From assembly GCF_003790525.1 (NCBI RefSeq), contig NZ_CP033635.1: 64,000 bases of DNA. One strand, 5' to 3'. The notes beneath the pieces were generated by a model. That model made no database searches and had not been told where the DNA came from. It saw only the letters and a program-made list of their open reading frames with translations. This document shows, piece after piece, positions 1 through 64,000 of the stretch (within the stretch, counting starts at the first letter, position 1; each line of letters starts with the position of its first letter). Both the position numbers and the translations under genes were made by a program. This stretch comes from Escherichia coli (GTDB lineage Bacteria > Pseudomonadota > Gammaproteobacteria > Enterobacterales > Enterobacteriaceae).

Positions 1-38
1 GCTGCAGCGCCAGGTGGAAGAAGAGAACGTGGAGGGGC

Positions 39-773
39 GTGATGAATAATGATGCAGCACGTCAGGAGCAACTGATTAAACGGATAAGAAAACTGCTGGC
101 GCTGAGCCGGAATAACAGTAATCCCCATGAGGCAGGTCAGGCTCTTTCCCGCGCACAGGCGCTGATGCGGAAGCATGGTATCACCGAACTGGATGCTGAT
201 ATTTCGGTGATAAAAACCTCATCATCAAAGGGAGCACCGTCAGAAGCGGAAAAAGTTCCGGTATGGATGGGGCGTCTTATGAATGTTGTTGCAGGGGCAT
301 TCGGATGCCATACATACCTGGATTGGCGTATCACAACCGGAGGATACTGGCGGCGGATTGTCACATTTTATGGTTTTGGGGAGCGTCCGGTTGTGGCTGC
401 GTATGCCTTTGATGTTCTCTGCCGGCAGATGCAAAAGGCGACAAAAGAGTATCTCTCAACCCAGAGCCGGAAATTAAAACACTCAACCCGTCGTGCAAGA
501 GCTGCGATGTTTCGTGACGGCTGGGTTTATGGGGTGCGTGATGTGGTGGATGCATTCCGGCTCACGGAAGATGAGACGCGTGTAATGAATACGTGGCTGC
601 AGAACCAGCAATTTGAGGGAATGGTCGTCTTCCGGGAGGTAAAGGACTGCCATGGCGGTGACCATGCACGCTGGCAGGGATACAACGAGGGGAAAAAGGC
701 AACGCTGAATCACGGTGTTGGTTCCCGGGATCTGAGACCGGAAAGCCTGATATCAGGCGGAGGTGAGGTATGA
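39..773 (+). CDS. conserved island-associated hypothetical protein (DUF2786-like)
   Basis: 244-aa ORF; N-terminal basic helical region; resembles hypotheticals at the edge of SPI-7-type islands by recollection only. Confidence 0.35.
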   Translation: MMNNDAARQEQLIKRIRKLLALSRNNSNPHEAGQALSRAQALMRKHGITELDADISVIKTSSSKGAPSEAEKVPVWMGRLMNVVAGAFGCHTYLDWRITTGGYWRRIVTFYGFGERPVVAAYAFDVLCRQMQKATKEYLSTQSRKLKHSTRRARAAMFRDGWVYGVRDVVDAFRLTEDETRVMNTWLQNQQFEGMVVFREVKDCHGGDHARWQGYNEGKKATLNHGVGSRDLRPESLISGGGEV

Positions 774-1348
774 GTAATAACTTGTCACAGGCCACCAACG
801 GACTGTTGATGCAGCTGGTGATGGATCTCAAAAGTGGCTATCTGCGCCGCTGTGAAGCGCTGGGGCTTTCCCGGGAAGAAATGCAGATGCTGCAGGGGCT
901 GAGTATTGAGGAAATTCACTATCTGTCAAATTCAGAGGTGTCAGTGCTGCGGCTGGATATTAACCACAATAACCTTGTACGCATGCTGCAGCAGGCCAGG
1001 ACTGAACAGAAACGCCTGCAGCGAATCGATCGCGCTCTTGCACTGGGGGGATCGATTGAACTCATGGCGTTTTATTTTGGCCTTTCCAGTGTGGACGTTG
1101 CAGCACGGCGCCGTATTTCAGGAATTGATGTGCGCCCGGGGCGGGGTATCACACTCAGCGATGATGAAAACTCTGAACTCTGGAGACTGTGGCAGAAAGC
1201 AGGGATTAACGATGTGGAGAGCGCTGACGGGCTGGACGTCATGATGCTCTGTGCAGAGCAGATGAATATCCCGCTCACGGCCGTCTGGCATGCTGTCAGG
1301 GGGTGGCATACAGCCGGAAGCCCTGAACAGGTAAGGAATGCGTCATGA
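770..1348 (+). CDS. STY4526/YPO1902-family pathogenicity-island protein (putative)
   Basis: 192-aa ORF, start overlaps upstream stop (operon-like); family assignment from memory of N-terminal motifs. Confidence 0.4.
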   Translation: MSNNLSQATNGLLMQLVMDLKSGYLRRCEALGLSREEMQMLQGLSIEEIHYLSNSEVSVLRLDINHNNLVRMLQQARTEQKRLQRIDRALALGGSIELMAFYFGLSSVDVAARRRISGIDVRPGRGITLSDDENSELWRLWQKAGINDVESADGLDVMMLCAEQMNIPLTAVWHAVRGWHTAGSPEQVRNAS

Positions 1349-1593
1349 AGATGAAAGAGCTGGTTCCCGGTCTGCTGAGCTGTCCCGGGGTACCGCCAGC
1401 CTGCCAGCGGAAGGCGGTGGACCTCGTTAACCGGTTTCGTCGCGGGGAGAGGAATTACCATGAACTGAAGGAAAAGGGATTCGGGTATATCAAGATTAAT
1501 GTTGGTCCGGACTGGCGGTTACTGAGCAGGAACCGGGGACAAACCTGGGCGCTGTTGAGTCACGAGCGATACAACAATATGAGACTGAGGTAG
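1345..1593 (+). CDS. hypothetical small protein
   Basis: 82-aa ORF translationally coupled to upstream gene. Confidence 0.3.
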   Translation: MKMKELVPGLLSCPGVPPACQRKAVDLVNRFRRGERNYHELKEKGFGYIKINVGPDWRLLSRNRGQTWALLSHERYNNMRLR

Positions 1594-1772
1594 AGCAAAA
1601 TGACTGATTTTGGTTCAACTAAATATAACGCCAGTTTTGAAGAATGGCATGAAGTGTTAATGGACTATGCCGGGTTACGTGGTGGAAGTGCCGCCGATGC
1701 CGAAGCATGGCGCGATGACTATGAAGCTGGAAAAACGCCTGTCGAAGCATATTGCGATGAGTGGGGTGATGA

Positions 1773-1985
1773 ATGAGCAAAATTGACTATCAGGAGCTGC
1801 GTGAGGCGGCAGAAAAGGCAATGCATGACGACTGGGGATTTGACACGGACCTTTTCTATGAGCTGGTAGAACCATCGATTGTGCTGGCTCTGCTGGATGA
1901 ATGCGAGACGCTGGCAACTGAGAATGCGAAGCTGAAGACAGCACACCCTCAACTGTTCGGGAAAGCTGAAGGAGCGACAAAATGA
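1773..1985 (+). CDS. phage Ea22/ead-like small protein
   Basis: N-terminus MSKIDYQELREAAEKA resembles lambdoid early-region Ea22-type proteins. Confidence 0.3.
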   Translation: MSKIDYQELREAAEKAMHDDWGFDTDLFYELVEPSIVLALLDECETLATENAKLKTAHPQLFGKAEGATK

Positions 1986-2203
1986 GCAAGCCAACCGACG
2001 AAGAAATAGTTCGGGTGTTGGAAGAACACGGGCGCTGTATGACTTACGTCGTGACCAACTGGCTTAGGGATAAATATCGCACACTCAAAACGGCATACGT
2101 TTTGCGTCGTCTAAAGAAACTGGAGTTCGACGGGAAAGTAAAGCGCGTTAACAGTTCTTATATAAGACAAATTTGCTGGGAGGCAACCAGTGAGCGAGAT
2201 TGA
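1982..2203 (+). CDS. hypothetical small basic protein
   Basis: 73-aa ORF overlapping neighbours by 4 nt. Confidence 0.3.
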   Translation: MSKPTDEEIVRVLEEHGRCMTYVVTNWLRDKYRTLKTAYVLRRLKKLEFDGKVKRVNSSYIRQICWEATSERD

Positions 2204-2789
2204 TTATCAGGCGCTACGGGAACGTTATTCACCTAAGCCAGTACCTGAATGCTCTGTTTGTGGCGAGGAAATGTCAATACAGCGCATATCTGGAGCACAT
2301 GTTGTTTATGCCTGTTCCGGTGAGGGTGATGACGGATATTTTAAGATAGGGCGTACTTTTGCAGACGAACATTATGAAGAATCACGCGTAACAGTAGTTG
2401 ATGATAGTGATCCCGATGTGATTGCACTACTGGACGAACTGGAGGCAGCAAAATCAAAACTCAACGAGCAGCGTGAATATTACGAGGGAGTAATCGCGGA
2501 TGGGAGTAAGCGTATTGCAGAACTGGAAGCACGGGAAATAAAACCAGCCAAAGGCGAAGTTCTTGTCGTTGTATCTGGTTTTACTGGTTGCGGAAAAAGC
2601 GCCATTGCCGGGGAAATAGAAATCGCGATGAAGGCTATTGGTGTGCCGGTTCTATGGACTAATGGCGATGCGGAAAAGCGCATGACAGGAGCTGACTGGC
2701 TGACAGCGATTGAGATGTACAAACCAAATGTGCGCATCGTGGAAGTTAATGTGCCACGCGTCGCTGGCATTCGCACCAAAGGAGAGTGA
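2190..2789 (+). CDS. Ea22-like protein with Cys-pair and P-loop-like motif
   Basis: N-terminal MSEIDYQALRE, CSVCGEEM...YAC Cys pairs, coiled-coil segment, GFTGCGKS Walker-A-like motif. Confidence 0.35.
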   Translation: MSEIDYQALRERYSPKPVPECSVCGEEMSIQRISGAHVVYACSGEGDDGYFKIGRTFADEHYEESRVTVVDDSDPDVIALLDELEAAKSKLNEQREYYEGVIADGSKRIAELEAREIKPAKGEVLVVVSGFTGCGKSAIAGEIEIAMKAIGVPVLWTNGDAEKRMTGADWLTAIEMYKPNVRIVEVNVPRVAGIRTKGE

Positions 2790-2790
2790 T

Positions 2791-3306
2791 ATGGCGTTAA
2801 CACACCGCGAACTCTGTCAGATTGCGTACAAGTTCCTTAAGCGCAACGGGTTCAAGGTTTGTTTTCATGACCGCTTTATAGCTGTAACCAGTACCGGAGA
2901 GCAGCCAGATGCTATGGGATTCAGAAATTCAGCATCATGCCTGATAGAGGCGAAATGTTCTCGTGCTGACTTGTTGGCAGATAGAAAAAAGCGTTTTCGT
3001 AAAAATCCATCTCTTGGAATGGGCGACTGGCGATTCTTTATTAGTGAGCCGGGAATTATTTCAATTGAGGATTTACCACCTGGCTGGGGATTACTTCACG
3101 TTGTTAACGGAAGAGTACGGAAAGTACATGGGTGGCCCAGGGGTAATTGCTGTTGGGGTAATCCTGACGATAAGCCATTTACTGGAAATAAGCAGGTTGA
3201 ATGCGATTACATGTTATCTGCATTAAGGCGCATGGAGTTGAGAGGGCACCTTAATGAAATATATGACGGTGTAATTGTTAATAAGAAAGAAGGAAACGCA
3301 GCATGA
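2791..3306 (+). CDS. putative PD-(D/E)xK-type nuclease-like protein
   Basis: ATG at 2791 directly after upstream stop; motif PDAMGF ... LIEAKCSR fits D...(E)xK core; C-terminal Cys/Trp-rich tail. Confidence 0.3.
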   Translation: MALTHRELCQIAYKFLKRNGFKVCFHDRFIAVTSTGEQPDAMGFRNSASCLIEAKCSRADLLADRKKRFRKNPSLGMGDWRFFISEPGIISIEDLPPGWGLLHVVNGRVRKVHGWPRGNCCWGNPDDKPFTGNKQVECDYMLSALRRMELRGHLNEIYDGVIVNKKEGNAA

Positions 3307-3701
3307 TCACTATTACCAAAGAGCGACTGCTGACAATCCAGCAGTGGCGCGAAACATACGGACCTGGTAGCAACGTTGTATTGCCAGCAGAAGAAGCGGA
3401 AGAACTGGCACGAATTGCACTGGCATTGCTGGAAGCAGAACCGCTGGTGCCCGTCATGTATAAAGGAATGAAACTGTTAACAAAAGAGGGGCTTGAGCTT
3501 ATTCGTGACGGTATTGCTGAGGCTACAGGACTGGAAGCAATGTGTATGGCTGAGGCTTTGCTGTCTGGGGCGTCAGTGCCGTCAGTGCCAGAAGAAATGT
3601 ATTGGCAGGATGCGCCTGTTGGAGGCAGTAGCAAAGCAGCTGCATACGCGACAGGCTGGAATGCCTGTCGCGCCGCAATGCTTCAGGGAAAAGGAAAGTG
3701 A
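3303..3701 (+). CDS. hypothetical protein (paralog of 4134..4547)
   Basis: First ~47 aa nearly identical to the ORF at 4134. Confidence 0.4.
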   Translation: MITITKERLLTIQQWRETYGPGSNVVLPAEEAEELARIALALLEAEPLVPVMYKGMKLLTKEGLELIRDGIAEATGLEAMCMAEALLSGASVPSVPEEMYWQDAPVGGSSKAAAYATGWNACRAAMLQGKGK

Positions 3702-3703
3702 TA

Positions 3704-3924
3704 TGGCTAACTCGTTACTTGAAACCTGCAACAACTGGCAGATTCAGAGGGCGGAGATTTTATCTCGCAATCCAGATATGGCAATGACAATTGATAATCT
3801 GGACACGCTAATTGAACGGACCGTGCGTTCTGCAATTGATATAGCACATCGAGTGGATTGGGATTTCAGAGAAGCGGAGCGGCTTGCTAAAGAGCAGGAG
3901 AAAGCAGCGGGTAAAGGAGACTGA
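3704..3924 (+). CDS. hypothetical small protein
   Basis: ATG at 3704 preceded by AAGGAAAG; in frame within track ORF 3493..3924. Confidence 0.3.
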
Positions 3925-3925
3925 T

Positions 3926-4123
3926 ATGGATAAAAACACCACTGCTTACTGGAATCTGTCACTTGATACCGAATGCCCAAAATGCGGTCACAATTTCGAT
4001 CTGCTTTGTGATCCAGATTTCTGGGAATTTTCTGGAGCAAAACAGGCATGTGAAGAAATAAAAGGTTACGAAACATGCTGTCCAGAATGTAACCATGAAT
4101 TTAAAACAGATTTTGTGTATTGA
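3926..4123 (+). CDS. zinc-ribbon small protein
   Basis: CPKCGH ... CCPECNH Cys pairs; ATG at 3926 preceded by AAAGGAGA. Confidence 0.35.
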   Translation: MDKNTTAYWNLSLDTECPKCGHNFDLLCDPDFWEFSGAKQACEEIKGYETCCPECNHEFKTDFVY

Positions 4124-4133
4124 GGCATAACAA

Positions 4134-4547
4134 ATGACCACTATAACCAAAGAGCGACTGCTGACAATCAAGCAGTGGCGCGAAACATACGGACCGGGTA
4201 GCAACGTTGTACTGCCAGCAGAAGAAGCGGAAGAACTGGCACGGATTGTACTGGCATCGCTGGAAGCGGAACCGGTGGCGTGGATGTGTGATGACGAAGA
4301 TGGTCGTGAATATAACGGTCATAACGAGTTTTCTTATGGAAGACGCGGGATTCCCCTTTACGCCGTCCCGCCAGCGCCGAATGGATTGGTTAAAGCCGTA
4401 GCTTTCTATGAGCAGGTTAAACGTGAAAATCCGCCAGTTGAAACGGGAGCATGGAAAGACGCCGTTGACTGGGTGCTTAAACAAGCTTGTCAGGCTGTAA
4501 ACACTGGCATCAATGAAAGAAGAACAATTGAAGAAAATGATGATTGA
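4134..4547 (+). CDS. hypothetical protein (paralog of 3303..3701)
   Basis: Shared N-terminal module MTTITKERLLTIKQWRETYGPGSNVVLPAEEAEELARI. Confidence 0.4.
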   Translation: MTTITKERLLTIKQWRETYGPGSNVVLPAEEAEELARIVLASLEAEPVAWMCDDEDGREYNGHNEFSYGRRGIPLYAVPPAPNGLVKAVAFYEQVKRENPPVETGAWKDAVDWVLKQACQAVNTGINERRTIEENDD

Positions 4548-4595
4548 GCCGGAAGCAGCAAAAAAGCGCATTGCAGAACTGGAGGAGCGCCGGTC

Positions 4596-4811
4596 ATGAG
4601 AAAAATCAGTGGAATGTTGAACCTGGAGAAGGCCAGGATGCAGTTGCGTGTTTTGTTATCAGGACCGGTTCCTGCGATCACTCCGATGTCGCATGCCGTG
4701 GCAATTAAAGTTGTGCCTGATGCTCCGGATGCGAGTGAGCGGAGGGTGGCTGAACTGGAACAGGCCTGCGCTGCCGCGGGCATTCGTATCAAAGGGGAAC
4801 AAGTGAAATGA
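4596..4811 (+). CDS. hypothetical small protein
   Basis: 71-aa ORF in same-strand gene string. Confidence 0.25.
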   Translation: MRKISGMLNLEKARMQLRVLLSGPVPAITPMSHAVAIKVVPDAPDASERRVAELEQACAAAGIRIKGEQVK

Positions 4812-5029
4812 AACTGAAGATGCAGGCAATGGACGGCCCGGTGATTATAGAGAGTAGTGATGTGACACAGTTTTACCCTGACCATGAAAGTGGCGGGGAA
4901 CTCACCGCTGTTGAGTACCTTGCTGACGGGGGAAGAATCACCGCGAGGGTGAGTCACTCTTTTTATCAGGTTGCTGCGGCACTTGCCGGGGCATGGCGTG
5001 CGGATGATGCATCAAAAAGCGGTGGGTGA
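4808..5029 (+). CDS. hypothetical small protein
   Basis: 73-aa ORF overlapping upstream stop. Confidence 0.25.
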   Translation: MKLKMQAMDGPVIIESSDVTQFYPDHESGGELTAVEYLADGGRITARVSHSFYQVAAALAGAWRADDASKSGG

Positions 5030-5289
5030 GGACTGTGCCGGAATGATTGTCTGTTCCGAAGCTGCTGAACCGCGACATAAATTTTTTATGTTGCGGTGAA
5101 GCAGCCGGCAAACGAAGAGCGTCAGCGTATCAACAGTTAAGGAAAATATCTTCTGAAGCCGGACGCGACAGTCAGTCCGGTGGTGCTCGTGTGGTGAAGT
5201 GTTTAGCCTGCATCTTTGACAGGGTTCAGTTATAAGCATTTCGGAAACCGTTCCCCGGCGCAGTCTGCCGGGATTTAAGGAGTTTATTT

Positions 5290-6555
5290 ATGGCGCTACC
5301 TGCAGAAAGCCTTATTGCGCATACGCTCAGAAAAATGAAGGCCAGCATGGCAGAGAAAGCCAGTCGTGAGGACGGGAGGATACGCAGTGGGCTGTTGTTT
5401 ACCGGCAATGTTCACGATTCGTATCCCCGCAGGCTGTTGCTGGATACGCGCCTTTCTCCCCTTGATAAAACTGCGTGGATGATGATTCGTCTGCATGCCC
5501 TGAATAATGAGGGCGCAGTATTTCCGACGTACGATGAACTGCAGTTACAACTGGCATCTCCCGGGTGCGGGAAGGCGTCCCGTGAAACAGTGAGCCGGGT
5601 GCTGACAATGCTGCGGCTTACGGGCTGGCTGAGTCTGTGTAAGCGGGTCAGGGATGAAAAAGGGCGGGTCCGGGGGAATATTTACGCCCTGCATGATGAG
5701 CCACTGACCTGCTGTGATGCAGAAAAGTTTGACCCACGATACCTGGATATGGTTCTGGATACTGTGAGCAGGAGCCGGAACAAGACAATCCGGCACACAG
5801 CCAGTGAAGTGCTCAGTGATATCAAAAATGAGCCCGGTATGCGGCATTACCACAGCCATATCACTCTGTTTGAATCGCGTATGGGGGCAGCACAGACACC
5901 TGGTCAGCTGGCGGCGCGTCAGCGGGTGAACCCGATGGTGAATGAAAACACAGGCAGAGAGAGTGGTTCGGATTCCGTACATACCCCTGCACCTGTCGTG
6001 CAGGTAACCGAACTCAGTGCTCCGTTAACCGAACTCAGTGAAAAACAGGAAATGAGCCCACTCAGTTCGGATTCCGTACCGCCTGAAAAATCAGTAACTT
6101 ATCACTCGGTTCGGAAACCGAACAATTACGTACGTAATATCACACACAGTGTGATTAAAAATACGTACGTATTGCCTGAGTCGGTGAAATCGCAAATCAG
6201 CACAGAAGACACGGACATGCTGACAAAACAACTGCAGGCGTTGCCGGAAGAACTGGCAGGTAGTGTGCTGAGCAGCCTGTCACAGATGCTCAGCAAAAAC
6301 ACGCTCCAGAATCCGGTTGGCTGGATGCTGGCTGTGATGAAACGTGCGCGTGAGGGAAGTTTTAATACGCCGGATATGTCCGTGCATGAATCCCGGTCGC
6401 CAGCCCGTGCACCATATCAGCCTGTGTACAACCGTGATGAACGTGAACGTCGTCGCAGGAAAGTGGCGTCACCTGAAACGGTGAGCAACATTGTCGCAGA
6501 ATTCCGTGCCAGCCTGAAACGTGCAAATGCTGCCCGTCTGGCGGCGCGTGTTTGA
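5290..6555 (+). CDS. STY4528-family pathogenicity-island replication protein (putative)
   Basis: 421-aa ORF with AGGAG RBS; family name from memory; immediately followed by iteron-like tandem array. Confidence 0.45.
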   Translation: MALPAESLIAHTLRKMKASMAEKASREDGRIRSGLLFTGNVHDSYPRRLLLDTRLSPLDKTAWMMIRLHALNNEGAVFPTYDELQLQLASPGCGKASRETVSRVLTMLRLTGWLSLCKRVRDEKGRVRGNIYALHDEPLTCCDAEKFDPRYLDMVLDTVSRSRNKTIRHTASEVLSDIKNEPGMRHYHSHITLFESRMGAAQTPGQLAARQRVNPMVNENTGRESGSDSVHTPAPVVQVTELSAPLTELSEKQEMSPLSSDSVPPEKSVTYHSVRKPNNYVRNITHSVIKNTYVLPESVKSQISTEDTDMLTKQLQALPEELAGSVLSSLSQMLSKNTLQNPVGWMLAVMKRAREGSFNTPDMSVHESRSPARAPYQPVYNRDERERRRRKVASPETVSNIVAEFRASLKRANAARLAARV

Positions 6556-7381
6556 TGGTTAAAAATCGTACGGTGTTGGCAGTGCCAACAGTGGTTAAAA
6601 ATTGTGCGGTGTTGGCAGTGCCAACAGTGATTAAAAAATGTACGGTGTTGGCAGTGCCAACAGTGGTTAAAAATTGCGCGGTGTTGGCAGTGCCAACAGC
6701 GGTTAAAAAGTGTACGGCGTTGGCAGTGCCAACAGTGATTGAAAAATGTACGGTGTTGGCAGTGCCAACAGTGATTAAAAAATGTACGGTGTTGGCAGTG
6801 CCAACGGTGATTAAAAAATGTACGGTGTTGGCAGTGCCAACAGTGGTTAAAAATTGCGCGGTGTTGGCAGTGTCAACAGTGGTTAAAAATTGTGCGGTGT
6901 TGGCAGTGCCAACAGTGATTAAAAAATGTACGGTGTTGGCAGTGCCAACAGTGGTTAAAAATTGCGCGGTGTTGGCAGTGCCAACAGCGGTTAAAAAGTG
7001 TACGGCGTTGGCAGTGCCAACAGTGATTGAAAAATGTACGGTGTTGGCAGTGCCAACAGTGATTAAAAAATGTACGGTGTTGGCAGTGCCAACGGTGATT
7101 AAAAAATGTACGGTGTTGGCAGTGCCAACAGTGGTTAAAAATTGCGCGGTGTTGGCAGTGCCAACAGTGGTTAAAAATTGTGCGGTGTTGGCAGTGCCAA
7201 CAGTGATTAAAAAATGTACGGTGTTGGCAGTGCCAACAGCGGTTAAAAAGTGTACGGCGTTGGCAGTAGCAACAGCGATTAAAAAATGTACGGTGTTGCC
7301 AGTGGCAACAGTGGTTAAAAAGTGTCCGGCGTTGCCAGTGGCAACAGTGTTTGAAAATTGTACTGAGTTGGCACTGCCAAC
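6556..7381. repeat. tandem array of ~23 x 36-bp repeats, each with a 17-bp palindrome TGTTGGCA-G-TGCCAACA (iteron/centromere-like)
   Basis: Read directly: 36-bp period (palindromes at 6574-6590, 6610-6626, ...), unit GTTAAAAATTGYRCGG + palindrome; last copies carry symmetric variant TGTTGCCA-G-TGGCAACA. Confidence 0.9.
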
Positions 7382-7486
7382 ATGACGTAATTTCAGTCAT
7401 TCCTTTTTTTATTTTTGATTGTCAGATCTCCGTCTGCAGGCTGACTATTTCAGCCCGATATCCTTTTCTTTTGCCGGAGATATAAC

Positions 7487-8212
7487 ATGTCTGAAGAACA
7501 AATGAAGGAACCCGCATCCCGTCGTGTAGGTGCGCTTACTTCACCAGTGAATATCGAGTTGCACTCCCGTTATGCAATCATGCTGTGGGAAGGGAGACGA
7601 GGCACGAAAAGTAAAAGTGCTGAAGATCGCAGGGCAGCGAAAATAATGAGTATGCCGGAAGCTATTAAGATGACTGGCGGCCTCTACAGAGATTCTCTTG
7701 CTGATAATCCCTATGCGGATGAAACGATGTGGAAAGTTGAAAATGCGATTGTTGAGGCAACCGATAAAATTAATGCTGAAGTTCGTGTACTTGAAGGGAT
7801 CCTCAGAAATATTCCGTCAGTGATCACTGTCCGGGATGCTCTTTCTCGTTCTCCTGTCGATATTGGGGTTTTCAGCCGCTCTCCTCTGGGCTACCGCTGT
7901 GTATGGCTTCTTGTCGGGTATGATCAGCTTGCATTAAAAACGTTTCAGGCAGCACATCTGGGGCTTATTTCACGAAACAGGCGTGATGAGTTGTTGTCTT
8001 CTGGTGCGCATCTTATCCGCAAAATTTACGGTATTCTGCAGGGGTATCGCACTATGGCGGTAACTCGGGATGATATTGAGAATAAAACAGAAAAGGCAGA
8101 GAAAGCTATTGCCCGTTATGGTATGCCTCATGATGATATTCTATCCGGTAAGCTCAGATCTTCATTTTCTCCGCCCCTGAACCGTAAGTCCCGTGATGCA
8201 TCCCGGCAATGA
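7487..8212 (+). CDS. conserved ICE-associated protein
   Basis: 241-aa ORF between repeat array and topB; position conserved in this island class by recollection. Confidence 0.4.
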   Translation: MSEEQMKEPASRRVGALTSPVNIELHSRYAIMLWEGRRGTKSKSAEDRRAAKIMSMPEAIKMTGGLYRDSLADNPYADETMWKVENAIVEATDKINAEVRVLEGILRNIPSVITVRDALSRSPVDIGVFSRSPLGYRCVWLLVGYDQLALKTFQAAHLGLISRNRRDELLSSGAHLIRKIYGILQGYRTMAVTRDDIENKTEKAEKAIARYGMPHDDILSGKLRSSFSPPLNRKSRDASRQ

Positions 8213-8228
8213 CAGGTGAGGAGAATTC

Positions 8229-10247
8229 ATGCGTCTCTTTTTGTGTGAGAAACCTTCACAGGCCGGTGATATAGCCAGAGTACTTGGGGCTGCCAGACGT
8301 GTTGATGGTGCGATTGAAGGTAAGGACTTTGTTGTGACCTGGGCCTTTGGTCACTTGCTGGAGCAGGCGCCACCGGAGGCGTATGGTGAGCAGTTTGGCA
8401 GTCCCTGGAAAATTGACGTTTTGCCGGTCTTTCCTGAACAGTGGCAGATGGTGGTGAAGGATAATGTCGGGAAGCAGTTTAATGTGATCAGCCGCCTTCT
8501 CCGTAAGGCTGATGAAGTGGTGATTGCCACTGACGCCGATCGTGAAGGCGAAATTATCGCAAGGGAACTGCTGGATTATTGTGGTTATACCGGCGTTGTG
8601 CGCCGTCTCTGGCTGTCCGCACTGGATGAGAGCAGTATCAGGGAGGCGCTGGGCAGGATACTGCCCGGAGAGGAGACCGAGAAGTTATATGAAGCCGGTA
8701 AGGGACGCAGCCGGGCTGACTGGCTGACGGGGATCAACCTGACGCGTCTGTATACCCTGAAAGCCAGGGAGTGTGGTGTGTCCGGCGTCCTCTCTGTTGG
8801 CAGGGTGCAGACGCCCACGCTTGCGATGGTGGTCAGACGGGATGCAGAAATCAAAAATTTTATTCCGGTACCTTACTGGCAACTGTATCTCTGGCTGGAG
8901 AAGGACAATGTGCGTTTTCGTACCTCCTGGATTGCGGCAGCGCAGTACTGCGATACTGAAAAACGGTGTGTGAATGTGCAGGCGGCAACAGCCGTCCTGT
9001 CACAGTGTCGTCAGGCCGGTGTTGCTGTTGTCAGGGATGTCAGCAGCAGACGGGAGAAAAAGCAGCCTCCGCTGTGTTTTTCGCTCGGAACGCTGCAGGA
9101 GGTCTGTTCGCGCAAATTTGGCCTCGGCGCGCAGGCCGTTCTTGATATAGCCCAGTCGCTGTACGAAAAGCATAAGGCGACAACATATCCGCGTACAGAT
9201 TGCGGTTATCTGCCTGTGTCGATGTACAAAGAAGTGCCTGACGTACTGGCAGCGCTGGAAAAAACCGATCCGGATATTGCCCCGGAGCTGGCAAAACTCA
9301 GTCCTGATATTGTGTCGGGGATCTGGAACGACAGGAAGATCACCGCGCATCATGCGATAATCCCCACCCGTCAGCCGTTTAATATTGGGGCGCTGAGTGA
9401 TAATGAGCTTAAGGTGTACCGGTTAATTCGTCAGCATTATCTGGCTCAGTTTTTACCCGTTCAGGAGCTGGATGTCACAGAGGCCACTTTTCTTGTTGCG
9501 GGGCAGTTGTTTGGAACGCGGGGGCGAGTGGAGGTTGTCAGGGGATGGCGTGCGCTTTTTGTGTCAGATTCGGCGGGAGAGGAAGAGGATGTTGCAGACG
9601 ATGAGCAGGCGATGCCCCTTCCCGTACTGGCAAAAGGCGATGAATGTCGTCCTGCTGAAGCTGAACTCAAAGAGATGCAGACCACGCCACCGCGTCATTA
9701 TACGGAAGGCACGCTGATTGCGGCGATGAAAAACGCTGCGGGGATGGTGAGTGATCCGGCACTGAAAAAAGTGTTACGCGAAAATGCGGGGCTGGGCACT
9801 GAAGCGACCCGCGCAGAAATACTGGAAACGTTGTTCACCCGCAAATATATCGAGAAGCAGGGTAAGCATATCCGTGCCACGCAACTGGGGGCGGAGCTGA
9901 TAGCGGGATTGCCGGAGGCGCTGACCAGTCCGGGGACAACGGCGCTGTGGGAACAGGCTCTGGATGATATTGCACAGGGTAAACTGTCACTGTCGTCATT
10001 TATGGAAAAGCAGAAACAGTGGCTTAACCACCTGGTGGCCGGTGCAAGGCAGCAGCAACTGCAGATCACGGCACCGGTTACGCCGGCATGCCCTCTTTGT
10101 GGGAGCAGAATGCGGAAAGTGAAGATGAAAAGCGGGAAAGGGGAATTCTGGAGCTGCCAGCGTTATCCGGAGTGTAAGGGAGTGATTTCAGAGCAGAAAC
10201 CGACATCCGGGAAACGGGGCGGCAGAAAAATTAAAAAGCATGGATGA
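8229..10247 (+). CDS. topB: DNA topoisomerase III
   Basis: N-terminal Toprim motif MRLFLCEKPSQAGDIARVLGA, conserved topoisomerase IA core, C-terminal zinc ribbon CPLCGS...CQRYPEC. Confidence 0.9.
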   Translation: MRLFLCEKPSQAGDIARVLGAARRVDGAIEGKDFVVTWAFGHLLEQAPPEAYGEQFGSPWKIDVLPVFPEQWQMVVKDNVGKQFNVISRLLRKADEVVIATDADREGEIIARELLDYCGYTGVVRRLWLSALDESSIREALGRILPGEETEKLYEAGKGRSRADWLTGINLTRLYTLKARECGVSGVLSVGRVQTPTLAMVVRRDAEIKNFIPVPYWQLYLWLEKDNVRFRTSWIAAAQYCDTEKRCVNVQAATAVLSQCRQAGVAVVRDVSSRREKKQPPLCFSLGTLQEVCSRKFGLGAQAVLDIAQSLYEKHKATTYPRTDCGYLPVSMYKEVPDVLAALEKTDPDIAPELAKLSPDIVSGIWNDRKITAHHAIIPTRQPFNIGALSDNELKVYRLIRQHYLAQFLPVQELDVTEATFLVAGQLFGTRGRVEVVRGWRALFVSDSAGEEEDVADDEQAMPLPVLAKGDECRPAEAELKEMQTTPPRHYTEGTLIAAMKNAAGMVSDPALKKVLRENAGLGTEATRAEILETLFTRKYIEKQGKHIRATQLGAELIAGLPEALTSPGTTALWEQALDDIAQGKLSLSSFMEKQKQWLNHLVAGARQQQLQITAPVTPACPLCGSRMRKVKMKSGKGEFWSCQRYPECKGVISEQKPTSGKRGGRKIKKHG

Positions 10248-10514
10248 TGATTACATGCTTTTTTTTATTTGTTAAAGTACATACGCTTTGATGTATACCC
10301 CCGTTATCAGCGGGAAACAGAGTGGCGATTAAACAACGGCGTTGCTCTGTTTCTGATACAGCAACGACCACTGCGTCCGGTTGTGTTGCAAGGCGCACGA
10401 ACTCCGTGAAAACCGCGTCGGGAGTGATCCCCGGAGAAAAGTGAGATAACCTCAGGGCTGGTAACCCGTGACGGCGCTGAATTTTCAGCGCCGTTTTTTA
10501 TTGGTGTTTTCTGC

Positions 10515-10815
10515 TTGACTTTATTTATGGCTGTTTTAAAAATGAGCATGCTAAATAGCTGCTTTGCAGCCAACCAATCTCCCGGTGGTCTGAGAGGGAG
10601 GCTTACGCGACCACACTGTCATCTTCGGATGACCAGCCAATGTTCCAGCAGTCTGAGAGGAGCGCCTTCGGGTGACTGCCAGCCAATGTTTCAGCGATCT
10701 GAGAGAAACGCCTTCGGGTGATTGCAATATCCTCGTAGCCTGAAAGGGGATGCCTTTATGGCGGTACATCCGTTTAGCCTCTGGGAACGGATATCACCAC
10801 TGGTGATTGAGGTAC
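10515..10815 (+). ncRNA. candidate structured RNA or ssDNA element with three hairpin modules (copy 1), unclassified
   Basis: -35-like TTGACT at 10515; modules at 10587-10612, 10649-10678, 10695-10724 each with outer stem, UGAGAG-rich internal loop and CGCC-UUCG-GGUG tetraloop stem; extra hairpin GTCATC-TTCG-GATGAC at 10618-10633. Confidence 0.45.
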
Positions 10816-10937
10816 GTTTAACTGCACAGACAGCCGGAAATTCAGCTGATTCCGGCATCCCCGACGGGAACTATCACTCCCGTCAGGGCTGGTGATGTTC
10901 TCCGTCATATCTTTTTTTACTCCATGGAGAAATCATC

Positions 10938-11402
10938 ATGTCTGCAACTAACTCTACTTCTGCAAAAACTGAATACTTCAACCTGACCATGAAAGGTCTT
11001 GGGTATCTCAGCAATGTACGTCAGGTTAACCATCAGAACGGTTCGTTCCTCAGCTGCGTGATTAACGCACTGAGTGGACCAACGGACAATCCGTCCTATA
11101 CGCGTTTTGATGTCACGGTTGCCGGTAAAGAGGCGACCACCCTGATCTCCCGCTGCCAGAAAGCAGTGGATGAGGACCGCAAGGTACTGCTTGGTTTTAC
11201 GTTAAGCAACCTTGCCACCGACATTTTCACCCTGAACAAGGGGGAGCATGCCGGTGAGCAACGCGTCAGCCTGAAAGCCCGCCTGATCAAGGTGGACTGG
11301 ATAAAAATAGGCCAGGAGCAGGTCTATAAGGCTGAAAAAGCGGAGTCCCAGCCACCGAGCCATGGCACCACAAAACGTGAATACGCAGAAGACTCCTTCT
11401 GA
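10938..11402 (+). CDS. STY4534-family ICE protein (putative)
   Basis: 154-aa ORF with GGAGAAA RBS; family assignment from memory, uncertain. Confidence 0.4.
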   Translation: MSATNSTSAKTEYFNLTMKGLGYLSNVRQVNHQNGSFLSCVINALSGPTDNPSYTRFDVTVAGKEATTLISRCQKAVDEDRKVLLGFTLSNLATDIFTLNKGEHAGEQRVSLKARLIKVDWIKIGQEQVYKAEKAESQPPSHGTTKREYAEDSF

Positions 11403-11501
11403 TCGCGTATTTTTCTCACTGCCTCCCTGATAAAGAAAACAGACCACCATCAGGGAGGTCTGTTTTCTTATTGTTTTTACTGAACTTTAAGGAAACAAAT
11501 T

Positions 11502-11705
11502 ATGACTTCTACAAACGGTATTCTCGCAGCTGCGGCAGGTTATACATTACCTCTGGAAATACTCAAAAGTGGGCGCGGATATTATATTGGCACTCAGTGT
11601 TCTGAAGGACCGGTATCCCGTGAATCAGAAGAGTATTTCAAAAAATATGAGCAGGCTGAGCGGGCGCTGAAAAATGGCACCTGGACACAACGTCATGCCT
11701 GGTAA
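11502..11705 (+). CDS. DUF905-like small protein (YkfF-like)
   Basis: 67-aa ORF; resembles small proteins co-occurring with ssb in CP4-type islands (recollection). Confidence 0.35.
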   Translation: MTSTNGILAAAAGYTLPLEILKSGRGYYIGTQCSEGPVSRESEEYFKKYEQAERALKNGTWTQRHAW

Positions 11706-11717
11706 TGAGGAGGTGCT

Positions 11718-12275
11718 ATGGCTTCACGCGGCGTAAACAAAGTTATCCTGATAGGACATCTGGGGCAGGATCCGGATATCCGGTATTTCCCCAATGGCGG
11801 TGGCGCTGTGGCGAATCTGTCACTGGCGACCAGCGACACCTGGCGGGATAAACAGAGCGGTGAAATGAAGGAAGTTACTGAATGGCACCGCGTTGTTCTC
11901 TATGGAAAACTGGCTGAAGTTGCCGGCGAGTACCTGCATAAGGGGTCGCAGGTGTATATAGAAGGCCAGCTTAAAACCCGTAAATGGTTTGACCAGCAGA
12001 ATGGTGTGGACCGTTATTCAACTGAGGTTGTTGTGGGCGTGAATGGTGTCATGCAGATGCTGGGTTCATCGCGTCAGCAGGGCGCTTCCGGTAATGGTGC
12101 TTCAGCACTGGCACAAGGGGGCCAGGGACATCCGCCGAAGACGACCGGACAGACTGGTCGTGCCACCCGGACGACGTCAACGGGTAATGGTGCTCCACCA
12201 ATGGACTTTGACGATGATATCCCCTTTATGGGGCTCGGGTATGGCATGGAACGACGAATTATTCATGCCATGTAA
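11718..12275 (+). CDS. ssb: single-stranded DNA-binding protein
   Basis: OB-fold N-terminus [28 protein letters not shown], Gly/Gln-rich linker, acidic tail DFDDDIPF. Confidence 0.92.
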
Positions 12276-12285
12276 TATTAACCAC

Positions 12286-12308
12286 GGGGCGTTACGCCCC
12301 ACTTTTTT
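12286..12308 (+). terminator. rho-independent terminator after ssb
   Basis: GGGGCG-UUA-CGCCCC hairpin followed by T6 run. Confidence 0.6.
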
Positions 12309-12321
12309 ATCCGGAGGTTCC

Positions 12322-13290
12322 GTGAGTGAAAAAGTTAACAAAATCACTATGATTCATGACGGGGCGTTCAAGAAGACGCTTGAAGATCCCGCCGCAGTAA
12401 GGGACTTTCTTGAACAGGTCTTGACACACGATCAGATATCCCGCTGTAATCTTGATACAATAGAAGTTGAAAAGAATTCGTTCGTGACGGAAAGTTTGCG
12501 TCAGCATGCCTGTGATGTTTTGATCAGCATGAAGACAAACGACGGCAGGGACGGATACATTTATACCTTAATCGAGCACCAGAGTTCGCCGGATAAATTC
12601 ATCCCGCTGCGTATGATGCGATATATCCTGGCTGTAATGGAGCAACATGTTGAAAAGCATAAGTGTGCACCTGTGGTGATCCCCGTGTTGTTTTATCATG
12701 GTGCAATGCGGCCATATCCGTATCCGCTGAACTGGGTGGATTGTCTGGATGACCCGGAGTACGGACGGGAGATTTATGGCGAGTCAAAGTCATTCAGTCT
12801 GGTGGATGTCAGTACGCTTGATGATGATGAAATTGAGCAGTATCGCCGGATGGCGGCGCTGATGTACACCATGAAGTCCGGAACTCAAGGTGATTTGATT
12901 GAGCTGATTGGTAAATCGATCACACTGACGGATAAGTATGGCAGTAGCATTCACCTGAATACGGTGCTTACTTATCTGATGGAACTTTACCAGATGGATG
13001 TTGCTGAACTTTTTGAAGCAATATCCACACACTATCCCAGCCATAAGGGGGTGATTATGACGATAGCGGAACAACTGGAAGAGAAAGGTCGGGTTGAAGG
13101 TCTGGAGAAAGGCCTTGAGAAAGGCCTTGAGAAAGGCCGTGCTGAAGGCCGTGCTGAAGAGCGTCAAAAAGCGCTTGCAGAAACTTATGCATCTGTCCGT
13201 CGCATGAGCGATATGGGGATGTCAACGGAAGTTATTAAGCAGGCACTTCATCTTTCTGATGAACAGATTCAGGAAGCGCTTAATAATTAA
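12322..13290 (+). CDS. rpn: Rpn-family recombination-promoting nuclease (YhgA-like, PD-(D/E)xK)
   Basis: GTG 12322 four nt after GGAGG; motifs IEHQSSPDKFIPLRMMRY and VIPVLFYHG; C-terminal GLEKG repeats; track ORF 12043..13290 extends upstream in frame. Confidence 0.7.
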   Translation: MSEKVNKITMIHDGAFKKTLEDPAAVRDFLEQVLTHDQISRCNLDTIEVEKNSFVTESLRQHACDVLISMKTNDGRDGYIYTLIEHQSSPDKFIPLRMMRYILAVMEQHVEKHKCAPVVIPVLFYHGAMRPYPYPLNWVDCLDDPEYGREIYGESKSFSLVDVSTLDDDEIEQYRRMAALMYTMKSGTQGDLIELIGKSITLTDKYGSSIHLNTVLTYLMELYQMDVAELFEAISTHYPSHKGVIMTIAEQLEEKGRVEGLEKGLEKGLEKGRAEGRAEERQKALAETYASVRRMSDMGMSTEVIKQALHLSDEQIQEALNN

Positions 13291-13385
13291 CCTCGCATCG
13301 TAATGATGTGGCAGAGCGCGACTGATGCGTCAGAACGTGTGATGCCCTGTGAACACAGCGCCTGCCATTGTGCAGGCGTTTTTTT
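12978..13385. repeat. direct repeat copy A (3' end of rpn plus downstream hairpin region)
   Basis: About 400 bp nearly identical to 13407..13770 apart from number of 15-nt GGCCTTGAGAAAGGC-type units. Confidence 0.8.
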
Positions 13386-13405
13386 ATCAATCAGTCTGGT
13401 AAATT

Positions 13406-13672
13406 GTGATGGAACTTTACCAGATGGATTTTGCTGAACTTTCTGAAGCAATATTCACACACTATCCCAGCCACAAGGGGGTGATTATGACGATAGCGGA
13501 ACAACTGGAAGAGAAAGGCCTTGAGAAAGGCCGTGCAGAAGAGCGTCAAAAAGCGCTTGCAGAAACCTATGCATCTGTCCGTCGCATGAGTGATATGGGG
13601 ATGTCAACAGAAGTTATTAAGCAAGCTCTTCAGCTTTCTGATGAACAGATTCAGGAAGCGCTTAATAATTAA
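13406..13672 (+). CDS. stand-alone duplicate of Rpn C-terminal domain (RpnS-like small protein)
   Basis: 88-aa ORF about 90 percent identical to last ~95 aa of rpn, fewer GLEKG units, own GTG/ATG start. Confidence 0.5.
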   Translation: MMELYQMDFAELSEAIFTHYPSHKGVIMTIAEQLEEKGLEKGRAEERQKALAETYASVRRMSDMGMSTEVIKQALQLSDEQIQEALNN

Positions 13673-13770
13673 CCTCACATCGTAATGATGTGGCAGAGCG
13701 CGACTGATGCGTCAGAATGCGTGATGCCCTGTGAACACAGCGCCTGCCATTGTGCAGGCGTTTTTTTTGT
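13407..13770. repeat. direct repeat copy B
   Basis: Second copy of rpn 3' segment including conserved downstream hairpin GCCTGCCATTGTGCAGGCG + T-run. Confidence 0.8.
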
Positions 13771-13862
13771 CAACCGGAAATCAGTTGTTCATTGAGCCTC
13801 CCCTCACTTCTTCTGCAAATTGACCTCTGACTTTATCACTTCACTGCAGAGGTAATTCCCTG

Positions 13863-14441
13863 ATGAAAATATCCCTTCTTTTTTCCGCGCTGTCTGTCTG
13901 TGTGTTGCTGGCGGGGTGCCAGAGTCCGCAAAAACTGCAGCAGAGGGCGGCTGCCGTCCCGGTACCGTCGGTGACAGTCAGCAACAATGTCCGTCCGGCA
14001 AATCCGGATGTGTACGCCGGTGCGGCGACACCGGAGGTGGTGCGTTATGACCGCTATCTGCTGGTTAACACGGCACCGGATACGGTACAGCGTGACCCGC
14101 TTTCCCAGGTGATTGACATCCGCATTCCGGCATCACTGAAGCCGACGGTGGCGGATGCGATGCGTTATGCCCTGAAACAGTCCGGCTACACACTCTGCGC
14201 CACGGGGCCTGCCAACGGTGTGCTCTACCGTCAGCCGCTACCGGCCGTGCAGTACCAGACCGGGCCGGTCAGACTGCGGAGCGCGCTGCAGATGATGGCG
14301 GGGCCGGCATGGCAGCTTGAGGTGGATGATGTGCAGCGCGTGGTCTGTCACAGTCTGCGTGAGGGTTATCAGTTACCGGCACGCCAGCTGGCGCCGGTAC
14401 CGGCGGTGGTGAAGGTATCCGGTGCGGAGCAGAAAAAATGA
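13863..14441 (+). CDS. pilL: PilL-family lipoprotein of the ICE conjugation region
   Basis: Signal peptide with lipobox LLAGC; first gene of the T4SS block. Confidence 0.55.
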   Translation: MKISLLFSALSVCVLLAGCQSPQKLQQRAAAVPVPSVTVSNNVRPANPDVYAGAATPEVVRYDRYLLVNTAPDTVQRDPLSQVIDIRIPASLKPTVADAMRYALKQSGYTLCATGPANGVLYRQPLPAVQYQTGPVRLRSALQMMAGPAWQLEVDDVQRVVCHSLREGYQLPARQLAPVPAVVKVSGAEQKK

Positions 14442-15217
14442 GTGAAAAGCAACAGGAGATATCAGCCGCTGCAGGTGGTTCAGGTGGCACCACACCGTCA
14501 GGAAGGGCGAAACGGCGTCCCTCTCCCGGTCTGTTCGCAGGGCTGGTGACGGTGGTGATGATGGCGATCGCGGTTGCCGGTCTGGTTCGTTATACGGGAG
14601 AGCAGGACAGGCGAATGACTGCGCTGGCGGTGCAGATGAAGGCGTATTCTGATGCGCTCGCCTTGTCCGGAACGGAACTGGTACCACTGAGGGAGAGGCT
14701 GGCTGAGACCGAAAAACAGCTGAAGAGTGTGGCGGAACGTATTTCTCAGCTGGAAAAGCGTCCTGCACTGACGGAGGAAGAGCATGCGCGTACGGGAGAG
14801 ATGGCCGCCAGCCTGGCATCACTGCAGACCTCACTGGCGCAACAGGGAGAAACGCTTCGCACGTATGAGCAGCGACTGGAGAAGGTGGAGAAGACTTCAG
14901 TCACCCCGGTATCACCGTCATCTGCGAAAGGCGCGGGCGGGACGATGAAGGGCACAGCGGCGGTTGCGCCACAGAAGAAACGAATGTCTGCCGGCGTGCC
15001 GGTGGTCAGTCGTACCGCGCCGTTTGTTCTGACCGGGACAGAGCAGCGGGGAGGCCGTACGTATGCGGCAGTGGCCCCCCGTGGATTCAGCAGTCTTGCT
15101 GATGTGACGTTACTGGGTGAAGGGGAGAGCACGACAGGCTGGGTGCTTGAGCGTGCAGGACGTGGCGAGGCCACGTTCCGGGTGAATGGTCGTCAGGTCC
15201 GGGTCATGGTGGAGTGA
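14438..15217 (+). CDS. conserved ICE conjugation protein (TM anchor + coiled coil)
   Basis: N-terminal TM helix then coiled-coil; overlaps neighbours. Confidence 0.45.
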   Translation: MSEKQQEISAAAGGSGGTTPSGRAKRRPSPGLFAGLVTVVMMAIAVAGLVRYTGEQDRRMTALAVQMKAYSDALALSGTELVPLRERLAETEKQLKSVAERISQLEKRPALTEEEHARTGEMAASLASLQTSLAQQGETLRTYEQRLEKVEKTSVTPVSPSSAKGAGGTMKGTAAVAPQKKRMSAGVPVVSRTAPFVLTGTEQRGGRTYAAVAPRGFSSLADVTLLGEGESTTGWVLERAGRGEATFRVNGRQVRVMVE

Positions 15218-15941
15218 GAAAATGAAGCTGAAAAGTCTGTCACTGGCGCTCATGCTGCTGTCCCTGCAGGCGATGGCCGCCGTACAGGAGAGTACGCAGC
15301 AGGGAACGCGCACCTCCTCATCCTCTCAGGTCAGTACCACCACACAGGAACTGCAGCAGCAGGCCGGGCAGTGGGGACTCAGTGAGGAAGATTACCGGCG
15401 TTACCGTACCCTGATGGAAGGTCCCCGCGGTATTCAGTCTCCGGGGCTGGACCCGCTGACGGTACTGGGGATTGAAGCGCGGACGGATGCAGAGCGCAGG
15501 GTGCTGGCCGAAAAATGGGTTAAAGCTGAGTATGAACGCACTGAGAAGGAACTGGCTTTCCAGCGTGAAGTGAATGCCGCCTGGAAACGGTTGTATCCGG
15601 GGGTGATGCCGGTCAGCCTGGGGAATTCTGCCGGCATCGCCCGTGACACCGGGGGACGTCTTGCCCTGTTTGTCAGGTCGAAAGACTGCAGTACCTGTGA
15701 TGCGCGGCTGGCCGCCGTGCTTTCATCCGGTCGTCAGGTGGATATTTACCTGGTCGACAGTCAGGGAAATGATGAAAAGCTGAGGCAGTGGGCCCGGGAG
15801 CACAGTATCCCGGCAGACCGTGTGCGCAGTCGCCACATCACGCTGAACCATGACGGCGGTCGCTGGCTGCGGTTTGGGGAGGGGAGAATGCCGGTGGTAC
15901 TTCAGCAGGGGGCTGACGGATGGCGCGTGGCAGCCTTCTGA
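15186..15941 (+). CDS. conserved ICE periplasmic protein
   Basis: Signal peptide MKLKSLSLALMLLSLQAMA (true start probably near 15222). Confidence 0.45.
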   Translation: MVVRSGSWWSEKMKLKSLSLALMLLSLQAMAAVQESTQQGTRTSSSSQVSTTTQELQQQAGQWGLSEEDYRRYRTLMEGPRGIQSPGLDPLTVLGIEARTDAERRVLAEKWVKAEYERTEKELAFQREVNAAWKRLYPGVMPVSLGNSAGIARDTGGRLALFVRSKDCSTCDARLAAVLSSGRQVDIYLVDSQGNDEKLRQWAREHSIPADRVRSRHITLNHDGGRWLRFGEGRMPVVLQQGADGWRVAAF

Positions 15942-16576
15942 TGTCGCTGCTGCTGATGGCAGTCAGCATTCCGGCGGGGGCGGCGCTGCATGATATCCCG
16001 GAGGGATACGTGCGTGTGGCGGAACAGCATGGAGTTCCGGCAGAAGTACTCTATGCCGTCTCGCTGACCGAGACGGCCATGGTCCCCTCCGCCATTGGTG
16101 CTGTAATGAAAAAACGGAATGAGGATTACAGGGTACCAGCAGTGGCACGTCCCTGGCCCTGGACCATCAATGTGGCGGGCCGGGGATACCGCTATGCCAG
16201 TCGACTGGAGGCCTGGCAGGCCCTCCAGGTTTTTCTGAAACGATATCCGGCCCGACGGATTGATGTGGGGATAGCCCAGGTCAATCTGGGCTGGAACGGG
16301 CACCGTTTTGCGTCCACATGGGCGGCATTTGACCCGTACACCAGTCTGAACACGGCGGCGGTCATCCTGAGAGAATGTCGCCGTCGCCATCCTGACAGCT
16401 GGCTGCAGGCTGCCGGCTGTTATCACCATCCGGCAGGCGGCGCACCCGCAGTACGCTACATCGCGCTGGTGAGGCGGCATATTGACCGCCTCCACCGTGA
16501 TGCGGTCAGTACGTCAGGTGTGACTGCCATGAATCCCCGTTATATCCGGACAGAACCCCGGGAGTTAACCCCATGA
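15920..16576 (+). CDS. lytic transglycosylase (SLT domain)
   Basis: Signal peptide; motif AVSLTETAM typical of SLT catalytic region. Confidence 0.65.
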   Translation: MARGSLLMSLLLMAVSIPAGAALHDIPEGYVRVAEQHGVPAEVLYAVSLTETAMVPSAIGAVMKKRNEDYRVPAVARPWPWTINVAGRGYRYASRLEAWQALQVFLKRYPARRIDVGIAQVNLGWNGHRFASTWAAFDPYTSLNTAAVILRECRRRHPDSWLQAAGCYHHPAGGAPAVRYIALVRRHIDRLHRDAVSTSGVTAMNPRYIRTEPRELTP

Positions 16577-17100
16577 AACGATTTAAACGATATGTCATGA
16601 CGACCGCAACGGGTCTGTTGCTGTGCGCGGCTCAGGCCGGCGCGGAGCTCAGGGTGATTGCTGACCTTGGTGGCAGTGATGCCGGCAGGTTTTATGAAGC
16701 AATAAACCGCCAGGTGGACAGCGGAACGTCGTCGCCTGTCACGGCGCTGCTGCCGCAGGGGGAGAGTGCGATGCTGCCGGTTTCCACGCCGGAAATGTCT
16801 CCCGGAGAGGTGACGCCGAGGCCACTGCAGTTACCGGGGCTGGGGGCACTGTTCCTCGTGGGGGATGATGCACTCTCCCGTCAGTGGCTGCAGGCGAATG
16901 CGGCCGCGCTGCTTGAAAGGAAGGCTGCCGGTATGGTGGTGAGCGTGACGAATGAGAGCGGTCTGCAGGCGCTGCGGGCGCTGGCTCCCGGTGTGATGAT
17001 GGTACCGGCTTCCGGTTCAGCACTGGCCCGCCGTCTGCAGCTTGACCACTGGCCGGTGCTGATAACGGACAGTGGTATCAGCAGTGTGGTGATGCCGTGA
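16573..17100 (+). CDS. conserved ICE periplasmic protein
   Basis: Signal peptide, Ala/Pro-rich; overlapping stop-start. Confidence 0.45.
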   Translation: MKRFKRYVMTTATGLLLCAAQAGAELRVIADLGGSDAGRFYEAINRQVDSGTSSPVTALLPQGESAMLPVSTPEMSPGEVTPRPLQLPGLGALFLVGDDALSRQWLQANAAALLERKAAGMVVSVTNESGLQALRALAPGVMMVPASGSALARRLQLDHWPVLITDSGISSVVMP

Positions 17101-17690
17101 TGCAGAGACAACTGACGGACCTGTTACAGGAAGGCGCGTGGCACGGCATTCTGCTGTGCGTTCTGGTCGTGCTGTTTCTGTTTTTTCCGCGCCTGTGGGG
17201 GCGATGCAGGCATCGTGAACGCGCCAGTGAGCGTCGTCACCGCCGTTACCGCGCTGCGGCTGAACGTGTGCTGACAAAGCTGCCGGAAGGTGGGGCGGGT
17301 GTGAAATACCTGCGAAAAATTAACCCGTATGTGTTTGAAGAACTGCTGCTTCTGGCGTTTGAACGCCGGGGGATGGCGGTCATCCGTAACACACGTTACA
17401 GCGGAGATGGTGGTCTGGATGGTCAGGTGCTGATTGACGGCGAGCGGTGGCTGATTCAGGCCAAACGTTACGGACGGACCATCCGTCCGTCACATATTGA
17501 TGATTTTGGTGACCTGCTGCGCCGTGAAGGCTGCCGTGGATTTTTTATTCACACCGGTCGTACGGGACCGGCCAGCCGGGCTCGCCTGGCGCTGTGGCCG
17601 GATATTGAGCTGGTCAGCGGGCAGCGTCTGCTGAAACTGCTGAACGGGGCATTGCTGCCGGATGAACTTACCAGAGGAGCGCGGAGATGA
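17097..17690 (+). CDS. Mrr-like restriction endonuclease domain protein (ICE core)
   Basis: N-terminal TM helix; PD-(D/E)xK-like core GDGGLDG ... LIQAKRY. Confidence 0.55.
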   Translation: MMQRQLTDLLQEGAWHGILLCVLVVLFLFFPRLWGRCRHRERASERRHRRYRAAAERVLTKLPEGGAGVKYLRKINPYVFEELLLLAFERRGMAVIRNTRYSGDGGLDGQVLIDGERWLIQAKRYGRTIRPSHIDDFGDLLRREGCRGFFIHTGRTGPASRARLALWPDIELVSGQRLLKLLNGALLPDELTRGARR

Positions 17691-17932
17691 TGACGGTAAA
17701 ACGGGTGTTTATGTTTTTATTCAGAATAACGATTGATTCGTTGCGCATAGTGGCACTGACACTTCTGCTGGCATCCGTGGTTCTGGAAGCGCTTTCAGCC
17801 TGCATTCTGCGCCGGGTAACGGCATCCGTCCGGGTATCACCACACTGTGGATATGGCTGCGGACGTGGTGCGGTGGCGTACTGGCCAGAGAGCCGCGTTC
17901 ACGCTGCACCGGAGAAAGGAGAGCGGGTGTGA
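17687..17932 (+). CDS. small membrane protein
   Basis: 81-aa hydrophobic ORF overlapping neighbours. Confidence 0.3.
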   Translation: MMTVKRVFMFLFRITIDSLRIVALTLLLASVVLEALSACILRRVTASVRVSPHCGYGCGRGAVAYWPESRVHAAPEKGERV

Positions 17933-18714
17933 ACGTTTCATTTACTGAACAGGTGCAGAGGAATATGCCGCAATGGGCGAATGACCCGTTACTGGCATGG
18001 GATGCCACCGCGTTTGCGGCAATGTCGGATTTTATTACAGAGCACTACTGGACGGGACAGGGCAGCATCAATGTGTTCCGCATTGTGGGAACTGACCATC
18101 CACAGTATGCCGGAATGACCTGGCTGGAGCTGATGGAGCGCGGTAAACGTATGGACATCAATATCCCGTTACTGGAAAAAAATCCGGGATACTACACGCA
18201 GGCAGAGCAACAGCATGCCGGGATGAGTTTTGTCAGCACGGATGGCGTTGACTGGTATGTCAGTGCAGACGGCAATCACCGCAGTTGCCTGGCACGCTTT
18301 CTGTTTCACCTGCAGGGGGAGGAGCGCACACAGCTTCACAACGTGGCACAGAGTATTTATCACACAGACCGGGCGTTCTGGTCTGCCTGCCGGGAAATCC
18401 ACAACCTGACTGACGCGCTGTCCCGGCATGGTGTGTATATCCGTCTGCAGACCCGACGGCAGTGTGTTGCCCGCGAAGACCTGGCCTGCTGGAAAGTGGA
18501 CCGTTTCAGCACAGAGGCGCAGCTGACAGTGGATGACGTGCGTGCCGGCGGACATGATATGCCTGCGGTGTATAAGACGTTGCTGCTGAATGCGGCAGAC
18601 GCATGGCGTGAGGTGATGGTATTACAGCGCAGACTGGAGGCGCTGTCTGCATCACCGGGGAACGATTTGCCACGCACATGGTGGCGACGTCTTTTACGGA
18701 AGGGGGACATGTAA
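17929..18714 (+). CDS. conserved ICE protein
   Basis: 261-aa ORF; stop overlaps traD start (TAATGA). Confidence 0.45.
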   Translation: MNVSFTEQVQRNMPQWANDPLLAWDATAFAAMSDFITEHYWTGQGSINVFRIVGTDHPQYAGMTWLELMERGKRMDINIPLLEKNPGYYTQAEQQHAGMSFVSTDGVDWYVSADGNHRSCLARFLFHLQGEERTQLHNVAQSIYHTDRAFWSACREIHNLTDALSRHGVYIRLQTRRQCVAREDLACWKVDRFSTEAQLTVDDVRAGGHDMPAVYKTLLLNAADAWREVMVLQRRLEALSASPGNDLPRTWWRRLLRKGDM

Positions 18715-20831
18715 TGAGCAACCGCTATGTCATTGAGGCATTGCTGAGACCGGCTGTGGAGTTCAATACGGCAGTGGTGGCAGCAACAGCAGCATGTATC
18801 TGTGTGACAGCCCCCTGGGCGGTGGCGCTGGCACCCACCGTCAGTTACGCCACTGCCGGTGGATTTGCCCTGCTGGCCGTGGTGCGTTTCCGGCAGGGGA
18901 TGAACATCATCCGGTATCGCCGTAATCTGCGCCGGCTGCCCCGCTATGTGATGAGTACACGGCAGATCCCGCTCAGCCGTCAGCGGCTGTTTCTGGGGCG
19001 GGGATTTCGCTGGACCCAGAAGCATACCCAGCGTCTCCAGGATACGCTGCGACCGGAGGTGGCACACTATCTGCAGCCGGGCGGACTTTACCGGCTGGCG
19101 CGCTGGCTGGAAATGAAAACGGAACACCGTCTGCCCGCGCTGGGGAAACTGCTCCGGCATGAGTCGTCTCTGAATCCTGTGCGTCCTCTGCCGCCGGTGG
19201 GGGGAAATCCCGCCCTGCATGGTATTGAGCCGGATGAACAGGATGTGACGCTGGCTCTGGGGGAGCGTGTGGGGCATACCATTGTCTACGGCACCACCCG
19301 TGTCGGTAAAACCCGCCTGGCAGAACTGCTGGTCACTCAGGATATCCGCAGGGGAGAGGTGACCATTGTGTTTGATCCCAAAGGTGATGCTGATCTGCTG
19401 CTGCGTGTCTGGGCGGAAGCACACCGTGCCGGGCGGGGTGATGAACTGTATATTTTCCATCTGGGATGGCCGGAAATTTCGGCCCGATATAATGCGGTGG
19501 GACGCTTCGGGCGTGTTTCGGAAGTGGCTTCTCGTGTGGCCGGGCAGTTGTCCGGTGAAGGGAACTCTGCGGCTTTCCGCGAGTTCGCCTGGCGGTTCGT
19601 CAACATCATTTCCCGCGCCCTGGTGGCACTCGGTGAGCGCCCGGACTACCTGCTGATTGTGCGGTATGTGAACAACATAGCCGATCTCTATATCCGCTAT
19701 GCCGGAAAGGTGATCCGCGAGCGCATGCCGGAACTGGAGCAGGCGATTGCGAATAACCAGAATGTGATCAGCGAGGAGGATGTTCCCCGCACCATGCAGA
19801 ACCAGCCGGATGCGGTACGTATCTGGTCCATCGAGATGGCCCTGAGCAGTGAGGAGGGTAAAAAAATTTACGATCCGATCCTGGACGGGCTTCGCAGTGC
19901 GGTCCGCTATGACCGTACCTATTTTGACAAAATCGTGGCGTCCCTGCTGCCGCTGCTGGAAAAACTCACCACGGGCAGGATCGCAGAGCTGCTGGCACCG
20001 GACTATCTGGACATGAACGATGCGCGACCGATTTTTGACTGGGAACAGGTGATCCGTAAAAAGGCGGTGGTCTATATCGGCCTGGATGCACTCAGCGACA
20101 GTGTGGTAGCCAGTGCTGTGGGGAATTCGATGTTTGCGGACCTGGTGAGCGTGGCGGGGCATATCTACAAGCACGGCATGCATGCCGGTCTGCCCGGTAA
20201 GGGGGAAGGCAAAAATGTGGTGAACCTGCACTGCGATGAGTTTAACGAACTGATGGGGGATGAGTTTATTCCGCTCATTAACAAGGGGGGCGGTGCCGGT
20301 ATGCAGGTCACCGCGTACACCCAGACATCGTCAGATATTGAAGCGCGTATCGGTAATGCAGCCAAAACGGCGCAGGTTCAGGGAAACTTCAACAACATGA
20401 TCATGCTGCGTGTCAGGGAGAACAGGACGGCAGAGCTGCTGACCACACAACTGCCTCAGGTGGAGATCTACACCAAGACGCTGGTCTCCGGTCACCAGGA
20501 TACGGCGGACGTGTCTGCCGGTCAGGATTTCACGTCCAGCACCCAGGATCGTGTCGGCACGGTGAAGGTACCTCTGCTGGAGCCGTCAGATATTGTCACC
20601 CTGCCCAAGGGACAGGCGTTTGCCCTGCTGGAAGGGGGGCAGTTGTGGAAAATCCGGATGCCGCTGCCGGCAGGGGATACGGATGACGTGCTGATGCCGG
20701 AGAACATTGCCCGGGTGGCAGAGGCGATGAGACAGAACTATCACACCGGTGAAGGATGGTGGAATGAGCCGCCGTCAGCGCAGGCCGCCGGAACAGATGA
20801 AGGAGGCGGATATGGCGGAAGCGCGTCGTGA
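18714..20831 (+). CDS. traD: conjugative coupling protein (T4CP, TraD/VirD4-like)
   Basis: ATG 18714 after GGAAGGGGGA; N-terminal TM helices; Walker A GTTRVGKT. Confidence 0.85.
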   Translation: MSNRYVIEALLRPAVEFNTAVVAATAACICVTAPWAVALAPTVSYATAGGFALLAVVRFRQGMNIIRYRRNLRRLPRYVMSTRQIPLSRQRLFLGRGFRWTQKHTQRLQDTLRPEVAHYLQPGGLYRLARWLEMKTEHRLPALGKLLRHESSLNPVRPLPPVGGNPALHGIEPDEQDVTLALGERVGHTIVYGTTRVGKTRLAELLVTQDIRRGEVTIVFDPKGDADLLLRVWAEAHRAGRGDELYIFHLGWPEISARYNAVGRFGRVSEVASRVAGQLSGEGNSAAFREFAWRFVNIISRALVALGERPDYLLIVRYVNNIADLYIRYAGKVIRERMPELEQAIANNQNVISEEDVPRTMQNQPDAVRIWSIEMALSSEEGKKIYDPILDGLRSAVRYDRTYFDKIVASLLPLLEKLTTGRIAELLAPDYLDMNDARPIFDWEQVIRKKAVVYIGLDALSDSVVASAVGNSMFADLVSVAGHIYKHGMHAGLPGKGEGKNVVNLHCDEFNELMGDEFIPLINKGGGAGMQVTAYTQTSSDIEARIGNAAKTAQVQGNFNNMIMLRVRENRTAELLTTQLPQVEIYTKTLVSGHQDTADVSAGQDFTSSTQDRVGTVKVPLLEPSDIVTLPKGQAFALLEGGQLWKIRMPLPAGDTDDVLMPENIARVAEAMRQNYHTGEGWWNEPPSAQAAGTDEGGGYGGSAS

Positions 20832-21573
20832 TGCGGAACGCAGCCCGCAGTCCCGGGCGCCCCGTCAGCATGGTCTGCTGTACAATCTGGTGTGGGGCTG
20901 GCCGTGGGCACTGGTGGGGCTGATTTTATCCTCCCTGCTGCTGAGTCTGTTGATTGAGTATGCCGGTATGACGTTTTTCTGGAGTGAGGAGGGGGCGGCG
21001 CACAGCCGCGCTGTCATGAACACGGAGCTGGGCTGGCTGTCAACGGAGTTCACCCGCAGTCTGCTGCTTTCCGCGCCGGCAGAAACGGTGCCGGCGTGGA
21101 TTTCCGCCGCGTATCAGTGGCTGTTTGTGGACAGTGGCATGCAGACATGGCTGCATGCACAGCAGGCGGGGACGGCGGCAGGCAGAAGCGTGTCTGAATT
21201 CAGCAGTGAGCTGAGTCAGTGGCTGGCTTATCATCTTCATGACTACCTGCTGGCGACGGTGTATGTGACGGTGGTGACGATGGTCAGGGTGGTTATTCTC
21301 GTCCTGTCCGTTCCGTTGTTTGTGATGGTGGTTCTGGTGGCCGTTGTGGAGGGGCTGGGGCGCCGTGATTTGCGGCGTTACGGCGCGGCTTATGAGTCCA
21401 GCTTTGTCTATCATCATGCAAAAAAATCAGTCAGACCGGCGATTTATGTCCCCTGCATTATTTACCTTTCCTGGCCCGGCGCGGTATATCCGAACCTGCT
21501 GATATGGCCGGCGGCCATGCTGCTGGGACTGGCGGTTACCGTGACTGTGGCATCGTTCAAAAAATATCTCTGA
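20812..21573 (+). CDS. conserved ICE integral membrane protein
   Basis: ATG 20812 preceded by AGGAGG; multiple TM helices; track ORF starts earlier at 20749 inside traD. Confidence 0.5.
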   Translation: MAEARRDAERSPQSRAPRQHGLLYNLVWGWPWALVGLILSSLLLSLLIEYAGMTFFWSEEGAAHSRAVMNTELGWLSTEFTRSLLLSAPAETVPAWISAAYQWLFVDSGMQTWLHAQQAGTAAGRSVSEFSSELSQWLAYHLHDYLLATVYVTVVTMVRVVILVLSVPLFVMVVLVAVVEGLGRRDLRRYGAAYESSFVYHHAKKSVRPAIYVPCIIYLSWPGAVYPNLLIWPAAMLLGLAVTVTVASFKKYL

Positions 21574-21656
21574 TTCATGCGCCGGACACCCCGGTGCAAA
21601 ACGTGTTTTGTGGCGGGGTGTCGGCAGACAAGCCACGTACTGACTGTCACAGCGCG

Positions 21657-21848
21657 TCAGCGTAAGAGCACCGGCAGCAAGGGAATGACAACAATGGTGA
21701 TGACGATGATGAGCAGGTTGATGCCCCTGATGACGTCATATAACCAGACAGGGCACTGTGGCTCTTCCCTGACGATATATAACACAACAAAAAACCAGGT
21801 AAGACTGAACAGGGCCCGGTACGGAAGGGCGGTGAGGAGAAATTCCAT
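21657..21848 (-). CDS. small two-helix membrane protein (hypothetical)
   Basis: 63-aa ORF with AAGAGGAAA RBS 8 nt upstream; antisense to the tra string. Confidence 0.35.
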   Translation of the reverse strand: MEFLLTALPYRALFSLTWFFVVLYIVREEPQCPVWLYDVIRGINLLIIVITIVVIPLLPVLLR

Positions 21849-22091
21849 GCTGATGTTTCCTCTTTACGGGGGGTCATTAGCGGGAAACTGTAGTGATGAC
21901 CTGTTTCAGTAAACAGAAAAAATCATTAAAGATGGAATAAAATTGCGCCCCGGCGCGGGGATATGTTCCGGCATTCAGCCATGTCCGTTTTCCCTTAAAA
22001 ATTTTCAGTTTTACAAATAGAGTTTATCGCTGACCGGCACACCTGCCTTCTTCATGCTGTACGCACCCACAGATTCTTAACGGAGGTGCGT

Positions 22092-22433
22092 ATGTTTTCT
22101 CTTCCCGCATTTCCCCGGCGTGCCGCTGCCCTGGCAGGTACTACCGGGATGATGCTTCTTGCCATTGTGGCTGTGCCGGCTCAGGCCGCCGAAAAGGATG
22201 AGCTGGCAACGGCCATGCGCCAGCTTGACCAGGTACGGGCGGCGCTTGACCGTGCCAGAACGGCATCCCTTCAGGCCACGCCTCATGACGGGCGTTATTT
22301 CTTCGACTACCCGCGCGCACAGGCTGACATTCAGACCATGCAGGCGGGTATTGACCGTTATCTCACGCCGTCCCGTGCCCAGCCCCGAAACGGCAGTGCC
22401 GTGACCGGTGAATACCGGCGGGAGCGTCCCTGA
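22092..22433 (+). CDS. conserved ICE periplasmic protein
   Basis: ATG 22092 preceded by GGAGG; signal peptide. Confidence 0.45.
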   Translation: MFSLPAFPRRAAALAGTTGMMLLAIVAVPAQAAEKDELATAMRQLDQVRAALDRARTASLQATPHDGRYFFDYPRAQADIQTMQAGIDRYLTPSRAQPRNGSAVTGEYRRERP

Positions 22434-22675
22434 TGGCGCTGACGTCGGCACAGATCACGGCCTTTAAGGTGGCATCCGGTGATGTGGATCTGAATGTGGT
22501 GCATCTGACATCGGTGGGAATGCTGGTTGCCGTTCTCTTTCTCTGGGCCGCCTGGGGACTGTCGGATGCATGGTCCGGGTGGCGTAACGGTGACGTCAGG
22601 GAATCTGCGTTTATCTGGTTTACCGTCCGTACCGCACTGCTGCTTGTCAGCAGTATCTGGATGTTTGCGGGCTGA
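22433..22675 (+). CDS. conserved ICE small membrane protein
   Basis: 80-aa ORF with TM helices. Confidence 0.45.
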   Translation: MALTSAQITAFKVASGDVDLNVVHLTSVGMLVAVLFLWAAWGLSDAWSGWRNGDVRESAFIWFTVRTALLLVSSIWMFAG

Positions 22676-22702
22676 TTTTCCGTTTTCTTTAAGGAGACAT
22701 AT

Positions 22703-23068
22703 ATGTTTAAAAACGCTTTTACTTTCCGTCACCTGCGTCTGGCGGGAATGGGGCTGATTGCTTTTCTGCTGGGCAGTCTGACCCCGGCACTGGCCGATTT
22801 GCCCAAAATTGAGCCGCCATCATCCGGTGGGGGTGGTGGTTTTTTTAATCAACTCAAAGGCTATATCCAGGATGGCATTGTGCTGTTTGGTCTGGTAGTT
22901 GCAGCGGCGGCCTTTGTGAAGGTGGCGGAGGCTGCCGTTACCACTTTTTCTGAGGTGCGTGACGGCAAGACGGGCTGGGGACAGTTCGGGGCCATTATCG
23001 TGGTCGGGGTGGTGCTGCTGGTTGCGGTTATCTGGCTGCTCGGCAAATCCGCGAACATCATCCTGTAA
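22703..23068 (+). CDS. T4SS pilin-like membrane protein (VirB2-like)
   Basis: Signal/leader, Gly-rich segment, two hydrophobic helices. Confidence 0.5.
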   Translation: MFKNAFTFRHLRLAGMGLIAFLLGSLTPALADLPKIEPPSSGGGGGFFNQLKGYIQDGIVLFGLVVAAAAFVKVAEAAVTTFSEVRDGKTGWGQFGAIIVVGVVLLVAVIWLLGKSANIIL

Positions 23069-23087
23069 TCCACCAGGAGGGCTGTTT

Positions 23088-23453
23088 ATGGAAACCATTC
23101 GTTTTCTGCCCGATCGTCTGAATGCCGAACCGACGGTGTTCCGGGGATTCACCACGCCAGAGCTGGGTCTGGCCGCACTGAGCGGTGTCTTTCTCGGTCT
23201 TCTCTGGACACTGCCACTGATACCGCTGTTCGGCTGGGTGATTATTCCCACCGGTGCCCTGCTCACTCCACTGCTTCTGGTCTGGACCGGCGGCGTGTGG
23301 ATCACCCGGCTGAAACGGGGCAAACCGGATAACTGGCTCTGGCAGCGTATTGAAGAGAAAAAAGCGGCGCTGGGTGTGGGGCGCCCTGCATTTATCAGGG
23401 AAGCACAGGGCTGGTCCCTGCGTCGTTCCCGCGTCAGGGGAGGAAAAGGATGA
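23088..23453 (+). CDS. conserved ICE membrane protein
   Basis: METIRFLPD start inside track ORF 22959..23453; TM helices. Confidence 0.45.
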   Translation: METIRFLPDRLNAEPTVFRGFTTPELGLAALSGVFLGLLWTLPLIPLFGWVIIPTGALLTPLLLVWTGGVWITRLKRGKPDNWLWQRIEEKKAALGVGRPAFIREAQGWSLRRSRVRGGKG

Positions 23454-24097
23454 GTCGTTTTCGTCATGCCCTGCAGGATCGTGACCAGCATATTTTGACG
23501 CTTCGTGTGTTCAGTGGTGTGCTGGCGGGGCTGCTTCTGATGGTCACCCTCGGCTGGATGTCTGCACCTGACCGGCTGACCATCCATAATCCACCTGATT
23601 TACGTTCCGGCAGTACCCGTTCGTGGTGGGAGGTTCCGCCTTCCACTGTCTATTCCTTTGCGTATTACATTTTCCAGCAACTGAATGCCTGGCCGAAAAA
23701 CGGTGAGGTGGATTATCCGGCAAAAATTCATGCCCTGTCGGCCTATCTGACACCGTCGTGCCGGGAAATCCTTGAAACGGATGCACGACGCCGTAAGGAC
23801 GCGGGGGAACTGCTGGATCGTGTTCGTGTGGTGTATGAGATCCCTGAGCACGGTTACGGCGGACGTTACAACCGTAATCCGGTCACGGTGGAAGGCCGGG
23901 ACAACTGGCAGGTTCGTCTCGACCTGGTGGTGGATGAGTATTTTCATGCTGAGCCGGTCAAACGGGCGCTGGTCCGCTATCCGATGAAGGTGGTGCGTAT
24001 GGAGGGCGATCCGGAACTTAATCCGTTTGCTCTGGCGCTGGACTGTTACAGCTCCACGCCGCAGCGTCTGGAAGCCGTGAAGGGAGGTGGTGAATGA
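23450..24097 (+). CDS. conserved ICE protein
   Basis: N-terminal TM helix; overlapping stop-start. Confidence 0.45.
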   Translation: MSRFRHALQDRDQHILTLRVFSGVLAGLLLMVTLGWMSAPDRLTIHNPPDLRSGSTRSWWEVPPSTVYSFAYYIFQQLNAWPKNGEVDYPAKIHALSAYLTPSCREILETDARRRKDAGELLDRVRVVYEIPEHGYGGRYNRNPVTVEGRDNWQVRLDLVVDEYFHAEPVKRALVRYPMKVVRMEGDPELNPFALALDCYSSTPQRLEAVKGGGE

Positions 24098-25014
24098 GAA
24101 CCTGTGTACTGCGCAACCTGCTGCGTCCTGCCGCTGTGATGTTGTCGCTGTCAGTGATGTCCCTGACGGCGCAGGCAGATGAACTGATGAAGTGGGAGCG
24201 TATTCCGCTGGATGTCCCGCTGATGGTGGGGCAGGAGCGGGTCATTTTTGCCGATAAAAACGTGAGGGTGGGCTTTCCGCCGGCACTGAACGGCAGGCTG
24301 CGGGTGCAGAGCACCGGCGGTGCCGTTTACCTGAAAGCGGACAGCGCGTTTCCGAAAACGCGGATCCAGCTGCAGGATGTGGAAAGCGGGGAGATGATCC
24401 TGCTGGATGTGACGGCCGCAGAAAAGGGGCCCACCGAGCCGATACGGATTGTGTATGACGGGGAGGTGAACACGGTGAGCCGTGCCGGCGGCAGCGCTCC
24501 GGAGAGCGCGAAGGCGGGCAGCAGTGACGGACGTCCCGGGAAAGTCGGTGCGGATGACGGCACGCAGGCCCGCCGGACCGCCCCCCGTTATGACGAGCCC
24601 CTGCCGGTTCTGCTGACCCGGTATGCGGCACAGTCCCTGTATGCTCCGCTGCGCACCCTTGAACCGGTTGCGGGGATCAGACCGGTGGTGCCACCTCTTC
24701 CCCGGCAAATCACCACGCTTTACCCGTCTGAACCCCTGACGGTATCCCCGGTGGCGGCATGGTCCGCCGGCGGACGAACCGTGGTGGCCCTGAAACTCAC
24801 CAGTACGGTGAGCCGGCGTATTGTGCTTGATCCGCGAGCCCTGCAGGGCCGTTTTGTGGCGGCCACCTTCCAGCACCGCTGGCTGGGTGCTGCCGGGACA
24901 CCGGAAGACACCACAATGCTGTATGTGGTGACGGCAGGCCGCCCGGAGAAGGCCTTTGTGGCAGAGCCTGTGGCACCGCGCAGGACGGGCGGGGAGGTGA
25001 AACATGCAGATTAA
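24094..25014 (+). CDS. conserved ICE periplasmic protein (VirB9-like role suspected)
   Basis: Signal peptide ending AQA. Confidence 0.45.
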   Translation: MRTCVLRNLLRPAAVMLSLSVMSLTAQADELMKWERIPLDVPLMVGQERVIFADKNVRVGFPPALNGRLRVQSTGGAVYLKADSAFPKTRIQLQDVESGEMILLDVTAAEKGPTEPIRIVYDGEVNTVSRAGGSAPESAKAGSSDGRPGKVGADDGTQARRTAPRYDEPLPVLLTRYAAQSLYAPLRTLEPVAGIRPVVPPLPRQITTLYPSEPLTVSPVAAWSAGGRTVVALKLTSTVSRRIVLDPRALQGRFVAATFQHRWLGAAGTPEDTTMLYVVTAGRPEKAFVAEPVAPRRTGGEVKHAD

Positions 25015-26482
25015 GTCCAATACCCTGGTGAAATTTGTGGTACCTGCTGTGGTACTGGCGGGGCTGGTGATCACGATGAAAAGCTGCAGCACACCGGAGA
25101 GCGGGAGTGAGAGTACAGCACAGAGCGGTGCGCTGGCCGGATTATCGTCAGAAGAGCTGCGTGCGCTGGGCGTGGAAGGGGACACGCCGGAGGATACCCT
25201 GCGGACCCTGGTTGCCCGCCTGAACCAGGTCAGGGATAACCAGAAAACGCTGGAGAGCCAGAATGCGCAGTTGCTGAAGGACAACGAACAGCTGCGTCGC
25301 CGGGGGACGGATGTGTCCGGCCAGGTCAGTGAAGCCGTGGCGGGAATGCAGAAAACCTACGATCAGAAGCAGCGTGAACTGCAGGAGCAGCAGCGCTCCC
25401 TGATGTCGCAGATTGATGTGCTGCGGGGGCAACTGAGTGACCAGCTGACGGGAAGTCACACGAAGCTCAGCGATATTCCTGACGGGCTGGGACTGGATTC
25501 AGGCAGTGGTGCCGGGTCGTTGATCTCGCAGGGGGCGGACGGGCTGATGTGGGTGAGTCCGGCCGATCAGTCACAGGATGATCCGCTGAGCAGCGGCGGA
25601 AAGAGCGGTCCGCGTTTTCCGACCTCCTTCCTTGAAGATAACCCCCTGACCCGGCAGAAAGCAGCCTATGAGCAGCAGGTGAAGGGGTACAGCAATGAGC
25701 AGCAGGCGGCCACCACGCAGGCCGTGTACACCCTGCCGGAGAACTCAACCCTGACGGGCAGCCGTGCCATGACGGCCCTGCTGGGCAGGGTGCCGGTAAA
25801 CGGCACGGTGACCGATCCGTATCCGTTCAAGATCCTCGTGGGGCGCGATAACCTCACGGCAAACGGCATTGAACTGCCGGATGTGGAGGGGGCTGTGGTG
25901 TCAGGGACGGCCAGCGGTGACTGGACGCTTTCCTGTGTGCGCGGACAGGTGAACAGCATCACCTTTGTGTTTGCTGACGGCACGGTACGCACGCTGCCAC
26001 AGGCGGATGTGAACGGTACCACCAACAGCAATCAGCAGGCGAAAAACGGGAATAACGCAGGCGGGATTGGCTGGATTTCGGATGAGGATGGGATCCCGTG
26101 TATCAGCGGCACCCGTAAATCCAATGCGTCAACCTACCTGCCGACGATATTCGGGCTGGCCGCAGCCGGCGCGGCCGGGGATGCCCTGAGTGAGGGGCAG
26201 TACACCTCGCAGAACAATGTCAACGGTATCACCTCGACGCTGACCGGCAGTGCCGGTGAAGCGGCGCTGGGTAAGGCCCTTTCCGGCGGGATGAATGAGA
26301 CCGCGGACTGGGTAAGACAGCGTTACGGGCAGACCTTTGATGCCATTTATGTGCCGCCGGGAAAAACGCTGGCCGTTCACATTACCCGTCAGCTGGCGAT
26401 TGATTATGAAGAGCGTGGACGTCGTGTGCGTTATGACTTCACCCTGCCGGGAGAAGCGGGCGACCGGGGCGGCCTTGACTGA
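25004..26482 (+). CDS. conserved ICE protein (VirB10-like role suspected)
   Basis: N-terminal TM anchor, coiled coil, large periplasmic domain. Confidence 0.45.
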   Translation: MQIKSNTLVKFVVPAVVLAGLVITMKSCSTPESGSESTAQSGALAGLSSEELRALGVEGDTPEDTLRTLVARLNQVRDNQKTLESQNAQLLKDNEQLRRRGTDVSGQVSEAVAGMQKTYDQKQRELQEQQRSLMSQIDVLRGQLSDQLTGSHTKLSDIPDGLGLDSGSGAGSLISQGADGLMWVSPADQSQDDPLSSGGKSGPRFPTSFLEDNPLTRQKAAYEQQVKGYSNEQQAATTQAVYTLPENSTLTGSRAMTALLGRVPVNGTVTDPYPFKILVGRDNLTANGIELPDVEGAVVSGTASGDWTLSCVRGQVNSITFVFADGTVRTLPQADVNGTTNSNQQAKNGNNAGGIGWISDEDGIPCISGTRKSNASTYLPTIFGLAAAGAAGDALSEGQYTSQNNVNGITSTLTGSAGEAALGKALSGGMNETADWVRQRYGQTFDAIYVPPGKTLAVHITRQLAIDYEERGRRVRYDFTLPGEAGDRGGLD

Positions 26483-26499
26483 ACAGGGAGAATGAGTCC

Positions 26500-26904
26500 G
26501 TGAAACGATTACTGTTCGTGATGAGTGTGGCACTGGTGCTGTCGGGCTGTGCCACCTCTAAAGAAGAGCTGCTGCCTGCCGGAGAGCAGACGATGCTGGA
26601 GCTCTGGCAGGGTAAAACCGCAGGTGGCGGTCAGCGGCATGCGCTGGCCGCCCGGGAAACGTTGCGCCGTCCCCTTACGGTAACGGAGCAGCAGGGGATG
26701 AACGCGGAGGCGTACAGCTACAGCCGGACGCAGGAAAGCGAAATCAGCCAGCAGTTTCCGCGTCTGCCGAATCCCGACATGGTGATGTATGTGTTTCCGC
26801 ATCTGGCCGGCGGTACGTCGCCGGTTCCGGGCTACAGCACGGTATTTCCTTTTTACAGCAGGACGCAGTATGCGCTGCCAGGTGAGCGTACGGAGGCTCT
26901 GTAA
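26500..26904 (+). CDS. conjugative transfer region lipoprotein
   Basis: Signal peptide with lipobox LSGC. Confidence 0.5.
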   Translation: MKRLLFVMSVALVLSGCATSKEELLPAGEQTMLELWQGKTAGGGQRHALAARETLRRPLTVTEQQGMNAEAYSYSRTQESEISQQFPRLPNPDMVMYVFPHLAGGTSPVPGYSTVFPFYSRTQYALPGERTEAL

Positions 26905-29753
26905 TGACATTCTCGCTTTTCAGACGCCGTGAGGAAAAAGGTACAGCAGAGACCAGGGAACGACCGGAAGCAGAAGCGGGGGCATCTTCATCGGCCTTTG
27001 TTCCGCCCTGTCCTCCGGGGGCACAGCCCCTGCGACGTCCGGGACAGATGACCCGTGATGCTGAGGCGGCGGTTTATCATGCCGGTCCGTCGGTTATTGA
27101 TTTTCTGCCATGGGTGGAATATCTGGATGAGGAGCAGTGTCTGCTGCTTGACGACGGGGTGTCGGTGGGAGCGGTCTATTCGGTGACGCCGGCCGCAACG
27201 GAAGGGCGTACGGAAGAGCGCCTGGCGCAAATCAGGGACATGGTGGAGGATGCCCTCCAGGACAGTTTTGATGAGTACGACACGCATCCCTGGGTGGTGC
27301 AGTTCTACTGTCAGGATGAAAATGATGTGGATGCGTACCTAGACTATCTGAAGGGGTATGTGAAACCCCACGCGCAGGGAACGGCATTCACGGAGGCCTG
27401 GCTGGGTGAAATGGCCCGCCATCTCAGGGGGATTGCCCGTCCTGAGGGACTGTTTACGGACACCCTGGTCACCGGTCAGCCCTGGCGGGGACAGCAGCGA
27501 CGAACCCGGATGGTGGTTTACCGTCGTATCGGGAAGAACAATAACGATCCGATGTCGCCGGTGGCGATGCTGAACCAGGTCTGCGACCGCGTGGTGTCCG
27601 CACTGGGTGGAGCCGGTATCCGCTGTACCCGGATGAACGGTCAGCAGGTGCACAGCTGGCTGCTGCGGTTATTTAATCCGGCACCGGACTGGATTGCCCG
27701 TGAAGAGCTGTACCGGATGGCCTCACGGGTTGATCCGCGTGAGCGTGGTGATGATGTGATGCCGGTGATGACGGATTTTGCCGAGAGCCTGTGGTTTAAC
27801 CCGCCGTATTCCGATCCGGAGAACGGGGTGTGGTGGCTGGACGCCATGCCGCACTGTGCCGTGGTGGTGGAAAAGCTGCGTACGCCGCCGGAGCCGGGGA
27901 CCATCACCGGAGAGATGCCCCGTGGGGAAAAAACGGTGAATGCGCTGATGGACACCTTTCCGGAGGGAACGGTGATGTGCATGACCATCGTGGTGCAGCC
28001 CCAGGACACCCTGGAGGACCGTTTCACCCGGCTGTCGAAAAATGCGGTGGGTGAGAACACGGAATCCATCCGGGCGCGTCAGGACGTGAAGGTGGTGAAG
28101 GAGCTGCTGGGGAACCGGCACAAGCTGTACCGGGCAGGGCTCACCTTTCTTCTGCGGGCAGAGGATATGGACAGCCTGAAACGCCGGCGTGTGGAGCTGA
28201 CCACGGTGCTTCTGGGGGCTGGTCTGCAGCCGGTGCGGCCTGAGTTTGACGTGGGGCCGCTGAACAGCTGGCTGCGGGCGCTGCCGATGTGTTTTGATCC
28301 GGATACGGACAAAAAGCAGTGGTACACGCGTCTGATGTGGGTACAGCACATGGCAGGATTGTTGCCGGTGACCGGCCGGGATACGGGGACCGGACATCCG
28401 GGGTTCAGTTTTTTTAACCGGGGTGGTGATGTGCTGACTTTCGATCCGCTGAACAAGCTGGACCGTACCCAGAACGCGCATCTGCTGCTGTTCGGACCAA
28501 CGGGGGCCGGTAAATCGGCCACGCTGTGTGCTTCACTGTCGCAGGTGATGGCAGTACACCGTCCCCGCCTGTTCATTGCCGAAGCGGGGAACTCGTTTGG
28601 TCTGCTGGCCGATTATTTTGAGAGTCTCGGGCTGTCGGTGAACAAAATCAGCGTCAGACCGGGAACCGGTGTGACCCTGCCGCCGTTTGCAGATGCGCAT
28701 AAACTGGTTGAGGAAGGGCAGGATCTGCAGTGCGTGGATGAGCACTCACTGCCTGATATTGAGGATGAAGCCGGGGATGAAGGGGAGGATAAACGAGACA
28801 TTCTGGGCGAGATGGAAATCTCAGCCAGGATGATGATCACCGGGGGGGACCCGAAAGAAGAGGCCGCGCTGAAGCGTGCGGACAGGGCGATGATCCGCGA
28901 GGCGCTGCTGATGGCCACACACCGGACATACCGTGAGGGGCGGCAGATGCTGCCGGAGGATTTGCAGTCCGCCCTGTGGGAGATCTCCCGTGACAGCAGC
29001 CGTAACGATGTGCGCAATGCAAAGGCGGCGGAGATGGCGGAGTCTCTGGGGATGTTCACCCAGAAGGGGAGTTTTGAGGCGGAGTTGTTCAACCGCGAGG
29101 GCGAACTGTGGCCGGAAGCGGATGTGACGCTGATTGACCTGGGGCATCTGGCCCGTGAGGGGTATGAGGCACAGATGGCGCTGACCATGGTGTCGATGAC
29201 CAACATGATCAATAACATTGCCGAACGTGATCAGTATCTGGGGCGTGACATCGTGTTTGCGGTGGATGAGGCGCATATCGTGACGGTCAATCCGCTGCTT
29301 TCGCCGTACATGACGAAGGTTGTGAAGATGTGGCGTAAGCTGGGAGCGTGGCTGTGGCTGGCGACACAGAACCTGAAGGATTATCCGGATGTGTCGGAGA
29401 AGATGCTGAATATGGCGGAATGGTGGGTGTGTCTGACGATGCCACCGGAGGAAGTGAACAACATTGCACGCTTTAAATCACTGACGGAGGAGCAGAAAGC
29501 GGTGCTGATGTCGGCGAGTAAGCTGTCCGGCTGTTATACCGAAGGCGTGGTGCTGGCGAAGCAGATTGAGGCGCTGTTCCGTGCGGTGCCGCCAAGTCTC
29601 TATCTGGCGCTGGGCATGACGGAGAAGGAGGAGAAGGCTGAGCGGCGTATGCTGATGAAGGAACACCAGTGCAGCGAACTGGAGGCTGCGTTCCATGTGG
29701 CGCGTAAGCTGGACAGGCTGCGTGGTCTGTCGGCCATGGAGGCGGAGGTATGA
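26904..29753 (+). CDS. conjugative transfer ATPase (VirB4/TraC-like)
   Basis: 949-aa ORF; Walker A GPTGAGKS; Walker B-like IVFAVDEAH. Confidence 0.85.
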   Translation: MTFSLFRRREEKGTAETRERPEAEAGASSSAFVPPCPPGAQPLRRPGQMTRDAEAAVYHAGPSVIDFLPWVEYLDEEQCLLLDDGVSVGAVYSVTPAATEGRTEERLAQIRDMVEDALQDSFDEYDTHPWVVQFYCQDENDVDAYLDYLKGYVKPHAQGTAFTEAWLGEMARHLRGIARPEGLFTDTLVTGQPWRGQQRRTRMVVYRRIGKNNNDPMSPVAMLNQVCDRVVSALGGAGIRCTRMNGQQVHSWLLRLFNPAPDWIAREELYRMASRVDPRERGDDVMPVMTDFAESLWFNPPYSDPENGVWWLDAMPHCAVVVEKLRTPPEPGTITGEMPRGEKTVNALMDTFPEGTVMCMTIVVQPQDTLEDRFTRLSKNAVGENTESIRARQDVKVVKELLGNRHKLYRAGLTFLLRAEDMDSLKRRRVELTTVLLGAGLQPVRPEFDVGPLNSWLRALPMCFDPDTDKKQWYTRLMWVQHMAGLLPVTGRDTGTGHPGFSFFNRGGDVLTFDPLNKLDRTQNAHLLLFGPTGAGKSATLCASLSQVMAVHRPRLFIAEAGNSFGLLADYFESLGLSVNKISVRPGTGVTLPPFADAHKLVEEGQDLQCVDEHSLPDIEDEAGDEGEDKRDILGEMEISARMMITGGDPKEEAALKRADRAMIREALLMATHRTYREGRQMLPEDLQSALWEISRDSSRNDVRNAKAAEMAESLGMFTQKGSFEAELFNREGELWPEADVTLIDLGHLAREGYEAQMALTMVSMTNMINNIAERDQYLGRDIVFAVDEAHIVTVNPLLSPYMTKVVKMWRKLGAWLWLATQNLKDYPDVSEKMLNMAEWWVCLTMPPEEVNNIARFKSLTEEQKAVLMSASKLSGCYTEGVVLAKQIEALFRAVPPSLYLALGMTEKEEKAERRMLMKEHQCSELEAAFHVARKLDRLRGLSAMEAEV

Positions 29754-30136
29754 TGTGTCTGAAATACCCGAAACCGGAGGTGATGACAGAGGTCATGCCC
29801 GGGGGCAGCGTGTTTTTTCTGCCGCCGCAGGGAAAACCGGGTGTTGCGGATCTGGCGCAACCGCATCTGCAGCGCCTGCGGTCACAGCTTGAACGCAGGC
29901 TGGGTACGCTGCATCGTGTGGTGTGTCAGCCCCAGCGGGTGGGGCAGAGCAGCAGTGTGGCCGTGACAGCAGAAGGGGCGTGTGGCGAGGTGCATCTTCT
30001 GCTGACAGTAGGGGGGCATGAGAGCTGGCCCTCTGAAGAGGAATACCGGCATCCGCGCTGGTATATCCAGGTGGTGGATGCGGCCGATCTGTTCTACCTG
30101 CTGCTCTGGCTGTGTGATGGCGGGCAGGAAGCCTGA
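29750..30136 (+). CDS. hypothetical protein
   Basis: 128-aa ORF coupled to upstream ATPase gene. Confidence 0.35.
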   Translation: MMCLKYPKPEVMTEVMPGGSVFFLPPQGKPGVADLAQPHLQRLRSQLERRLGTLHRVVCQPQRVGQSSSVAVTAEGACGEVHLLLTVGGHESWPSEEEYRHPRWYIQVVDAADLFYLLLWLCDGGQEA

Positions 30137-30509
30137 AAAAACTGCCGCTACTGGCAACTGTGTCGTGGTGGCATGTTACTGGCAGGTGGTTTACGGAGTA
30201 TGGGCCCAATTCTGGCCTGCCGGAACATGCCCTTATAACCTTTAACACAGCGGTTACATAAAAAACAATGTCTTTTATGCACAGCAGTATTATGGCTGAA
30301 AGTGAAATAAAAGCGCGATATTATACTGCTTCGCGTCCGGTTGTCATTATCATGGATAGTGCGTTATGTTTATAAAGGCGTGACGGACGCTTAATTCTCA
30401 CGCAACGCACCCCTCTTAAATTTTCAGTTTCCGGTTTTGAATTTATTGCTGCTATTGGTGCTGCTTATGCGCACGCTGTAAGTCGGATATTGTCTGACGG
30501 AGGCGTACA

Positions 30510-30905
30510 ATGTACCGGATTTTCTGTTCCCTGTTTTTCCTGCCGCTGGCAGCGTCTGCTGGCACAACAATTTATACCGATTCTCAGCACCTCCCCGTTA
30601 ATACTCCCGATGGTGTCAGGGTGGTTCTGCTGGATGCACCGGAGCAGCTTCAGAACCGCTTTTTTGGCTCGTTGCCTGCTGATGCGGATAAGGCTGAAGC
30701 GCTGGTCAGGGCACGTATGCAGTCTCCCGAATGGCAGATGATGCAGGCGGAACTGGCTGCTCATTACCGCGATGTGGCACATGCCTGGTCGCTGGGCGTG
30801 AAGAAATATCCTGCCGTGGTGTTTGATGACAGTGAGGTGGTTTACGGCACCACTGATGTGGTGGTGGCCGGGAAACTCCGTACTGAGGGAGGAGTGCAGC
30901 CATGA
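30510..30905 (+). CDS. conserved ICE periplasmic protein
   Basis: Signal peptide; follows a ~370-bp AT-rich intergenic region (likely promoter). Confidence 0.45.
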   Translation: MYRIFCSLFFLPLAASAGTTIYTDSQHLPVNTPDGVRVVLLDAPEQLQNRFFGSLPADADKAEALVRARMQSPEWQMMQAELAAHYRDVAHAWSLGVKKYPAVVFDDSEVVYGTTDVVVAGKLRTEGGVQP

Positions 30906-31876
30906 TATCCCTGAAAGGTCGTCTGCGTGCCGGCGCGCTGTTACTGAGTGTGGCATCACTGCCTCTGGCGTCTGCGTCACTGAATACTGCCAGCATTATC
31001 GCCAGCGCGGCGGCACCGGACTGTATCAGCTGGCGTGTCAGCGGGATTTGTTACTGGCTTTACTGCAGCGCGTTTGGCTGCAAGGTCAGAACCTCCGTGA
31101 AGGTGACGCATTTCATCCCGGAAGTGGTTGTTTCCACCTATACGGCACCGGGTGGTAATCCCTGGAAAGAGATGTCGCTGGTCAGCCGGACGGCAGGTGG
31201 CCCGGAGAATGCCATCACTGACGGTCTGTCCGGACTGAGTGCCGGCGGGGGAAATCCGGCGGATATGAAAGCACAGGGAGAGCGGCGTTCAGCCATTCGC
31301 TTCAAATACGCAGATGCGCTGGGGCATCCGGCCACACAGATTATCGGCAGGATGGTGCCCGGATTCAGCTGTGATTCACCGGTGACGCCGGCCATGCCCT
31401 ATTTCCTGAGTACCCTGGACAGCATCGTCTGGCGAACGGGATTACCTGAATCCCTGTATCCCGAAGCACTGGTTCCCGGCAAACGCGAGATTGGCAGCCA
31501 GGCCGATAAAAACATGTGGGGGAGTGTTTATCCAAGAAGCGGTTTTGTGATGCAGACCGATGATGACCGGGCCGCGGCGGTGGTGGCCCAGCGGGTGGCC
31601 GACATTATCACGCGGACGGGGGAGCCGCATGTCTACAGGGAGGTGAAGGGCGTGAAACGTGACGGCTACTGGCCCCCGGAGGCGGTGGAGGAAAACACCG
31701 GCACCCGCAATCACAAATGGCAGCGACTGACGCCGTCAGTGTCGCGTTCCTGTGCCGTTTTCCCGGATGGTGAACACCAGGCAGCGGAGAACGGTAATGC
31801 CGCCTTTGCACTGTGGCAGCCCTACAGTTGCTGCAAAAAGCGCGGGCAGCGATTCCTTGGCAGTACGAATTTTTAA
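30902..31876 (+). CDS. conserved ICE periplasmic protein (TraU-like)
   Basis: Signal peptide; conserved Cys residues. Confidence 0.4.
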   Translation: MISLKGRLRAGALLLSVASLPLASASLNTASIIASAAAPDCISWRVSGICYWLYCSAFGCKVRTSVKVTHFIPEVVVSTYTAPGGNPWKEMSLVSRTAGGPENAITDGLSGLSAGGGNPADMKAQGERRSAIRFKYADALGHPATQIIGRMVPGFSCDSPVTPAMPYFLSTLDSIVWRTGLPESLYPEALVPGKREIGSQADKNMWGSVYPRSGFVMQTDDDRAAAVVAQRVADIITRTGEPHVYREVKGVKRDGYWPPEAVEENTGTRNHKWQRLTPSVSRSCAVFPDGEHQAAENGNAAFALWQPYSCCKKRGQRFLGSTNF

Positions 31877-31885
31877 GGAACCATA

Positions 31886-33304
31886 ATGATGAAGATGAAA
31901 ACAGGTGTGGTGGCACTGAGTGTGATGCTGTGCTGCAGTACTCCGGTGATGGCTGATCTTCTTTCCCTGCCGAAACTGAATGACAGCACGTTCGGTTACG
32001 GGAAATCCGTGGATGGCGCCGTATCTGACAAACTGTTCTATACGCTGGGTGGCGGCTCGGTGATCTCCCAGCCAGCCACGCGCAGCAACATGCAGAAGCT
32101 GGGTATGGACCTGGGCTGGAGCAGCGATCTGATGTGCGGCAACTTTGACCTGAAGACCACGGTGGGTAATCAGCTTAACGGCGTGACCGAAGGTTTTAAA
32201 AATCTGATGGGGGATGTGATTCAGGGGGCGACCGGCGCCGTTGCCAGTCTGCCGGCGATGGTGATACAGCGTGCCAATCCCGGCCTGTACGACATGATCA
32301 CCAACGGTGTGCTGCAGGCGAATGTGGCTTTCGACAAGGCGCAACTGAACTGCCAGAACATGGCAAAACGGATGATGGACTTTTCTGATCGCAGCAAATG
32401 GACGCAGGCTGCGATGCTGGAAGAGTACAAGAAGGTGGTGAACAGCGGTGACGGCGATGCGGTGAAAGGGGATGAGGCCGGGCGTCAGGCCACCGGGAAG
32501 GAGGGTAAGAAATGGATTGGCGGACAGCAGCGTGGCGGGGCAGGTCAGCCCGCCATCCGGCCGGTGCATGATCTGACAGCGGCCGGGTTTAACATGATGA
32601 ACGGTCTGCCCGTGACCAGTACGGCCAGCGTCAGTGCCGGCAACTGTAACGGCAGCGCCTGTGAGATGTTCCGGAATGCAGAAGAGGCCGCGAAGGCGGT
32701 GGTGAAGGTGCTGGGTGATCGTACCATGCGCACCTGTACGGATGCGAAGGCCTGTACCAGCGGGGATAATGAACAGCAGCAGGGAACCGTTGCAGGAACG
32801 GGGTTTGCGCCGGTGCTGGAAGAGGCGACCCGGGTGAACACGGAACAACTGGTCCGTCTGGTGAATGGTCAGGAGAAACCCACCGCGGAGAATCTGGCAA
32901 AACTGAAAACCGGCAGTCTGGCTGTCTCTGCAGGGGTGATCAATGCCCTGCGTCGTGACCCGGACAATATGTCCCTGACATCGCGGCTGGCGGGAGAACT
33001 GGCGATGGCGCATACCGTGGAAACGGCTCTGGTGATGCGCAGAATGCTGCTCACCGGGATGTCTGAGCCGTATGCGGCCGCAGAAGATGCCGCGATTCAG
33101 GAAGGCGACCGGCGTATCGCTTCACTGGACAGGGAAATCATGGCGCTGAAGAACGAGATGGAGCTGAAACGCGATCTGGCACGTAACAGCGTGCTGACCA
33201 TCATTGAACGCGACAATGAGCGCGTGGGCAGCAACCCGATGATCCAGCCTGCAGACAATACTGACAGTCGTGTCCGGGCACTGGAAACTCCGGACGGGGA
33301 GTAA
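31886..33304 (+). CDS. conserved ICE periplasmic protein
   Basis: Signal peptide MMKMKTGVVALSVMLCC; coiled-coil C-terminus. Confidence 0.45.
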   Translation: MMKMKTGVVALSVMLCCSTPVMADLLSLPKLNDSTFGYGKSVDGAVSDKLFYTLGGGSVISQPATRSNMQKLGMDLGWSSDLMCGNFDLKTTVGNQLNGVTEGFKNLMGDVIQGATGAVASLPAMVIQRANPGLYDMITNGVLQANVAFDKAQLNCQNMAKRMMDFSDRSKWTQAAMLEEYKKVVNSGDGDAVKGDEAGRQATGKEGKKWIGGQQRGGAGQPAIRPVHDLTAAGFNMMNGLPVTSTASVSAGNCNGSACEMFRNAEEAAKAVVKVLGDRTMRTCTDAKACTSGDNEQQQGTVAGTGFAPVLEEATRVNTEQLVRLVNGQEKPTAENLAKLKTGSLAVSAGVINALRRDPDNMSLTSRLAGELAMAHTVETALVMRRMLLTGMSEPYAAAEDAAIQEGDRRIASLDREIMALKNEMELKRDLARNSVLTIIERDNERVGSNPMIQPADNTDSRVRALETPDGE

Positions 33305-33308
33305 GCGT

Positions 33309-33668
33309 ATGGCGATGACTCAGGGGACAAAAGCGGGGCTGGTCCTGAAGGGCATTAAGGTGGCCGGCATGTGGCTGTCGGGCCTTATTGCCATGATGAT
33401 TCTGGCCCTCCTGGTGGCTGATACGGGCATGCGGCATACGCAGGAAGTGGAAGCATTACGGCTCTGGCTCCACGAGACACGTTTCGGATGGCTGGGGTGG
33501 CGGGTGTGCCTCTACGGTGCGCTGGCATGGGGATGCCGGAAAATCTGGCGTGCGCCGGGGTTCAGACCGGAATACCGCCGTCCCTTTGCGCGGATTTGTC
33601 TGGTCAGTGCTCTGTTTGCGTTACTTTGCGAGTACAGCATTTTTTTCGGACCGGGGGCTGAACTGTGA
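33309..33668 (+). CDS. conserved ICE membrane protein
   Basis: ATG 33309 preceded by GGGGAG; two TM helices. Confidence 0.4.
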   Translation: MAMTQGTKAGLVLKGIKVAGMWLSGLIAMMILALLVADTGMRHTQEVEALRLWLHETRFGWLGWRVCLYGALAWGCRKIWRAPGFRPEYRRPFARICLVSALFALLCEYSIFFGPGAEL

Positions 33669-35173
33669 CCACGAATAACTATCTGGAACACTTTCTGACC
33701 CTGCTGGGCTGGCTGGTGAATAACGGCCTGTGGGATCTGCTGACGGGGACGGGGCTGTTTGCCCTGCCACTGGCCTTCAGGGTTATCGGGATCTGGCTGA
33801 AAGTGCGGGAAGAGGGGGCGGATGAGGGAAATAAAGGGATGCTCTCACTGCCCCGCATTGAGCATGCCCTGTATGGTGCATTTTTTGTGATGGTGGCCTG
33901 CTGTGTGCCGCTGGTACAGGTGACGCTGGACACGCTGAAATTTGATCGCAGCCGTGCCCAGACCTGCGGTGTGTGGACACCGAAAGCACCCGGTGATACC
34001 GGGTACAGCGGGGTGATCAGCAGCCTGGGTGACAGGACAGCGGCCGCCCCGGTGTGGTGGGTGGTGGTGCATAAACTCTCCAAAGGTGTGACGCAGGCTG
34101 CTGTGGCGTCCATTCCCTGCCGGCCGGATATACGGCAACTGCGTTTTGAGGTGCAGCGGACATTCATTGCGAACCGGGCGCTGGCCGACGAGCTGCAGGA
34201 CTTCACCAACGACTGTTACTCGCTGGCGCTGTATCAGTGGAAGCAGCGTGACCAGGGGATGACGAAGGACAGGAAGCTGCTTTCGGATATCAGCTGGATT
34301 GGCAGCAGTACGTTCATGCAGGGTGACTACGGGACACTGCAGTCGAAAATGCCACGTGCGGCATTCCCGTGGAATAGCGCCCGTGACAGCGGCCGTCCGG
34401 ATACGGGACGGGGGGGTTATCCCACATGCCGTGAATGGTGGAGTGACAGTAGTGTCGGGCTGAAGAAGCGGGTGACAGAGGAAGTTGATGAAGGACTGTG
34501 GTTACGTATTTCGGCGGCAATGAAAATGCTGGGGAACGCGCAGGCGAACTACCAGGAGGAAATCATCAAACGTCTGGTGAGTCCGGCGAACCTGACCCTG
34601 TCACAGGGGGGTGAGGTGTACCGTGGCTATGGCGGTAATGCAGATATGACGGCGGCGAATGCGGTCACGCGTGCAGCAGGCACGGCGGGTTCTGCCGTTG
34701 CTAGTCTGGCAGCGTTTCCGGCGTTTGATGCGATGCGGCAGGCGCTGCCGATGGTGCAGAGTATTCTGCTGATGGCGGTGTATATCATGCTCCCGTTGAT
34801 TCTGGCGTTTGCGGCGTATGAATTCAGCACGCTGATCACACTGACGTTTGTGGTGTTTGCACTGAATTTTCTGACGTTCTGGTGGGAGCTGGCGCGGTGG
34901 CTTGACAGCTGGATGCTGACGGCCTTGTACAGTTCGGACACGCATTCCCGAGTGAACATGATGGGGCTGCAGAATACGTCGGACGATATCATCATGAATT
35001 TTGTGATGGGCACGATGTTTATTGTATTGCCTACAGTATGGCTCGGAGCGTTAACATGGGCAGGGATTAGTGTTGGAAGTATTGGAGCAGCTATTGGCAA
35101 AGGTGTATCTGACGCACAACAAGCAGGAAAACAGGAAGGAAATATTGTCAATTTATTAAGTAGGAAAAAATAA
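33665..35173 (+). CDS. traG: TraG-like conjugal transfer membrane protein
   Basis: 502-aa polytopic membrane protein; last gene of the contiguous T4SS string. Confidence 0.65.
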   Translation: MTTNNYLEHFLTLLGWLVNNGLWDLLTGTGLFALPLAFRVIGIWLKVREEGADEGNKGMLSLPRIEHALYGAFFVMVACCVPLVQVTLDTLKFDRSRAQTCGVWTPKAPGDTGYSGVISSLGDRTAAAPVWWVVVHKLSKGVTQAAVASIPCRPDIRQLRFEVQRTFIANRALADELQDFTNDCYSLALYQWKQRDQGMTKDRKLLSDISWIGSSTFMQGDYGTLQSKMPRAAFPWNSARDSGRPDTGRGGYPTCREWWSDSSVGLKKRVTEEVDEGLWLRISAAMKMLGNAQANYQEEIIKRLVSPANLTLSQGGEVYRGYGGNADMTAANAVTRAAGTAGSAVASLAAFPAFDAMRQALPMVQSILLMAVYIMLPLILAFAAYEFSTLITLTFVVFALNFLTFWWELARWLDSWMLTALYSSDTHSRVNMMGLQNTSDDIIMNFVMGTMFIVLPTVWLGALTWAGISVGSIGAAIGKGVSDAQQAGKQEGNIVNLLSRKK

Positions 35174-35221
35174 ACAAGCTTTCAGCAGGAGGAGAATAAT
35201 AATTGCTTCTCCTGCTGAATA

Positions 35222-35467
35222 TTAATATCGATCGTATGAATTAACGATGTTGATGGGACCACCTTTTGATTCAATCCAGCCCTCGCTATCTCCATATGAC
35301 CGGATTTTTACAAGTTCAATATCGTTCTTGTTTTTTTCATTGCAAGTAGAGTCTGGTCCAGCGTTAGACAAAACCGCGCAAACAGCTTTTTTCAGCAGAG
35401 AGCTGAAAGTCCATGGGGTATCAGAGGTTTTGCAACTCCACATTGCTTTTTCTGTTTCATTGGTCAT
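35222..35467 (-). CDS. hypothetical small protein
   Basis: 81-aa ORF with AGGAGG RBS 6 nt upstream. Confidence 0.4.
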   Translation of the reverse strand: MTNETEKAMWSCKTSDTPWTFSSLLKKAVCAVLSNAGPDSTCNEKNKNDIELVKIRSYGDSEGWIESKGGPINIVNSYDRY

Positions 35468-35765
35468 CGCGTGCCTCCTGTAAGTGGATAATCATCCTGG
35501 TACTATCATACGTGTTGTATGATAAATGTTCAATGCTTGCGAATCCAGGTGTAATTGTCTGATTTTGCTCTTCCATTTGTACAGTTTGTGATGTGGGGCC
35601 GGACATGTCTCAGCATGTCACAATAGCTCCAGAAACTGCCGTCTCATCGTTACTGAACATAGTGTGATTAATTTTTAAAAATGTGAAAAGAATAATCTCT
35701 CTTTTTAGTCGTCCGGCTATGTCTTATATTCTCCCTGAATCAAACCCTGTATCAGGAGAAGCTGA

Positions 35766-36338
35766 ATGAAAATATCAAAACTGGTTGTTGTGGCTACAGT
35801 ATGCTCCACGCTGAGTGCATGTTCCGTGGAAGAGATGGCTGCTGTGAACAAGAAAATCAGTGACGGTGCATTTGCTGTGACGAAAGCGCTCAATGGGGGA
35901 ACGGGCGACGCGGATAATGGTATGCCGATCCTTAACAAGCAATTGCCGCCGGAGCAGGATAAACGCGAAAATGTTATTGATGTCCCTGTTGATGTGGATA
36001 CCGCAGCAGGCCGACTGAAACGCTATTACAAGTTTTACTCGAATGATGAGGTAAATGCGATCCGCAATAACGGCACAACTGACGGAAAATGGCAGGCAAG
36101 TGCGATTATTGACAATGGGCATATCTGGGATGCGATGCCGGGCAGTTACTACAAAATGGGAGGAAACTGGCGTAAAGGCAGCTTTGATGATCACCTGACG
36201 ATTGAGGTGGAAAAGAACGGTAAGGGAAGCCGGGTCTATATCACCTATGCTTCAGCTTCTCAGGCGCATTTGCAGGCAAGTTCTCTTGAGCCTCTGTTTA
36301 AGCGAGTGAAGGATGTGGCTGAAGGAAAGGTTCGTTGA
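35766..36338 (+). CDS. hypothetical lipoprotein
   Basis: Signal peptide with lipobox LSAC; AGGAGAAG RBS. Confidence 0.5.
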   Translation: MKISKLVVVATVCSTLSACSVEEMAAVNKKISDGAFAVTKALNGGTGDADNGMPILNKQLPPEQDKRENVIDVPVDVDTAAGRLKRYYKFYSNDEVNAIRNNGTTDGKWQASAIIDNGHIWDAMPGSYYKMGGNWRKGSFDDHLTIEVEKNGKGSRVYITYASASQAHLQASSLEPLFKRVKDVAEGKVR

Positions 36339-36562
36339 TGAGCACGCCACGGGCAAGCCCTTATGGCTAAAGGAGAGGGAGATTGCCCGTGGCGGCCCAC
36401 TTTTTTTAATCATTTTTTTACCATGTTGTCCAGTATTTTTACATAAGTGAAACATCTGGTGTTGTTTTCTGTTCATCGTGCTGGAAGTTACAGGGCTTGT
36501 AATTGAACGGGGAGAGATGTAATTTACGTGCGCAAAAATTTTACTCAAGGGGGAGAAAACCG

Positions 36563-36826
36563 ATGAAACCGAATATCCATCCTGAATACCGTACTGTGGT
36601 GTTCCACGATACCAGTATCGATGAGTACTATAAAATTGGTTCGACCATCAAGACTGAACGTGTGATTGAGCTTGATGGTGTCACCTATCCGTACGTAACA
36701 ATTGATGTTTCCTCTAAGTCGCATCCTTTCTACACTGGCAAACTGAGAACTGTTGCTTCAGAAGGTAACGTGGCGCGCTTTAACCAGCGTTTCGGTCGTT
36801 TTGTTGACACCAAAAAAGGCGCATGA
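36563..36826 (+). CDS. rpmE2: 50S ribosomal protein L31 type B (zinc-independent paralog)
   Basis: [18 protein letters not shown]...[19 protein letters not shown] matches YkgM-type L31; in frame within track ORF 36503..36826. Confidence 0.8.
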
Positions 36827-36949
36827 GCAGAAATCGATCACAGGCGCGATTGATATGGAAAGGTATTGCATGAGTGTCTGAGGTCGGTTATTTTACGTTT
36901 CACAAGAAAGAAGCACTTAAACAGAAACTCACAGTCCATATTCCTTCAT

Positions 36950-36972
36950 CCCCGGTTACGGGGATTTTTTTT
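36950..36972 (+). terminator. rho-independent terminator after rpmE2
   Basis: CCCCGG-UUAC-GGGG hairpin followed by T8 run. Confidence 0.5.
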
Positions 36973-37083
36973 AGCTGTTGTCTGGGGAGGGAAGGGGGCT
37001 GTGTCGGGCTGGGAGCTGTAAGGCTGCGATTGTCCGGGTGATGTCTGAACATGCGGTATGTTTGCGTTAAACAAGGGGGGAGT

Positions 37084-37272
37084 ATGTGGATACTGATTTT
37101 CTGGCTTTCAACACCATATTCAGTGTCATCCAGTGTTGCCAGACAACCAACGCTTGCTGTTCATTCTCAGGAGTTCGCCAGCGAAAGGGCCTGCAGGAAT
37201 GCGCTGGCTGAGATGAAGAAGGTGAATGTCGGAGAACTGACCCTGAGGGGGATCTGTGTCTCAAAAGAATAG
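37084..37272 (+). CDS. hypothetical small secreted protein
   Basis: MWILIFWLSTPYSVSS signal-like start inside track ORF 37051..37272. Confidence 0.3.
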   Translation: MWILIFWLSTPYSVSSSVARQPTLAVHSQEFASERACRNALAEMKKVNVGELTLRGICVSKE

Positions 37273-37602
37273 TGGGGTAGAGGGAGCGAACCAGGCTGTT
37301 TTATCAGGATGTGATTCTGGAGAGTCCGCTCGCCGCAGTCCGGCGACCGAACGGTAGTGAGCGAGCGGACGAGGAAGCGGAACGTCACAGTTCTTTCATA
37401 ATGCACCTACGCTGTGTGGTTACATGGGTAAAGGATGAATATCACCATTCTATATCTGTTTCTGAAAAACAGTTTCGCTTGTTGCCTGTCATTGCCGGCT
37501 GGCGTTAGCATACAGAGGCGGTATTATCCCCTGTGATATTACGGGTTATTTTGTTTTGCTCTGTAAGACCTGGCCAGCTATTATGCTGGCCTTTTTTGTG
37601 GT

Positions 37603-37938
37603 TTATTGTTCGCAGTCCAGCATTGCAAATAATTTTCGTTTCTGTTCCTTCACATACTCAACATCAACAGTACAATCCAGATAACTTAACTCATCTTCTG
37701 TCCAGGCATTGATGGATTCTTTTATTCGGTGTGTCACATCCGGTGTGAGTATGTCGCGCATTTTCTCAATGGTATCCCGGCTTATTTCTCCTCGTGGAGA
37801 TTCAAGCAGAGGAATTACTGCCTGATGTCCCGGAGGGAGTATAAGACGTAATTCATATTTAAGTGTTTCGTTGAGTAAACGACAGAAAGCACTGTATTTC
37901 TCTTTCCGGGTACTGTTCATCGTTTTATTCCTTCTCAT
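37603..37938 (-). CDS. hypothetical protein (AT-rich cassette)
   Basis: 111-aa ORF downstream of the membrane protein gene, same strand. Confidence 0.4.
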   Translation of the reverse strand: MRRNKTMNSTRKEKYSAFCRLLNETLKYELRLILPPGHQAVIPLLESPRGEISRDTIEKMRDILTPDVTHRIKESINAWTEDELSYLDCTVDVEYVKEQKRKLFAMLDCEQ

Positions 37939-38015
37939 TACTGTGCATGGTGTAAGATTAAAGCGTTTTGCAAAAGATGTACAAGTTGTTTTTATCCGGA
38001 TTTAATATCATGGAC

Positions 38016-38696
38016 TCACTTTTCTTTTGTGTCAGTGGGTACTGCATTGTTTATTAGCCACGGCAATTGTTGATTACCCTGTATTTTTCGGATGTAGTTA
38101 TCAATAATATCTTTTGTTTCATCACTATTATTATAAAAAGATTCAAGTGTGCATATAAAATCATCATTTAATGCAGGTAGCAGGATTATGTTTTTTACTG
38201 TGAACCGGATATGACGATTACTCAGTGTTTTTAAATAAAGTTTCTTTCCAATAACAGGATTTACATTGAAAATATTGTAACAGATTTCCACTGTGTTTTC
38301 TGAAGGTGCGTATAATACGTATGCCGGATATTTTTTATGAAGTTTTATCAGGCAATTTATAAAGTCTAAGGAATTTGTTTGTTTTGCTTTTTCTCGCATC
38401 TTATTTACGTGTTGCGAAAAGAAATATGCTTTTGTAAATATAAAAAGAAAAATAAGCGCAGTGTTTAACAGAAATGTGATGGCAATTGTTATAAATAACC
38501 ATTTACCTGAACCTGTATTAAAGATATGGGATGAAAGATACCCACCTGTCAGCAACAAAAATATAAATAATAATGACTGCATTTTTTCCTGGTTGTTTAT
38601 TGATGATTTCAGACACAGAAATATAACAACACATGCAAAGCTCCAGAAAAATATAACAGCAAAATCCATATTATCACCTTTTGTCTGACAGTTCAT
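38016..38696 (-). CDS. hypothetical membrane protein (AT-rich cassette)
   Basis: Three N-terminal TM helices then soluble Lys/Asn-rich domain; very AT-rich codons. Confidence 0.4.
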   Translation of the reverse strand: MNCQTKGDNMDFAVIFFWSFACVVIFLCLKSSINNQEKMQSLLFIFLLLTGGYLSSHIFNTGSGKWLFITIAITFLLNTALIFLFIFTKAYFFSQHVNKMREKAKQTNSLDFINCLIKLHKKYPAYVLYAPSENTVEICYNIFNVNPVIGKKLYLKTLSNRHIRFTVKNIILLPALNDDFICTLESFYNNSDETKDIIDNYIRKIQGNQQLPWLINNAVPTDTKEK

Positions 38697-38795
38697 TTGT
38701 TGATGCTATCACGATATTCGCGATGCGGTAAATATATCAATATGTTGGTTTATTTGTGTAATACATTATTTCCCATGCGCCATAAAATCAGTCTG

Positions 38796-39070
38796 TTGAC
38801 GATAGCTTTTTTCTTTTGTTATTCTGTACCCGCTTTAACTGTCGCTTCGGCGACCAACCAATCTCCCGGTGGTCTGAGAGGGAGGCTTACGCGACCACAC
38901 TGTCATCTCAGGATGACCAGCCAATGTTCCGGCAGTCTGAGAGGAGCGCCTTCGGGTGACTGCAATATCCCATGAGCCTGGAAGAGGATGCCTATATGGC
39001 GGCAACATCCGTTTAGCCTCTGGAAACGGATGTCACCAGTAGCTGGTGACTGAGGTACGTTATTTTTACC
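38796..39070 (+). ncRNA. candidate structured RNA or ssDNA element, two modules (copy 2)
   Basis: -35-like TTGACG 38796; hairpin GTCGC-TTCG-GCGAC; modules matching copy 1 A and B; terminal hairpin GTCACCAG-TAGC-TGGTGAC + T-run near 39031-39068. Confidence 0.45.
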
Positions 39071-39818
39071 TTCGGATTACCCGTACGGTTTTGTATGTCA
39101 TGAAACTTACGAGTTTTCCTCTCGCAGAGTGGCGAAAATGCCTTATATATCTGCGTCTTAAAGATTTTCTGTCTGGCTGCATGAGCTTCTTGTGACTGTG
39201 CGCACGGCATAAGGCCATTTGAAATTTGGCTGCTTGCGTGTGTACGTGGAGTCTGAAGCTGTGCGGCGTCACTTGCGTGCGACCGGAGGGAACACCAAGT
39301 GACGCCACAACAATCTGCCCTGAAAGCAGCATCACGTAAGGCCAGCCAGAAAATCGTCGCTCGTGACCAGCGTTCTGATGACCGTTTCGTCTGTCTGACA
39401 GCGTCTTTCAGTAACGTGTCCATGCCTTTCCGGCGCGTCCGTTTTCACGGACGGCCACGCCGGAATGTCTTTTTAAACTTCATAATACATGAGAGGTAAG
39501 TGTATTAAATAGTTGAAAAAAGGAATAAATATGAAAAATCGTTCTGATGTCGGAAGGCGTCATCGTAAGATGACGGGGAGTAAAAAATCGCCCTGGTGCA
39601 CAGGTAGCGAACTCCTGTAAAAACTCAACATGTGCAAGCTCTGCTACATCGACATCAAACGAGCCAGGAAGGCGAGCAACCGCGTTACAGAGCCGTCCGT
39701 GATGACGAAAAACTAACAATATCAACGATCTGGTCTGTTTATCGGAAGGGCATCTCATGCAGTTGAACTTTCAGAACGGATGGTTTTCTGCATCTTTTTT
39801 AACAGGGGGATTGACGTT

Positions 39819-40736
39819 ATGTCCCGTAAATCGTCACGTTCCAAAGTTGAAGTCTTTCGCAAGTCATTCATCTCACTTGCCCGTGATTGTGGTGGCAGCT
39901 ACGCAACAACCGCTGACAGAATGCGAATTGCCAGATACTTTTTGAATTATTTGCAAGTAAACGGTATCAAACTTCGTCAGACGGGCAGTATTAAGACGAG
40001 GCATATTTCTGGTTATCTTCTCAGCAGGAAAGAGCAGGGGATCTCTCACCGCACAATTCAGAATGAACGGGCAGTTATGCGCGCAATTCTAGAGAAAGAT
40101 GGTCGCCTTAAAATAGCGGATCCGTCCAATCCTTTATTGAGCAATGAAGCTCTTGGACTCAGGGATACATGCCGTGATGGTAAAAAGATACCACTCTCAC
40201 AGGATGAGTTTAATAAAGCCTTCAGTAAGGTTGAAAAAAATAATCCCGGTGTTGCTGCAGTAATGCAAATTTCTTATGTTCTTGGACTGAGGACAAAAGA
40301 AGCTGTTCAGTCTTGTAAATCAGTTAACTCGTGGCTACGTGAACTTGATTCAGGGCATGATTCTCTTCTCGTTGTTTTTGGGACGAAAGGTGGAAGGCCC
40401 AGAGATACAACGATCATTAATCGTGATGCAGTGAAACATGCGCTCATTTATGCAAAAAACATTATGGATAAACAGAATGGTAAACTTATCGATTGCCCCA
40501 ATATTAAACAGGCTATAAACGTATATCGTTACCATGTAAGAAAAGCTGGTTTATCTGGAGTGAAGGCACCACATAGTATGCGTTATCATTTTTCGCAGGA
40601 AGCAAGGCAGTTTTATCGAAAAAGTGGATATGGAGATAAAGAAATTTACGCAAGGGTTTCCATGGACCTTGGTCATGGTGACGGAAGAGGGCGTTATGTA
40701 AAACAGGTCTACTTTAAAGGCGATGATGAGAGCTGA
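39819..40736 (+). CDS. tyrosine recombinase/integrase-like protein
   Basis: ATG 39819 preceded by GGGGGA; SAM-like N-terminal region; candidate catalytic residues GLRTKEA, HSMRYHF, GRGRYVKQVY. Confidence 0.5.
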   Translation: MSRKSSRSKVEVFRKSFISLARDCGGSYATTADRMRIARYFLNYLQVNGIKLRQTGSIKTRHISGYLLSRKEQGISHRTIQNERAVMRAILEKDGRLKIADPSNPLLSNEALGLRDTCRDGKKIPLSQDEFNKAFSKVEKNNPGVAAVMQISYVLGLRTKEAVQSCKSVNSWLRELDSGHDSLLVVFGTKGGRPRDTTIINRDAVKHALIYAKNIMDKQNGKLIDCPNIKQAINVYRYHVRKAGLSGVKAPHSMRYHFSQEARQFYRKSGYGDKEIYARVSMDLGHGDGRGRYVKQVYFKGDDES

Positions 40737-40739
40737 TAT

Positions 40740-41480
40740 TTAAAATGAATCCGGAGGATATGTGTTTTTCGCGAACTTATTAATTTCTGTAATAAGAATT
40801 TCTGATGCACGATTACACATGCTCTCATTAAAGTATCCTATATGGCATTCATGGATGCGGCAATTTAGTTTTCTGGATAGCCATCTGTTTGCCTCGTTAC
40901 GGGATATATTTGTTTTTTGCTGATAGCTGTCAAAAAGTTTACGCACTTGTGCTCTGAGTATTCTCAAATTTTCTTTAGCTGGAGTACCTAATGGTCTCCC
41001 TGAATTTTTATGACATCCAACCCATGCATTGCATGGGCTGCAAATCCAGTAATATTTGTTTTCTGTAGTGGGTGTCGTGGAAAATGGCATAAGTGCACCT
41101 TTTCTGAGTTGTGCCTTATTACCACAGTAAGTGCAGATTACAATTGGACGAACATCTGCAATATTCAGTGCTGCATAAGTAAGACGTTCATTTTTCATCA
41201 TGTTTCGTTTTCCACAGTCAGTGAGAATATGCTTTATTGTGTCTAATTCTTCTCGGAGTATTTTTGAACGGACGCCAGTTCGATAACGCTGTTGAAAGTA
41301 GAGCTCAATATGGCGTAGTTTTATACTATTTATTGATTTTATCTGTATATTGGATTCTTTAAGAAATGAAGCAAATCTTCTGGCTCTCCCCATATATACC
41401 AGTATGTCTTCTGGTGTCGGGGCGCATGCTTTAGCTATTTTGATTAGCTCATCTTTTAATTTTTTGTATTTCGATTTCAT
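40740..41480 (-). CDS. integrase N-terminal-like domain fused to zinc-ribbon domain
   Basis: N-terminal ~100 aa resemble N-terminus of 39819 gene product; C-terminal CTYCG...CSPCN...C..H cluster; convergent, stops 3 bp apart. Confidence 0.45.
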   Translation of the reverse strand: MKSKYKKLKDELIKIAKACAPTPEDILVYMGRARRFASFLKESNIQIKSINSIKLRHIELYFQQRYRTGVRSKILREELDTIKHILTDCGKRNMMKNERLTYAALNIADVRPIVICTYCGNKAQLRKGALMPFSTTPTTENKYYWICSPCNAWVGCHKNSGRPLGTPAKENLRILRAQVRKLFDSYQQKTNISRNEANRWLSRKLNCRIHECHIGYFNESMCNRASEILITEINKFAKNTYPPDSF

Positions 41481-41593
41481 CCTGATATCTCTCTTTAAGG
41501 TTCATTAAGAGTGTTACTGAGTAAAAAAATATCAAATTAAGTATTTATTGTCATTCAGTTGTAGCTTCTCAGCCGCTCCACGACAATAACAAC

Positions 41594-41890
41594 TTGAAGT
41601 TTTATGCAGTTTGTGCTTACAATTTAAACGCTAACTTGTCGCTTCGGCGACCACCAATGTTCCATGTGGCCTGTGAGGAACGCCTTCGGGTGGCCCACGT
41701 CGCTCCGGCGACCACCAATGCTTCATCTGACCTGTGAGGAGCGCCTTCGGGTGGTCAGTTTTACACCTCCTGAGCCTGAAAGGAGCTGTGCGTGCTGAAG
41801 GGATATGTTCCCGGAAGTACGGGCAAATCTGCGCACCTTTGAGAGCAGATGTCACTGCGGTTTTCCGTGATGATGAAGGCTTTTTTATCA
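41594..41890 (+). ncRNA. candidate structured RNA or ssDNA element, two modules (copy 3, divergent)
   Basis: TTGAAG (41594) and TACAAT (41618) promoter-like pair; two modules with stems GUGGCC/GGCCCAC and CUGACC/GGUCAG around UGUGAGGA-CGCC-UUCG-GGUG; T-run near 41881. Confidence 0.4.
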
Positions 41891-42009
41891 CTGTATGACC
41901 TGAGTTATCTCTGGTCTTTAAGCGCATCGTGTTATCGCGTTGATGTGTTCACCTGACGGATTTTCCAGTCCGTCAGGGCGGAACGTCCGTCTTTTATCCG
42001 GAGGTTCCG

Positions 42010-42411
42010 ATGTTTATTCCACTTCTGTTTCGCGCAGAGATGCGCCTGACACCTTTCTTTCAGCGACTCAGACAACGTCTGTGTTATCCGGTGAGTCGTG
42101 TTCATACACAACATCCCTGGTCTTCTCCACAGTTGCGGCACCTTTACTGCACGCCGTGGTTTGTTAACGCCACCGGCAATCTGGCAGTCCGTGCCTGCAT
42201 TCTTTCCATTGACGGTTCTTTGCGACACTGCTTTGAGTTCCGTGAAGGCTCTCACAGCCGTGAATACCGTTTCTGGTTTGAGGCGCTTCCTTTGTCGGTA
42301 CTGCGTTTTAACGCTTTTACCGGTCGAATATCCGATCGCCGTACACTCTCTGCTGCCTCCCGTATGGCCGCGCAGCTTACTTCCTTTCGCTATCGCTTCG
42401 GTTTGCGCTGA
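42010..42411 (+). CDS. hypothetical Arg-rich protein
   Basis: ATG preceded by the same 18-nt TTTTATCCGGAGGTTCCG as rpn; antisense ORFs also open here. Confidence 0.35.
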   Translation: MFIPLLFRAEMRLTPFFQRLRQRLCYPVSRVHTQHPWSSPQLRHLYCTPWFVNATGNLAVRACILSIDGSLRHCFEFREGSHSREYRFWFEALPLSVLRFNAFTGRISDRRTLSAASRMAAQLTSFRYRFGLR

Positions 42412-42563
42412 AGCTGTTTGAGGTCGTTATGACCGTCATTTTCTCTACGAGCAGCGTTGTCTGATCGCGCCATTCAGAACGCGATGACAAAGCTGATTTT
42501 TCCTTAACCCGTCCGGGAGCGCTTCCGTTCGGGGAACGGTCTCTCTGTTTCTGGAGATTGTTT

Positions 42564-42950
42564 ATGGGACTCGATATTTTTTTCCTTGGGCGTGATCGTG
42601 TTTGTGTTACCGACGCAGTGGTATCGGTACCGGAAACGCGGGAAGTGGGGTACTTTCGCAAGGTTAACCCACTGATTGCCTGGTTTGAGAAGCATTGTGG
42701 ACCGCTTGAAAATGCCGTGGAGCGTCCGGTTTCCAGAACGGAACTGGAGGCACTACTGAGCGATCTTGAATGCCTTACGCCGGAGAACTGCCGGGAATTC
42801 TTCCCCACAACAGAAGGATTCTTTTTTGGCTCTCAGGAGTATGACCAGTATTACTGGAAGGATGTTGAGGACGTGAAGTCGTGGGTCAGACGCACGCTTG
42901 ATTCGTTTGATTTTGAACGAAAAATACTGTTGCTCTGGGCATGGTGGTAA
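42564..42950 (+). CDS. hypothetical protein
   Basis: ATG 42564 preceded by GGAGA; acidic. Confidence 0.4.
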   Translation: MGLDIFFLGRDRVCVTDAVVSVPETREVGYFRKVNPLIAWFEKHCGPLENAVERPVSRTELEALLSDLECLTPENCREFFPTTEGFFFGSQEYDQYYWKDVEDVKSWVRRTLDSFDFERKILLLWAWW

Positions 42951-43036
42951 CTATTTCTCAGTCCTTGTTTTTAACCATGTGATTATTCGCAGAGGCCCGA
43001 CAGCTCTGGCCTGCTTTTATTCCGGAGAATGAGATT

Positions 43037-43228
43037 ATGCAAATAAGTGCAGAAACTCGCGCTGTTTTACGTCACTACAGACAGATCATTAACGCCAGAC
43101 GGCGTGAAGATGGCATGAAAGCTCTCAGCACGCCGCAAATCGTTGATGAGATCTGTGAGTTTATGCTCAGCCAGCCAGCAGTGTATCTGGGGGGGCAGTT
43201 CATCATGCAGAAGGCCAGAACAAGATAG
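43037..43228 (+). CDS. hypothetical small protein
   Basis: 63-aa ORF with GGAGAA upstream. Confidence 0.3.
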   Translation: MQISAETRAVLRHYRQIINARRREDGMKALSTPQIVDEICEFMLSQPAVYLGGQFIMQKARTR

Positions 43229-43368
43229 CTGTCTTTGTTCATGGCTTTTCAACAGACCGTTATGCTTTCGCCACCACATGGTAAGGCGGGTCTGATTTTA
43301 CTGTTAACCGTACGGTTCACTCTCATACCGTACGGTGGGAGTGAACCCTTTTCATTAAGGACACTCTC

Positions 43369-43878
43369 ATGAAAACGAAAACTTCTGCACCTGCTGTATA
43401 TGTTGGTACCTGGGCTAAATACAACAATGGCAGCATAGAAGGATGCTGGTTTAATGATTTAACCGTTTTTGAAACTGAAAGCGATTTTTTATCTGCGGCC
43501 CGTAAGTTTCATCAGGATGAAAAAGATCCTGAATTTATGTACCAGGATTATGAAAACTTTCCTTCGGGAATGGCTTCAGAATATGGTTTCAACTGGGCTT
43601 ATGTTGAAGGTTATCGTCTTGCCCGTGAAGAAGGCTGTGAAGATGCATGGTATGCATGGGTTTCTAATACCGGTGATACCTGTTTCGAACAGTTCAGGGA
43701 GGCGTGGCTTGGTGGTCCTTATGACAGTGAACTCGAGTTCGCCGCGCAGTACGTGGATGAATGCGGTTTTCTGTCAGAGGTACCTGATACTGTTGCACGC
43801 TATTTTGATTATGAGGCTTTTGCGCGCGATTTGTTCATGGAACTGGATTTTGTCGACGGACACGTTTTCCATCGGTAA
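43369..43878 (+). CDS. ardA: antirestriction protein ArdA (DNA-mimic, anti-Type I R-M)
   Basis: Motifs AVYVGTWAKYNNGSI, DPEFMYQDYE and C-terminal ARYFDYEAFARDLFM match ArdA family; very acidic. Confidence 0.85.
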   Translation: MKTKTSAPAVYVGTWAKYNNGSIEGCWFNDLTVFETESDFLSAARKFHQDEKDPEFMYQDYENFPSGMASEYGFNWAYVEGYRLAREEGCEDAWYAWVSNTGDTCFEQFREAWLGGPYDSELEFAAQYVDECGFLSEVPDTVARYFDYEAFARDLFMELDFVDGHVFHR

Positions 43879-44074
43879 CTCACAGCCATGAGGGCGCATA
43901 TAAGCCGTGTACTGGCGGATGTGATTTCAGCATACATTCTGCTGGTTTTTTTACCGTTGTTGACAATTTTAATCATCGCGGATGAACAACCTGAACTCTG
44001 TTGTTCACCGCCCGGAGGCATCGTTCCTTCGGACGGTGTGCTCTTTCATCAGAAAGAATCAGACAGGGGGTTTT

Positions 44075-44434
44075 ATGTATTCGCGTTTTATTACTGGTTA
44101 CTGGCATCTTCAGACGCAGTCCGCTTTGCTGGCACATCTCTGTCAGCTTGAAGGTGAACTGACGATACTTCGCGCCTGGCAATGTCTCGGAATTACCCCG
44201 GTGCCGGAGGATGAAGATGAGCCTTCACCACTTTACTCAATTTTGTGGGATGTTGGTGAGGCTCTGGGCTGGTTGCTGTATGACCTGGAGATGGAAAATG
44301 TTCCTGCACCGGGAACGATTTTCCACGAGGTATTCGACAGGGTTATATCTCTGGGGTATGAGACTGAGCCCGGTATCTGGGCTGAAAGTATCAGTACCGG
44401 AAAGCGCTACGCTGCAATGCCTGACGAATTTTAA
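44075..44434 (+). CDS. hypothetical acidic protein
   Basis: ATG 44075 preceded by AGGGGG, inside track ORF 43982..44434. Confidence 0.35.
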   Translation: MYSRFITGYWHLQTQSALLAHLCQLEGELTILRAWQCLGITPVPEDEDEPSPLYSILWDVGEALGWLLYDLEMENVPAPGTIFHEVFDRVISLGYETEPGIWAESISTGKRYAAMPDEF

Positions 44435-44447
44435 TGTTTTCCACATT

Positions 44448-44488
44448 CCCACAGGGACTCATCCCTGTGGGACGGGTCCCGGCTTTTT
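44448..44488 (+). terminator. intergenic hairpin plus T-run (terminator-like)
   Basis: CCCACAGGGA-CTCA-TCCCTGTGGG 10-bp stem then GGGAC..GTCCC and TTTTT. Confidence 0.45.
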
Positions 44489-44501
44489 CAGGAGAAATTT
44501 C

Positions 44502-44840
44502 ATGAGACCCGATTTGAATACTTTACCCGGAGATTCCGGCTGCAGCGTCTGGTTCTATGACGGAATGTCTCAACCGCGTCTGCTGGCGGGCAGTATTGCC
44601 GGGTTACTGACGGATGTTACGATCACATCGAATTACCGTGGTGACGTCACATCTGAAATTCATGACGTGGTGCAGGAGTGGCTTGCGACCGGCAGGGGTA
44701 ACCTGGCGGATTTAAAGGAAGAACTCTGGTACTACAACCTCTACATAAATCCGTCGGCAGACGAACTTATGAATGCCAACAGGCGGTATGGCCTCGGACA
44801 TACCACCAGGCTGAAAGGCTTTATCAATAACGCGGCGTGA
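44502..44840 (+). CDS. hypothetical protein
   Basis: ATG 44502 preceded by AGGAGA, inside track ORF 44211..44840. Confidence 0.4.
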   Translation: MRPDLNTLPGDSGCSVWFYDGMSQPRLLAGSIAGLLTDVTITSNYRGDVTSEIHDVVQEWLATGRGNLADLKEELWYYNLYINPSADELMNANRRYGLGHTTRLKGFINNAA

Positions 44841-44915
44841 CACACCGCCATCCCGTGAGGGCTCAGCTCCTCACGGGGCTGTTCCCTCGGTGATTTTCAT
44901 ACAGAGAGGAGCAGA

Positions 44916-45353
44916 ATGATGAACGTTAAGTCTGTGACTGAGGTTGACGACGCTGTGGTTGCCCGTGTCAGTGAAGTTCTGGAATTCGCATTTCCGGGGC
45001 AGAAATTTGAAGTGCTGAAGGTATGCGATTCCGGCGTTTACAACATGATTAATGTGTACTGGCTGGACGGCCCGACACAGGCTGAAGTGCGGTTTATCAC
45101 CCGTGCGTTTGAAGGCAAAAACGGGCTGAGGTTTGTGCACGAATCCCGCGAATTCAGTAATGAATTTGTGCAGGAGTGCATTGACCGGCTTCGCCAGAAG
45201 TACGGGCATCGCAACGTTCCGCCAGAGGTGACCGTGGAGCGTTACTGGAAAAACGATCTGTGGAAGATTAAAACAGATCGTTTCCCGGGCACTATTGAGG
45301 TTGCCATCAACGAAATGGGGATGGAAACCAGTAAATACCGGAAGGTTGTATAA
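44916..45353 (+). CDS. hypothetical protein
   Basis: 145-aa ORF with GAGGAG RBS; preceded by hairpin CCGTGAGG..CCTCACGG. Confidence 0.4.
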   Translation: MMNVKSVTEVDDAVVARVSEVLEFAFPGQKFEVLKVCDSGVYNMINVYWLDGPTQAEVRFITRAFEGKNGLRFVHESREFSNEFVQECIDRLRQKYGHRNVPPEVTVERYWKNDLWKIKTDRFPGTIEVAINEMGMETSKYRKVV

Positions 45354-45460
45354 CCGGCTGGACTTTTGACGATGGCGGAATGTGACAATTCCGCTTTTCC
45401 CGTGAGGGCATTGTTCCTCACGGGACAATGCCCTCTTCATTTACCAGAGGAGCATTGATT

Positions 45461-46438
45461 ATGGCTGAATGGTGCAGAAATCGTTTTGAAATCACCGGTA
45501 AGTCAGTCTGTCTTGACGTACTGATTCAGTGGATTGAAGGGAATGATGCCCCCCGGTACCGTCATGCGATCCAGCAGAGCATACTGCTGTTTCTTGCAGG
45601 CTGTGCGGGGATACTGAAACCGGTAAGAACGGTGTCATATCCGCCTTATCCCGGGCTGGTCAGTCACGGTGCCGGCTCAACAACTGTAGCCAGTCAGGCG
45701 TTTGAACAATGGCTGGGATTACTGACCAGGGATGCCTTCCTTGATCACGAGACGGTGAAGACAATAGATCGTCTTTATCATCAGACAGGGACAGGCGCTA
45801 TCCGGTGGAGTAATCTGCCTGATACGGCGAAGGAGATAATCGGTGGTGTGCTTGCACAACAATATGCTGACTGGTTTGGCGTGGCGGATGTGTATGAACG
45901 CCCTGATAACGCCTGTCTCTGGGAGTCGTTGTTAACATTTGCGGAGTATTCGCAACCCTGTGATATGCTGCAGGTGATGCCAACACGACTGGCCACGGAG
46001 CTGAACGGAAGTGGTGGTTTGCTGAAAGGCACCGGAACGACCCGCAGTTTTTACTGCCGCCAGTTTGGTATGGAGTACCCACTGGGGCAGAATGTCCGGT
46101 GGAAACGAACCGGGCTGAGTACGTTGATACTGGAGTTTGATACCATCTGGTGTCCGCCTTCAGGTGTACTGGTGGGGGAGATTTCGGCAGTGTTTGACTG
46201 TGAGGTCCGTCACTGGTACAGCGAGCCGAAGAACGGAATCAGAGGCTATGACTGTTATGATGGTGGTGAACATACGGACAGCAATATGGAAGCCGAATGG
46301 CCACACTCTGACGATGAGGGGGAGGTCGCGGAGCATGAGCAGCCACAACTCTGTCTGATCAGGGACACGCAGCCAGGTGAACGCGTCATGGCATTAGCAT
46401 CAGTCGAGTCCCCGGGGCCAGTAGTAAAAATAGTGTAA
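45461..46438 (+). CDS. hypothetical protein with acidic C-terminus
   Basis: ATG 45461 preceded by AGAGGAG, inside track ORF 45428..46438. Confidence 0.4.
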   Translation: MAEWCRNRFEITGKSVCLDVLIQWIEGNDAPRYRHAIQQSILLFLAGCAGILKPVRTVSYPPYPGLVSHGAGSTTVASQAFEQWLGLLTRDAFLDHETVKTIDRLYHQTGTGAIRWSNLPDTAKEIIGGVLAQQYADWFGVADVYERPDNACLWESLLTFAEYSQPCDMLQVMPTRLATELNGSGGLLKGTGTTRSFYCRQFGMEYPLGQNVRWKRTGLSTLILEFDTIWCPPSGVLVGEISAVFDCEVRHWYSEPKNGIRGYDCYDGGEHTDSNMEAEWPHSDDEGEVAEHEQPQLCLIRDTQPGERVMALASVESPGPVVKIV

Positions 46439-46519
46439 TGAAACAATGCGCCACATTTTGTGGCGCTTTTTTAATAAATCAGTGATGGCAGAGTTGTTAT
46501 TGTAAATAACTCTCCGTGT

Positions 46520-49435
46520 TTACTGAGTCAGTTTTTTTATCAGGTCGTGAATTTTATCACCTGAAAACTGGGTCATGAAAGTTATCTTTATGGATTTACT
46601 GATTTGTTCGAAGAGTTTCTGTGCATGTTTTATTTTATCGCGTTCTTCATGTCTGAGTTCACGTTTGCCATCAACATTTTTGGTTTCAATAATAAGGTTC
46701 AGATAATCACCCTTTGACGTGTTTACAACATAAGCGAAGTCAGGGGAGTAAGTGTATCCTCCCGCTACAGGAATTTTTATTGAATTTTTGGGGATCTTTG
46801 TGAAGACAATGACTGACCTGACCTCACCCTCTGTCATATTGAGTTTTTCAAGTTCTGAATCATAAAATACTTCTTCAAAAAGATAAGAGTCCAGTGGAGG
46901 GCTTGTATTATCCTGTAAAACGCCAAGATCACTTGACAATACATCAGCAAGATAACCGCCGTCTGCATTGGTGAATTTCGTGGGATGGACAGTTCCTGAT
47001 ATTACATTATACCCAAGGCTGAATTTACTGAACGAGTTATTAAGCAAATACTTGCTGAAACCAGATTTAATTTTTCTGATTGTCTGAATGTTAAGGTATT
47101 CAGTTATATTTATGATGTCTTTTATATCACAAAAAACCTTATGCATGGTGTCATGTTTGACAAAAATAGTCTGTGATAATTTATCAAGGAATTCACGATA
47201 GCTCATTGTGTTTATTTTGTGAAAATTATCCTCATCAACACTGAGAATGCTTTTCGACATTGCCGTATCATTATGGATATAAATTCTTTCAATACGAGTA
47301 TGAGCACCGGATTTGGTAAATCTGTCTGCTTCTTCCAGCATAAACGCTCTGAAAAGGGATAAAAACTCACGTTCACTTTTTATTTTATACTCAATCACGA
47401 CCTTTTGATTGATCAAGTCCCATAGTTCTTTCAGCTCACTGAACTTACCAACACGCATTTTAGTGCGTCTTTTTCCATCAGAGGCTTTTTTTATTTTGCC
47501 TGGTTTCACTCCTGCAGGAAATGCTGCCGGATATCTGGCTTTTAAGCGGCTATAGGCATCTGAATCTTTGAAGTTATCATTATCATCAATGATCTCATCA
47601 TCAAAAATTTCATTCAAGAGTGTTCTGGAGGAAAGCTCCGGATATTGAGACAGGATTTTATCCTTAAGTTCCTGAGTAAACTTACCTGGAACAGTCTCTT
47701 TGAAAGAACTATCGTTGATCTCTTTGACAAGAGAATCGACAAAATCTTTTTCTGTAAAATCAACATAATAGTTGAGGGTAAAATTGCGGTCTTTCACACG
47801 ACACATGTATTCATTCACCGGAAGACGTAAACCACGCCCTACTTCCTGAAGTTTAGATGTGGTGCTACCGCTCGAACGGAGCTTACAAATCTGAAAGACA
47901 TTTGGGTTATCCCATCCCTCACGCAACGTCCATTTAGAGAAAATGAAACGGCGAGGATTTTCTAAAGACAATAGAAGCTCTTTATCATGAAGGATTTCGT
48001 TGATTTCCTGCTCAATTTTATCATCTTTATCACTATTATCTTTTGAAAAATAACCACCATGAACAGAAGATATATCCTTAACAGTTTTTTCAAGGTAGTT
48101 TCTGTAAAACTCATCTTTTTCTGTTTTTAACAGTTCATTTGCTTCTGCCAAAACGTATTCTTCGAACTTAGTTTTCAGGCTTCCTGCAATATCATTACCA
48201 TCACGATAGCCTTCAATGTCATCAATGAAGAAAAGAGTAAGAGGTTTTATGCGTGGCCTTTGTGTCAGATACTCTTTTTCTAACTTAAAGTGTTCTTTGA
48301 CAGCTTTACGTATCATGTTATCAGCAAGTGTCTGATCGTAAGAATAGGGGTTTATCGAACTACCAATTTTTAGCTCAATACCATTACTCAACACTGCTGT
48401 ATTCTTATTTAAAGCATCAAGAGTTAAATCATGGATCGCACTATGCGTCTTAGATAGTGATTCACCTTTGGCTAACTTAAAAATTTTTTTATTATTATTT
48501 TCGTTCAGTTCAAATGTAGCTTCTTTTCCGTCAGATTTGACCAACTTGAGGTTGGCATTACCATCACCAACTATATCCTCAATGTATGCATCAATACCTT
48601 TAACAAGATCTTCATTGAAGGCATCTACGGCTGTAAGACGATAAACTAAGTTCTTATAGCCTTCACTAAAGGTTGCACCATAGCGGATGATATATTGGGC
48701 ATTAAATTTTTGAATATGTTCCCATGTCTTTTTACCAGTAGGAAATTTATGAGGCTCATCAATGATAATGAATGGTTTTATCGCACTAAGTGCAGAAAAT
48801 GGGGTATCAAACTGATTATTAAGCAAGCCAACATCATAAGTGTCAGTTAAAGACTTAGAGTTAATCATCCCTGAATTGATCACAAGAATGTGTATATATT
48901 TCTTATTGAAATTACTTGCTTCAACAAAATCATGGATAGCTTGAGGCATATACGATTTTGTATTTTTACCCGAACGTTTCTGACTTTCAACAACGTAAGT
49001 CTTTAGTTCACGCTCGTAATCATCTCGAAAGTGTTCTTTTATAGCATCGCTTTTTAAAAAGTTAACGGTTCCGGCTTTGATCGATAGGGTAGGAACAATG
49101 ATGATAAACTTGTTAATACCAAATGATTTGTTCAGGTCAAAAATTGTTTTGGTGTAAGTATAAGTTTTACCTGTACCTGTCTCCATAGAAACATCAATTA
49201 CGTTGCTTTTAGCATCGTAATTATCTTTTGAGTGCTCAATACCATTGAACTCCTGAACATTTTTTATGTTGTTGTAGTATTGTTGTTCAGATAGATTCAG
49301 TTCTGGATTAGCTAACAGGCGAATTGCAACATGATCCGTCTGATGAGGTATGGCGGATACAAAGACATTCATTACCGAATCAACGCCAGCCTTTTGATGA
49401 GGTAAATTTTTTTCGAATGTGAACCCTTTAGACAT
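46520..49435 (-). CDS. res: Type III restriction endonuclease subunit Res
   Basis: SF2 helicase motifs METGTGKTYT and IIIDEPHKF; C-terminal PD..(E)xK-like YSPDFAYVV...IIETK; directly downstream of mod; AT-rich. Confidence 0.85.
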   Translation of the reverse strand: MSKGFTFEKNLPHQKAGVDSVMNVFVSAIPHQTDHVAIRLLANPELNLSEQQYYNNIKNVQEFNGIEHSKDNYDAKSNVIDVSMETGTGKTYTYTKTIFDLNKSFGINKFIIIVPTLSIKAGTVNFLKSDAIKEHFRDDYERELKTYVVESQKRSGKNTKSYMPQAIHDFVEASNFNKKYIHILVINSGMINSKSLTDTYDVGLLNNQFDTPFSALSAIKPFIIIDEPHKFPTGKKTWEHIQKFNAQYIIRYGATFSEGYKNLVYRLTAVDAFNEDLVKGIDAYIEDIVGDGNANLKLVKSDGKEATFELNENNNKKIFKLAKGESLSKTHSAIHDLTLDALNKNTAVLSNGIELKIGSSINPYSYDQTLADNMIRKAVKEHFKLEKEYLTQRPRIKPLTLFFIDDIEGYRDGNDIAGSLKTKFEEYVLAEANELLKTEKDEFYRNYLEKTVKDISSVHGGYFSKDNSDKDDKIEQEINEILHDKELLLSLENPRRFIFSKWTLREGWDNPNVFQICKLRSSGSTTSKLQEVGRGLRLPVNEYMCRVKDRNFTLNYYVDFTEKDFVDSLVKEINDSSFKETVPGKFTQELKDKILSQYPELSSRTLLNEIFDDEIIDDNDNFKDSDAYSRLKARYPAAFPAGVKPGKIKKASDGKRRTKMRVGKFSELKELWDLINQKVVIEYKIKSEREFLSLFRAFMLEEADRFTKSGAHTRIERIYIHNDTAMSKSILSVDEDNFHKINTMSYREFLDKLSQTIFVKHDTMHKVFCDIKDIINITEYLNIQTIRKIKSGFSKYLLNNSFSKFSLGYNVISGTVHPTKFTNADGGYLADVLSSDLGVLQDNTSPPLDSYLFEEVFYDSELEKLNMTEGEVRSVIVFTKIPKNSIKIPVAGGYTYSPDFAYVVNTSKGDYLNLIIETKNVDGKRELRHEERDKIKHAQKLFEQISKSIKITFMTQFSGDKIHDLIKKLTQ

Positions 49436-49437
49436 GA

Positions 49438-51474
49438 TTAGTTCCTTACCACCAAATCTAAATCAATAGATTTTTTATTAGCATAACTTTTTAGTGCTTC
49501 ATTGAGTTCCATCTGTTTCGCACTTTCGAAGTTGCTGCCATAAAATACAACTTTGTTAGGGGCAAAGTCTTTGTCTGCATCCAGCTTTTGAAGTAAAGCT
49601 TTCAAAGCCTCACTTGTGAAATTAGGCGCAATTAGATATAGCCGACCATCGCACAAGTGTGCTTTGTAGCCATTAAGGTCAATATCTTCAATTGGTGTTG
49701 TTAGCAAGCTGCCATCATACACGCACCATGTCGTCAATAGAGTGTCATACTGCTCTGGTGTCAATACAGCATCGTCAAAGAAACTAAGATTAGAAAGCGT
49801 AAGTTCAGACTCATCTTTCACTCGAAAATTATGAACTGTTTCAAATATTTTAAATCCCAAATCTCCATTATAATTAGGATTATCTTTTTTCAGCTTTTTT
49901 CCTGCCTTAATAATTCTGTCTTTTGTTATATTGAAGATGGATTTATACCCTTCTTTATAGGCTTGTTTCTTTTTATCTGTTTCTTCATCTAATTGAACAC
50001 AGATGAAGTTTCTTTTCCTGCCGTCTTCAATATTTAACTCCAGAATACCATGAGCTGTAGTTCCAGAGCCAGCAAAAAAGTCAAGATAAATGTCTTTATC
50101 TTCGGCTTTTACTGAACCAAATAGTGTTTTTATTAAACTTGTTGGCTTCGGGTAGGAGAAATATCCTTTCCCACCAAAAAGATTTTCAACCTCAACACCA
50201 CCATCACTTTTAGTTGAAATAATTGATCTTAGTAAAAACTCTTCAACTTCATCTAAAAATTTAACCGAACTGGGTTGGGTGTTTTCTGTACTGGCAAACC
50301 AAATTCCACCACAAATAACGCTACCATCATGTAGTTTTTTGATATCTGCATACTTTCCATCTATTCTTTTTGCAATATGATTAAAAGTGCCTTCTTTCCA
50401 ACGCCAGCCTCTGTCTGGGATTTTGACAGGGTTATTAGTCAAAGGGTGCAATACTTCATACGTGGGTCCAAATGAATCTGCATTAGGCCAGCTCATATTA
50501 ATTTTACCCCATGGCCTATAATCTTCGTTCAAACAGTTGTAAAGAGTAATTCCACGATCATATCCGTTGGAGCTGTAGAATTTTTTGAGTTGCTGCTCTG
50601 CTTTATCTAATGGCACCTTCTCCTTTTTTAACTTTTCAATAAACTGATATACATCATCAATACCATCTTTCCGCATTAAAAATTCTTTACTTATTTCGTT
50701 ATTCTTCGCATAAGCAAGGATGTACTCATGGATATTACCAATACCCTTATCATTTTTAGGGATACGTTTATTCCATACAATATTTTCTATGAAATTTGCT
50801 TCGCCAAAAATTTCATCACAAATAGTTTTAAGTTGATTTAATTCATTTTCGTCAATCGAAATAAATATCACACCATCTTCACGTAGAAGCTCACGAGCAA
50901 TATATAAACGAGGATAAATGAACGTTAACCATGCGCTATGGCTGCTTGAACCATTCGTGGTAAATTCAAGTATACGTTTAGCCTCATCAAGATCGATACC
51001 TGCCAGATCAGAAAGCTGTTCAGGTGTAAACTTGCGATCATCGTTATAGGCGAATCCATCCTTACCTGTATTGTATGGTGGATCAATGTAAATCATCTTC
51101 ACCTTTTCAGAGTAAGCATTAACCATATGCTTCAATACTTCGAGGTTATCCCCTTTGATTAACAGATTCTGACTGTTTTTGTTCTCTTCACGTTGGTTAT
51201 GGTCTTTATCTTCGGAGAGTAATGTCTTCGGCGGCAAGTTAGCTAACAGACGGGCATAGGATTTACCAAGCCAGTTCAGGCTGTATGATTCTTTGGAGAG
51301 TTCAACATCCGATGATTTGACGATTTCAAGCAATTTTTCCTGAATGAACGCTCCATTTTTATCAAAACACTGTGGAAAGTTAGCCTTTAAAATCGCAAGC
51401 TGTTTACTGTTTGTGGTTTCAGTTTCAGAGAAAAGAGTTTCTTTTTTCAGTTGAAATTGGGGTTGTGTATTCAT
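49438..51474 (-). CDS. mod: Type III R-M N6-adenine methyltransferase Mod
   Basis: DPPY motif (IYIDPPYNTG) before FxGxG motif (LDFFAGSGTTAHG); N-terminus resembles EcoP15I-type Mod; GGAGGT RBS. Confidence 0.88.
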   Translation of the reverse strand: MNTQPQFQLKKETLFSETETTNSKQLAILKANFPQCFDKNGAFIQEKLLEIVKSSDVELSKESYSLNWLGKSYARLLANLPPKTLLSEDKDHNQREENKNSQNLLIKGDNLEVLKHMVNAYSEKVKMIYIDPPYNTGKDGFAYNDDRKFTPEQLSDLAGIDLDEAKRILEFTTNGSSSHSAWLTFIYPRLYIARELLREDGVIFISIDENELNQLKTICDEIFGEANFIENIVWNKRIPKNDKGIGNIHEYILAYAKNNEISKEFLMRKDGIDDVYQFIEKLKKEKVPLDKAEQQLKKFYSSNGYDRGITLYNCLNEDYRPWGKINMSWPNADSFGPTYEVLHPLTNNPVKIPDRGWRWKEGTFNHIAKRIDGKYADIKKLHDGSVICGGIWFASTENTQPSSVKFLDEVEEFLLRSIISTKSDGGVEVENLFGGKGYFSYPKPTSLIKTLFGSVKAEDKDIYLDFFAGSGTTAHGILELNIEDGRKRNFICVQLDEETDKKKQAYKEGYKSIFNITKDRIIKAGKKLKKDNPNYNGDLGFKIFETVHNFRVKDESELTLSNLSFFDDAVLTPEQYDTLLTTWCVYDGSLLTTPIEDIDLNGYKAHLCDGRLYLIAPNFTSEALKALLQKLDADKDFAPNKVVFYGSNFESAKQMELNEALKSYANKKSIDLDLVVRN

Positions 51475-51531
51475 AACGCACCTCCAGAATGCACGGAGGT
51501 ACTTGACGCGGAATTTTTATACAGGCATATT

Positions 51532-51659
51532 GTTGCGTTGCGTTGCGTTGCGTTGCGTTGCGTTGCGTTGCGTTGCGTTGCGTTGCGTTGCGTTGCGTTG
51601 CGTTGCGTTGCGTTGCGTTGCGTTGCGTTGCGTTGCGTTGCGTTGCGTTGCGTTGCGTT
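51532..51659. repeat. pentanucleotide simple-sequence repeat (GCGTT)n, ~25 copies, 58-185 nt upstream of mod start
   Basis: Read directly: uninterrupted gttgc/gcgtt tract from about 51532 to 51659. Confidence 0.95.
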
Positions 51660-51740
51660 TCATTAAATAGCCTCGAGTTTCGTTTTACAGGTTTTTATTC
51701 TAACCTGAATTGTTGATTTTCTGAATAAGTCTGACGTCAG

Positions 51741-51900
51741 TTGTTACGGGAAGGTATCAGAGTGGCTAGATGCACTGTGGCACGTCTCATGGCGGTTATG
51801 GGGCTTGCCGGCGTTCTCCGGGGGGTAAAGCTCCGTGCTACTGTCACCTGGAACGCCGTTGCCGCAGGCGACCGCGTAAACCGTCTGTACCGCCCGGGCC
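51741..51900 (+). pseudogene. IS3-family transposase fragment
   Basis: Translation REGIRVARCTVARLMAVMGL resembles IS3-family OrfB N-terminal region; no integrase core follows. Confidence 0.35.
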
Positions 51901-51940
51901 CAATATTAAGAACTAACGTCATACCAGGGACGTTGTCTGA

Positions 51941-52954
51941 ATGGATGAGAAGCTAAAACATGCGGATTTATCGTCTTTGCCAGAGCAGGTGAGGGTTGCC
52001 GCTAGGGAGCTTGTTGACCTGAAGTTTCGTATCGATATGGCAGCAAGAGGCGGTACGTCAGGGATACCACTTGACCTGCATGGGAGGATGACAGGAGGAG
52101 AATGGGGGCCGCATTGCGGGCTGGAATTTTTCTGCAGCATCATTCCTTTTTTCCCGCGAGATTTTGAAACCTGTTCAGTAACTGAAATGTTGGTTCCTAC
52201 CTTACATACCTTCGGCTGCAACTGGCGTTGGTGGCCCGATCGTTATTGTAGCGACAAAGATGAACACTATATACGGCGTCACATTTTTTCTGATTACGGG
52301 CTGAAAAGTACGAGCTATACCTTCATTCCTCAGTTGGGATTGTTCTGCCCGAGTGAAGGTAAAAATCGTGTTAACTTCTGCCGCCATCACGGTATCGAAT
52401 ATATCCCCGCACAGGTTTATTCCCATGATTACCCAGAAGCAAATCGAATCTCTGTGTACGTTCAGGATACTGCCGGAGGGCTGGATGTGTGGGCCGTTCT
52501 TGATAATCGCTATGTTCAGAAGGTTACTCACTATGCCTTTGCGCTCCCACTTTTGTGCGCTTATGGGGTAGAGTTCCCAGGTAAGTGGCCAGCAGGATGG
52601 CCATCGATATCGGACCTCCTGGCTAATCAACTGTGTTGCACTGATGACACAACCTTTCATAAACCCGTGATCGATATGCAAGCTGTCAGGGATACGCTGG
52701 ATCGTGATGAGAACAGCAGAGAGGATGGGGAGATGTATGTCAAAACCAATGTGGTTGAGCTGCCGCTGGCCGGGCTGGTTCGCTTCATTCTGATCGCAAT
52801 GTTACTGAGTTTAGGTGCGTTGTTCATCCACGAGGTACTGGATGAGGGAAGCCTGTCCAGGATTGCACTGGGAATAAGCACTTTCACGGCTGGCGTGGTT
52901 GCTTCGTTTTTTATCCCAGCGTTCCGTATCAAGAAAAAATATCTTCGCAAATAG
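51941..52954 (+). CDS. hypothetical protein with two C-terminal TM helices
   Basis: 337-aa ORF, Cys/Trp/His-rich soluble domain, hydrophobic helices near residues 280-330. Confidence 0.4.
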   Translation: MDEKLKHADLSSLPEQVRVAARELVDLKFRIDMAARGGTSGIPLDLHGRMTGGEWGPHCGLEFFCSIIPFFPRDFETCSVTEMLVPTLHTFGCNWRWWPDRYCSDKDEHYIRRHIFSDYGLKSTSYTFIPQLGLFCPSEGKNRVNFCRHHGIEYIPAQVYSHDYPEANRISVYVQDTAGGLDVWAVLDNRYVQKVTHYAFALPLLCAYGVEFPGKWPAGWPSISDLLANQLCCTDDTTFHKPVIDMQAVRDTLDRDENSREDGEMYVKTNVVELPLAGLVRFILIAMLLSLGALFIHEVLDEGSLSRIALGISTFTAGVVASFFIPAFRIKKKYLRK

Positions 52955-52974
52955 TTGTGGCATTTCTTGAACAC

Positions 52975-53224
52975 TTTTTCGAGACAGGTTCAACCGCAGG
53001 CATTCAGGCCAAACATGCGGTTAAACTACGTATTCAATTAACTGCCCTAAATATGGCTAAGCGCCCGGACGATATGTCTGTCTGCACCTAGGTGGAAATT
53101 ACACCCTCTAAAGGGAGCTGATCTTAGAGGTCATTGGGAAATATCAGTAAACTCTAACTGGCGAATTACCTTTCGATTTGAAGGCGAAGACGCAATTCTG
53201 GTTGACTATCAGGATTATCATTGA
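52975..53224 (+). pseudogene. higB: higB-like (RelE/ParE superfamily) toxin remnant, frameshifted
   Basis: C-terminal frame reads KLHPLKGADLRGHWEISVNSNWRITFRFEGEDAILVDYQDYH*; N-terminal part in another frame, no intact start. Confidence 0.5.
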
Positions 53225-53232
53225 GGGATAAC

Positions 53233-53975
53233 TGAACCGCCCCGGGAATCCTGGAGACTAAACTCCCTGATAAAGAGGTAAACAGAATGGCTAAAAATAC
53301 TCGTTTTTCCCCCGAAGTCCGTCAGAGGGCGATTCGTATGGTTCTGGAAAGTCAGGGCGAATATGACTCACAGTGGGCGGCAATTTGTTCCATTGCCCCA
53401 AAGATTGGCTGTACACCGGAGACTCTGCGTGTCTGGGTACGCCAGCATGAGCGGGATACCGGAGGCGGTGATGGCGGGCTCACCACCGCTGAACGTCAGC
53501 GTCTGAAAGAGCTGGAACGTGAAAATCGTGAACTGCGCCGCATCGTCTATGGAAACGACATTCGTGCTGGATGCTCTGGAGCAGGCGTTATGGGCCCGTC
53601 GACCGTCCGGCACAGTCCATCACAGTGATAAAGGTTCTCAGTATGTATCGCTGGCCTACACAGCGGCTTAAGGAAGCCGGATTACTGGCATCAACAGGAA
53701 GTACTGGTGACTCGTATGACAACGCGATGGCGGAGAGCATCAATGGCCTTTACAAAGCGGAGGTAATACACCGTAAGAGCTGGAAAAACCGGACAGAAGT
53801 GGAGCTGGCCACACTCACGTGGGTGGACTGGTCTAACAATCGACGATTGCTGGAAAGGCTGGGCCATATCCCACCGGCAGAAGCAGAAAAAGCTTATTAT
53901 GCTTCCATCGGAAACGATGATCTGGCAGCCTGAGTTCACAGATAAAACACTCTCCAGGAAACCCGGGGCGGTTCA
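53233..53975 (+). mobile_element. IS629/IS1203-like (IS3 family) element remnant with internal deletion
   Basis: Left IR TGAACCGCCCCGGGAATCCTGGAGACTAAACTCCCTGA at 53233; orfA 5' part joined to orfB 3' part; imperfect right IR ending 53975; flanked by AAC direct repeats. Confidence 0.7.
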
Positions 53976-53979
53976 AACT

Positions 53980-54188
53980 ATGAGTCGTATTCATAATCCC
54001 GCCACTCAGGCGCGGTTCTTCGTGAAGATCTGGGAGATATGTCAGTCACAGACGCTGCCACCGCATTGGGCATTACTCGCACGGCGCTTTCCCGGATTCT
54101 GAACGAAAAAGCGGGTATTTCTGCGGATATGGCGCTCCGTCTGGAATCAGCACTCGGAACCAGCGCCGAAATGTGGACAGGTATGTAA
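53980..54188 (+). pseudogene. higA: higA-like HTH antitoxin remnant
   Basis: ATG 53980 (MSRIHNP) then frame change into ...AVLREDLGDMSVTDAATALGITRTALSRILNEKAGISADMALRLESALGTSAEMW. Confidence 0.4.
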
Positions 54189-54379
54189 TCACAGTATGAG
54201 CTTTGGGTTGCTTCGCAAACTGCTCGCCCAAACATTCGCCCATTATTTCACCATGCCTGACATGCATTCCCCAACATTGGACGGGGAGCCGTCATGGAGG
54301 GGGCTACGCAGGAACCGCCGAAAGCACGCTGTTTTATATTTGTTTTATTGAATATAAGAGGAGGCCATAAAACGGCCCC

Positions 54380-54720
54380 CTTGTTTTTATCAGAAAGAGT
54401 AACGGAAGCTGGCGTTCACCGCGTTATCCACGTTGTACTTACCAAATGCCGATTTCTCAAACTCCAGACCAAAGCGGAGATTATCGCGAATTTCTGCATT
54501 CAGACCAACATTCATGAGCATACGTCCGTCTTTCTCGCCTTTGATGCGTTTTTCACCAGAGGCATCGCGCGGAACGGTTTCACTGTTTGCCAGAATGTCA
54601 AACTGGTAACCGAGGCCGGCACGGGCAGTGACTTTCCAGTCCTTACCAGAGAAGGTTTTACCGACATCGATACCGGTACGGCCAATCAGCGGGTTGAAGT
54701 CCTTTCTGGTGTGAGAACCT
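54380..54720 (-). pseudogene. flu: antigen 43 (autotransporter) C-terminal beta-barrel fragment
   Basis: Reverse translation ...KDFNPLIGRTGIDVGKTFSGKDWKVTARAGLGYQFDILANS...NAVNASFRYSF*; in-frame stop at upstream junction 54721. Confidence 0.6.
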
Positions 54721-54869
54721 TAAGGAAATCGTCCGCAGCCCCATTACCGTCTTATATCACTGGCGCTGACATGTATTATCCGGGGAGTTAAGTCTGTCGA
54801 TGTCCGACAGACTTTTGATAATGGAAACAACATGCAGCGATAATGTGCATGCTGTTTTGCAGGTGGAAC

Positions 54870-56072
54870 TCAGAAGGTGAACTGCAACTGTGCGACCGCA
54901 CCGTAAGTGTTGTCCGTGCCGATCAGGCCTGCCACATCAAGGTGAACCACATCAAACGGTGAGATACCAACCCCGGCCGTGAATGCACTGCCGTTGTTGC
55001 TGGCCAGATTCTGGCGGTAACCGGTACGTAACTGTGCCCATTTCCAGGCATTAAACTCAGCACCAACGGCGGCAAACTGACGTTTGCTGTCTGATGTGAA
55101 GCCGCTGGCCGGGGTCAGATCCACATCCAGTGCCGTGGTGAACATGTCGTTGTGCCATGATACGCCGGTCGTTACCTGCGGACGGATCCTGAAGGTTTCA
55201 GTGACACCATGTACCTCTTTGGTCTCAATGCTGCGTGGGATCAGGTTTTGTGCGACCAGACCCAGCGTCCAGTTGTCATCCAGGTCCATGCTGGCACCGA
55301 TATCAGCGTTAATACCGTTTTGGGTGTTGTGGTAACGGTTACCTTTGAATGCGCTGCTGTCATAGTTTTTGATCAGCGTATTGTAGTTAAACAGGTCAAC
55401 ACGCTGGAATTTTGGTGTGAAGCCCAGTGACCATTTTTGTCCGGCCGTTTCCAGTTCAGTGGCCAGCGCAACGCCCACATCGGTGATCAGTGCGGCACGG
55501 GCAAAAGCCTGTGAGGTCAGTCTGTTTTTATCCACATCCTGGCTGCCACTGTCTGCAATGCTTTCCAGATAGTTCAGGTCGGCATCGCTGACTTTACCGT
55601 CGACGCTGACAGTCCCGAACGTTTTCAGCATCAGTGCAGCAGCGAGGGTATCACCGGGAAGGGCCGCCACAGCAGATACCCCGGCCTGTGCGCTGGCATG
55701 GGTGTTCCGGAAGTCCTGCAGTCTCTCTTTCAGGCGGGCCGCTGTCTGCGGTACCCCGGAGTGGCTGTCGACGGCACGGTCGAAGGCTTTCCAGTCATCG
55801 CTGATTTTGTCGGCGTTGTCGGCGATATTACCCGGATCGGACAGCTGCGCACCCACGGACGGAAGCAGAAGACTGAAGTCATCTTTTGCACCGGATTTTG
55901 TCAGCAGTGCCGGGTTTGCCAGTGGGGCCACACCATAGTGAGAGGAGGCAACCCCCGTTCCTCCCATCGCATCATTGCGGGCTTCAAAATATGACGTTGC
56001 TGCAGTCGAATTAAAGGAAAATAAAACGGCAGACGCGATGAGAGTACGGGTAATATGCTTTTTCATCATCAT
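54870..56072 (-). CDS. outer-membrane beta-barrel protein (TraF_2/FadL-like, putative)
   Basis: Signal peptide; C-terminal aromatic end QLQFTF. Confidence 0.45.
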   Translation of the reverse strand: MMMKKHITRTLIASAVLFSFNSTAATSYFEARNDAMGGTGVASSHYGVAPLANPALLTKSGAKDDFSLLLPSVGAQLSDPGNIADNADKISDDWKAFDRAVDSHSGVPQTAARLKERLQDFRNTHASAQAGVSAVAALPGDTLAAALMLKTFGTVSVDGKVSDADLNYLESIADSGSQDVDKNRLTSQAFARAALITDVGVALATELETAGQKWSLGFTPKFQRVDLFNYNTLIKNYDSSAFKGNRYHNTQNGINADIGASMDLDDNWTLGLVAQNLIPRSIETKEVHGVTETFRIRPQVTTGVSWHNDMFTTALDVDLTPASGFTSDSKRQFAAVGAEFNAWKWAQLRTGYRQNLASNNGSAFTAGVGISPFDVVHLDVAGLIGTDNTYGAVAQLQFTF

Positions 56073-56173
56073 TTCAGTTTCCTGTATTGAGGTATTTTGG
56101 GTATAACAACAGAGGGCACGGCTGTGCCATTAAAAATAGTTGGTGTATTATTCCGGTTTGTTGCTCAGTATTA

Positions 56174-56995
56174 TTACCAGGGGGATAACGGAACCCTGAA
56201 TAACGCAGTGGGTAATATTTTTCCTGTTATCAGATATTCTGCCTGTGCCGGAGTGAGTGTTACGGCGCGAACAGGGATATCCGGAGATATTTTTCGGGCC
56301 ATCTGAAACCAGCCTTCTTTTTCTATATCCATTCTGACCGGATATAACGAAAGTACCGGATAAATAATGGTGTTATTAATTTCTTTTTTCTGCCTGAGCA
56401 GAACGCCGCAATATTCTCCGGAATGCGTTCCGGCAAACGGAAAACCATGCCAGAGAATAATGTCCATATTCTCGCGGGCTGAAATAATCCTGCAGAATAT
56501 CTCCTGTGTGGCTGGCCAGTCTCCCGGACGATACAGTGGATAATGCACCCTGCCGTTCAGCCATTCCGGACTGAGATAAAACCAGTCAGCCAGTGCTGCA
56601 AGAATCTCCCCGCTCAGATAGTCAGTGAGTCTGTCCGGCTCCCGGAAGACGGCAGGGCGGATATTCCAGGGGGCCAGTAATGCAGCCATCGTTGTTGCGC
56701 TGATATCATGTGCCTGCATGATGTGCTCCATCCTGCTGAGAAGACGGCGGACGATGTTATCTGCAGGAAGAAACATTTCACTTAACGCGTCTTCGACCAG
56801 GATACGCGTCAGGTCAGAGACGGAAAGAGAAAGCTGTTCGCTCATGATACCAAGGGCATCCCTGACTCCCTGCGGATAACGAACCTGCAGGGGTGTGGAC
56901 TGCAGCTGGCGATGACTGAGCAGGCATTCGCAAATTCGCTCCCTGTCCAGGGAGAGCATCATACGGGCGGCAATACCTGTGCTGTCAGTTTTCAT
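56174..56995 (-). CDS. hypothetical protein downstream of rci
   Basis: 273-aa ORF on same strand as the pil operon. Confidence 0.4.
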   Translation of the reverse strand: MKTDSTGIAARMMLSLDRERICECLLSHRQLQSTPLQVRYPQGVRDALGIMSEQLSLSVSDLTRILVEDALSEMFLPADNIVRRLLSRMEHIMQAHDISATTMAALLAPWNIRPAVFREPDRLTDYLSGEILAALADWFYLSPEWLNGRVHYPLYRPGDWPATQEIFCRIISARENMDIILWHGFPFAGTHSGEYCGVLLRQKKEINNTIIYPVLSLYPVRMDIEKEGWFQMARKISPDIPVRAVTLTPAQAEYLITGKILPTALFRVPLSPW

Positions 56996-57207
56996 TTCAC
57001 CTCCATGCGGGTCAGCGTGTTTTGTTCATAAATTGAGTCTAAAGAGAGTGTTTTTTAAACGGAAGCGAGTTATTTCGATCGTTATGATCGAGTGTGTTTC
57101 AAGAGTGTTTGCAACTCTGTTTTAAGGGCGAATGAAAAGGATTCGGACAGGATGACCGTGATTAATTTAACCCGGAAGCAAAAGTTGATTTTCATTCTGA
57201 TATGCCT

Positions 57208-58332
57208 TCAGTTTGTTAACGGACAAATCATGACCCGTTCATCAATGTTTGCGGGTAGCTCGCCTGGCGTGGGAACGCGTTCACCCCGCTGAGCAGCCTG
57301 TGCCAGTGTGCGCAGCAACAATACGCTGGCATGAGATATAGCCAGTTCCCGGGTTTCTGCACGGGTTTCAAGGTCGAAATCGTGCAGTGTCACGACAAAC
57401 AGCCCGTTTCTGCACCCGACAGTTGCAGGGTAGGGAACAAAATAAGGTGAAATTTTGCTGGTCTGTTTACGCCTTGCATCGAGTTTGCTGACCAGCTGAT
57501 ATGCCCGGAGATGCGTGTACCGTTTTAACATGTTCAGGGAGCGGTGGCCTGAAATAGCGGCAACTTCAATGACATTCAATGTACCAAGTTCGAAAAATCG
57601 GCTGATGGCTTCATGACGGAGATCGTGAAAATGCAGATTTTCTATTTTCAGGTCCAGAAGTGCGGTACGCCAGGCGCTTTTGAAACCGGATGAGGTGTAA
57701 CTGAACACATTGCCGTTTATCTGTTGTGGCAGAATTTGCAGGTAGTTGCGAGCTTTCCGGGAGAGTGGGACATCGCGTGGTAAACCATTTTTCGTTTCAG
57801 GAAGATGCGCCACTCCGTGCTGCAAATCGAGGTGTTCCCAGCGTAATGTGAGAATTTCCCCCTGTCGCATTGCTGTTTCCAGGGCCAGATGGAAGATAAC
57901 GTAGAGCTGCTGATTTTTATCTCTGAAATAGCGGGAGAGTCGGCGTTCTTCGCCAGAAGTCAGGCGACGCTCTCGCCCATTACTGATTTTGGGTTTTCGG
58001 ACCAGTTCAACAGGATTCATACGGCATGTCCCCCATTCCACACGGGCGATATTGAATAATGATGATAAAAGAGCAAGTTCAAGACGGACGGTGTTTCCGG
58101 TGATTTGACGCCCAGTTCGTGGGTTAATTTGAGCCAAACGCTGATCCCGGTAACTGGCGATATAAACGGTCGTGATTTCATCCATATAGCGATCGGCCAC
58201 AGGGTGACGTTTAATCACATTGACGCGATAAACCTCCTGCAGATGCCCTTTTTTATGGACGGAAACGGTTTTCAGGTATTTGTCCAGCGCCCGGTTGAGA
58301 GTCATTTTGCGAATTTTGATTTTTCGAAACAT
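57208..58332 (-). CDS. rci: shufflon-specific tyrosine recombinase Rci
   Basis: ATG 58332 ([30 protein letters not shown]...) matches R64-type Rci; track ORF extends further upstream in frame. Confidence 0.85.
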
Positions 58333-58394
58333 ATCGGCCTTCCACGATAAAAACGGGGAAGGTAGGAATAGTGAAACGGAAATGCAATATCGCC

Positions 58395-58413
58395 GTGCCA
58401 ATCCGGTGTGTGG
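58395..58413 (+). repeat. shufflon sfx 19-bp repeat (left)
   Basis: GTGCCAATCCGGTGTGTGG, matching the R64 shufflon repeat consensus as I recall it. Confidence 0.85.
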
Positions 58414-58746
58414 CGAACGATTGGTGCACCTGACGGAAGTTACAGCAATCTGGGTTCTCACCGGGGAACATTTAACGGGAGAAATAACGGCAGAGGAACT
58501 TTGTTTGTGTACGCTTCCGGTGGAAATGGTGCCGGTGGCGGTGATTGCGCCAACACATCAAATCTTCAGGGCTATGTGAACGGCGCTTTCATTGGTATGA
58601 ATGCCAGCAATAACCCCTCCTACGGAAAGACAGCATTTATTTCATTTGCCGTGCCAGTGGGAGCGTCATATCAAATCATCTCCAGACCAACACAAAATTA
58701 CGCCTGTGGTAACGGTGTTTTCTCTGTGTATGCCTATCAGATGTGA
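58408..58746 (+). other. silent alternative PilV C-terminal cassette
   Basis: ORF reads out of left sfx repeat in the same frame (CQSGVW...) that pilV uses through right repeat; no independent RBS. Confidence 0.7.
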
Positions 58747-58750
58747 GTCC

Positions 58751-60079
58751 CTAGCTGGCTTTAACAATGTAGTTGAATGCAATATTTTTGGGACGCATTT
58801 CTGTGGTACTCCCCTGTGCCCAGTATGGCATACCACTATGATGCCCTTTCAGCCATCCGCCACGTTCGTGATAGACGCCTGATTGATCGGCCTGATAACT
58901 CAGGAGTTGTCTGTTCCGATCACCATCAAGTCCCTTCCCGTTATCCCAGCCACGGATAAAAACACCGCGCAGATCGGGCAATTTACAGCCAGGATAAGCA
59001 CGGGCAAGCTGAGGATACCGGGAACAGGAAAACGACTGGCCGTTCATCAACAGATAGCCTTGTGGAGGAGTGGCAGATGGCCATGGGATAGGGCTTCCCA
59101 CAGGGTAGGATTCAAAGCCAATCCACACACCGGATTGGCACGAAAGTATTGCCCCTTTACTGTCGCGGCCTACAAGTCCGTCCGGTGAGCAGGAAGTACC
59201 TGCGGTGGCTGTTTTTTCCAGCTGTAAATACTCACCCGTGGAAAGACGCCCCTCAGACCGGACAGTTCCACCACTGACTTTTCCTCCTTTGAGCTCTCCT
59301 TCGGTTGTGATCCCTTTGTTGTTAACAGCACGTATCCATTCGCTGTCCGTCATGGTGAAGCCGCCACCATTTGGATGTAACCAACGATTTGATGTGACAT
59401 CGCCTGAAAATCTGGCGTTTTTACCACTGGCTTCATTGATATTGGTGATGCTGTTATTATTCATATCAATGCCAGTATGCATTCTGTTTAAATCGGGTCT
59501 TCCCTGAACGCTGTAGCGGTAAAGCCGATCGCTTTCCTCCAGATCTTTTCCAGCCATTCGCATGGCGATATGCCCCTTGTTGCAGGTAATCTGATAATTA
59601 CTTCCCAGATCGGTCCAGCCGCCAAAGGCACCTGTAACGGAATTATTCTGGAGCATAAAACCACCGAGTCCATTAATCTGGCCCGCTATGCGACGTAACC
59701 CATCTTCTTTAATATCCTGTCCTCCGGTTGTGCAGGTAAGTGCTTCCAGACGACCGGATAAATTATTTTTTCTGATACCGGTAATATAGCTGTGTCCAAA
59801 GGGGGAGCGGGAAAAACCGTTGTTCAGATATCCCTGCTGAATTAATTCATTTACCGTGATGGTTTTACTGGAAAGTGAGCTGGTTTTATCAGCCACATAA
59901 TTCTTTATTGCATTATTATATTCATCAGCATGTAAAGCCGCACTTTGATAAAGTTGTTCATTCAGCCAGTCTTCAATTTCTGAATAAATCATTGGCGTGG
60001 CGATACCAATTACTATCAGGCCTGCCAGAATTTCAAGCAGAATAAAACCTTTATCGTCATCGTGTCTGAATTTTTTCAC
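58751..60079 (-). CDS. pilV: thin-pilus minor pilin/adhesin PilV (shufflon-variable C-terminus)
   Basis: Prepilin-type N-terminus KGFILLEILAGLIVIGIATP; constant region to sfx repeat, then variable 124-aa tail. Confidence 0.85.
   Translation of the reverse strand: MKKFRHDDDKGFILLEILAGLIVIGIATPMIYSEIEDWLNEQLYQSAALHADEYNNAIKNYVADKTSSLSSKTITVNELIQQGYLNNGFSRSPFGHSYITGIRKNNLSGRLEALTCTTGGQDIKEDGLRRIAGQINGLGGFMLQNNSVTGAFGGWTDLGSNYQITCNKGHIAMRMAGKDLEESDRLYRYSVQGRPDLNRMHTGIDMNNNSITNINEASGKNARFSGDVTSNRWLHPNGGGFTMTDSEWIRAVNNKGITTEGELKGGKVSGGTVRSEGRLSTGEYLQLEKTATAGTSCSPDGLVGRDSKGAILSCQSGVWIGFESYPVGSPIPWPSATPPQGYLLMNGQSFSCSRYPQLARAYPGCKLPDLRGVFIRGWDNGKGLDGDRNRQLLSYQADQSGVYHERGGWLKGHHSGMPYWAQGSTTEMRPKNIAFNYIVKAS
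59123..59141 (-). repeat. shufflon sfx 19-bp repeat (right, inverted)
   Basis: CCACACACCGGATTGGCAC = reverse complement of left repeat; lies inside pilV codons CQSGVW. Confidence 0.85.
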
Positions 60080-60726
60080 GTGAATATCTCCGATGTGTGG
60101 ATAACGGAATCAGGGAAGAGGGTCAGCACATACAGGGACGCGCAGAGAAACGGGGCAAACGGCAGCGCCAGCTGGCGTCTGCGACGGCAGAAAATGAGGA
60201 TAAACAGAAATGCTCCGGAGGCTGCGGCGGTGATTATGAGTGGAGTGTGTTGCGGTTGCGTCCACATTGCGATCCCCGCAATCAGGAACACATCACCAAG
60301 GCCGAGCGCTTCCGTCCCTTTCGCTGCCAGAAAAATGCGTCGTAACAGGTATATCATGCCGAACCACAGTGACGCGTTGAGCAGGGCATGAGCCAGTGAG
60401 TCCTGGCTGTATCTGAACGCTGCGCCCAGAATAATAAGAGAAAGCGTGAATATCCGGGGAAGCCGACAGACAGCAATATCCGTCAGCGTCATTACAGTTA
60501 ATAATCCCGTCAGAATGGAAAGGAATAACAGTCCTGTCGCGTCAACACCATATGCACCGTTGAGGCAAATGCTCAGGACAGCCAGAAGACAACAGATGCA
60601 CACCGCAGCGTTGTGTGGGCGGGTATTGTGTACTTCTGATAAATATACTGTGGCGGCGCTGTATGAAAGATACAGAATTGCCGCAAGGACAATCAGGATA
60701 ATGCATATCGGGAGTAATTCAGACAC
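60076..60726 (-). CDS. pilU: prepilin peptidase
   Basis: 216-aa polytopic membrane protein; position as in R64/SPI-7 pil operon. Confidence 0.7.
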   Translation of the reverse strand: MSELLPICIILIVLAAILYLSYSAATVYLSEVHNTRPHNAAVCICCLLAVLSICLNGAYGVDATGLLFLSILTGLLTVMTLTDIAVCRLPRIFTLSLIILGAAFRYSQDSLAHALLNASLWFGMIYLLRRIFLAAKGTEALGLGDVFLIAGIAMWTQPQHTPLIITAAASGAFLFILIFCRRRRQLALPFAPFLCASLYVLTLFPDSVIHTSEIFT

Positions 60727-60738
60727 AGTTACCTCAGC

Positions 60739-61215
60739 TTAATCTTTTCTGAAATACCGGTTGTGGATTATTCGGGCATATATCATGCGCCGGGCTGTGT
60801 TATTTTTGCTGAATCCTGCGTTGTAACTGCCAAGGCATTCCCAGTTAACGCCGCAGCGTTGAAAATGGCGGGCCAGTATCCAGGCACCGGTATGAATATT
60901 CAGGCAGGGCTTTTTAAGCAGTTCATCCTTGTTTTTAATGACGCCCAGTTTTTTCAGTTCAGGAATATGCACTGAATTAATCTGCATTATTCCGTAATCC
61001 GTACTGATGATTTTTCCGGATTTGTTTTTATTGTGATTTATCGCAGTGGCGACCAGGCCGCTTTCCTGCTGTGCAATGGTTTTCAGAAGCTCAGGGGCAA
61101 TCAGGTAACGTTTTCCGGCCTGAATAAAACAGGAATCGAGATGATTATTATTCATCACAGATGCGATTGATGTGTGACTGAATAAAAGCAGGACAGAGAG
61201 ATATAACCATTTCAT
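60739..61215 (-). CDS. pilT: lytic transglycosylase
   Basis: Signal peptide; SLT-like motif AQQESGLVATAINHN...GIMQINS. Confidence 0.7.
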   Translation of the reverse strand: MKWLYLSVLLLFSHTSIASVMNNNHLDSCFIQAGKRYLIAPELLKTIAQQESGLVATAINHNKNKSGKIISTDYGIMQINSVHIPELKKLGVIKNKDELLKKPCLNIHTGAWILARHFQRCGVNWECLGSYNAGFSKNNTARRMIYARIIHNRYFRKD

Positions 61216-61273
61216 TATGATAATCCCGGCAGTGACAGCATCCTCTGGTATTTAAGGATGCTGTCCGGAAACA

Positions 61274-61810
61274 TTAGCTGTTTGTTTCAAGGGTGATGTT
61301 ATTTTTGTCGTTACTACATACTGTTACGGGATCCACAGTAGCCGGGGCGGTATTCATGATTTTGGTAAACATGGATGAACTGCGCAGGCTGTTAATGAGT
61401 TCCACGCAATTTTCTTTCGGTACATTATTGCTGGTAATCGTATAACCATACTTGTCTGCCGTTGCCTTAATGGTGACATCACCGCCCCAGGCATTTTTGG
61501 CCTTGTTACCACCGGCGATCATATCGGCCGGCAGGGAACCACTCTGCGTCAGCGTTTTGATATAATCACTGCTGGTATATTGTCCCTGGAACTTGTACTG
61601 CTTCATTTTGGTTGCAATGGTCTGCAGGTTTTTCACTTCGCGCTGGTTATCACTGGATGACATGGTACTGGACATCTGACTCATTGCGAGAACAACCACA
61701 ATACCGATAATAATCAGTGCGCCGGCAACTTCCAGTAAGGTTAAACCTTTATCCTCCTCTTTCTCTTTTTTTAAAGCAAAATAAGAATAAAGACATGATC
61801 TGAAGTTCAT
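61274..61810 (-). CDS. pilS: type IV prepilin (thin-pilus major pilin)
   Basis: Leader then GLTLLEVAGALIIIGIVVVLA prepilin cleavage/hydrophobic segment. Confidence 0.8.
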   Translation of the reverse strand: MNFRSCLYSYFALKKEKEEDKGLTLLEVAGALIIIGIVVVLAMSQMSSTMSSSDNQREVKNLQTIATKMKQYKFQGQYTSSDYIKTLTQSGSLPADMIAGGNKAKNAWGGDVTIKATADKYGYTITSNNVPKENCVELINSLRSSSMFTKIMNTAPATVDPVTVCSNDKNNITLETNS

Positions 61811-61859
61811 ATATCACTCCTGGTTTATGGGATGTTTCAGAAATATTCTGTATGCGGGA

Positions 61860-62960
61860 TTATTGTTTCAGCATGTCGCTGATACTGTAGATGGCAGATA
61901 TCATGTTAAGAATAAAAAAGAAGACAAAAACTCCTGATATACCGGTAATAATTAATCCAATTCGTTTTACCCGTTTTTTTGCTTCCTCCAGCCACTGATC
62001 GGCATAGAGTGCCATGGTTGCCACACTGTCCTCCCTTTCGGAGTTCAGGAGCAGTTTATTGATGCATATTCTGGACGGAAAATCGTAACCGGAATTTCGC
62101 ATTGCTGTGGCCAGATTCTGACCGGATAATACATGTTTTCGTATTGCCTGAATTCTCTCCTTTAACCATTTATTCTTTTCTGCACCTTTTTCCATTCGGA
62201 GCAGGGCCTGCGAAAGAGGAATATTAATCTGCAGCATGGATGAAATACTGAACAGATAATTCACCCCGTGTAAGGTCTGATACAGTGACCAGGGGGGAGC
62301 CTTGTCCAGCATCCTCCGGCCGGGGCCGGTATACCGGCTGAATGAAAAACGGATCAGAAGCGTCAGGGCGAAAATGGTCCCACAGAGCCAGAATCCGTAC
62401 CCGATGAAAAATTCCGACATGCCGGCAAGCAATTTCATCTGGAATGACCATTTATCTTCTGAAGCAAACGCACTGACGATGGGGATGATACGGGTATGGG
62501 CGTTGTACATATTCACCACACAGAGCGAAAGCAGCAGAAGGGGGTAGAGGCAGACGGCAATGAGGCTGGATGTCATTTCCCGCCGGGCTTTAACGGTTCT
62601 GGCCACCTGGAAAAGGGCGTCGGCAATATTTCCGCGCTCTTCCCCGTTTCTGATTAACGTGGCTTCCTCCGGTGGCACCCAGGTTAACAGGGCACCGGAT
62701 AACATGCCGCTGGCTTTGATGGAATCGATGCATTCTTTTGCCAGAAAATACATGCCGGATGTGCCTTTCTTTTCACCAAAATCGGTTTCGATCTCGCAGA
62801 GAAATTCGAGTGCACGCAGGGACGGCGTTCCGTCACGTATCATGCCGCCCAGGGCTTCGTAGAACTCCACCCGGTTCAGGGCAAAGGTTTTTCTGGCTAT
62901 CCAGACAGTCAGTGCTGTCAGCTCAATGTCGGTGTTGTTGAGTTTTTCCAGAAATCTCAT
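61860..62960 (-). CDS. pilR: type IV pilus inner-membrane platform protein (GspF-like)
   Basis: ATG 62960 directly after pilQ stop; polytopic; track ORF 61860..63026 extends into pilQ. Confidence 0.7.
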   Translation of the reverse strand: MRFLEKLNNTDIELTALTVWIARKTFALNRVEFYEALGGMIRDGTPSLRALEFLCEIETDFGEKKGTSGMYFLAKECIDSIKASGMLSGALLTWVPPEEATLIRNGEERGNIADALFQVARTVKARREMTSSLIAVCLYPLLLLSLCVVNMYNAHTRIIPIVSAFASEDKWSFQMKLLAGMSEFFIGYGFWLCGTIFALTLLIRFSFSRYTGPGRRMLDKAPPWSLYQTLHGVNYLFSISSMLQINIPLSQALLRMEKGAEKNKWLKERIQAIRKHVLSGQNLATAMRNSGYDFPSRICINKLLLNSEREDSVATMALYADQWLEEAKKRVKRIGLIITGISGVFVFFFILNMISAIYSISDMLKQ

Positions 62961-62961
62961 G

Positions 62962-64000
62962 TCAGTGCAGCAGCGTATAGCTGTCCTCGTCGATGGGAGA
63001 GATGTAATGGGCCGCCAGCGGATCAACCTGCCCGCTGTTGATTTTTCCCAGCAGATGCTGATTTCGTGTCATGCCGCCCAGCTCCCGGTGCCAGTAGGTT
63101 CTGGCCTCAATACGCCCCTTTTCCCGGTACAACTGGAAAAAACGGGCATCCGGGGAGATGACTTCTGCGATCACCGTTCGTCCTGTCACGCCACGCCAGC
63201 AGTGCGGGCAGCCTTCATGATTTCGCAGATATACCTGGTCCGGGTTGCAGACGCTTTCCACCAGGTGCCGTTCATCATCCGTGCGCTCGGTAGCCACCTC
63301 ATGCCAGGGGCGACGGCAGTGCGGACATATCAGCTGAACCAGACGCTGGCTCAGCAGGCCAATGAACAGTTGCGGGTCGGCAATCATCCTGGCCTGTACC
63401 CCCTCCATCTCAAGACGTTCGAGGATGTTAATCGGGTCGTTCGCATGGATGGTGGTCAGCATCAGATGGCCGGTCATGGCGGCTTTTATTGCCGTAATGG
63501 CGGAATCGTGGTCGCGGATTTCACCGTTCAGGATCCCGTCGGGGTCAAGACGCAGTGCCGATTTGATGGAGTCCACCCAGCCCTGCGCGGTATCCATGAC
63601 GGCGGTCTGAATGGCACCGGGAATACGCCCTTCCGGCGGGGATTCGATGGTGAACAGCCTGCGACGGGGCAGAAGAATACCGCCGGTATTGTTGAAGCCG
63701 TACTGTTCAAGGTATGCCGCAGAGGCGGTTCTCAGCGTGGTGGATTTTCCTGAACCTGTTGGTCCTGAGAGCGTGATAATACCTTCAGGGCGCTGCAGAA
63801 TACGGCGCAGGGTGCGCTCCTGCTCAGGGTGGTAGCCCAGCATGCTGAAGGTCGGGATTTGCAGACTGTCATCCTTGATCAGACGGAGCACAGCATAGAG
63901 GCCGCCCACGCAGGGATAGTGGGAGTAGCGTGCACCAAACAGACCGGCCAGTTTCAGGTACTGCTCTGAAAGACGCGCATCCTGAGGCACCCCGGGATCA
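62962..64000 (-). CDS. pilQ: type IV pilus assembly ATPase (GspE-like), 5'-truncated by window end
   Basis: Walker A GPTGSGKST; Cys tetrad CPHC...CPHC; gene continues beyond 64000. Confidence 0.75.
   Translation of the reverse strand, partial: DPGVPQDARLSEQYLKLAGLFGARYSHYPCVGGLYAVLRLIKDDSLQIPTFSMLGYHPEQERTLRRILQRPEGIITLSGPTGSGKSTTLRTASAAYLEQYGFNNTGGILLPRRRLFTIESPPEGRIPGAIQTAVMDTAQGWVDSIKSALRLDPDGILNGEIRDHDSAITAIKAAMTGHLMLTTIHANDPINILERLEMEGVQARMIADPQLFIGLLSQRLVQLICPHCRRPWHEVATERTDDERHLVESVCNPDQVYLRNHEGCPHCWRGVTGRTVIAEVISPDARFFQLYREKGRIEARTYWHRELGGMTRNQHLLGKINSGQVDPLAAHYISPIDEDSYTLLH

Follow-up and report, generated by a model that had tools for sequence, protein, structure and literature searches.

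Two genes with a common N-terminal module in a putative SPI-7/PAPI-1-type element of Escherichia coli are probable members of the mosaic EaA/DUF551-associated family

In Enterobacteriaceae, the EaA/DUF551-associated family is distributed over temperate phages, prophages and P1/P7-type phage-plasmids. EaA-like phage proteins are segmental mosaics whose C-terminal DUF551 (PF04448) gives them their name. Ea22 of lambda and Stx phages (PF13935), found in the same accessory gene blocks, is also mosaic, with a conserved N-terminal part, swapped acidic C-terminal domains and DUF551 in one variant (PMC10834534), and is pro-lysogenic (PMC10834534, PMC7093339). YfdT (101 aa), from the CPS-53 prophage of E. 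coli K-12, has an N-terminal module of ~42 aa, bracketed by MTT.T... and ...IAL.SLE.EP, followed by a variable body; when yfdQ and yfdR are present in multicopy together with yfdS or yfdT, initiation at oriC is inhibited (PMC4776307).

We analysed a window of 64,000 nucleotides from an E. coli genome (NZ_CP033635.1), in which two genes, ORF A and ORF B, share their N-terminal coding sequence. Both are probably intact members of this mosaic family of small acidic accessory proteins, residing in the accessory block of an integrating conjugative element (ICE). They have the segmental mosaic build of the EaA-like phage proteins and the architecture class of YfdT, but lack DUF551 and are found in an ICE rather than in a phage. 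The features of the block are as follows.

2190..2789, + strand: Ead/Ea22-like gene (Pfam PF13935, E 3.5e-26), first of a conserved trio
2791..3306, + strand: 171-aa conserved gene (phrog_9263, E 8e-123), directly upstream of ORF A
3303..3701, + strand: ORF A, 132 aa; N-module, then a 'LVPVMYKGMKLLTKEGLELIRDG...' middle segment, then an 'EEMYWQDAPV...GWNACRAAMLQGKGK' end
3303..3447, + strand: module copy A, a 145-nt direct repeat coding for residues 1–48 of ORF A
3703..3924, + strand: 73-aa gene (phrog_10585, E 1e-42; WP_000013837.1 in the annotation of the related locus L001)
3926..4123, + strand: gene for a 65-aa zinc-ribbon protein with two CxxC pairs (phrog_4173, E 9e-28)
4134..4547, + strand: ORF B, 137 aa; N-module, then a 'VAWMCDDEDGREYNGHNEF...LYAVPPAP' beta-hairpin segment, then a 'GLVKAVAFYEQVKRENPPVETGAWKDAVDWVLKQACQAV' helical end
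4134..4278, + strand: module copy B, a 145-nt direct repeat coding for residues 1–48 of ORF B

From the RefSeq annotation of loci 95–99% identical to it, the block is assigned to the variable accessory region of an SPI-7/PAPI-1-type ICE. This assignment rests on the backbone genes, which encode the SPI-7-type DnaB, ParB, STY4528-family and STY4534-family replication proteins, a PFL_4669 protein, TopB, Ssb, PilL and TraD. The module genes lie between ParB/DUF2786/DUF2857/ParE-like genes and the STY4528-family replication gene, in an accessory block of the Ead/Ea22 type. The initial annotation had taken the block to be lambdoid-like; its actual setting is the ICE, although the same DNA block is also found in Stx phages and P1/P7 phage-plasmids. 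A literature search on this block in SPI-7-type ICEs returned nothing relevant.

The genes are closely packed. The ATG of ORF A overlaps the stop codon of the 171-aa gene (ATGA at 3303), an arrangement of translational coupling, and stop and start codons abut at 3703 and 3926 (TGAnATG). A promoter scan found no promoter-like site on the + strand, and the count of such sites was not above the shuffled background; terminator-like sites, including one weak + strand match at 4012–4025, were not above shuffled expectation. ORF A and ORF B would thus belong to a tightly packed operon that shares its transcript with the replication and partition genes of the ICE. Between them lie the 73-aa and 65-aa genes; matches of the 65-aa protein to zinc-ribbon and YnfU families were weak and all under the cut-off.

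The trio of Ea22-like gene, 171-aa gene and module gene occurs in the same order at loci L004 and L005. Shigella phage 75/02 Stx gp70 (168 aa), one of the Stx/lambdoid 'DUF551 domain-containing proteins', has essentially the same N-module and the same upstream neighbours as ORF A, an Ea22-like gene followed by the 171-aa gene. The 47-aa module also starts Upf89.5 (432 aa) of P7, a protein of the C1-controlled 'hea' operon of P1/P7 phage-plasmids, which comes after Upf88.3 (Ead/Ea22-like) and Upf89.0 (the 171-aa protein) but is much longer than the window ORFs, with several extra segments. The DNA block of 171-aa gene and module is thus present in both 75/02 (gp71–gp70) and P7 (upf89.0–upf89.5), and the 171-aa proteins of the ICE, the Stx phage and P7 are 97–100% identical to one another. 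This synteny may reflect nothing more than co-inheritance of a single DNA block. Similarity of copy A to the DNA of Stx phages, P7 and the related ICE L003 stops at 3447, the end of the module.

Comparison of the two genes bore out the initial annotation, which had reported first ~47 residues that are almost the same, followed by complete divergence. BLASTP aligned residues 1–48 with 43/48 identities (E 5e-28), a match far beyond chance, and the two DNA copies, in direct orientation and 831 nt apart, are identical at 135/145 positions (93%). Both reading frames are exactly as first reported. The similarity spans the stretch from the ATG to about codon 48; the flanking sequences upstream of the two genes are unrelated, and BLASTP found no further significant similarity outside residues 1–48. 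Profile–profile comparison found no relation between the C-terminal module types (hhalign probability 1%), on which ground we rejected a distant homology between the ends 'GWNACRAAML' and 'WVLKQACQAV' that a MAFFT alignment had hinted at. Secondary structures in AlphaFold2 models differed, with a beta-hairpin and helices for ORF B (pLDDT 72) and helices only for ORF A, whose low-confidence model (pLDDT 51) was too uncertain and was discarded.

Neither ORF matched a Pfam family at E <= 0.1, so DUF551 ('...GWISCSERMP...HWMPLPEPP') is absent from both; neither matched PF13935 or anything in NCBIfam, and profile searches of PDB sequences found no relative of either. PADLOC, which covers anti-phage defence, returned no match for the two ORFs or three neighbouring genes. 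Among PHROGs, ORF A matched phrog_5117 (E 7.1e-12, residues 1–130 against profile positions 1–124 of 125), phrog_660 (E 1e-14) and phrog_60, ORF B matched phrog_660 (E 3.2e-43, residues 1–129), and phrog_3323 was also among the matches. All four are heterogeneous mosaic clusters of 'unknown function', and a match to them carries no functional information.

The N-module itself has the consensus MxTITKERLLTIKQWRETYGPGSNVVLPAEEAEELARIALASLEAEP (~47 aa), no curated family name and a predicted fold of helix (6–19), loop and helix (29–44). Because a search with the 48-aa module alone gave only short or partial proteins, uninformative on architecture, we used an exhaustive search of cluster representatives instead. 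At E <= 1e-3 this search recovered the module from 577 representatives of 50%-identity clusters, of which 435 remained at E <= 1e-10; both ORFs belong with them, and the module is 81–98% identical to that of the top 150. Its DNA, counted as matches to the copy B segment at an identity of at least 90%, is present in 1174 of 5426 complete E. coli genomes (22%) and in 185 phage records; plasmids carry it as well. In 146 of the top 150 representatives, which are 65–418 aa long, the module begins at residue 1, 2 or 3. The segment directly after it is of 61 kinds among the 146 representatives with at least 30 residues past the module. Its only recognisable Pfam partners in the 150 were DUF551 (42), dATP/dGTP pyrophosphohydrolase (5), DUF4752 (1) and Ead_Ea22 (1). 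The module is a discrete protein unit, almost always N-terminal, that has been recombined onto many downstream segments, and mosaic breakpoints recur at its 3' end (...IALASLEAEP).

Relatives of the full proteins are numerous: 3281 clusters at 90% identity are related to ORF A and 4365 to ORF B, mostly named 'DUF551 domain-containing protein' or Eaa. ORF A has relatives of 207–211 aa at 86–92% identity, as well as 128-aa proteins with the same ...AAMLQGKGK end. It is a short form without DUF551, stopping just short of the point at which the linker and DUF551 begin in relatives of 214–225 aa. ORF B is 99% identical to a protein (P0217) whose cluster holds 43 member sequences annotated 'hypothetical protein', and it belongs to a family of 135–148 aa found in E. 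coli and Salmonella. The module is the common N terminus of a large mosaic family of proteins from Enterobacteriaceae mobile elements, usually annotated 'DUF551 domain-containing protein' or EaA, and the family is a reticulate mosaic assembled from at least four short segments. The initial annotation had pictured one common interaction domain fused to variable effectors. Shuffling of the module onto differing downstream sequences is seen in both genes, but the picture is too simple for a mosaic of four or more segments in which 137 of the 146 representatives have some downstream sub-module in common.

Two links to characterised proteins run through this mosaic. The YfdT type of N-module, an alternative to the one described here, is fused to the ORF B body in one relative (P0218). 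Since the direct similarity of YfdT and ORF B is not significant (BLASTP E 0.033, a 10-residue junction only), any connection of ORF B to replication passes along a chain of such relatives; YfdT is the only relative with a genetic phenotype, and the annotation of the block shows neither a yfdQ nor a yfdR homologue. The N terminus of Ea22 is occasionally fused to the module (P0223). ORF A and ORF B, however, lack the coiled coil of Ea22 as well as its Pfam domain, and its pro-lysogenic role cannot be transferred to them.

The two copies in the window also illustrate how such genes change. Sister ICEs L003 and L007 each carry a single hybrid module gene without the intervening 831 bp, and with that segment have lost the 73-aa gene. 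Diagnostic-site patterns of the hybrids differ (AABBBBABBB and AAABBBBBBB, L003 and L007), so their crossovers differ. Direct module copies thus recombine with each other, and single hybrid genes arose at least twice in sister ICEs.

As to role, the module would serve as a common docking or self-association unit, with the variable bodies giving target specificity, and the proteins may modulate host or element physiology during establishment, by analogy with Ea22 and with YfdT acting alongside YfdQ and YfdR. In a more ambitious version, which we think unlikely, the 47-aa module would be a handle dedicated to docking: it would mediate self-assembly or bind a conserved partner, with Ea22 and the co-inherited 171-aa nuclease-like protein as candidates, and would define a class of polymorphic, exchangeable host-takeover or counter-defence effectors of phages, phage-plasmids and ICEs. 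Its strict conservation would then double as a homology arm by which cassettes are swapped, stacked (as here) or collapsed.

It is very unlikely that both ORFs are decayed fragments of DUF551 genes that encode nothing functional, although RefSeq annotation gives this impression. PGAP describes such genes as 'incomplete, missing C-terminus' and, in NZ_CP059917, NZ_CP190349 and NZ_CP182371, restricts its call, a partial pseudogene, to the opening 135 nt of each; the call falls on both genes in a genome 99.4% identical, and many relatives are indeed longer (about 205–225 aa) with a C-terminal DUF551 that both ORFs lack. Yet both frames are open to natural ends found in many independent proteins: ORF A ends as P0116 does and similarly to P0196, and the 135–148 aa family of ORF B has members on hundreds of contigs. 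Other RefSeq genomes list the identical gene as an intact 'hypothetical protein' (P0217; H66), the ORFs are kept intact in L001, L003 and L007, and start/stop coupling to neighbours is retained. Moreover, the same PGAP run marks the 171-aa gene 'frameshifted' although it is full length and as long as the phage-annotated proteins, which points to annotation artefacts. The partial-pseudogene calls look like artefacts of this kind, stemming from the use of the longer DUF551 form as naming evidence.

Variation in the module argues for constraint on the protein. The 47-aa peptide is identical in L003, Stx phage 75/02 and P7, a consensus from which ORF A and ORF B differ at 2 residues each. The DNA of these three copies differs by 5–7 synonymous changes (pS 0.14–0.19, pN 0), and in the window copy A against copy B gives pN/pS 0.28 with pS 0.136, in a small sample of five module copies. 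Since all between-element substitutions are synonymous and leave the peptide unchanged, the module is under purifying selection at the peptide level. This pattern makes it highly improbable that selection acts on the 145-bp segment as DNA or RNA (for instance as a dedicated site of recombination, an antisense promoter or a regulatory RNA) and that the segment is coding only incidentally. The segment is a recurrent recombination junction, and an antisense sigma-70-like hexamer pair lies in each copy (4167->4140 and 3336->3309), but promoter-like sites were no more frequent than in shuffled sequence, Rfam gave no match and the RNA fold scored no better than shuffled controls (z -0.53). The differing crossovers of L003 and L007 are those of general homologous recombination, not of a site-specific system.

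Scarcely credible is a recent local tandem duplication within the ICE with later divergence of the 3' parts, which the initial annotation had named as the alternative and which would leave the module without wider significance: two direct copies, 831 bp apart and 93% identical, suggest it, but the similarity is sharply bounded by the ATG and codon 48 with no decay beyond, each body has relatives of its own elsewhere on the same module, A/B synonymous divergence is as great as that between copies of different elements, and the distribution of the module across cluster representatives, E. coli genomes, phages and plasmids effectively refutes it.

ORF A and ORF B, read as intact members of the EaA/DUF551-associated family, are an ordinary addition to a family already abundant in databases and a routine product of mobile-element recombination; as textbook segmental mosaicism, the pair is of little importance in itself. 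It does flag a systematic RefSeq mis-annotation, in which intact short-form genes are labelled partial pseudogenes, and it provides a clean natural case in an ICE of cassette loss mediated by a 145-bp intragenic repeat, with two independent crossovers. Phage-type Ead/Ea22/EaA cassettes are common to Stx phages, P1/P7 phage-plasmids and SPI-7-type ICEs at about 95% DNA identity, so these element classes draw on one accessory gene pool. If the module is a common docking domain, it would offer a handle for functional study of about 600 protein clusters.

The initial annotation held that the products of two genes share a near-identical N-terminus and then diverge completely. The genes are:

3303..3701, + strand: ORF A, 132 aa
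4134..4547, + strand: ORF B, 137 aa

Both parts of this description held. BLASTP aligned ORF A and ORF B at 43 of 48 identical positions over residues 1–48 (E 5e-28) and gave no further match beyond them. In DNA, this N-terminal module forms a direct repeat of 145 nt (3303–3447 and 4134–4278; 93% identity, 831 nt apart), the sole long repeat within the first 5.4 kb of the window, with similarity running from the ATG to about codon 48 and unrelated flanks upstream of the two genes. A MAFFT hint that the C-terminal ends (...GWNACRAAML and ...WVLKQACQAV) are relatives was rejected by profile–profile comparison (hhalign probability 1%), and past the module the two proteins are also predicted to have different secondary structures, in agreement with full divergence. 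A second gene pair (1773–1985 and 2190–2789) has a common short N-terminal motif (MSKIDYQELRE... and MSEIDYQALRE...), that of the Ead/Ea22 N-terminus, followed by different downstream sequences; N-terminal module sharing is thus a general property of this small-gene block.

To survey the module, we ran an exhaustive HMMER search with the 48-aa query against 1.84 billion cluster representatives, which returned 577 module-bearing representatives at E ≤ 1e-3 and 435 at E ≤ 1e-10. The best 150 of the 577 range from 65 to 418 aa, have 81–98% module identity and fall in different 50%-identity clusters; the module starts within the first three residues in 146 of them. With the full-length proteins as queries, ORF A had 3281 related clusters (90% identity) and ORF B 4365. 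These clusters come from Escherichia, Salmonella, Shigella, Klebsiella, Citrobacter and Enterobacter, and most bear the name ‘DUF551 domain-containing protein’ or Eaa. Of 5426 complete E. coli genomes, 1174 carried module DNA at ≥90% identity, with 1609 places in all (267 plasmid-borne; up to 7 per genome); so did 185 phage records, mainly Stx-converting, several with two copies. We also observed module DNA (90% identity over 119 nt) at 75022–75140 of Escherichia phage Av-05 (NC_025830.1); this E. coli O157:H7 phage of 121 kb lies far from both the Stx/lambdoid and the P1-like groups.

Inspection of the representative sequences revealed a segmental build, M1-M2-M3, with an optional linker plus DUF551. 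M1 is the module, which comes in alternative versions, each bracketed by MTTIT... and ...IALASLEAEP; M2 is a highly variable middle, often ending ...LYAxPPxPVVP; and M3 is one of two unrelated types, ‘...EEMYWQDAPVEGSSKAAAYATGWNACRAAML’ (ORF A type) or ‘...GLVKAVRFYEQVKRENPPVETGAWKDAVDWVLKEACQAV’ (ORF B type). Only four Pfam partner domains occurred among the 150 representatives: DUF551 (42), dATP/dGTP pyrophosphohydrolase (5), DUF4752 (1) and Ead_Ea22 (1). The earlier proposal of module shuffling was right. In the 146 representatives with ≥30 residues past the module, 61 kinds of segment immediately follow it. The model of one common interaction domain with variable effectors needs correction, because 137 of these 146 are nevertheless linked by some common downstream sub-module. 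Judged from these sequences, the family is a reticulate mosaic, not a single domain joined to many independent effectors. ORF A and ORF B are two new short-form members of this very large, already catalogued family, real but ordinary.

The lambdoid setting suggested for the block was not borne out; its annotated neighbours are those of a SPI-7/PAPI-1-type integrating conjugative element (ICE). The window is E. coli chromosome, and its bases 1–12000 match five complete RefSeq genomes at 99.4% identity. Gene order in those genomes starts with SPI-7-type DnaB, ParB, DUF2786, DUF2857 and ParE-like genes, continues with small Ead/Ea22-like and hypothetical genes, an STY4528-family island replication protein and a PFL_4669-family ICE protein, and then with topoisomerase III, an STY4534-family ICE replication protein, Ssb and PilL, with TraD further on. 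The block is therefore the accessory region of the ICE and does not belong to a lambdoid prophage. Related ICEs differ in this block: two module genes are present in the window and in at least ten of the genomes listed, one in each of the sister ICEs L003 and L007, and none in a more distant ICE, L006 (84% identity). Stops and starts in the block overlap or abut (ATGA at 3303, TGAnATG at 3703 and 3926), a consensus scan found no + strand promoter-like sites in it, and its terminator-like sites occurred no more often than in shuffled sequence (one weak + strand match, 4012–4025), suggesting that the block may be co-transcribed with the upstream replication and partition genes.

Several further features lie nearby. 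A tandem array (6556–7382) of 23 copies of a 36-bp unit with 89% matches separates the STY4528-family replication gene (5290..6555) from the PFL_4669-family gene (7487..8212); its position adjoining a replication gene suggests iterons. The array is open throughout as a 277-aa repetitive ORF, labelled hypothetical protein by PGAP. Over the 12 kb that match, a near-identical genome (L001) has 180 bp less than the window; the difference lies at the array and would equal five units. An 82-aa ORF (1345–1593), annotated ‘ParE family toxin-like protein’ in a near-identical genome, is flanked by the DUF2857 gene and the Ead/Ea22 block; no obvious antitoxin is annotated beside it. A 20-codon mini-ORF, MMIEPEAAKKRIAELEERRS (4537–4599), links the end of ORF B to the ATG of the next gene (4596) through ATGA overlaps. 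It is probably a recombination remnant of an Ea22 coiled-coil segment, as it holds a 20-nt repeat of part of the Ea22-like gene (2508–2527 versus 4564–4583, 95% identity).

The Ea22-like gene, a 171-aa gene and a module gene form a trio that is syntenic in the ICE, an Stx phage and the phage-plasmid P7:

2791–3306: 171-aa gene, 97–100% identical in the ICE, Shigella Stx phage 75/02 (gp71) and P7 (Upf89.0)

In all three elements the 171-aa gene lies directly upstream of the module gene and overlaps its start. The P7 trio is downstream of the annotated C1 repressor operator Op(hea), and the record predicts regulation of the hea operon by Op(hea). The ‘minor tail protein’ label of Upf89.0 is a mislabel; by eye, the 171-aa protein has a PD-(D/E)xK-like motif (D40...E53-A-K55), and apart from a weak hit to phrog_5429, ‘DNA repair protein’ (E 0.003), it has no annotated match.

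Compared with Stx phages, P7-like phage-plasmids and other plasmids, the window has ~95–97% DNA identity across the 171-aa gene and module, and similarity ends at the module 3' end (~3447 and ~4279). In L003 and L007 the single gene is a hybrid: its upstream flank and first module bases are those of ORF A, and its body is that of ORF B; the intervening 831 bp, comprising the ORF A body and 73-aa and 65-aa genes, is missing. At ten sites diagnostic for copy A or B of the module, L003 reads AABBBBABBB and L007 AAABBBBBBB. As the crossovers lie at different places, these patterns indicate at least two independent homologous exchanges inside the 145-bp repeat, in keeping with the established picture of phage mosaicism as a product of relaxed homologous recombination acting on short conserved stretches (De Paepe et al. 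2014, PMC3945230).

The 47-aa peptide encoded by the module is the same in L003, 75/02 and P7 despite 5–7 synonymous differences (pS 0.14–0.19, pN 0), and pN/pS between the two window copies was 0.28, a signature of peptide-level constraint, though in a sample of just five copies. The module matched nothing in Rfam, and its RNA fold was not unusual. Antisense (− strand) sigma-70-like hexamer pairs occur in both copies (TTGTCA-16-AATAGT, 3336->3309; TTGTCA-16-TATAGT, 4167->4140) and are probably due to chance, since the regional count of such sites was not above shuffled expectation. AlphaFold2 predicted a helix-loop-helix for the module in both proteins (helices 6–19 and 29–44), with moderate confidence for ORF B (pLDDT 72) and low confidence for ORF A (pLDDT 51).

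In a near-identical genome, L003 and L007, PGAP limits each gene to its first 135 nt and labels it a partial pseudogene ‘missing C-terminus’. We consider these calls artefacts, because the protein ends match independent proteins, the ORFs are preserved in every ICE copy examined, and the same runs call the 171-aa gene ‘frameshifted’ when it is actually full length. The ORF A end, ...AAMLQGKGK, is exactly that of an independent 128-aa protein (P0116) and similar to that of another (P0196). ORF B shares 99% identity with a 137-aa cluster of 43 member sequences annotated as an intact hypothetical protein, and its family (135–148 aa) spans hundreds of contigs. Neither protein matched DUF551, any other Pfam, NCBIfam or PADLOC; ORF B matched phrog_660 (E 3e-43) and ORF A phrog_5117 (E 7e-12), both annotated in PHROG as unknown function.

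Searches for folds similar to the ORF B model returned no meaningful neighbour, and PDB sequence profile searches no match. Both proteins are acidic (pI 4.7–4.8), as are Ea22 C-terminal domains (PMC10834534). Two known systems offer weak analogies. E. coli K-12 YfdT has an alternative N-module, a type fused to the ORF B body in the protein P0218; direct similarity of YfdT to ORF B was not significant. Inhibition of oriC initiation by these genes in multicopy needs yfdQ and yfdR plus either yfdS or yfdT (PMC4776307). Ea22, of the family neighbouring the module genes, is a mosaic, pro-lysogenic protein (PMC7093339, PMC10834534). ORF A and ORF B may be accessory proteins produced once the element has become active or has newly arrived. 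In this working model, both would use the module for docking or self-association, and specificity would come from the variable bodies. The modest interest of the pair lies in a documented case of repeat-mediated cassette loss, in the RefSeq pseudogene mis-calls, and in one cassette pool common to phages, phage-plasmids and SPI-7-type ICEs.

Follow-up and report, generated by a model that had tools for sequence, protein, structure and literature searches.

The closest described system is the BisD-bisS pair of ICEclc (Pseudomonas; Antar et al., NAR 2025), an element of the same ICE family as the one analysed here, with the module parA ... parB/bisD, DUF2857/bisC, STY4528-like, ..., ssb. ICEclc BisD, CAE92953.1, is a protein of 550 aa with the motifs G92NTR95 and E136NELR140, a C-terminal activation domain and a long linker. 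Its loading at palindromic bisS sites of this module, its hydrolysis of CTP and its spreading over ~50 kb have been demonstrated (PMC12409273). It co-activates promoters together with BisC, which carries DUF2857 (PMC12409273; PMC7423338). The bisS sites are two single 23-bp sites (GAGCTATCCCCnGGGGATAGCTC) localized inside genes, 2 kb apart. Two further systems can be considered. In RK2, KorB is a ParB-family CTP clamp that loads at an odd-length palindrome (OB) and regulates distant promoters with a partner protein. In the F plasmid, the sopC centromere has 12 tandem repeats of 43 bp, and SopB binds the 16-bp inverted repeat of each.

Within the ICE family itself, homologous features are the repeats of pKLC102 (57 bp x 15 copies), those of PFGI-1 (46 bp x 4, dyad AGTGTTGTGGGCCACACCACT) and the iteron-like region of ICEHin1056 (36 bp x 4.6). 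The pKLC102 repeats, examined directly from the sequence record, contain TGGTGCCA-C-TGGCACCA, and those of ICEHin1056 contain TGTAAAG-GGG-CTTTACA. The likeness to the present locus lies in the position between the STY4528 and PFL_4669 genes and in the TG-N-TG ... CA-N-CA design of the dyad; the period, the number of copies and the spacers differ. The region is labelled oriV in pKLC102, PFGI-1, SPI-7 and ICEHin1056. A putative oriV was placed exactly at the position of the array on the basis of sequence alone (PMC2647930; PMC2258188), and the published label of these repeats, i.e., origin of replication with iterons, has the same basis.

The window, i.e., the whole stretch of 64,000 nucleotides of Escherichia coli that was analysed, contains an array of 23 tandem 36-bp units without indels (6556..7383, no strand assigned). 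It is most likely a docking row for the element's own ParB-like clamp, and not the iterons of the label used in its relatives. When the region is sliced into 36-bp pieces, the 23 units fall in exact register, and Tandem Repeats Finder gives 6556-7382, period 36, 23.0 copies, 89% matches and 0 indels. The initial annotation had described ~23 tandem 36-bp repeats, each with a 17-bp palindrome, directly after a STY4528-like gene, and this is confirmed. Unit 1 opens at the base directly 3' of the TGA stop of that gene. Each unit comprises a 17-bp palindrome (8-1-8) and a 19-bp spacer with an oriented G-N-T-T-A5 box. The palindrome is found in all 23 units, as a short site with dyad symmetry.

The core of the array (units 1-19; 6574..7238, no strand assigned) has dyads TGTTGGCA-G-TGCCAACA at 36-bp centres, which are proposed as candidate ParB/BisD-type binding and loading sites. 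Fourteen units carry the 17-mer TGTTGGCAGTGCCAACA unchanged, and another 5 depart from it at a single base. With at most 3 mismatches, 44 strand-hits are obtained in the 64-kb window vs. 0.26 expected by chance, and none of them is localized outside the array. Extra dyads, e.g., in the parA promoter, are absent from the 64-kb window and from the 14 kb upstream in E. coli 64.1. The array also has a higher-order repeat, i.e., units 2-8 recur as units 10-16, and unit identity is 0.94 at lag 8 vs. ~0.89 at other lags.

The edge units 20-23 (7240..7383, no strand assigned) are divergent and promoter-proximal. Unit 20 is CGTTGGCAGTAGCAACA, an asymmetric, broken dyad that the initial annotation does not mention. 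Unit 21 is TGTTGCCAGTGGCAACA (change in both arms), unit 22 is CGTTGCCAGTGGCAACA and unit 23 is AGTTGGCACTGCCAACA (centre flipped); the symmetric two-arm variant and the centre-flipped variant previously noted in the last units are thus present. The symmetric variant shared by units 21 and 22, TGTTGCCA-G-TGGCAACA, is the main site class in other ICEs (L006, L060, L079 and L030/33/36). Divergence of the units at the end of the array is also observed in L003, L067 and pKLC102.

The element that hosts the array belongs to the pKLC102/PAPI-1/SPI-7/ICEclc family of ICEs, and its genes follow the order ParA, DnaB-PI, ParB, DUF2786, DUF2857, ..., STY4528, array, PFL_4669, TopB, STY4534, ssb, PilL. 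The STY4528-family gene (5290..6555, + strand; 421 aa; NF040582, 392 bits) is annotated as «pathogenicity island replication protein». This name comes from annotation, not from experiment; the protein has a winged-helix domain, for which the initiator-like fold matches are weak. The array is followed by an intergenic region running from the last unit to the next start codon (7384..7486, + strand, defined on the sequence), where the promoter of the downstream operon is presumably localized. Outside the repeats a search for a consensus promoter gave nothing, and the sigma-70-like matches within the units (TTGGCA-16-AAAAAT, 9/12) arise from the repeat itself. The first gene downstream belongs to the PFL_4669 family (7487..8212, + strand; TIGR03761, 238 bits), its synteny being kept in most loci, and is followed by topB (8229-10247). 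The DUF2857 gene (770..1348, + strand) is 100% identical to the PGAP «DUF2857 domain-containing protein» of L001 and is the counterpart of ICEclc bisC, the BisD partner. It is localized two genes downstream of parB here and directly adjacent to it in pKLC102 and ICEHin1056. The ParA gene is on the element, and dnaB separates parA from parB.

The window contains the last ~49 nt of a BisD-like parB (1..49, + strand, placed from the coordinate offset between the window and L001); the rest of the gene lies to the left of the window, parB being ~6 kb upstream of the array. The ParB sequence was therefore taken from the 98%-identical ICE of E. coli 64.1 (L084:1679-3328, minus strand). The protein, WP_001696182.1, has 549 aa and matches TIGR03764 at 379 bits. 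The motifs G93-N-T-R96 and E135-N..R139 are invariant. A ParB with both CTP motifs (GxxR and ENxxR) and a helix-turn-helix (HTH) is thus encoded on the same element, as read from this relative. Pfam gave no hit and the PDB sequence search gave none, so the fold was established by means of an AF2 model and Foldseek. The model has a pLDDT >88 over residues 30-300, a disordered region at 301-430 and a helical one at 432-547; residue 184 opens helix 184-197, and helix 211-232 begins with residues 211-215. Each of the 33 highest-ranked Foldseek matches in the PDB is a Noc, KorB or ParB, with KorB among the best (8qa9, E = 2.7e-6). From this model and by analogy with ICEclc, ParB appears to be a BisD-type CTP clamp: N-terminal CTPase domain, helix-turn-helix, long disordered linker and helical C-terminal domain.

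The comparison with ICEclc thus rests on motifs and architecture: BisD and the ICE ParB both have ~550 aa, GNTR and ENxxR motifs, an HTH, a long linker and a helical C-terminal domain, and a DUF2857 (bisC) gene is close to parB here. Moreover, both elements have odd-centred perfect palindromes a few kb downstream of parB/bisD and upstream of inward-transcribed ICE genes. On the contrary, ICEclc has two single sites inside genes, whereas the present sites are 23 tandem 17-bp dyads of unrelated sequence, intergenic and separated by an A-tract spacer. Binding, CTP hydrolysis and spreading are demonstrated for ICEclc only. The ICEclc inrR counterpart may be the PFL_4669-family gene or the following DUF3158 gene, and the array is not equated in position with bisS-1. 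Apart from the odd-centred palindrome, the site has no similarity to ICEclc bisS. An unlike sequence is to be expected if specificity diverges, as it does within Enterobacterales; the lack of any shared sequence nevertheless counts against ParB sites.

With sopC, the array shares tandem direct repeats with one dyad each, here a proposed site, for an HTH ParB-family dimer, a number of copies above what a single site would require, and a ParA encoded on the element. It differs from sopC by (i) its distance from parB (~6 kb, whereas sopC directly follows sopB); (ii) its period (36 bp vs. 43 bp) and its odd-centred dyad; (iii) the extra activation-type C-terminal domain of ParB. As for RK2, OB sites are dispersed single sites without a tandem array, and KorB represses over short distances.

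The design of the array is conserved. At least one dyad of 15-17 bp with the form TG[TC]TG-N7-CA[AG]CA is found in ~65 of 80 genome loci of Enterobacterales (L004-L083), ~5-500 bp from the STY4528 stop and mostly with a spacing of 36 bp or its multiples. The sequence of the palindrome differs between elements, and across the ~65 loci its two arms always change together. This agrees with the earlier proposal of a cis-acting protein-binding array whose dyad symmetry is under selection. In the majority of loci the start of the array is within bases of the STY4528 stop, also when the downstream genes are displaced. In L030, L033 and L036, 36-bp-spaced palindromes are localized within parB, in the part that codes for the linker, and the gap between STY4528 and PFL_4669 is empty. 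A comparison of repeat number between related islands, suggested by the initial annotation, gives 13 to 26 copies among near-identical E. coli elements, i.e., arrays that equal or surpass the largest of those of pKLC102, PFGI-1 and ICEHin1056.

The palindrome varies together with the ParB-family protein of the ICE and not with STY4528. At the level of whole-protein distances, ParB does not stand out: for the 8 backbone proteins compared with palindrome class, AUC is 0.75-0.82 and nearest-neighbour concordance is ~50%. Since the eight distances behave alike, shared ancestry hides any signal. They were replaced by contrasts of close pairs, by a scan of every column of the 8 backbone proteins against the palindrome bases and by a count of changes on a tree.

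One close pair is a natural swap. The E. coli ICEs L002 and L003 are near-identical elements with different palindromes (TGTTGGCA vs. TGGTGGCA). The differences between them number 3 for ParA, 2 for DnaB, 3 for DUF2786, 5 for PFL_4669, 6 for TopB and 10, scattered, for STY4528. ParB has 25 differences, 13 of them clustered at residues 161-192, i.e., in the helix-turn-helix.

In the column scan, base 3 of the palindrome (T or C) is perfectly predicted by ParB residue 184 (MI/H = 1.00), C going with Asn or Asp, and the runner-up column in any protein reaches 0.47. ParB residues 215 and 212 give the two highest-scoring columns for bases 6-8; MI/H is 0.84 for base 8, and Arg215 accompanies G at base 6 in all 16 loci that have G there. 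On a ParB tree built without the HTH region, as a phylogenetic control, base 3 changes 11 times and the class of residue 184 also 11 times, 10 of these changes falling on shared branches, a number that 20,000 random placements never reach. The sites match the ParB residues with two exceptions: L032 has the ParB signature of the TGTTGGCA class and sites of the GTGTGCCC type, which breaks the code, and L070 has Asn184 with a mixed array.

Anatomy, family-wide conservation, the fold and motifs of ParB and its co-variation with the palindrome are established features. Given a ParB with the architecture of ICEclc BisD, the best reading is a multi-copy bisS/parS-like array: the repeats are probably tandem parS-like (bisS-type) sites for the BisD-type ParB encoded by the ICE. 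The case is correlative, and from it we infer ParB binding, clamp loading, spreading and a biological output as follows. One ParB dimer would sit on each 17-bp dyad and contact it with the recognition helix 184-197 and with the beginning of the next helix (~210-215). By analogy with ICEclc BisD, the dimers would close at the dyads into CTP-bound clamps, which would slide into the PFL_4669-topB-ssb-pil genes, following the direction of transcription. There they may help the DUF2857 protein (BisC) to switch on the transfer genes, and/or may provide ParA with a partition complex on the excised element. With many sites in tandem, loading would be faster or the complex larger, and the number of sites may drift by unequal recombination.

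Two other observations are at odds with pure ParB sites: a symmetric ParB dimer does not explain the oriented A-tract box of the spacer, and the tight linkage of the array to the 3' end of STY4528 in most loci is not needed by such sites.

These observations are accommodated by a composite unit, in which the dyad is the ParB/BisD site and the G-N-T-T-A5 box is the site of a second conserved factor, e.g., STY4528 or a host bending protein. The array would then be a ParB loading site plus something else, e.g., an origin, an operator or an architectural element. Among 68 dereplicated loci the box is kept at a fixed offset and in the same orientation, on both sides of even single dyads, with G at position 3 in 59 and A at position 8 in 60. 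Moreover, the linkage to STY4528 is tight, and from E. coli to Haemophilus the period stays at 36 bp as the dyads diverge. On the other side, the box is missing in L033, where the array is coding sequence, and in pKLC102, where the spacer is GC-rich and the period is 57 bp, and L022 has it in inverted orientation; the family can therefore do without it. The A-tract may also serve merely as a bend or a narrowed minor groove. A composite unit is thus unlikely, although it is the alternative that survives best.

An iteron-type oriV, whose repeats would bind the STY4528-family protein as the replication initiator of the excised ICE, is more doubtful still. The literature places its putative oriV at this position, the array is within bases of the STY4528 stop in most loci, even with displaced downstream genes, and DnaB-PI, ssb and topB are neighbours. 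However, no STY4528 column tracks the palindrome in the scan. In an alignment of 45 sequences, the winged-helix region of STY4528 (~35-135) holds most of the invariant columns, yet the dyads differ; in L002 and L003 the proteins are 98% identical, with an unchanged winged-helix domain, and the dyads are different. In L030, L033 and L036 the array is inside parB, away from STY4528. The units are 36-bp dyads, not direct repeats of 17-22 bp in helical phase. Within 600 bp there is no DnaA box (the nearest DnaA-like box, with 1 mismatch, is at 8013), and the array has no AT-rich unwinding element next to it, the GC content there being 0.43-0.46. Finally, the authors of PFGI-1 reported that no Rep protein is encoded (PMC2647930). 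The initial annotation had left the choice between iterons and a centromere. The parS-like centromere is essentially the option that is favoured, with ParB tracking the palindrome, and iterons of the upstream 421-aa protein are not supported.

A purely structural DNA element is very improbable. The repeats would form hairpins or cruciforms in single-stranded or supercoiled DNA, e.g., for priming after conjugative entry, and would have no sequence-specific reader. The unit does fold as single-stranded DNA into a 7-bp stem with a 3-nt loop (-6.4 kcal/mol, z = -2.9), and changes in the arms are always compensating. Nevertheless, the outer TG[TC]TG / CA[AG]CA is conserved in sequence, beyond pairing, and specific bases co-vary with specific ParB residues. 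A search for known RNA families in the array gave sub-threshold Rfam matches only, i.e., noise of miRNA models at chance level.

Least credible of all is a genuine repeat protein encoded by the array: ORFs of 277 aa (+) and 175 aa (-) exist, PGAP places a «hypothetical protein» CDS across the array in several relatives and the related L033 array is truly translated as part of the ParB linker, but 4 of the 6 frames of the consensus unit are open because the unit has no stops, unit differences are mostly non-synonymous in every frame (synonymous/non-synonymous from 6/47 to 22/38), the PGAP strand is + in L001 and - in L003 with no call in L002, the sole family match has 23 bits vs. a cut-off of 450 and the number of copies varies from 13 to 26 among near-identical elements, so that the two ORFs are artefacts, as already supposed.

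The reading as tandem sites for a BisD-type ParB can be extended, tentatively and with more doubt than confidence, to the whole family. The «oriV iterons» of the pKLC102/PAPI-1/SPI-7/ICEHin1056 family would be BisD-type ParB loading arrays of 1 to 26 sites, sometimes inside parB, read by a code in which residue 184 specifies base 3 and residues 211-215 specify bases 6-8. The array would be a tunable input to a bistable transfer switch, more sites meaning faster clamp loading, and the diverged classes would be mutually insulated ParB-site pairs for ICEs sharing a cell. Avoidance of the same class by ICEs within one genome does not go beyond chance: among 9 genomes with at least 2 elements, classes differ in ~6 and are the same in 3.

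In E. coli, Salmonella, Klebsiella, Pseudomonas and Haemophilus, virulence and resistance genes are borne by ICEs of this family, whose «replication module» has for twenty years been annotated without any source other than the sequence. If the present reading is true, many genome papers have mislabelled the presumed origin; a recurrent spurious «hypothetical protein» of RefSeq annotations is also flagged. The control of transfer competence described for ICEclc could then be tested directly in enterobacterial ICEs, where the array would be a clear cis element. The family would moreover constitute a natural series of matched ParB-site pairs that differ by few specificity residues, and such pairs would be useful for the study of the evolution of ParB specificity and as orthogonal pairs for DNA labelling.

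The tandem array at 6556-7382 (Tandem Repeats Finder: one array, period 36, 23.0 copies, 89% matches, no indels) most probably consists of parS-like (bisS-type) sites for the BisD-type ParB clamp of the integrative conjugative element (ICE). This is the best-supported reading. Observed directly were: (i) the anatomy of the array; (ii) its conservation; (iii) the fold and motifs of ParB; (iv) the co-variation of ParB with its sites. The first base of the array is the one directly 3' of the TGA stop of a 421-aa ORF (5290-6555, + strand), which scores 392 bits against the NCBIfam model "STY4528 family pathogenicity island replication protein". All 23 units keep exact register when the sequence is cut every 36 bp. 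Fourteen of the 23 units contain an exact copy of the 17-mer TGTTGGCAGTGCCAACA, and another 5 a copy with a single mismatch. A search tolerating as many as 3 mismatches gives 44 strand-hits (0.26 expected), all within the array and none in the rest of the 64-kb window. Both arms are altered in units 21 and 22 (TGTTGCCAGTGGCAACA), unit 23 has a flipped centre and the dyad of unit 20 is asymmetric. The unit-by-unit check agrees with the initial annotation, which had described a 36-bp period, palindromes and symmetric and centre-flipped variants. Units 10-16 repeat units 2-8 and identity is 0.94 at an 8-unit lag vs. about 0.89 at other lags, thus the array grew by block duplication. End units diverge from the homogenised interior in several arrays (the window, the E. 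coli ICE L003, locus L067 and pKLC102), i.e., the outcome expected of unequal exchange, which accounts for the symmetric variant, and no particular function need be assigned to those units. Other ICEs have this variant as their main class of site.

The 19-bp spacer contains a conserved box with a fixed orientation, G-N-T-T-A5, which begins three bases past each dyad and is found on both sides of even single dyads. It is missing from coding-embedded arrays and from pKLC102, and inverted in locus L022, thus the family does not depend on it. A symmetric dimer has no need of this box, which may serve for DNA bending or for the binding of a second factor. The period of 36 bp is exact from E. coli to Haemophilus despite dyad divergence, which suggests a spacing constraint or an inherited 12-codon unit.

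The window is 94.5-98% identical over the full query to E. coli chromosomal islands, and the element is an ICE of the pKLC102/PAPI-1/SPI-7/ICEclc family. The gene order in E. coli 64.1 is ParA, two small genes, SPI-7-type DnaB, a ParB-family protein, DUF2786, DUF2857, a ParE-like gene, variable small genes, STY4528 family, array, PFL_4669 family, TopB, STY4534 family, ssb and PilL. Of the ParB gene, only about the last 49 nt fall inside the window. The order ParB-DUF2857-STY4528-repeats-PFL_4669 is found in pKLC102 and ICEHin1056; that of ICEclc is parA-shi-bisD-bisC-orf96323-orf95213-inrR, BisC carrying DUF2857 (PMC7423338). The modules thus correspond.

Copy number was measured in 29 complete E. 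coli genomes from the distance that separates the two unique flanks: arrays have 13, 16, 18 (the commonest), 19, 21, 24 or 26 units, and their length is always a multiple of 36 except in one sub-lineage (36n-1). More distant E. coli ICEs have 6.3 and 14.3 units. A survey of one genome per species gave 80 loci with STY4528 homologues (43-61% identity), most of which retain the order STY4528, gap, PFL_4669, TopB. A 15-17-bp dyad lies about 5-500 bp after the STY4528 stop in about 65 of them, in 1-9 copies, mostly 36 bp apart or in higher-order units of 105-108 bp (3 x 36). The outer bases are kept as TG[TC]TG ... CA[AG]CA. The inner three bases per arm vary by element (GCA, CCA, ACA, CGG, CCC, CAC and others; TGATTAGA-G-TCTAATCA in Photorhabdus), and the two arms always change together. 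At the same position as in E. coli, ICEHin1056 has 4.6 units of 36 bp (TGTAAAG-GGG-CTTTACA) and pKLC102 has 15 units of 57 bp (TGGTGCCA-C-TGGCACCA).

The ICE ParB has no match in the Pfam or PDB sequence searches and scores 379 bits against NCBIfam TIGR03764 (ICE PFGI-1-class ParB). The AlphaFold model, built from a 45-sequence alignment, has pLDDT > 88 for residues 30-300 and about 430-547, with disorder in between; its 33 best Foldseek PDB matches are all Noc, KorB or ParB. In this model helices 168-177 and 184-197 form a helix-turn-helix (HTH), residue 184 opening the second helix, and residues 211-215 start the next one. Two motifs of the ICE ParB, G93-N-T-R96 and E135-N..R139, are invariant. 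The BisD protein of ICEclc was reported to have this same architecture: a length of 550 aa, the motifs G92NTR95 and E136NELR140, a long linker and, at the C-terminus, an activation domain (PMC12409273).

Whole-protein distances are uninformative as to which protein reads the palindrome. Three sharper comparisons all point to ParB. Firstly, the E. coli ICEs L002 and L003 have near-identical backbones and different dyads (TGTTGGCA and TGGTGGCA, respectively). They differ at 3 residues in ParA, 2 in DnaB, 3 in DUF2786, 5 in PFL_4669, 6 in TopB and 10, scattered, in STY4528 (none in its N-terminal winged helix), vs. 25 in ParB, 13 of which are packed into residues 161-192. Secondly, every alignment column of eight backbone proteins was scanned after removal of near-duplicates. 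Dyad base 3 is perfectly predicted by a single column, ParB residue 184 (Asn/Asp with C; Ala/Tyr/Phe/His/Ser with T). The best non-ParB column, in TopB, reaches 0.47 of trait entropy, and the values of STY4528 columns do not rise above 0.20. Bases 6-8 are matched best by two columns, ParB 215 and 212: G at base 6 goes with Arg215 in 16/16 loci and A with Thr or Gln, while base 8 gives 0.84 at residue 212. Thirdly, on a ParB tree made without the HTH region, base 3 and the residue-184 class change 11 times each, 10 times on the same branch, a value matched by none of 20,000 random placements. Exceptions are L070 (Asn184 with a mixed array) and L032 (Xenorhabdus yunnanensis, 11220-11470). The latter has the HTH signature of TGTTGGCA-class elements with sites GTGTGCCC/GTGTGCCCGTGGCACAC and no TGTTGGCA site anywhere in its 14.5 kb; this locus may be a mosaic of recent origin.

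The STY4528-PFL_4669 gap (101 bp) is empty in three loci of Pantoea and Enterobacter, L030, L033 and L036. Two to four TGTTGCCA dyads with 36-bp spacing (8531-8655 in L033) lie instead within the linker-coding part of parB and are translated as ...VASGNT... (VA[ST]GNT) repeats in the disordered linker, with one further site farther downstream. The array thus overlaps the gene of its presumed reader.

In ICEclc, two 23-bp palindromic bisS sites give BisD foci and maximal ChIP enrichment, bisS DNA triggers CTP hydrolysis by BisD, BisD spreading follows the direction of transcription and extends about 50 kb into the ICE, and BisD with BisC activates transfer-competence promoters (PMC12409273). 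By analogy, BisD-type ParB clamps would load at the array sites and spread one way into the downstream genes, and ParB and the DUF2857 protein would co-activate transfer genes. It is equally possible that the array, together with ParA, serves the excised element as a centromere, a role compatible with the ICEclc-like one. Iteron-like oriV sequences were described for the pKLC102-type family in the ICEHin1056 paper (PMC2258188), and an iteron/oriV role could be an additional function. However, that reading fails the tests that could be run and is very improbable; no experiment supporting the oriV or iteron labels was found in the literature examined. The array as a protein-coding gene is rejected: four of six frames of the consensus unit are open, unit-to-unit differences are mostly non-synonymous in every frame (synonymous/non-synonymous counts 6/47 to 22/38), and the sole family match of the 277-aa ORF has 23 bits vs. 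a cut-off of 450. RefSeq annotates a "hypothetical protein" in two of three relatives, on opposite strands (+ and -), and nothing in the third. The initial annotation, which held these ORFs to be artefactual, was right on this point.

RefSeq/PGAP "hypothetical protein" records (e.g., WP_052908495.1, WP_086353580.1) span the array in the window (6556-7383) and in the related loci L001, L003, L087 and L088. Copy number alone determines the strand and length of these records, which are probably spurious. Rfam gives only sub-threshold noise in the array.

The window contains other repeats. Tandem 46-61-bp units with GCCTTCGGGTG (5 cores, 0.01 expected) correspond to three + strand copies of the Rfam STAXI motif (RF01728) at 10617-10770, 38901-39060 and 41637-41808 (139, 89 and 83 bits). 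This known structured motif occurs in the vicinity of ssb, topoisomerase and anti-restriction genes. The Citrobacter locus L082 has a comparable 47-bp array 3' of topB (9419-9552). An EFASI RNA motif (RF02957; 39539-39661, + strand; 77 bits, gathering score 51) lies between two STAXI copies. A perfect (GTTGC) x 25.6 microsatellite (51532-51659), between a 678-aa ORF (49438-51474, - strand) and a 337-aa ORF (51941-52954, + strand), might act as a phase-variable promoter tract or spacer. A 415-aa ORF (12043-13290) contains short tandem repeats of 12 and 24 bp (AAGGCCTGGAGA-like; 13081-13159).

The array shares with ICEclc bisS and F sopC the kind of protein and the logic, but has a different site sequence, up to 26 copies in tandem and a readable specificity code. 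Reading the array as ParB sites implies that the published "oriV" label of the pKLC102-type ICE family should be re-examined.

Follow-up and report, generated by a model that had tools for sequence, protein, structure and literature searches.

Identity of the repeat element

The stretch of DNA analysed here (the window: 64,000 nucleotides of the E. coli contig NZ_CP033635.1) belongs to a chromosomal ICE of the SPI-7/ICEclc type, and it contains, downstream of topB, a non-coding array of tandem hairpins that raises the question of what this element is, and whether its active form is RNA or single-stranded DNA. The initial annotation had found no RNA family that would fit, and had proposed an Infernal search against Rfam in which a confident hit to a known family would overturn its view. 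An Rfam scan of the whole window gave such a hit: STAXI RNA (RF01728) matched at 10617–10770 with 139.2 bits against a gathering score of 40.5 (E about 5e-30), spanning model positions 1–153 of 153. The element is thus a full-length STAXI RNA, not an unclassified one, and it was already known, the family having been catalogued and published in 2010. Two further STAXI matches were located at 38901–39060 (copy 2, 89.1 bits) and 41637–41808 (copy 3, 83.3 bits), both evaluated against the same gathering score of 40.5, together with one match to EFASI RNA (RF02957; 77.2 bits, gathering score 51.2). A module model built from single repeat units (R1) and scanned over the window matched exclusively at these three STAXI loci, in agreement with the three copies counted initially.

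The main-text STAXI passage of Weinberg et al. 2010 (PMC2864571) describes a pseudoknot repeated two or three times and derives the acronym from "Ssbp, Topoisomerase, Antirestriction, XerDC Integrase"; this passage leaves open whether the motif functions as RNA or as single-stranded DNA, favouring RNA because UUCG loops were argued to stabilise RNA, not DNA. Copy 1 resembles the family in its enterobacterial host, its tandem pseudoknot units and its UUCG loops. The repeated unit, present at least twice and usually three times in STAXI, occurs four times at 10574–10768; units 2 and 3 and hairpin P1 carry UUCG tetraloops and unit 1 carries UUAC; and the neighbouring genes are of the same kinds (Ssb, topoisomerase, anti-restriction, XerC/D-type integrase), in Enterobacterales. 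Copy 1 differs from the Rfam hit in having one extra divergent unit on its 5' side (10574–10614), and its conserved structure extends about 50 nt beyond the hit, to 10818. Since the original alignment of Weinberg et al. appears to span the terminal pseudoknot domain, we do not claim this domain as new. Rfam types STAXI as an sRNA gene, and in the literature we found no assignment of a function more than 15 years after its description. Over the element, RefSeq annotates either nothing or a "hypothetical protein", and flagging STAXI therefore prevents false gene calls.

Anatomy of copy 1

The gene-sense strand of copy 1 (10558–10818, + strand) folds into four H-type pseudoknot units in tandem, with two simple hairpins besides, and ends in a terminal pseudoknot domain (Table 1), with modules of about 43 nt whose stems change in a compensatory way. 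The direct repeats recognised initially are present (about 46 nt each; 10570–10615, 10633–10678 and 10679–10724), and the first and third are 61% and 87% identical to the middle copy, respectively. The count of three modules holds for these repeats but leaves out the 5' hairpin, a fourth unit and the terminal domain.

Table 1 Features of the three STAXI copies and their surroundings in the window.
Feature	Position	Strand	Basis or remark
topB	8229–10247		upstream of copy 1
sigma-70-like promoter TTGACT-17-AAAAAT	10515–10543	+	sequence; predicted start near 10550
5' hairpin GCUGC-UUU-GCAGC	10558–10570	+	sequence; occupies the position of P1 in other arrays
Pseudoknot unit 1, divergent, outside the Rfam hit	10574–10614	+	R1 model, 30.4 bits, E 6e-8
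Hairpin P1 GUCAUC-UUCG-GAUGAC	10618–10633	+	Rfam STAXI model positions 2–17
Pseudoknot unit 2	10637–10679	+	R1, 67.2 bits; Rfam alignment; family covariation
Pseudoknot unit 3	10683–10725	+	R1, 66.0 bits; Rfam alignment
Pseudoknot unit 4, CUGAAAG-type	10726–10768	+	Rfam alignment positions 113–153; R1 weak, 11.8 bits
Terminal pseudoknot domain	10769–10818	+	T1 stem AUCCGUUU/GAACGGAU, loop AGCCUCUGG
Two leader hairpins, GCCGGAA...UUCCGGC and CCCCGACGGGA...UCCCGUCAGGG	10833–10888	+	kept in class-1 and class-3 leaders
Start-site hairpin	10890–10938	+	holds Shine-Dalgarno GGAG (10926–10929), reaches AUG of the STY4534-family gene
STY4534-family ICE replication protein gene	10938–11402	+	
Small hypothetical gene	11502–11705	+	
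ssb	11718–12275	+	
STAXI copy 2, promoter TTGACG-18-TATTCT	38796–39060	+	Rfam; R1 units at 38858–38898 and 38921–38963
EFASI RNA (RF02957)	39539–39661	+	Rfam
Integrase-like gene	39780–40736		after copy 2 and EFASI
STAXI copy 3, promoter TTGAAG-18-TACAAT	41594–41880	+	Rfam; R1 units at 41654–41697 and 41715–41758
ArdA gene	43369–43878		downstream of copy 3, past hypothetical genes

In the general unit, CCAAU is unpaired and the next five bases form pairs with the 3' half of a 10-nt, one-sided bulge, while a 6-bp outer stem is stacked directly on a 3-bp inner stem (G·U, C-G, C-G) closed by UUCG. The purine-rich stretch had been drawn initially as an internal loop, which is incorrect: it is this one-sided bulge, and the inner stem that stacks on the outer stem has only three base pairs. 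The tract in front of each hairpin, described as single-stranded, is unpaired in its 5' half as proposed, but its 3' half forms the pseudoknot with the 3' half of the purine bulge.

Individual units realise this plan with different sequences. Unit 1 pairs the tract CUCCC with the bulge GGGAG and has the outer stem GUGGUC/GACCAC and an inner hairpin GC-UUAC-GC; an identical unit was found in copy 2 (38858–38898). Unit 2 leaves CCAAU single-stranded, pairs GUUCC with GGAGC, and has the outer stem GCAGUC/GACUGC and the inner stem GCC-UUCG-GGU, and unit 3 forms the pseudoknot GUUUC/GAAAC and the outer stem GCGAUC/GAUUGC, so that the outer stems of the three repeats do differ yet stay complementary, as had been noticed. 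Unit 4, the final unit of the Rfam model, pairs the tract AUCCUC with the bulge GGGGAU and recurs in other arrays. The terminal domain contains the hairpin T2 (10793–10807), and its tail GAGG (10809–10812) pairs with the loop CCUC (10778–10781).

The flanking features of the initial description were also borne out: TTGACT at 10515 is the −35 box of the promoter-like site TTGACT-17-AAAAAT, and the additional hairpins are real, one being P1 (GTCATC-TTCG-GATGAC) and the other lying in the terminal domain (ATCCGTTT...GAACGGAT, 10769–10792). The location between topB and an ssb block was right, except that the gene immediately downstream belongs to the STY4534 family and ssb follows later.

Selection on structure across genomes

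To collect homologous units, one genome per species was scanned with a sequence pattern, which gave 77 loci. Three of these were chance matches without a unit, and the 74 loci kept, from Enterobacterales or from MAGs of unresolved taxonomy, contained genuine units, of which 97 distinct ones were aligned. The pattern fixed CCAA, CUG.GA and the UU.G loop and left the stems unconstrained; invariance of the fixed bases is therefore partly by construction. Many of the arrays are related by descent, and the counts below do not represent independent events.

Comparison of the paired columns revealed that 94.0% of cells formed a standard pair, compared with 79.1% in shuffles (0 of 500 as high) and 31–56% when the partners were slid against each other. 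Changes on both sides were observed at 12 of the 14 pairs across the 97 modules, which is the outcome expected by the initial annotation when it proposed to align homologs for covariation. In the pseudoknot helix, 94.8% of cells were paired and all five pairs covary in the same modules. Both the outer stem and the pseudoknot covary, between modules and across genomes, and this covariation supports the initial view of a non-coding element selected for its secondary structure. The inner loop was UUCG in 92 of 97 modules. Conservation of structure with divergent sequence extended to the flanks: a hairpin lies directly 5' of the first module in all 72 unique arrays examined (72/72), with 29 distinct stems, and the terminal domain was recognised in 77 of 93 arrays, which between them have 30 distinct T1 stems. 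The domain's loop CCUU pairs with a tail AAGG or AGGG, and CCUC pairs with GAGG in 5/5 changed cases.

Thermodynamic folding was unremarkable, with an RNA z-score of −0.26 for the copy 1 region. Folding of both strands as RNA and as DNA, which had also been proposed, was carried out and gave z-scores from −0.26 to −2.4 without singling out the region. Such folding is limited because nested structures cannot represent pseudoknots; the structural support is comparative, not thermodynamic.

Strand, promoter and transcription

The pairs themselves indicate the strand on which the structure is selected. Read in the gene sense, the three helices of the 97 modules contain 153 G·U pairs and 19 A·C pairs, and the inner stem is closed by G·U in 79 of 97 modules. 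Since G·U pairs far exceed A·C pairs, and the complement would carry C·A mismatches in their place, the gene-sense strand is the selected fold.

Of 89 unique arrays, 61 have a sigma-70-like site whose end lies 25–40 nt ahead of their first strong module, compared with 0.9% of random positions taken in the same loci, which supports a promoter upstream of the element. The hexamers and their spacing are kept, whereas the sequence between them has diverged; the dominant forms are TTGACA and a 17-nt spacer, and all three copies in the window carry such a promoter-like site. In published data, strand-specific RNA-seq in Pectobacterium detected STAXI after topB, and RT-qPCR on E. coli vesicles detected it as well. 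The strand bias, the promoter and the published detection speak for transcription from a promoter of the ordinary duplex kind, in line with the initial reading that the element most likely acts as RNA.

A proposed structured leader with a locked start site

We analysed the sequence downstream of the arrays for coding regions and for terminators. The first sizeable co-oriented ORF encodes an integrase-like protein in 24 arrays, an STY4534-family protein in 19 and a 133-aa protein in 7; TopB lies upstream of STAXI in 14 arrays. Where this ORF is of the STY4534 or the 133-aa class, the sequence from STAXI to the start codon is conserved and forms a GC hairpin followed by a 9–12-bp stem, made by UGUUUCUCC and GGAGAAACA and reaching the AUG. 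In 30 of 32 unique leaders, pairing covers at least four of the five Shine-Dalgarno bases, the start-site hairpin has a mean z of −3.9 relative to shuffles of the upstream part, and the stem beside the AUG covaries (GAUG/CAUC, GGUG/CACC, GGUU/AACC). No conserved terminator follows STAXI: terminator-like sites within 400 nt were found in 23/85 arrays in the sense and 27/85 in the antisense direction, at no fixed position.

On this basis we favour, with moderate confidence, the interpretation that STAXI is a promoter-driven structured RNA leader of ICE establishment operons (ssb, the integrase-like gene, ArdA) that acts at the RNA level. Judging from its conservation, the promoter at 10515–10543 would start a transcript near 10550, of which STAXI would make up the first ~270 nt. 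In the absence of a terminator, this transcript would run through the two leader hairpins and the start-locking stem of the STY4534-family gene into ssb, and the same arrangement would head the integrase-like gene at copy 2 and the ArdA operon at copy 3. Each pseudoknot would display the invariant unpaired CCAAU together with UGNGA, and the array may thus offer a multivalent platform to a putative partner, either a protein or a ribosome in standby mode, which would govern the stability or the translation of messages with otherwise closed start sites. The downstream gene is probably closed by default, and the pseudoknots may be linked to its opening.

A leader is preferred to a terminated sRNA because of the lack of a conserved terminator, the recurrence of co-oriented gene families and the start-site hairpin in 30/32 leaders; in two of the three gene classes, the stretch that leads from STAXI to the start codon is structured and conserved, which ties STAXI to the downstream gene. 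Against the leader stand the Rfam classification as an sRNA gene, four small plasmids that carry STAXI and EFASI without an integrase gene, and copy 2, whose next gene is 720 nt away with EFASI and its own promoter-like site in between. The pattern used for collection, the kinship of the arrays and the unremarkable minimum-free-energy z-score also weigh against it.

STAXI heads just those operons that a conjugative element needs on arrival, namely those of ssb, the integrase-like gene and ArdA. The element carries no weight as a discovery, as Rfam has listed the motif since 2010 and it occurs in 13% of complete E. coli genomes; what the present analysis adds are testable features, namely a predicted start, defined pseudoknot pairs, a locked ribosome-binding site and minimal plasmid carriers. 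The fixed promoter, the strand asymmetry, the locked start and the plasmid-borne STAXI–EFASI pair are absent from the main-text STAXI passage of Weinberg et al. 2010 (PMC2864571).

Possible function in trans and carriage on small plasmids

Among the alternatives to a leader, the one that survives best, which we regard as possible though tentative, is that STAXI is a trans-acting sRNA freed by termination or processing, whose pseudoknots act like a sponge, titrating or recruiting a protein of the host or of the ICE, often together with EFASI. The sRNA type in Rfam, the one to four units per array and the three arrays per element are consistent with this, as is the published RT-qPCR on E. coli vesicles, in which STAXI and EFASI were among the most abundant RNAs tested. 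The lack of a conserved terminator after STAXI and the conserved, structured sequence up to the start codon in two of the three gene classes argue against it, and so does the lack of CsrA-type GGA loops, since the bulge GGA is variable and takes part in the pseudoknot pairing. STAXI is like CsrB/RsmZ in repeating a short motif many times on one RNA, but its units are pseudoknots with invariant CCAAU and UGNGA, and usually no terminator follows them. Instead of many A(N)GGA motifs in hairpin loops, STAXI has UUCG loops and a bulge that is variable and pseudoknot-paired.

The initial annotation had already set the element apart from CsrB-like RNAs, CRISPR arrays and retrons, and we concur. CRISPR repeats are identical and separated by unique spacers, whereas the STAXI units abut and differ in sequence, and no reverse transcriptase gene, as required next to a retron msr-msd, is annotated nearby.

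A function in trans is also suggested by four small plasmids (3–7 kb, with at least three replicon types), in which STAXI is followed by EFASI with no integrase gene downstream. The carriers are a 3.1-kb Rep_1 rolling-circle plasmid that is 100% identical to 10570–10818, a 5.3-kb E. coli plasmid, and two ColE1-like plasmids from Pantoea and Rahnella. On plasmid NZ_CP059920.1, the block of 100% identity stops at the end of the terminal domain. The spacer between STAXI and EFASI varies from 157 to 480 nt on the small plasmids, and therefore the two RNAs themselves are what is kept. This carriage suggests that the RNA can work alone, in trans, without a downstream gene.

Carried further, the small plasmids would make STAXI, usually accompanied by EFASI, a self-contained RNA-only module of mobile elements that acts in trans as an establishment, anti-defence or hitch-hiking factor; we consider this extension doubtful. 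Such a module may, for example, draw off a nuclease or single-strand-binding factor of the host as a decoy, or serve as a handle on an ICE present in the same cell. If this were true, STAXI would be more than a gene-specific leader.

In the window, EFASI occurs as described for its family, a few hundred nucleotides after STAXI and before the integrase gene. It has a different structure from STAXI and accompanies copy 2 only, being absent from copy 1.

Single-stranded DNA, antitoxin and antitermination models

It is improbable that STAXI is a single-stranded DNA element of conjugative entry or replication, that is, a Frpo-like promoter or an ssi/sso priming site. The idea was suggested by the initial annotation and is also raised in the STAXI passage of Weinberg et al. 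2010 (PMC2864571), and several observations fit it: STAXI adjoins ssb, topB, ardA and the integrase-like gene as Frpo adjoins plasmid leading genes, it is present on small plasmids that replicate through single-stranded intermediates, and every module has an invariant CTG, although this base invariance is partly by construction. In Frpo (Masai and Arai 1997; Samuel et al. 2024, PMC11541004), a single long, imperfect hairpin on the template strand rebuilds the −35 and −10 boxes. STAXI shares with Frpo its non-coding, structured nature and its place just ahead of ssb and anti-restriction genes on a conjugative element, but it consists of a chain of pseudoknots and the resemblance fails at the features that can be checked. 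The fold is on the sense strand, as the ratio of G·U to A·C pairs (153 vs 19) indicates, whereas a Frpo must fold on the template strand. The −35 and −10 boxes are not part of the fold, and when either strand is folded as DNA they stay unpaired or fall in a small local loop, so that no duplex promoter is rebuilt within a long hairpin, and a promoter of the ordinary duplex type is instead conserved at a fixed distance. This promoter, the UUCG loops and the conserved terminal G·U all point to RNA, and they also count against a priming site on the sense strand. Finally, RNAI is on the STAXI strand of the ColE1-like plasmids and rep is on the opposite strand of the Rep_1 plasmid; combined with textbook replication geometry, these orientations imply that the exposed strand would be the complement of STAXI.

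A rolling-circle single-strand origin was considered separately and rejected. The pC194-type nick site CTTGATA gave three one-mismatch sites against 5.6 expected, none of which stands out; rep of the 3.1-kb Rep_1 plasmid is on the strand opposite to STAXI, and the other small carriers are not Rep_1 plasmids.

Type III antitoxins of the ToxI kind are tandem pseudoknot repeats behind a promoter. STAXI, with a promoter and then tandem units of ~36–45 nt that are each a pseudoknot, resembles such arrays, and its association with anti-restriction genes and small plasmids would suit an RNA decoy or ToxI-like array that neutralises a nuclease or defence protein in the newly entered host. We nevertheless hold this to be very unlikely. 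Type III antitoxins have near-identical repeats, then a terminator and a ToxN-type toxin gene, but the STAXI repeats are 61–87% identical and keep structure only, and no terminator-then-toxin arrangement with a ToxN-like toxin is present. The downstream genes vary, encoding STY4534-family, integrase-like and unnamed proteins, and a PADLOC search of the downstream proteins gave no match to a defence or toxin family.

Least probable of all is a cis-acting RNA that makes RNA polymerase termination-resistant over the conjugation operon, like the put RNA of phage HK022 or the EAR element: STAXI does lie immediately after a promoter, right after terminators, and in the same direction as the ~27-kb run of same-strand ICE genes that follows copy 1, but the only gene headed by copy 2 is followed by one in convergent orientation, and the small plasmids have no operon downstream.

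The antisense seed suggested by the initial annotation was rejected, as the complement of the conserved tract, RRCATTGG, is not enriched in the window, where it occurs once outside STAXI, below chance. This single site, at 54273 near a start codon, was taken as a chance occurrence.

Genomic setting and distribution

Over 5.5 kb, the window matches E. coli chromosomes with 100% identity. In a near-identical ICE of strain TUM1887, parA is at one end and traI, int and tRNA-Phe are at the other, and the relaxase gene lies at the far end of the ICE, next to the integrase gene. BLAST comparison revealed that the window is not colinear with TUM1887 beyond 17.7 kb.

A link to phages was rejected, as none of 50,697 phage records had a STAXI match; one match was found among viral contigs. 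STAXI matches were present in 729 of 5,426 complete E. coli genomes (13%) and in 38 plasmid records. The copy on an IncK2/Z plasmid is a remnant cut by an IS element and is therefore uninformative. Among the E. coli genome matches is one in an ICE remnant within the urease island of O157:H7.

Structured elements flanking STAXI copy 1

The region from the stop codon of topB to the promoter of the first copy of STAXI, the pseudoknot-repeat RNA of Rfam family RF01728, contains another conserved element with structure. In the nine-sequence alignment, 87% of cells were paired, compared with 73% in shuffles and 34–43% in slid controls, and both-side changes occurred in 35 of the 54 pairs; these figures come from the alignment that was also used to derive the structure. 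The element was found 84–134 nt 5' of STAXI in 13 loci, and an Rfam scan of the window revealed no family matching it at E values up to 10. It may represent an undescribed RNA. At the first gene after STAXI, the hairpin involving the Shine-Dalgarno sequence was conserved in 30 of 32 unique leaders, comprising that of the window and the homologous leaders of other loci.

Positions of the features in the window and in the small plasmids
Feature	Sequence	Position	Strand	Remarks
36-bp tandem repeats	window	6556-7382		23 copies, 89% matches
Multi-helix structured element	window	10296-10500	+	9-sequence alignment
Loop ACUCCG in the element	window	10401-10406	+	able to pair with CGGAGU, 10432-10437
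Intrinsic terminator in the element	window	10470-10495	+	
Start-site hairpin	window	10890-10938	+	pairs Shine-Dalgarno sequence and bases up to AUG of first post-STAXI gene
EFASI promoter-like site	window	39513-39543		TTGAAA-AAAAAT
EFASI promoter-like site	L002	731-758		TTGAAA-AAAAAT
Cargo: type III restriction endonuclease and adjoining DNA methyltransferase	window	46520-51474	-	
STAXI-EFASI pair	L002	78-880		small plasmid
STAXI-EFASI pair	L082	2302-3061		small plasmid
STAXI-EFASI pair	L083	4374-4834		small plasmid
STAXI-EFASI pair	L084	5123-5750		small plasmid

The STAXI–EFASI pair

EFASI (RF02957), the companion RNA downstream of STAXI, has a promoter-like site of its own, in which the two hexamers are separated by 15–16 nt and which ends at the first EFASI base; this site is consistent with a small RNA transcribed separately. 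On the four small plasmids, STAXI is followed by EFASI in constant order and orientation, with no integrase gene downstream of the pair. Their replicons are of at least three types (one Rep_1 rolling-circle, two ColE1-like and one untyped), and RNAI of both ColE1-like plasmids is on the STAXI/EFASI strand.

Repeats and gene content of the ICE

The 36-bp repeats, across which RefSeq calls a hypothetical CDS, are located directly 3' of a STY4528-family 'replication protein' gene and look like iterons of a vegetative ICE origin. The restriction endonuclease of the cargo region is 971 aa long and scored 1074 bits to PRK15483; the stretch carrying this endonuclease/methyltransferase cargo has no counterpart in the ICE of strain TUM1887 (L001), which is similar in other respects. 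The TUM1887 ICE contains an insertion of iha (siderophore receptor/adhesin; L001 30430-32737) that is missing from the window (30066-30160), and the two ICEs are therefore offset by ~2.65 kb past this point. A gene annotated as 'type B ribosomal protein L31' is present at ~36559-36822, a few kb 5' of STAXI copy 2, and in the O157:H7 island remnant (L086 2533-3238) the same gene is found upstream of STAXI together with a Hok/Gef gene.

Follow-up and report, generated by a model that had tools for sequence, protein, structure and literature searches.

A 63-aa open reading frame on the minus strand of an Escherichia coli conjugative element (positions 21657-21848 of the window, as we call the whole 64,000-nt stretch of DNA analysed) is very likely a real protein-coding gene that is translated. 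The explanation that accounts best for it, with a probability of about 0.4 for the reading as a whole, is that it encodes a helical hairpin of the inner membrane, carried as an accessory passenger gene by an ICE and acting in a protective or exclusion-like manner. Its present standing is that of an uncharacterised, often-broken passenger gene.

The ORF lies in a 518-bp gap between two plus-strand genes. On the left, and convergent with it, is the gene for a TIGR03747/DUF4400 (DtrJ-like) ICE membrane protein (20812-21573), whose stop at 21573 begins the gap; on the right is the gene for a RAQPRD-family ICE protein (22092-22433), which starts at 22092 and opens the downstream T4SS operon. An initial annotation, made from the sequence alone, had placed the ORF in a 500-bp gap between plus-strand tra genes, in agreement with this layout, and had called it antisense; the opposite orientation stands, but the ORF overlaps no tra coding sequence, and "antisense" here means the opposite strand in an intergenic gap. 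The genes for TraD (TIGR03754), TIGR03747/DUF4400, RAQPRD (TIGR01690), TIGR03758 and TIGR03745 are syntenic and all score above the curated cut-offs, a context characteristic of the SPI-7/ICEEc2/pKLC102/ICEclc type of ICE (MPF-G conjugation module). RefSeq (PGAP) annotates the ORF as the CDS of hypothetical protein WP_000394957.1. The record of E. coli GF60, identical to the window over an 801-bp query and in agreement with it in local coordinates, carries the same PGAP CDS, and its annotation includes ICE replication proteins of the STY4528 and STY4534 families.

Translation from the ATG yields exactly the 63 aa reported earlier, MEFLLTALPYRALFSLTWFFVVLYIVREEPQCPVWLYDVIRGINLLIIVITIVVIPLLPVLLR, here assigned to subtype W1. 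An in-frame TAA lies six codons 5' of the ATG, which is therefore the earliest possible start. The Shine-Dalgarno (SD) sequence AAGAGGAAA (21856-21864, minus strand) is found 7 nt before the ATG, bearing out the good ribosome-binding site that had been noted; it is kept in W2 alleles and reads AGGAGGAAAC in the B30 allele. By length alone an ORF of 63 codons is within chance, and what goes beyond chance is its hydrophobicity, its GC periodicity, the conserved SD and start, and the homologues in syntenic position, among which one subtype evolves under purifying selection. GC content at the three codon positions is 0.52/0.31/0.69, the value at the third position (GC3) being that of the neighbouring tra gene. 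The overlapping plus-strand ORF (21577-21912, 111 aa) has no credible family (NCBIfam SufS matches at chance level, E = 0.01, with 14.9 bits vs a cut-off of 661) and is broken into pieces of 39-43 aa in a related allele, and it is therefore judged spurious, as had been suspected.

The encoded protein has two hydrophobic segments (approximately residues 11-27 and 36-63 by Kyte-Doolittle), and its GRAVY of 1.37 exceeds that of every other ATG-initiated ORF of 50-90 aa in the window (130 ORFs; mean -0.17, sd 0.53). Given the family alignment, AlphaFold2 predicts helices at residues 8-28 and 34-62 (mean pLDDT 79), so that both methods back the two transmembrane (TM) helices first proposed. The hairpin loop of W1 is EEPQCPVW, and the chain ends in ...PVLLR, with a single Arg and without a charged tail. 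In the predicted arrangement the 63-aa protein would form an inner-membrane helical hairpin whose two termini probably face the cytoplasm, with a short and acidic loop on the periplasmic side that bears an invariant E-x3-P-x-W motif. The best Foldseek match of the predicted hairpin against the PDB has an E-value of 2.9, which makes the fold search uninformative.

On sequence comparison the protein is placed in a narrow putative family of small hairpins, newly defined here, with subtypes W (this ORF), A and B. Members have 60-73 aa, two hydrophobic helices and the E-x3-P-x-W loop, which is invariant in all subtypes; residues M1, W18, E29, P33, W35, I43 and P56 (window numbering) are invariant across W, A and B. 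Intact members are recovered with profile E-values of 1e-26 to 1e-12, and the window ORF shows all the defining features. Every intact homologue for which the context was fetched (loci L023-L036) is antisense between a DUF4400 and a RAQPRD gene, and so a check that the initial annotation had proposed, a search of related ICEs for homologues in this position, comes out in favour of conservation. A profile search of 1.84e9 representatives, together with word-indexed searches, finds relatives only in Escherichia and Salmonella, plus one record labelled Vagococcus, and the family is very probably confined to conjugative islands of the SPI-7/ICEEc2 type in E. coli and Salmonella. The exact W1 protein is present on at least 1000 contigs. 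Scans of all subtypes against Pfam, NCBIfam, PADLOC and PHROGs give nothing significant: in Pfam and NCBIfam there is no match at E ≤ 0.1 for W1, nor for the remaining subtypes at E ≤ 1, and PADLOC-DB gives one match, to the CARF_TM model for W2 (E = 0.056), and none for W1, A or B. No match is found by tblastn of W1 against plasmid and phage collections or of B against plasmids, and the sole match of a plasmid DNA search is an unrelated 66-bp stretch. Literature searches on the accessions, RAQPRD, ICEEc2, ICEclc exclusion and SPI-7 small proteins bring up no paper that mentions the ORF.

The gene is absent from ICEs of Pantoea, Erwinia, Edwardsiella, Rosenbergiella, Mixta, Chimaeribacter, Halomonas/Vreelandella and two Burkholderiales MAGs, in which the gap ranges from 47 bp to >3 kb and holds mostly unrelated ORFs; in E. 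coli 8178 it measures 254 bp, without such an ORF. In relatives the same gap holds SocA/Panacea antitoxin modules and other cargo. The gap is thus a cargo hotspot, which marks the gene as accessory rather than part of the T4SS, and we consider it likely that it is dispensable for transfer. In ICEclc, the model ICE of this MPF-G family, the same gap is filled by orf67800, which is listed in Table 1 of the ICEclc study as not required for transfer (PMC10018362). Like the gene described here, orf67800 is flanked by a DUF4400 gene (orf68241) and a RAQPRD gene (orf67231) and has no database match, but it encodes 134 aa with no predicted TM helices (table in PMC10018362) and is unrelated in sequence to the small hairpin, whose family is absent from the Pseudomonas-type relatives sampled. 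A role as T4SS pilin (VirB2/TraA-like) was considered and rejected, since the protein has no leader peptide and its gene lies on the opposite strand and is missing from many ICEs of the family; the downstream TIGR03745 gene (iceB2 in ICEclc) probably fills this role. As a passenger on the opposite strand, the gene would occupy the fixed right-hand end of the hotspot, between the hairpin on the DUF4400 side and the RAQPRD promoter region.

The hairpin on the DUF4400 side belongs to a conserved module (21581-21660) that lies between the DUF4400 stop and the stop of the small ORF and gives the variable gap its fixed left border. It consists of a 19-bp interrupted stem-loop (21581-21625), an invariant CAGACAAGCC (21625-21634) and an invariant GCGCGTCAG (21652-21660), inside which lies the TGA of the small ORF. 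The stem covaries, with 98% of cells paired, compensatory changes in 7 of the 19 pairs and an observed score reached by 0 of 500 shuffles, and it is not followed by a U-tract. In locus L023 the right half of the module is duplicated around a 316-aa gene. The module was considered as a recombination site flanking cargo, and this was not retained, since no duplication of the L023 type was found at other cargo-bearing loci.

Upstream of the small ORF, a conserved block of ~80 nt (21865-21943, minus strand) lies in front of the first small ORF in each of the subtypes, with invariant columns across W1, W2, W2b, B30 and A, and is probably its leader and/or promoter. Within it are a palindrome CTGTTTACTGAAACAG (21901-21916), a -10-like TACAGT (21887-21892) and, at 21883-21888, a box GTTTCC that complements the SD, and over its distal ~25 nt it shows homology to the 3' terminus of a ~190-aa gene of relatives (p190). 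The block accompanies the ORF even where other genes part the ORF from the RAQPRD gene, and with this block of its own the small gene presumably does not depend on the transfer operons for its expression. A GC hairpin, CCCCGCGCCGGGG followed by CGCAATTTTATT (21936-21960, minus strand), can be read from the sequence where it adjoins the block on the upstream side; it is seen in this ICE lineage alone, in an indel-rich region that is not conserved in loci L002-L004, and it looks terminator-like on the minus strand, though the consensus terminator scan did not flag it. Further upstream and divergent from the small ORF, a conserved plus-strand block CCCTTAAAAATTTTCAGTTTTACAAATAGAGTTTATCGCTGA (21992-22036) precedes the RAQPRD gene and, by analogy with promoter P67231 of ICEclc (PMC10018362), is likely the counterpart of that promoter region. 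A consensus scan of both strands finds no sigma-70 promoter and no promoter- or terminator-like site, and the matches of a relaxed promoter scan reach 8 of 12 positions at best and are not conserved between alleles. GTTTCC/GGAAAC pairing with the SD is predicted in W1; the complement is present in W2 and B30, where the B30 leader offers a perfect 8-nt complement. RNAalifold on the leader finds no conserved structure, just a 5-bp palindrome; z is -1.55, and the fold z-scores overall are -1.2 to -1.6. No Rfam match above chance is found for an antisense sRNA; sX8, at 18 bits vs a gathering score of 50, was rejected as a chance match whose structure differs from the real hairpin and which is absent from related loci.

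In fuller versions of the locus in relatives, the same leader block heads up to three membrane-protein genes (p190, A and B), and the gene in the window is the lone remainder of this larger accessory module. The p190 gene, which stands ahead of the small genes in some relatives, encodes a ~190-aa protein with two TM helices (AlphaFold2 pLDDT 62) and is absent in the window. Its 3' remnants, 19-23 codons long, lie directly 5' of W2 alleles, and ~25 nt of similarity are left in the window. Family scans of p190 and other cargo genes of the gap recognise SocA/Panacea alone. It is a speculative and rather improbable proposal that the hairpin proteins and p190 form an unrecognised ICE-borne membrane module, either an exclusion or defence device or a self-limiting toxin, whose expression would follow the transfer state of the ICE by way of the tra operon convergent with it, the covarying hairpin without U-tract and a leader that would occlude the SD; if true, it would link ICE activation to host membrane physiology.

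Subtype B is under purifying selection: its segregating sites fall 6, 4 and 15 on the three codon positions, with 16 synonymous vs 11 non-synonymous changes (p = 1e-4), and its pairwise omega is 0.09-0.5. W and B differ least at the second codon position, and their omega of 0.37-0.65 compares with 0.6-1.4 in off-frame controls. The W allele of the window looks relaxed, under weak constraint and in near-neutral evolution. W1 and W2 differ by 17/15/17 substitutions by codon position with an omega of 0.6-0.8, indistinguishable from off-frame controls; their amino-acid identity and hydropathy conservation are marginally above neutral simulations (p = 0.03-0.28), in which the frame stays open in 22-32% of trials. 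At least 11 of ~70 W-type copies in complete E. coli genomes (~16%) are frameshifted or interrupted, IS junctions and truncated forms are present in the protein database, and rare W1 variants alter invariant tryptophans (W18S, W18C and W35G).

These observations bear on two readings in which the protein has no present role. In one of them the ORF arose by chance in a regulatory spacer, and what is conserved there are DNA or RNA elements, not a protein. The near-neutral W1/W2 substitutions, the several overlapping ORFs in the same stretch and the position of the stop inside a cis motif that is conserved in ICEs without the ORF all fit, but homologues at the same locus are 37-45% identical in protein and ~56-58% in DNA, and together with the selection on subtype B, the GC3 periodicity, the conserved SD and ATG and the extreme hydrophobicity they leave a chance ORF highly improbable. 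The other is a decaying remnant, an unlikely but not negligible reading: with p190 missing, the window copy could be functionless, W1 having once been the downstream gene of the p190 module and, after the loss of p190 and perhaps of its promoter, having become unexpressed and unselected, its frame still open since the copy is young. The p190 traces beside W2 alleles and in the window are consistent with such a history, as are the flat codon-position counts and omega of W1 vs W2, the simulated chance of an open frame, the frameshifted, IS-interrupted and insertion-truncated copies, the substituted tryptophans and the negative promoter scans. Against it, A and B subtypes without p190 (L023, L034) are still under purifying selection; the coding body is less well conserved than the leader block, SD and ATG; at 27% divergence the 192 nt of W1 and W2 have acquired neither an indel nor a stop, although the non-coding DNA on either side is rich in indels; the GC3 periodicity is kept; and L002 and L004 differ by seven synonymous and six non-synonymous changes, an omega of 0.24.

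The preferred reading, a functional accessory hairpin, would have the protein act in the inner membrane of the ICE-bearing cell in a protective, exclusion-like or otherwise membrane-perturbing way; for example, its periplasmic loop might keep foreign DNA, from a phage or a competing element, from entering, as small prophage superinfection-exclusion proteins do. Rapid allelic diversification and tandem paralogues fit this reading, but scans of Pfam, NCBIfam, PADLOC and PHROGs link the protein to none of the known families of exclusion, defence or toxin proteins, and a protective or exclusion-like function, taken by itself, is tentative. T4 Imm is a superinfection-exclusion protein of ~83 aa with two TM helices, and such proteins resemble the one described here as tiny helical inner-membrane products of independently transcribed passenger genes of mobile elements that act in the membrane of the carrier; the likeness is architectural only, as there is no sequence or fold match. 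A small membrane toxin of the type I or GhoT-like kind, whose translation would be limited by a sequestered SD and/or by antisense transcripts reading through from the convergent traD-DUF4400 operon and which would serve ICE maintenance or growth arrest of transfer-competent cells, is less probable still. Type I toxins (Hok, Ldr, TisB, Ibs, ShoB and Fst) have a single TM helix; they share with the window gene a small, very hydrophobic peptide borne by a mobile element, a conserved leader that may occlude the SD (here the GTTTCC(C/T) box complementary to GAGGAAAC) and frequent natural inactivation, the recurrent frameshifts and IS insertions being what mild toxicity would lead one to expect. 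The convergence with the tra operon across a hairpin lacking a U-tract and the toxin-antitoxin modules in the same hotspot of relatives point the same way. The window protein nevertheless has 63 aa and two TM helices with almost no polar tail, vs fewer than ~60 aa and one helix in type I toxins; no Hok, Ldr, Ibs, TisB, Fst or GhoT model in Pfam or NCBIfam matches it; the consensus scan shows on neither strand a promoter-like site for an antisense RNA gene; RNAalifold finds no conserved fold in the leader; and tandem paralogues, and intact copies on thousands of contigs, occur without an identifiable antitoxin, so that the type I label given at the outset finds no backing. The E. coli type V toxin GhoT, with 57 aa and two TM helices, is similar in size, in its two hydrophobic helices and short loop and in lacking a signal peptide, but it has neither the conserved P-x-W loop, the ICE-borne location nor the tandem paralogues of this family, and in the window there is no GhoS-like or other partner gene adjacent on the same strand. 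The suggestion of a holin-like protein fares no better: class II holins and pinholins (S21-68) likewise have ~65-70 aa and two TM segments, but the window ORF lacks a charged C-terminal domain and a dual start, lies among tra genes with no adjacent endolysin or spanin, and has no PHROGs match. Entry exclusion, in which a protein made in ICE-bearing cells blocks a redundant ICE of the same type by contacting a T4SS protein of the donor, had also been put forward and is very unlikely. F TraS and SXT/R391 Eex have ~140-170 aa, and like these and RP4 TrbK the hairpin would be an envelope protein of a conjugative element with discrete, fast-diverging allele types reminiscent of exclusion groups; a predicted inner-membrane site with a conserved exposed loop and a transcription unit of its own, independent of the tra operons, are also in keeping with such a role. 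The review PMC5812530 mentions no exclusion gene in this ICE family. The protein is, on the other hand, two- to three-fold smaller than TraS and Eex, is not a lipoprotein as TrbK is, matches no Eex, TraS or TrbK model, is not encoded beside traG, and is missing from many functional-looking ICEs of the family. ICEs with the same allele also co-reside: the chromosome of E. coli OkiPb01696 holds two ICE copies, 99.7% identical over a 3.3-kb region and both with an intact W2b, possibly through intragenomic duplication, TUM1886 and TUM9803 carry two W1-type copies, and two copies occur in ~10 of ~70 carrier genomes. Moreover, the ORF recombines apart from the flanking T4SS genes, its allele not tracking those of the adjacent DUF4400 and RAQPRD genes; in L004 the ORF is W2-like with 93% nucleotide identity, while the flanks have 70-72% protein identity.

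If the hairpin protein is made and acts in the membrane, it would offer a starting point for finding out what carriers, which include avian-pathogenic and clinical E. coli and S. Typhi, gain from the variable slot that separates the two transfer operons in SPI-7/ICEEc2-type islands, and the small membrane proteins of mobile elements, so far poorly charted, would gain one more family. The practical gains are modest: a family is defined, the tempting labels of entry exclusion, holin and type I toxin, all three unsupported, are removed, and an overlooked allele is noted, which is intact, encodes 61 aa and was missed by the annotation pipeline in ~20 complete genomes.

The window belongs to an integrative conjugative element (ICE) of the SPI-7 / ICEEc2 / pKLC102 / ICEclc type. 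Genes for TraD (TIGR03754, 18714-20831), the TIGR03747/DUF4400 membrane protein (20812-21573) and RAQPRD (22092-22433) score far above the curated cut-offs of their models, as do the TIGR03758 and TIGR03745 genes. Several E. coli chromosomes, mostly from poultry and human isolates, are 100% identical over an 801-bp query around the small ORF (21657-21848, minus strand), and 95 of 5,426 complete E. coli genomes match this query at some level. In E. coli GF60, which is identical over this query, the RefSeq annotation shows ICE genes around the locus, including STY4528 and STY4534 family replication proteins, which are typical of SPI-7-like islands.

The small ORF was placed by the initial annotation in a gap of about 500 bp between tra genes; the DUF4400-RAQPRD gap measures 518 bp, and the ORF overlaps no tra coding sequence. 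Translation reproduces the quoted residues of the 63-aa product, and the good ribosome binding site noted earlier, AAGAGGAAA (21856-21864), lies 7 nt 5' of the ATG, which is the first possible start because an in-frame TAA stands six codons upstream. The two predicted transmembrane (TM) helices are borne out by two hydrophobic segments in the hydropathy profile and by AlphaFold2 prediction with the family alignment (helices 8-28 and 34-62, linker EEPQC, mean pLDDT 79), and the GRAVY of 1.37 is the highest of the 130 ATG-initiated ORFs of 50-90 aa in the window. The overlapping plus-strand ORF (111 aa), rightly regarded as spurious, lacks any credible family match and is broken up in related alleles. 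The identical protein is encoded on at least 1000 contigs; PGAP calls it hypothetical protein WP_000394957.1, and its UniProt entry is D9CH08. Nothing resembling it was found in Pfam, NCBIfam, PADLOC, PHROGs or PDB, the plasmid and phage collections hold no relatives, and no mention of it was found in the literature. A 53-aa ORF among the island's cargo (49831-49992, plus strand) is nearly as hydrophobic (GRAVY 1.36).

A profile search of all 1.84 billion representatives recovers a 73-aa relative (P0013, E = 3e-5), and a second search resolves three subtypes, W (including the window allele, W1), B (71-73 aa) and A (60-62 aa), in E. coli, E. albertii, Salmonella including Typhi, and one record labelled Vagococcus. 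In all members two hydrophobic helices are present and W18, E29, P33, W35 and P56 (window numbering) are invariant, giving a turn motif E-x3-P-x-W and a proline within helix 2; one protein (P0017) bridges subtypes, with a W-like N-terminus and a B-like body. Homologues do occur at the same position in related ICEs: all intact ones for which context was fetched lie antisense between the DUF4400 and RAQPRD genes, with A and B often in tandem. Segregating sites in subtype B fall 6/4/15 by codon position, with 16 synonymous versus 11 non-synonymous changes (binomial p = 1e-4) and pairwise omega of 0.09-0.5; the corresponding changes in subtype A are 8 versus 12 (p = 0.08). When W is compared with B, DNA identity is just 56-58%, the second codon position is the most conserved, and omega is 0.37-0.65 (off-frame controls, 0.6-1.4). 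The GC content of the small ORF by codon position is 0.52/0.31/0.69, its GC3 being that of the adjacent tra gene. Together, the homologues, synteny, selection in B, W-B comparison and codon-position GC make it very probable that the small ORF belongs to a real protein-coding gene family (probability about 0.85). The family is new but narrow, and ordinary as a class, being of the small hydrophobic passenger type carried by mobile elements.

The gene is very probably real, with weak constraint in the W1 allele. E. coli also carries W2 (63 aa, protein 52% identical to W1) and W2b (61 aa, 62% identical). W1 and the second allele group have the same SD, start and stop positions and no indels across 192 nt, where the adjacent spacer has many. 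Substitutions separating W1 from W2 look nearly neutral in pattern (17/15/17 mismatches over the three codon positions, omega 0.6-0.8 as in off-frame controls), compared with 27/8/85 and omega 0.09-0.2 in the flanking tra genes. Neutral simulations, redistributing the observed W1/W2 substitutions at random over the ORF, keep the frame open in 22-32% of trials, and conservation of amino-acid identity and hydropathy exceeds the neutral level only marginally (p = 0.03-0.28). One W2 sub-lineage is frameshifted (L003, L005 and seven more complete genomes), other W-type copies are interrupted or 5'-replaced (overall, at least 11 of ~70 W-type copies in complete genomes are disrupted), the protein database contains IS-junction and truncated versions, and rare W1 variants substitute even the invariant tryptophans. 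The window allele thus appears to be under relaxed constraint. In three W2 protein variants (P0010, P0011, P0007) homology ends at codon ~20-22 and is followed by read-through sequence, which suggests insertions into helix 1; the P0010 ending, ...GGNAANLLI, resembles the translated end of IS1. PGAP annotates the 63-aa W1 and W2 genes but leaves the intact W2b gene unannotated (features under match: 'none') in ~20 complete E. coli genomes, with examples at L004 1769-1951 (-), L037 1551-1733 (+) and L038 1595-1777 (-).

A block of ~80 nt (21865-21943) always lies 5' of the first small ORF in every subtype and stays attached despite intervening genes. Among its elements are a palindrome (CTGTTTACTGAAACAG), a weak TACNGT resembling a -10 element and a GTTTCC box whose sequence is complementary to that of the SD; scans of the block for a consensus promoter or a conserved RNA fold found none. 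Its distal end is the 3' end of p190, a co-oriented gene (177-193 aa) whose product has TM helices at both termini, a helical middle domain and conserved DID, LLAxRWS, RELIxW and SLHDIY motifs, with no match in Pfam, NCBIfam or PADLOC. This gene is intact in L006 (1931-2512, -), L036 (2377-2910, +) and L037/L038 (L038 1884-2450, -), frameshifted in L030, cut down to 19-23 codons 5' of W2 alleles (remnants at L002 2045-2113 and L004 2061-2129), and undetectable by tblastn in the window. The fullest module, p177-A-B in L036, comprises three membrane-protein genes; in the window a single small gene remains. Immediately 5' of the leader block, in this ICE lineage only, a GC hairpin (CCCCGCGCCGGGG) leading into a T-rich stretch (21936-21960, -) looks like a terminator, which would insulate the small ORF from minus-strand transcription from the RAQPRD side. 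The gap of a W2b-type ICE (L004, about 2130-2250) contains tandem copies of a 9-nt repeat, CCCGTATTG, one frame of which reads LPVLPVLPV...

In a cross-genus survey anchored on the DUF4400 protein (one genome per species), no homologue was found in ICEs of Pantoea, Erwinia, Edwardsiella, Rosenbergiella, Mixta, Chimaeribacter, Halomonas/Vreelandella and two Burkholderiales MAGs; their gaps range from 47 bp to >3 kb and hold unrelated ORFs where room allows, often on the opposite strand. Within E. coli, the gap is 254 bp without an ORF in strain 8178, and elsewhere holds IS66, a 316-aa secreted-looking protein, or a Panacea-domain (PGAP name; L020 2895-3873) or SocA-family antitoxin gene (L032 3252-4189; NCBIfam NF047745, E = 6e-25), the latter two each adjoining a small or 153-aa hypothetical gene, which suggests toxin-antitoxin pairs inserted in the hotspot. 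In ICEclc the same gap is filled by the unrelated orf67800, marked as not required for transfer, and the RAQPRD gene has its own BisDC-dependent promoter, P67231 (PMC10018362). These varied contents, together with orf67800, identify the gap as a cargo hotspot, in agreement with reports of defence/anti-defence hotspots adjoining the tra genes of Pseudomonas islands that belong to the same superfamily (PMC12629846). The small ORF is probably an accessory gene.

The initial annotation offered entry exclusion, holin-like and type I toxin roles. Conjugative entry exclusion is disfavoured by the co-residence of same-type ICEs: E. coli OkiPb01696 harbours two copies (NZ_AP042574.1 3563200-3566500 and 5162800-5166100), which share 99.7% identity across the 3.3 kb compared and both carry an intact W2b, but have different TraD and DUF4400 protein accessions; further genomes have two W1-type copies, and two W-type copies occur in ~10 of ~70 carrier genomes. 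Moreover, the allele recombines independently of the adjacent T4SS genes, and the gene is missing from many of the family's ICEs. A holin was rejected, as the charged tail, dual start and lysin are all missing. The defining features of a type I toxin are missing (a single TM helix, an antisense RNA gene or promoter detectable in the sequence, a family match). SD occlusion (by predicted pairing) and convergent transcription would fit a toxin-like protein, a reading that is unlikely.

Small superinfection-exclusion proteins offer an analogy, and this hotspot and others like it contain conflict genes; on these grounds we tentatively prefer a passenger protein that acts at the membrane in a protective or exclusion-like way and would be expressed apart from the transfer genes. 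That the W1 allele is instead a drifting remnant of a larger module is a sizeable alternative.

A more unusual object than the small ORF is the covarying hairpin module at the left edge of the gap (21581-21660), directly after the DUF4400 stop. It consists of a 19-bp interrupted stem-loop (21581-21625) with a conserved CAAAAC...GTTTTG apex, an invariant CAGACAAGCC and, ~20 nt on, an invariant GCGCGTCAG that includes the TGA of the small ORF. The stem shows compensatory changes in 7 of 19 pairs and 98% pairing, and no U-tract is found at the module on either strand. Besides the window, it lies at L011 3760-3850, L012 790-882, L013 3763-3855 and L022 2680-2770. It is common to ICEs of E. coli, Edwardsiella, Erwinia and Rosenbergiella, the last three without the small ORF; in the Pantoea, Chimaeribacter and Halomonas relatives, ordinary terminators take its place. 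Possible roles for the module are an atypical terminator, an element for RNA processing or stabilisation, or a site in single-stranded DNA on the transferred strand. At one locus (L023), and at no other cargo-bearing locus examined, its right half (CAGCAGACAAGCC...GCGCGTCAG) occurs twice (5239-5275 and 6519-6555) around the 316-aa cargo gene, as would result from insertion of the cargo into the module. Elsewhere in the window, an 81-aa hydrophilic opposite-strand ORF (35222-35467, -) directly follows the TraG-N-domain gene, and in E. coli GF60 PGAP annotates a 68-aa minus-strand hypothetical protein at the corresponding site (L029 37642-37848).
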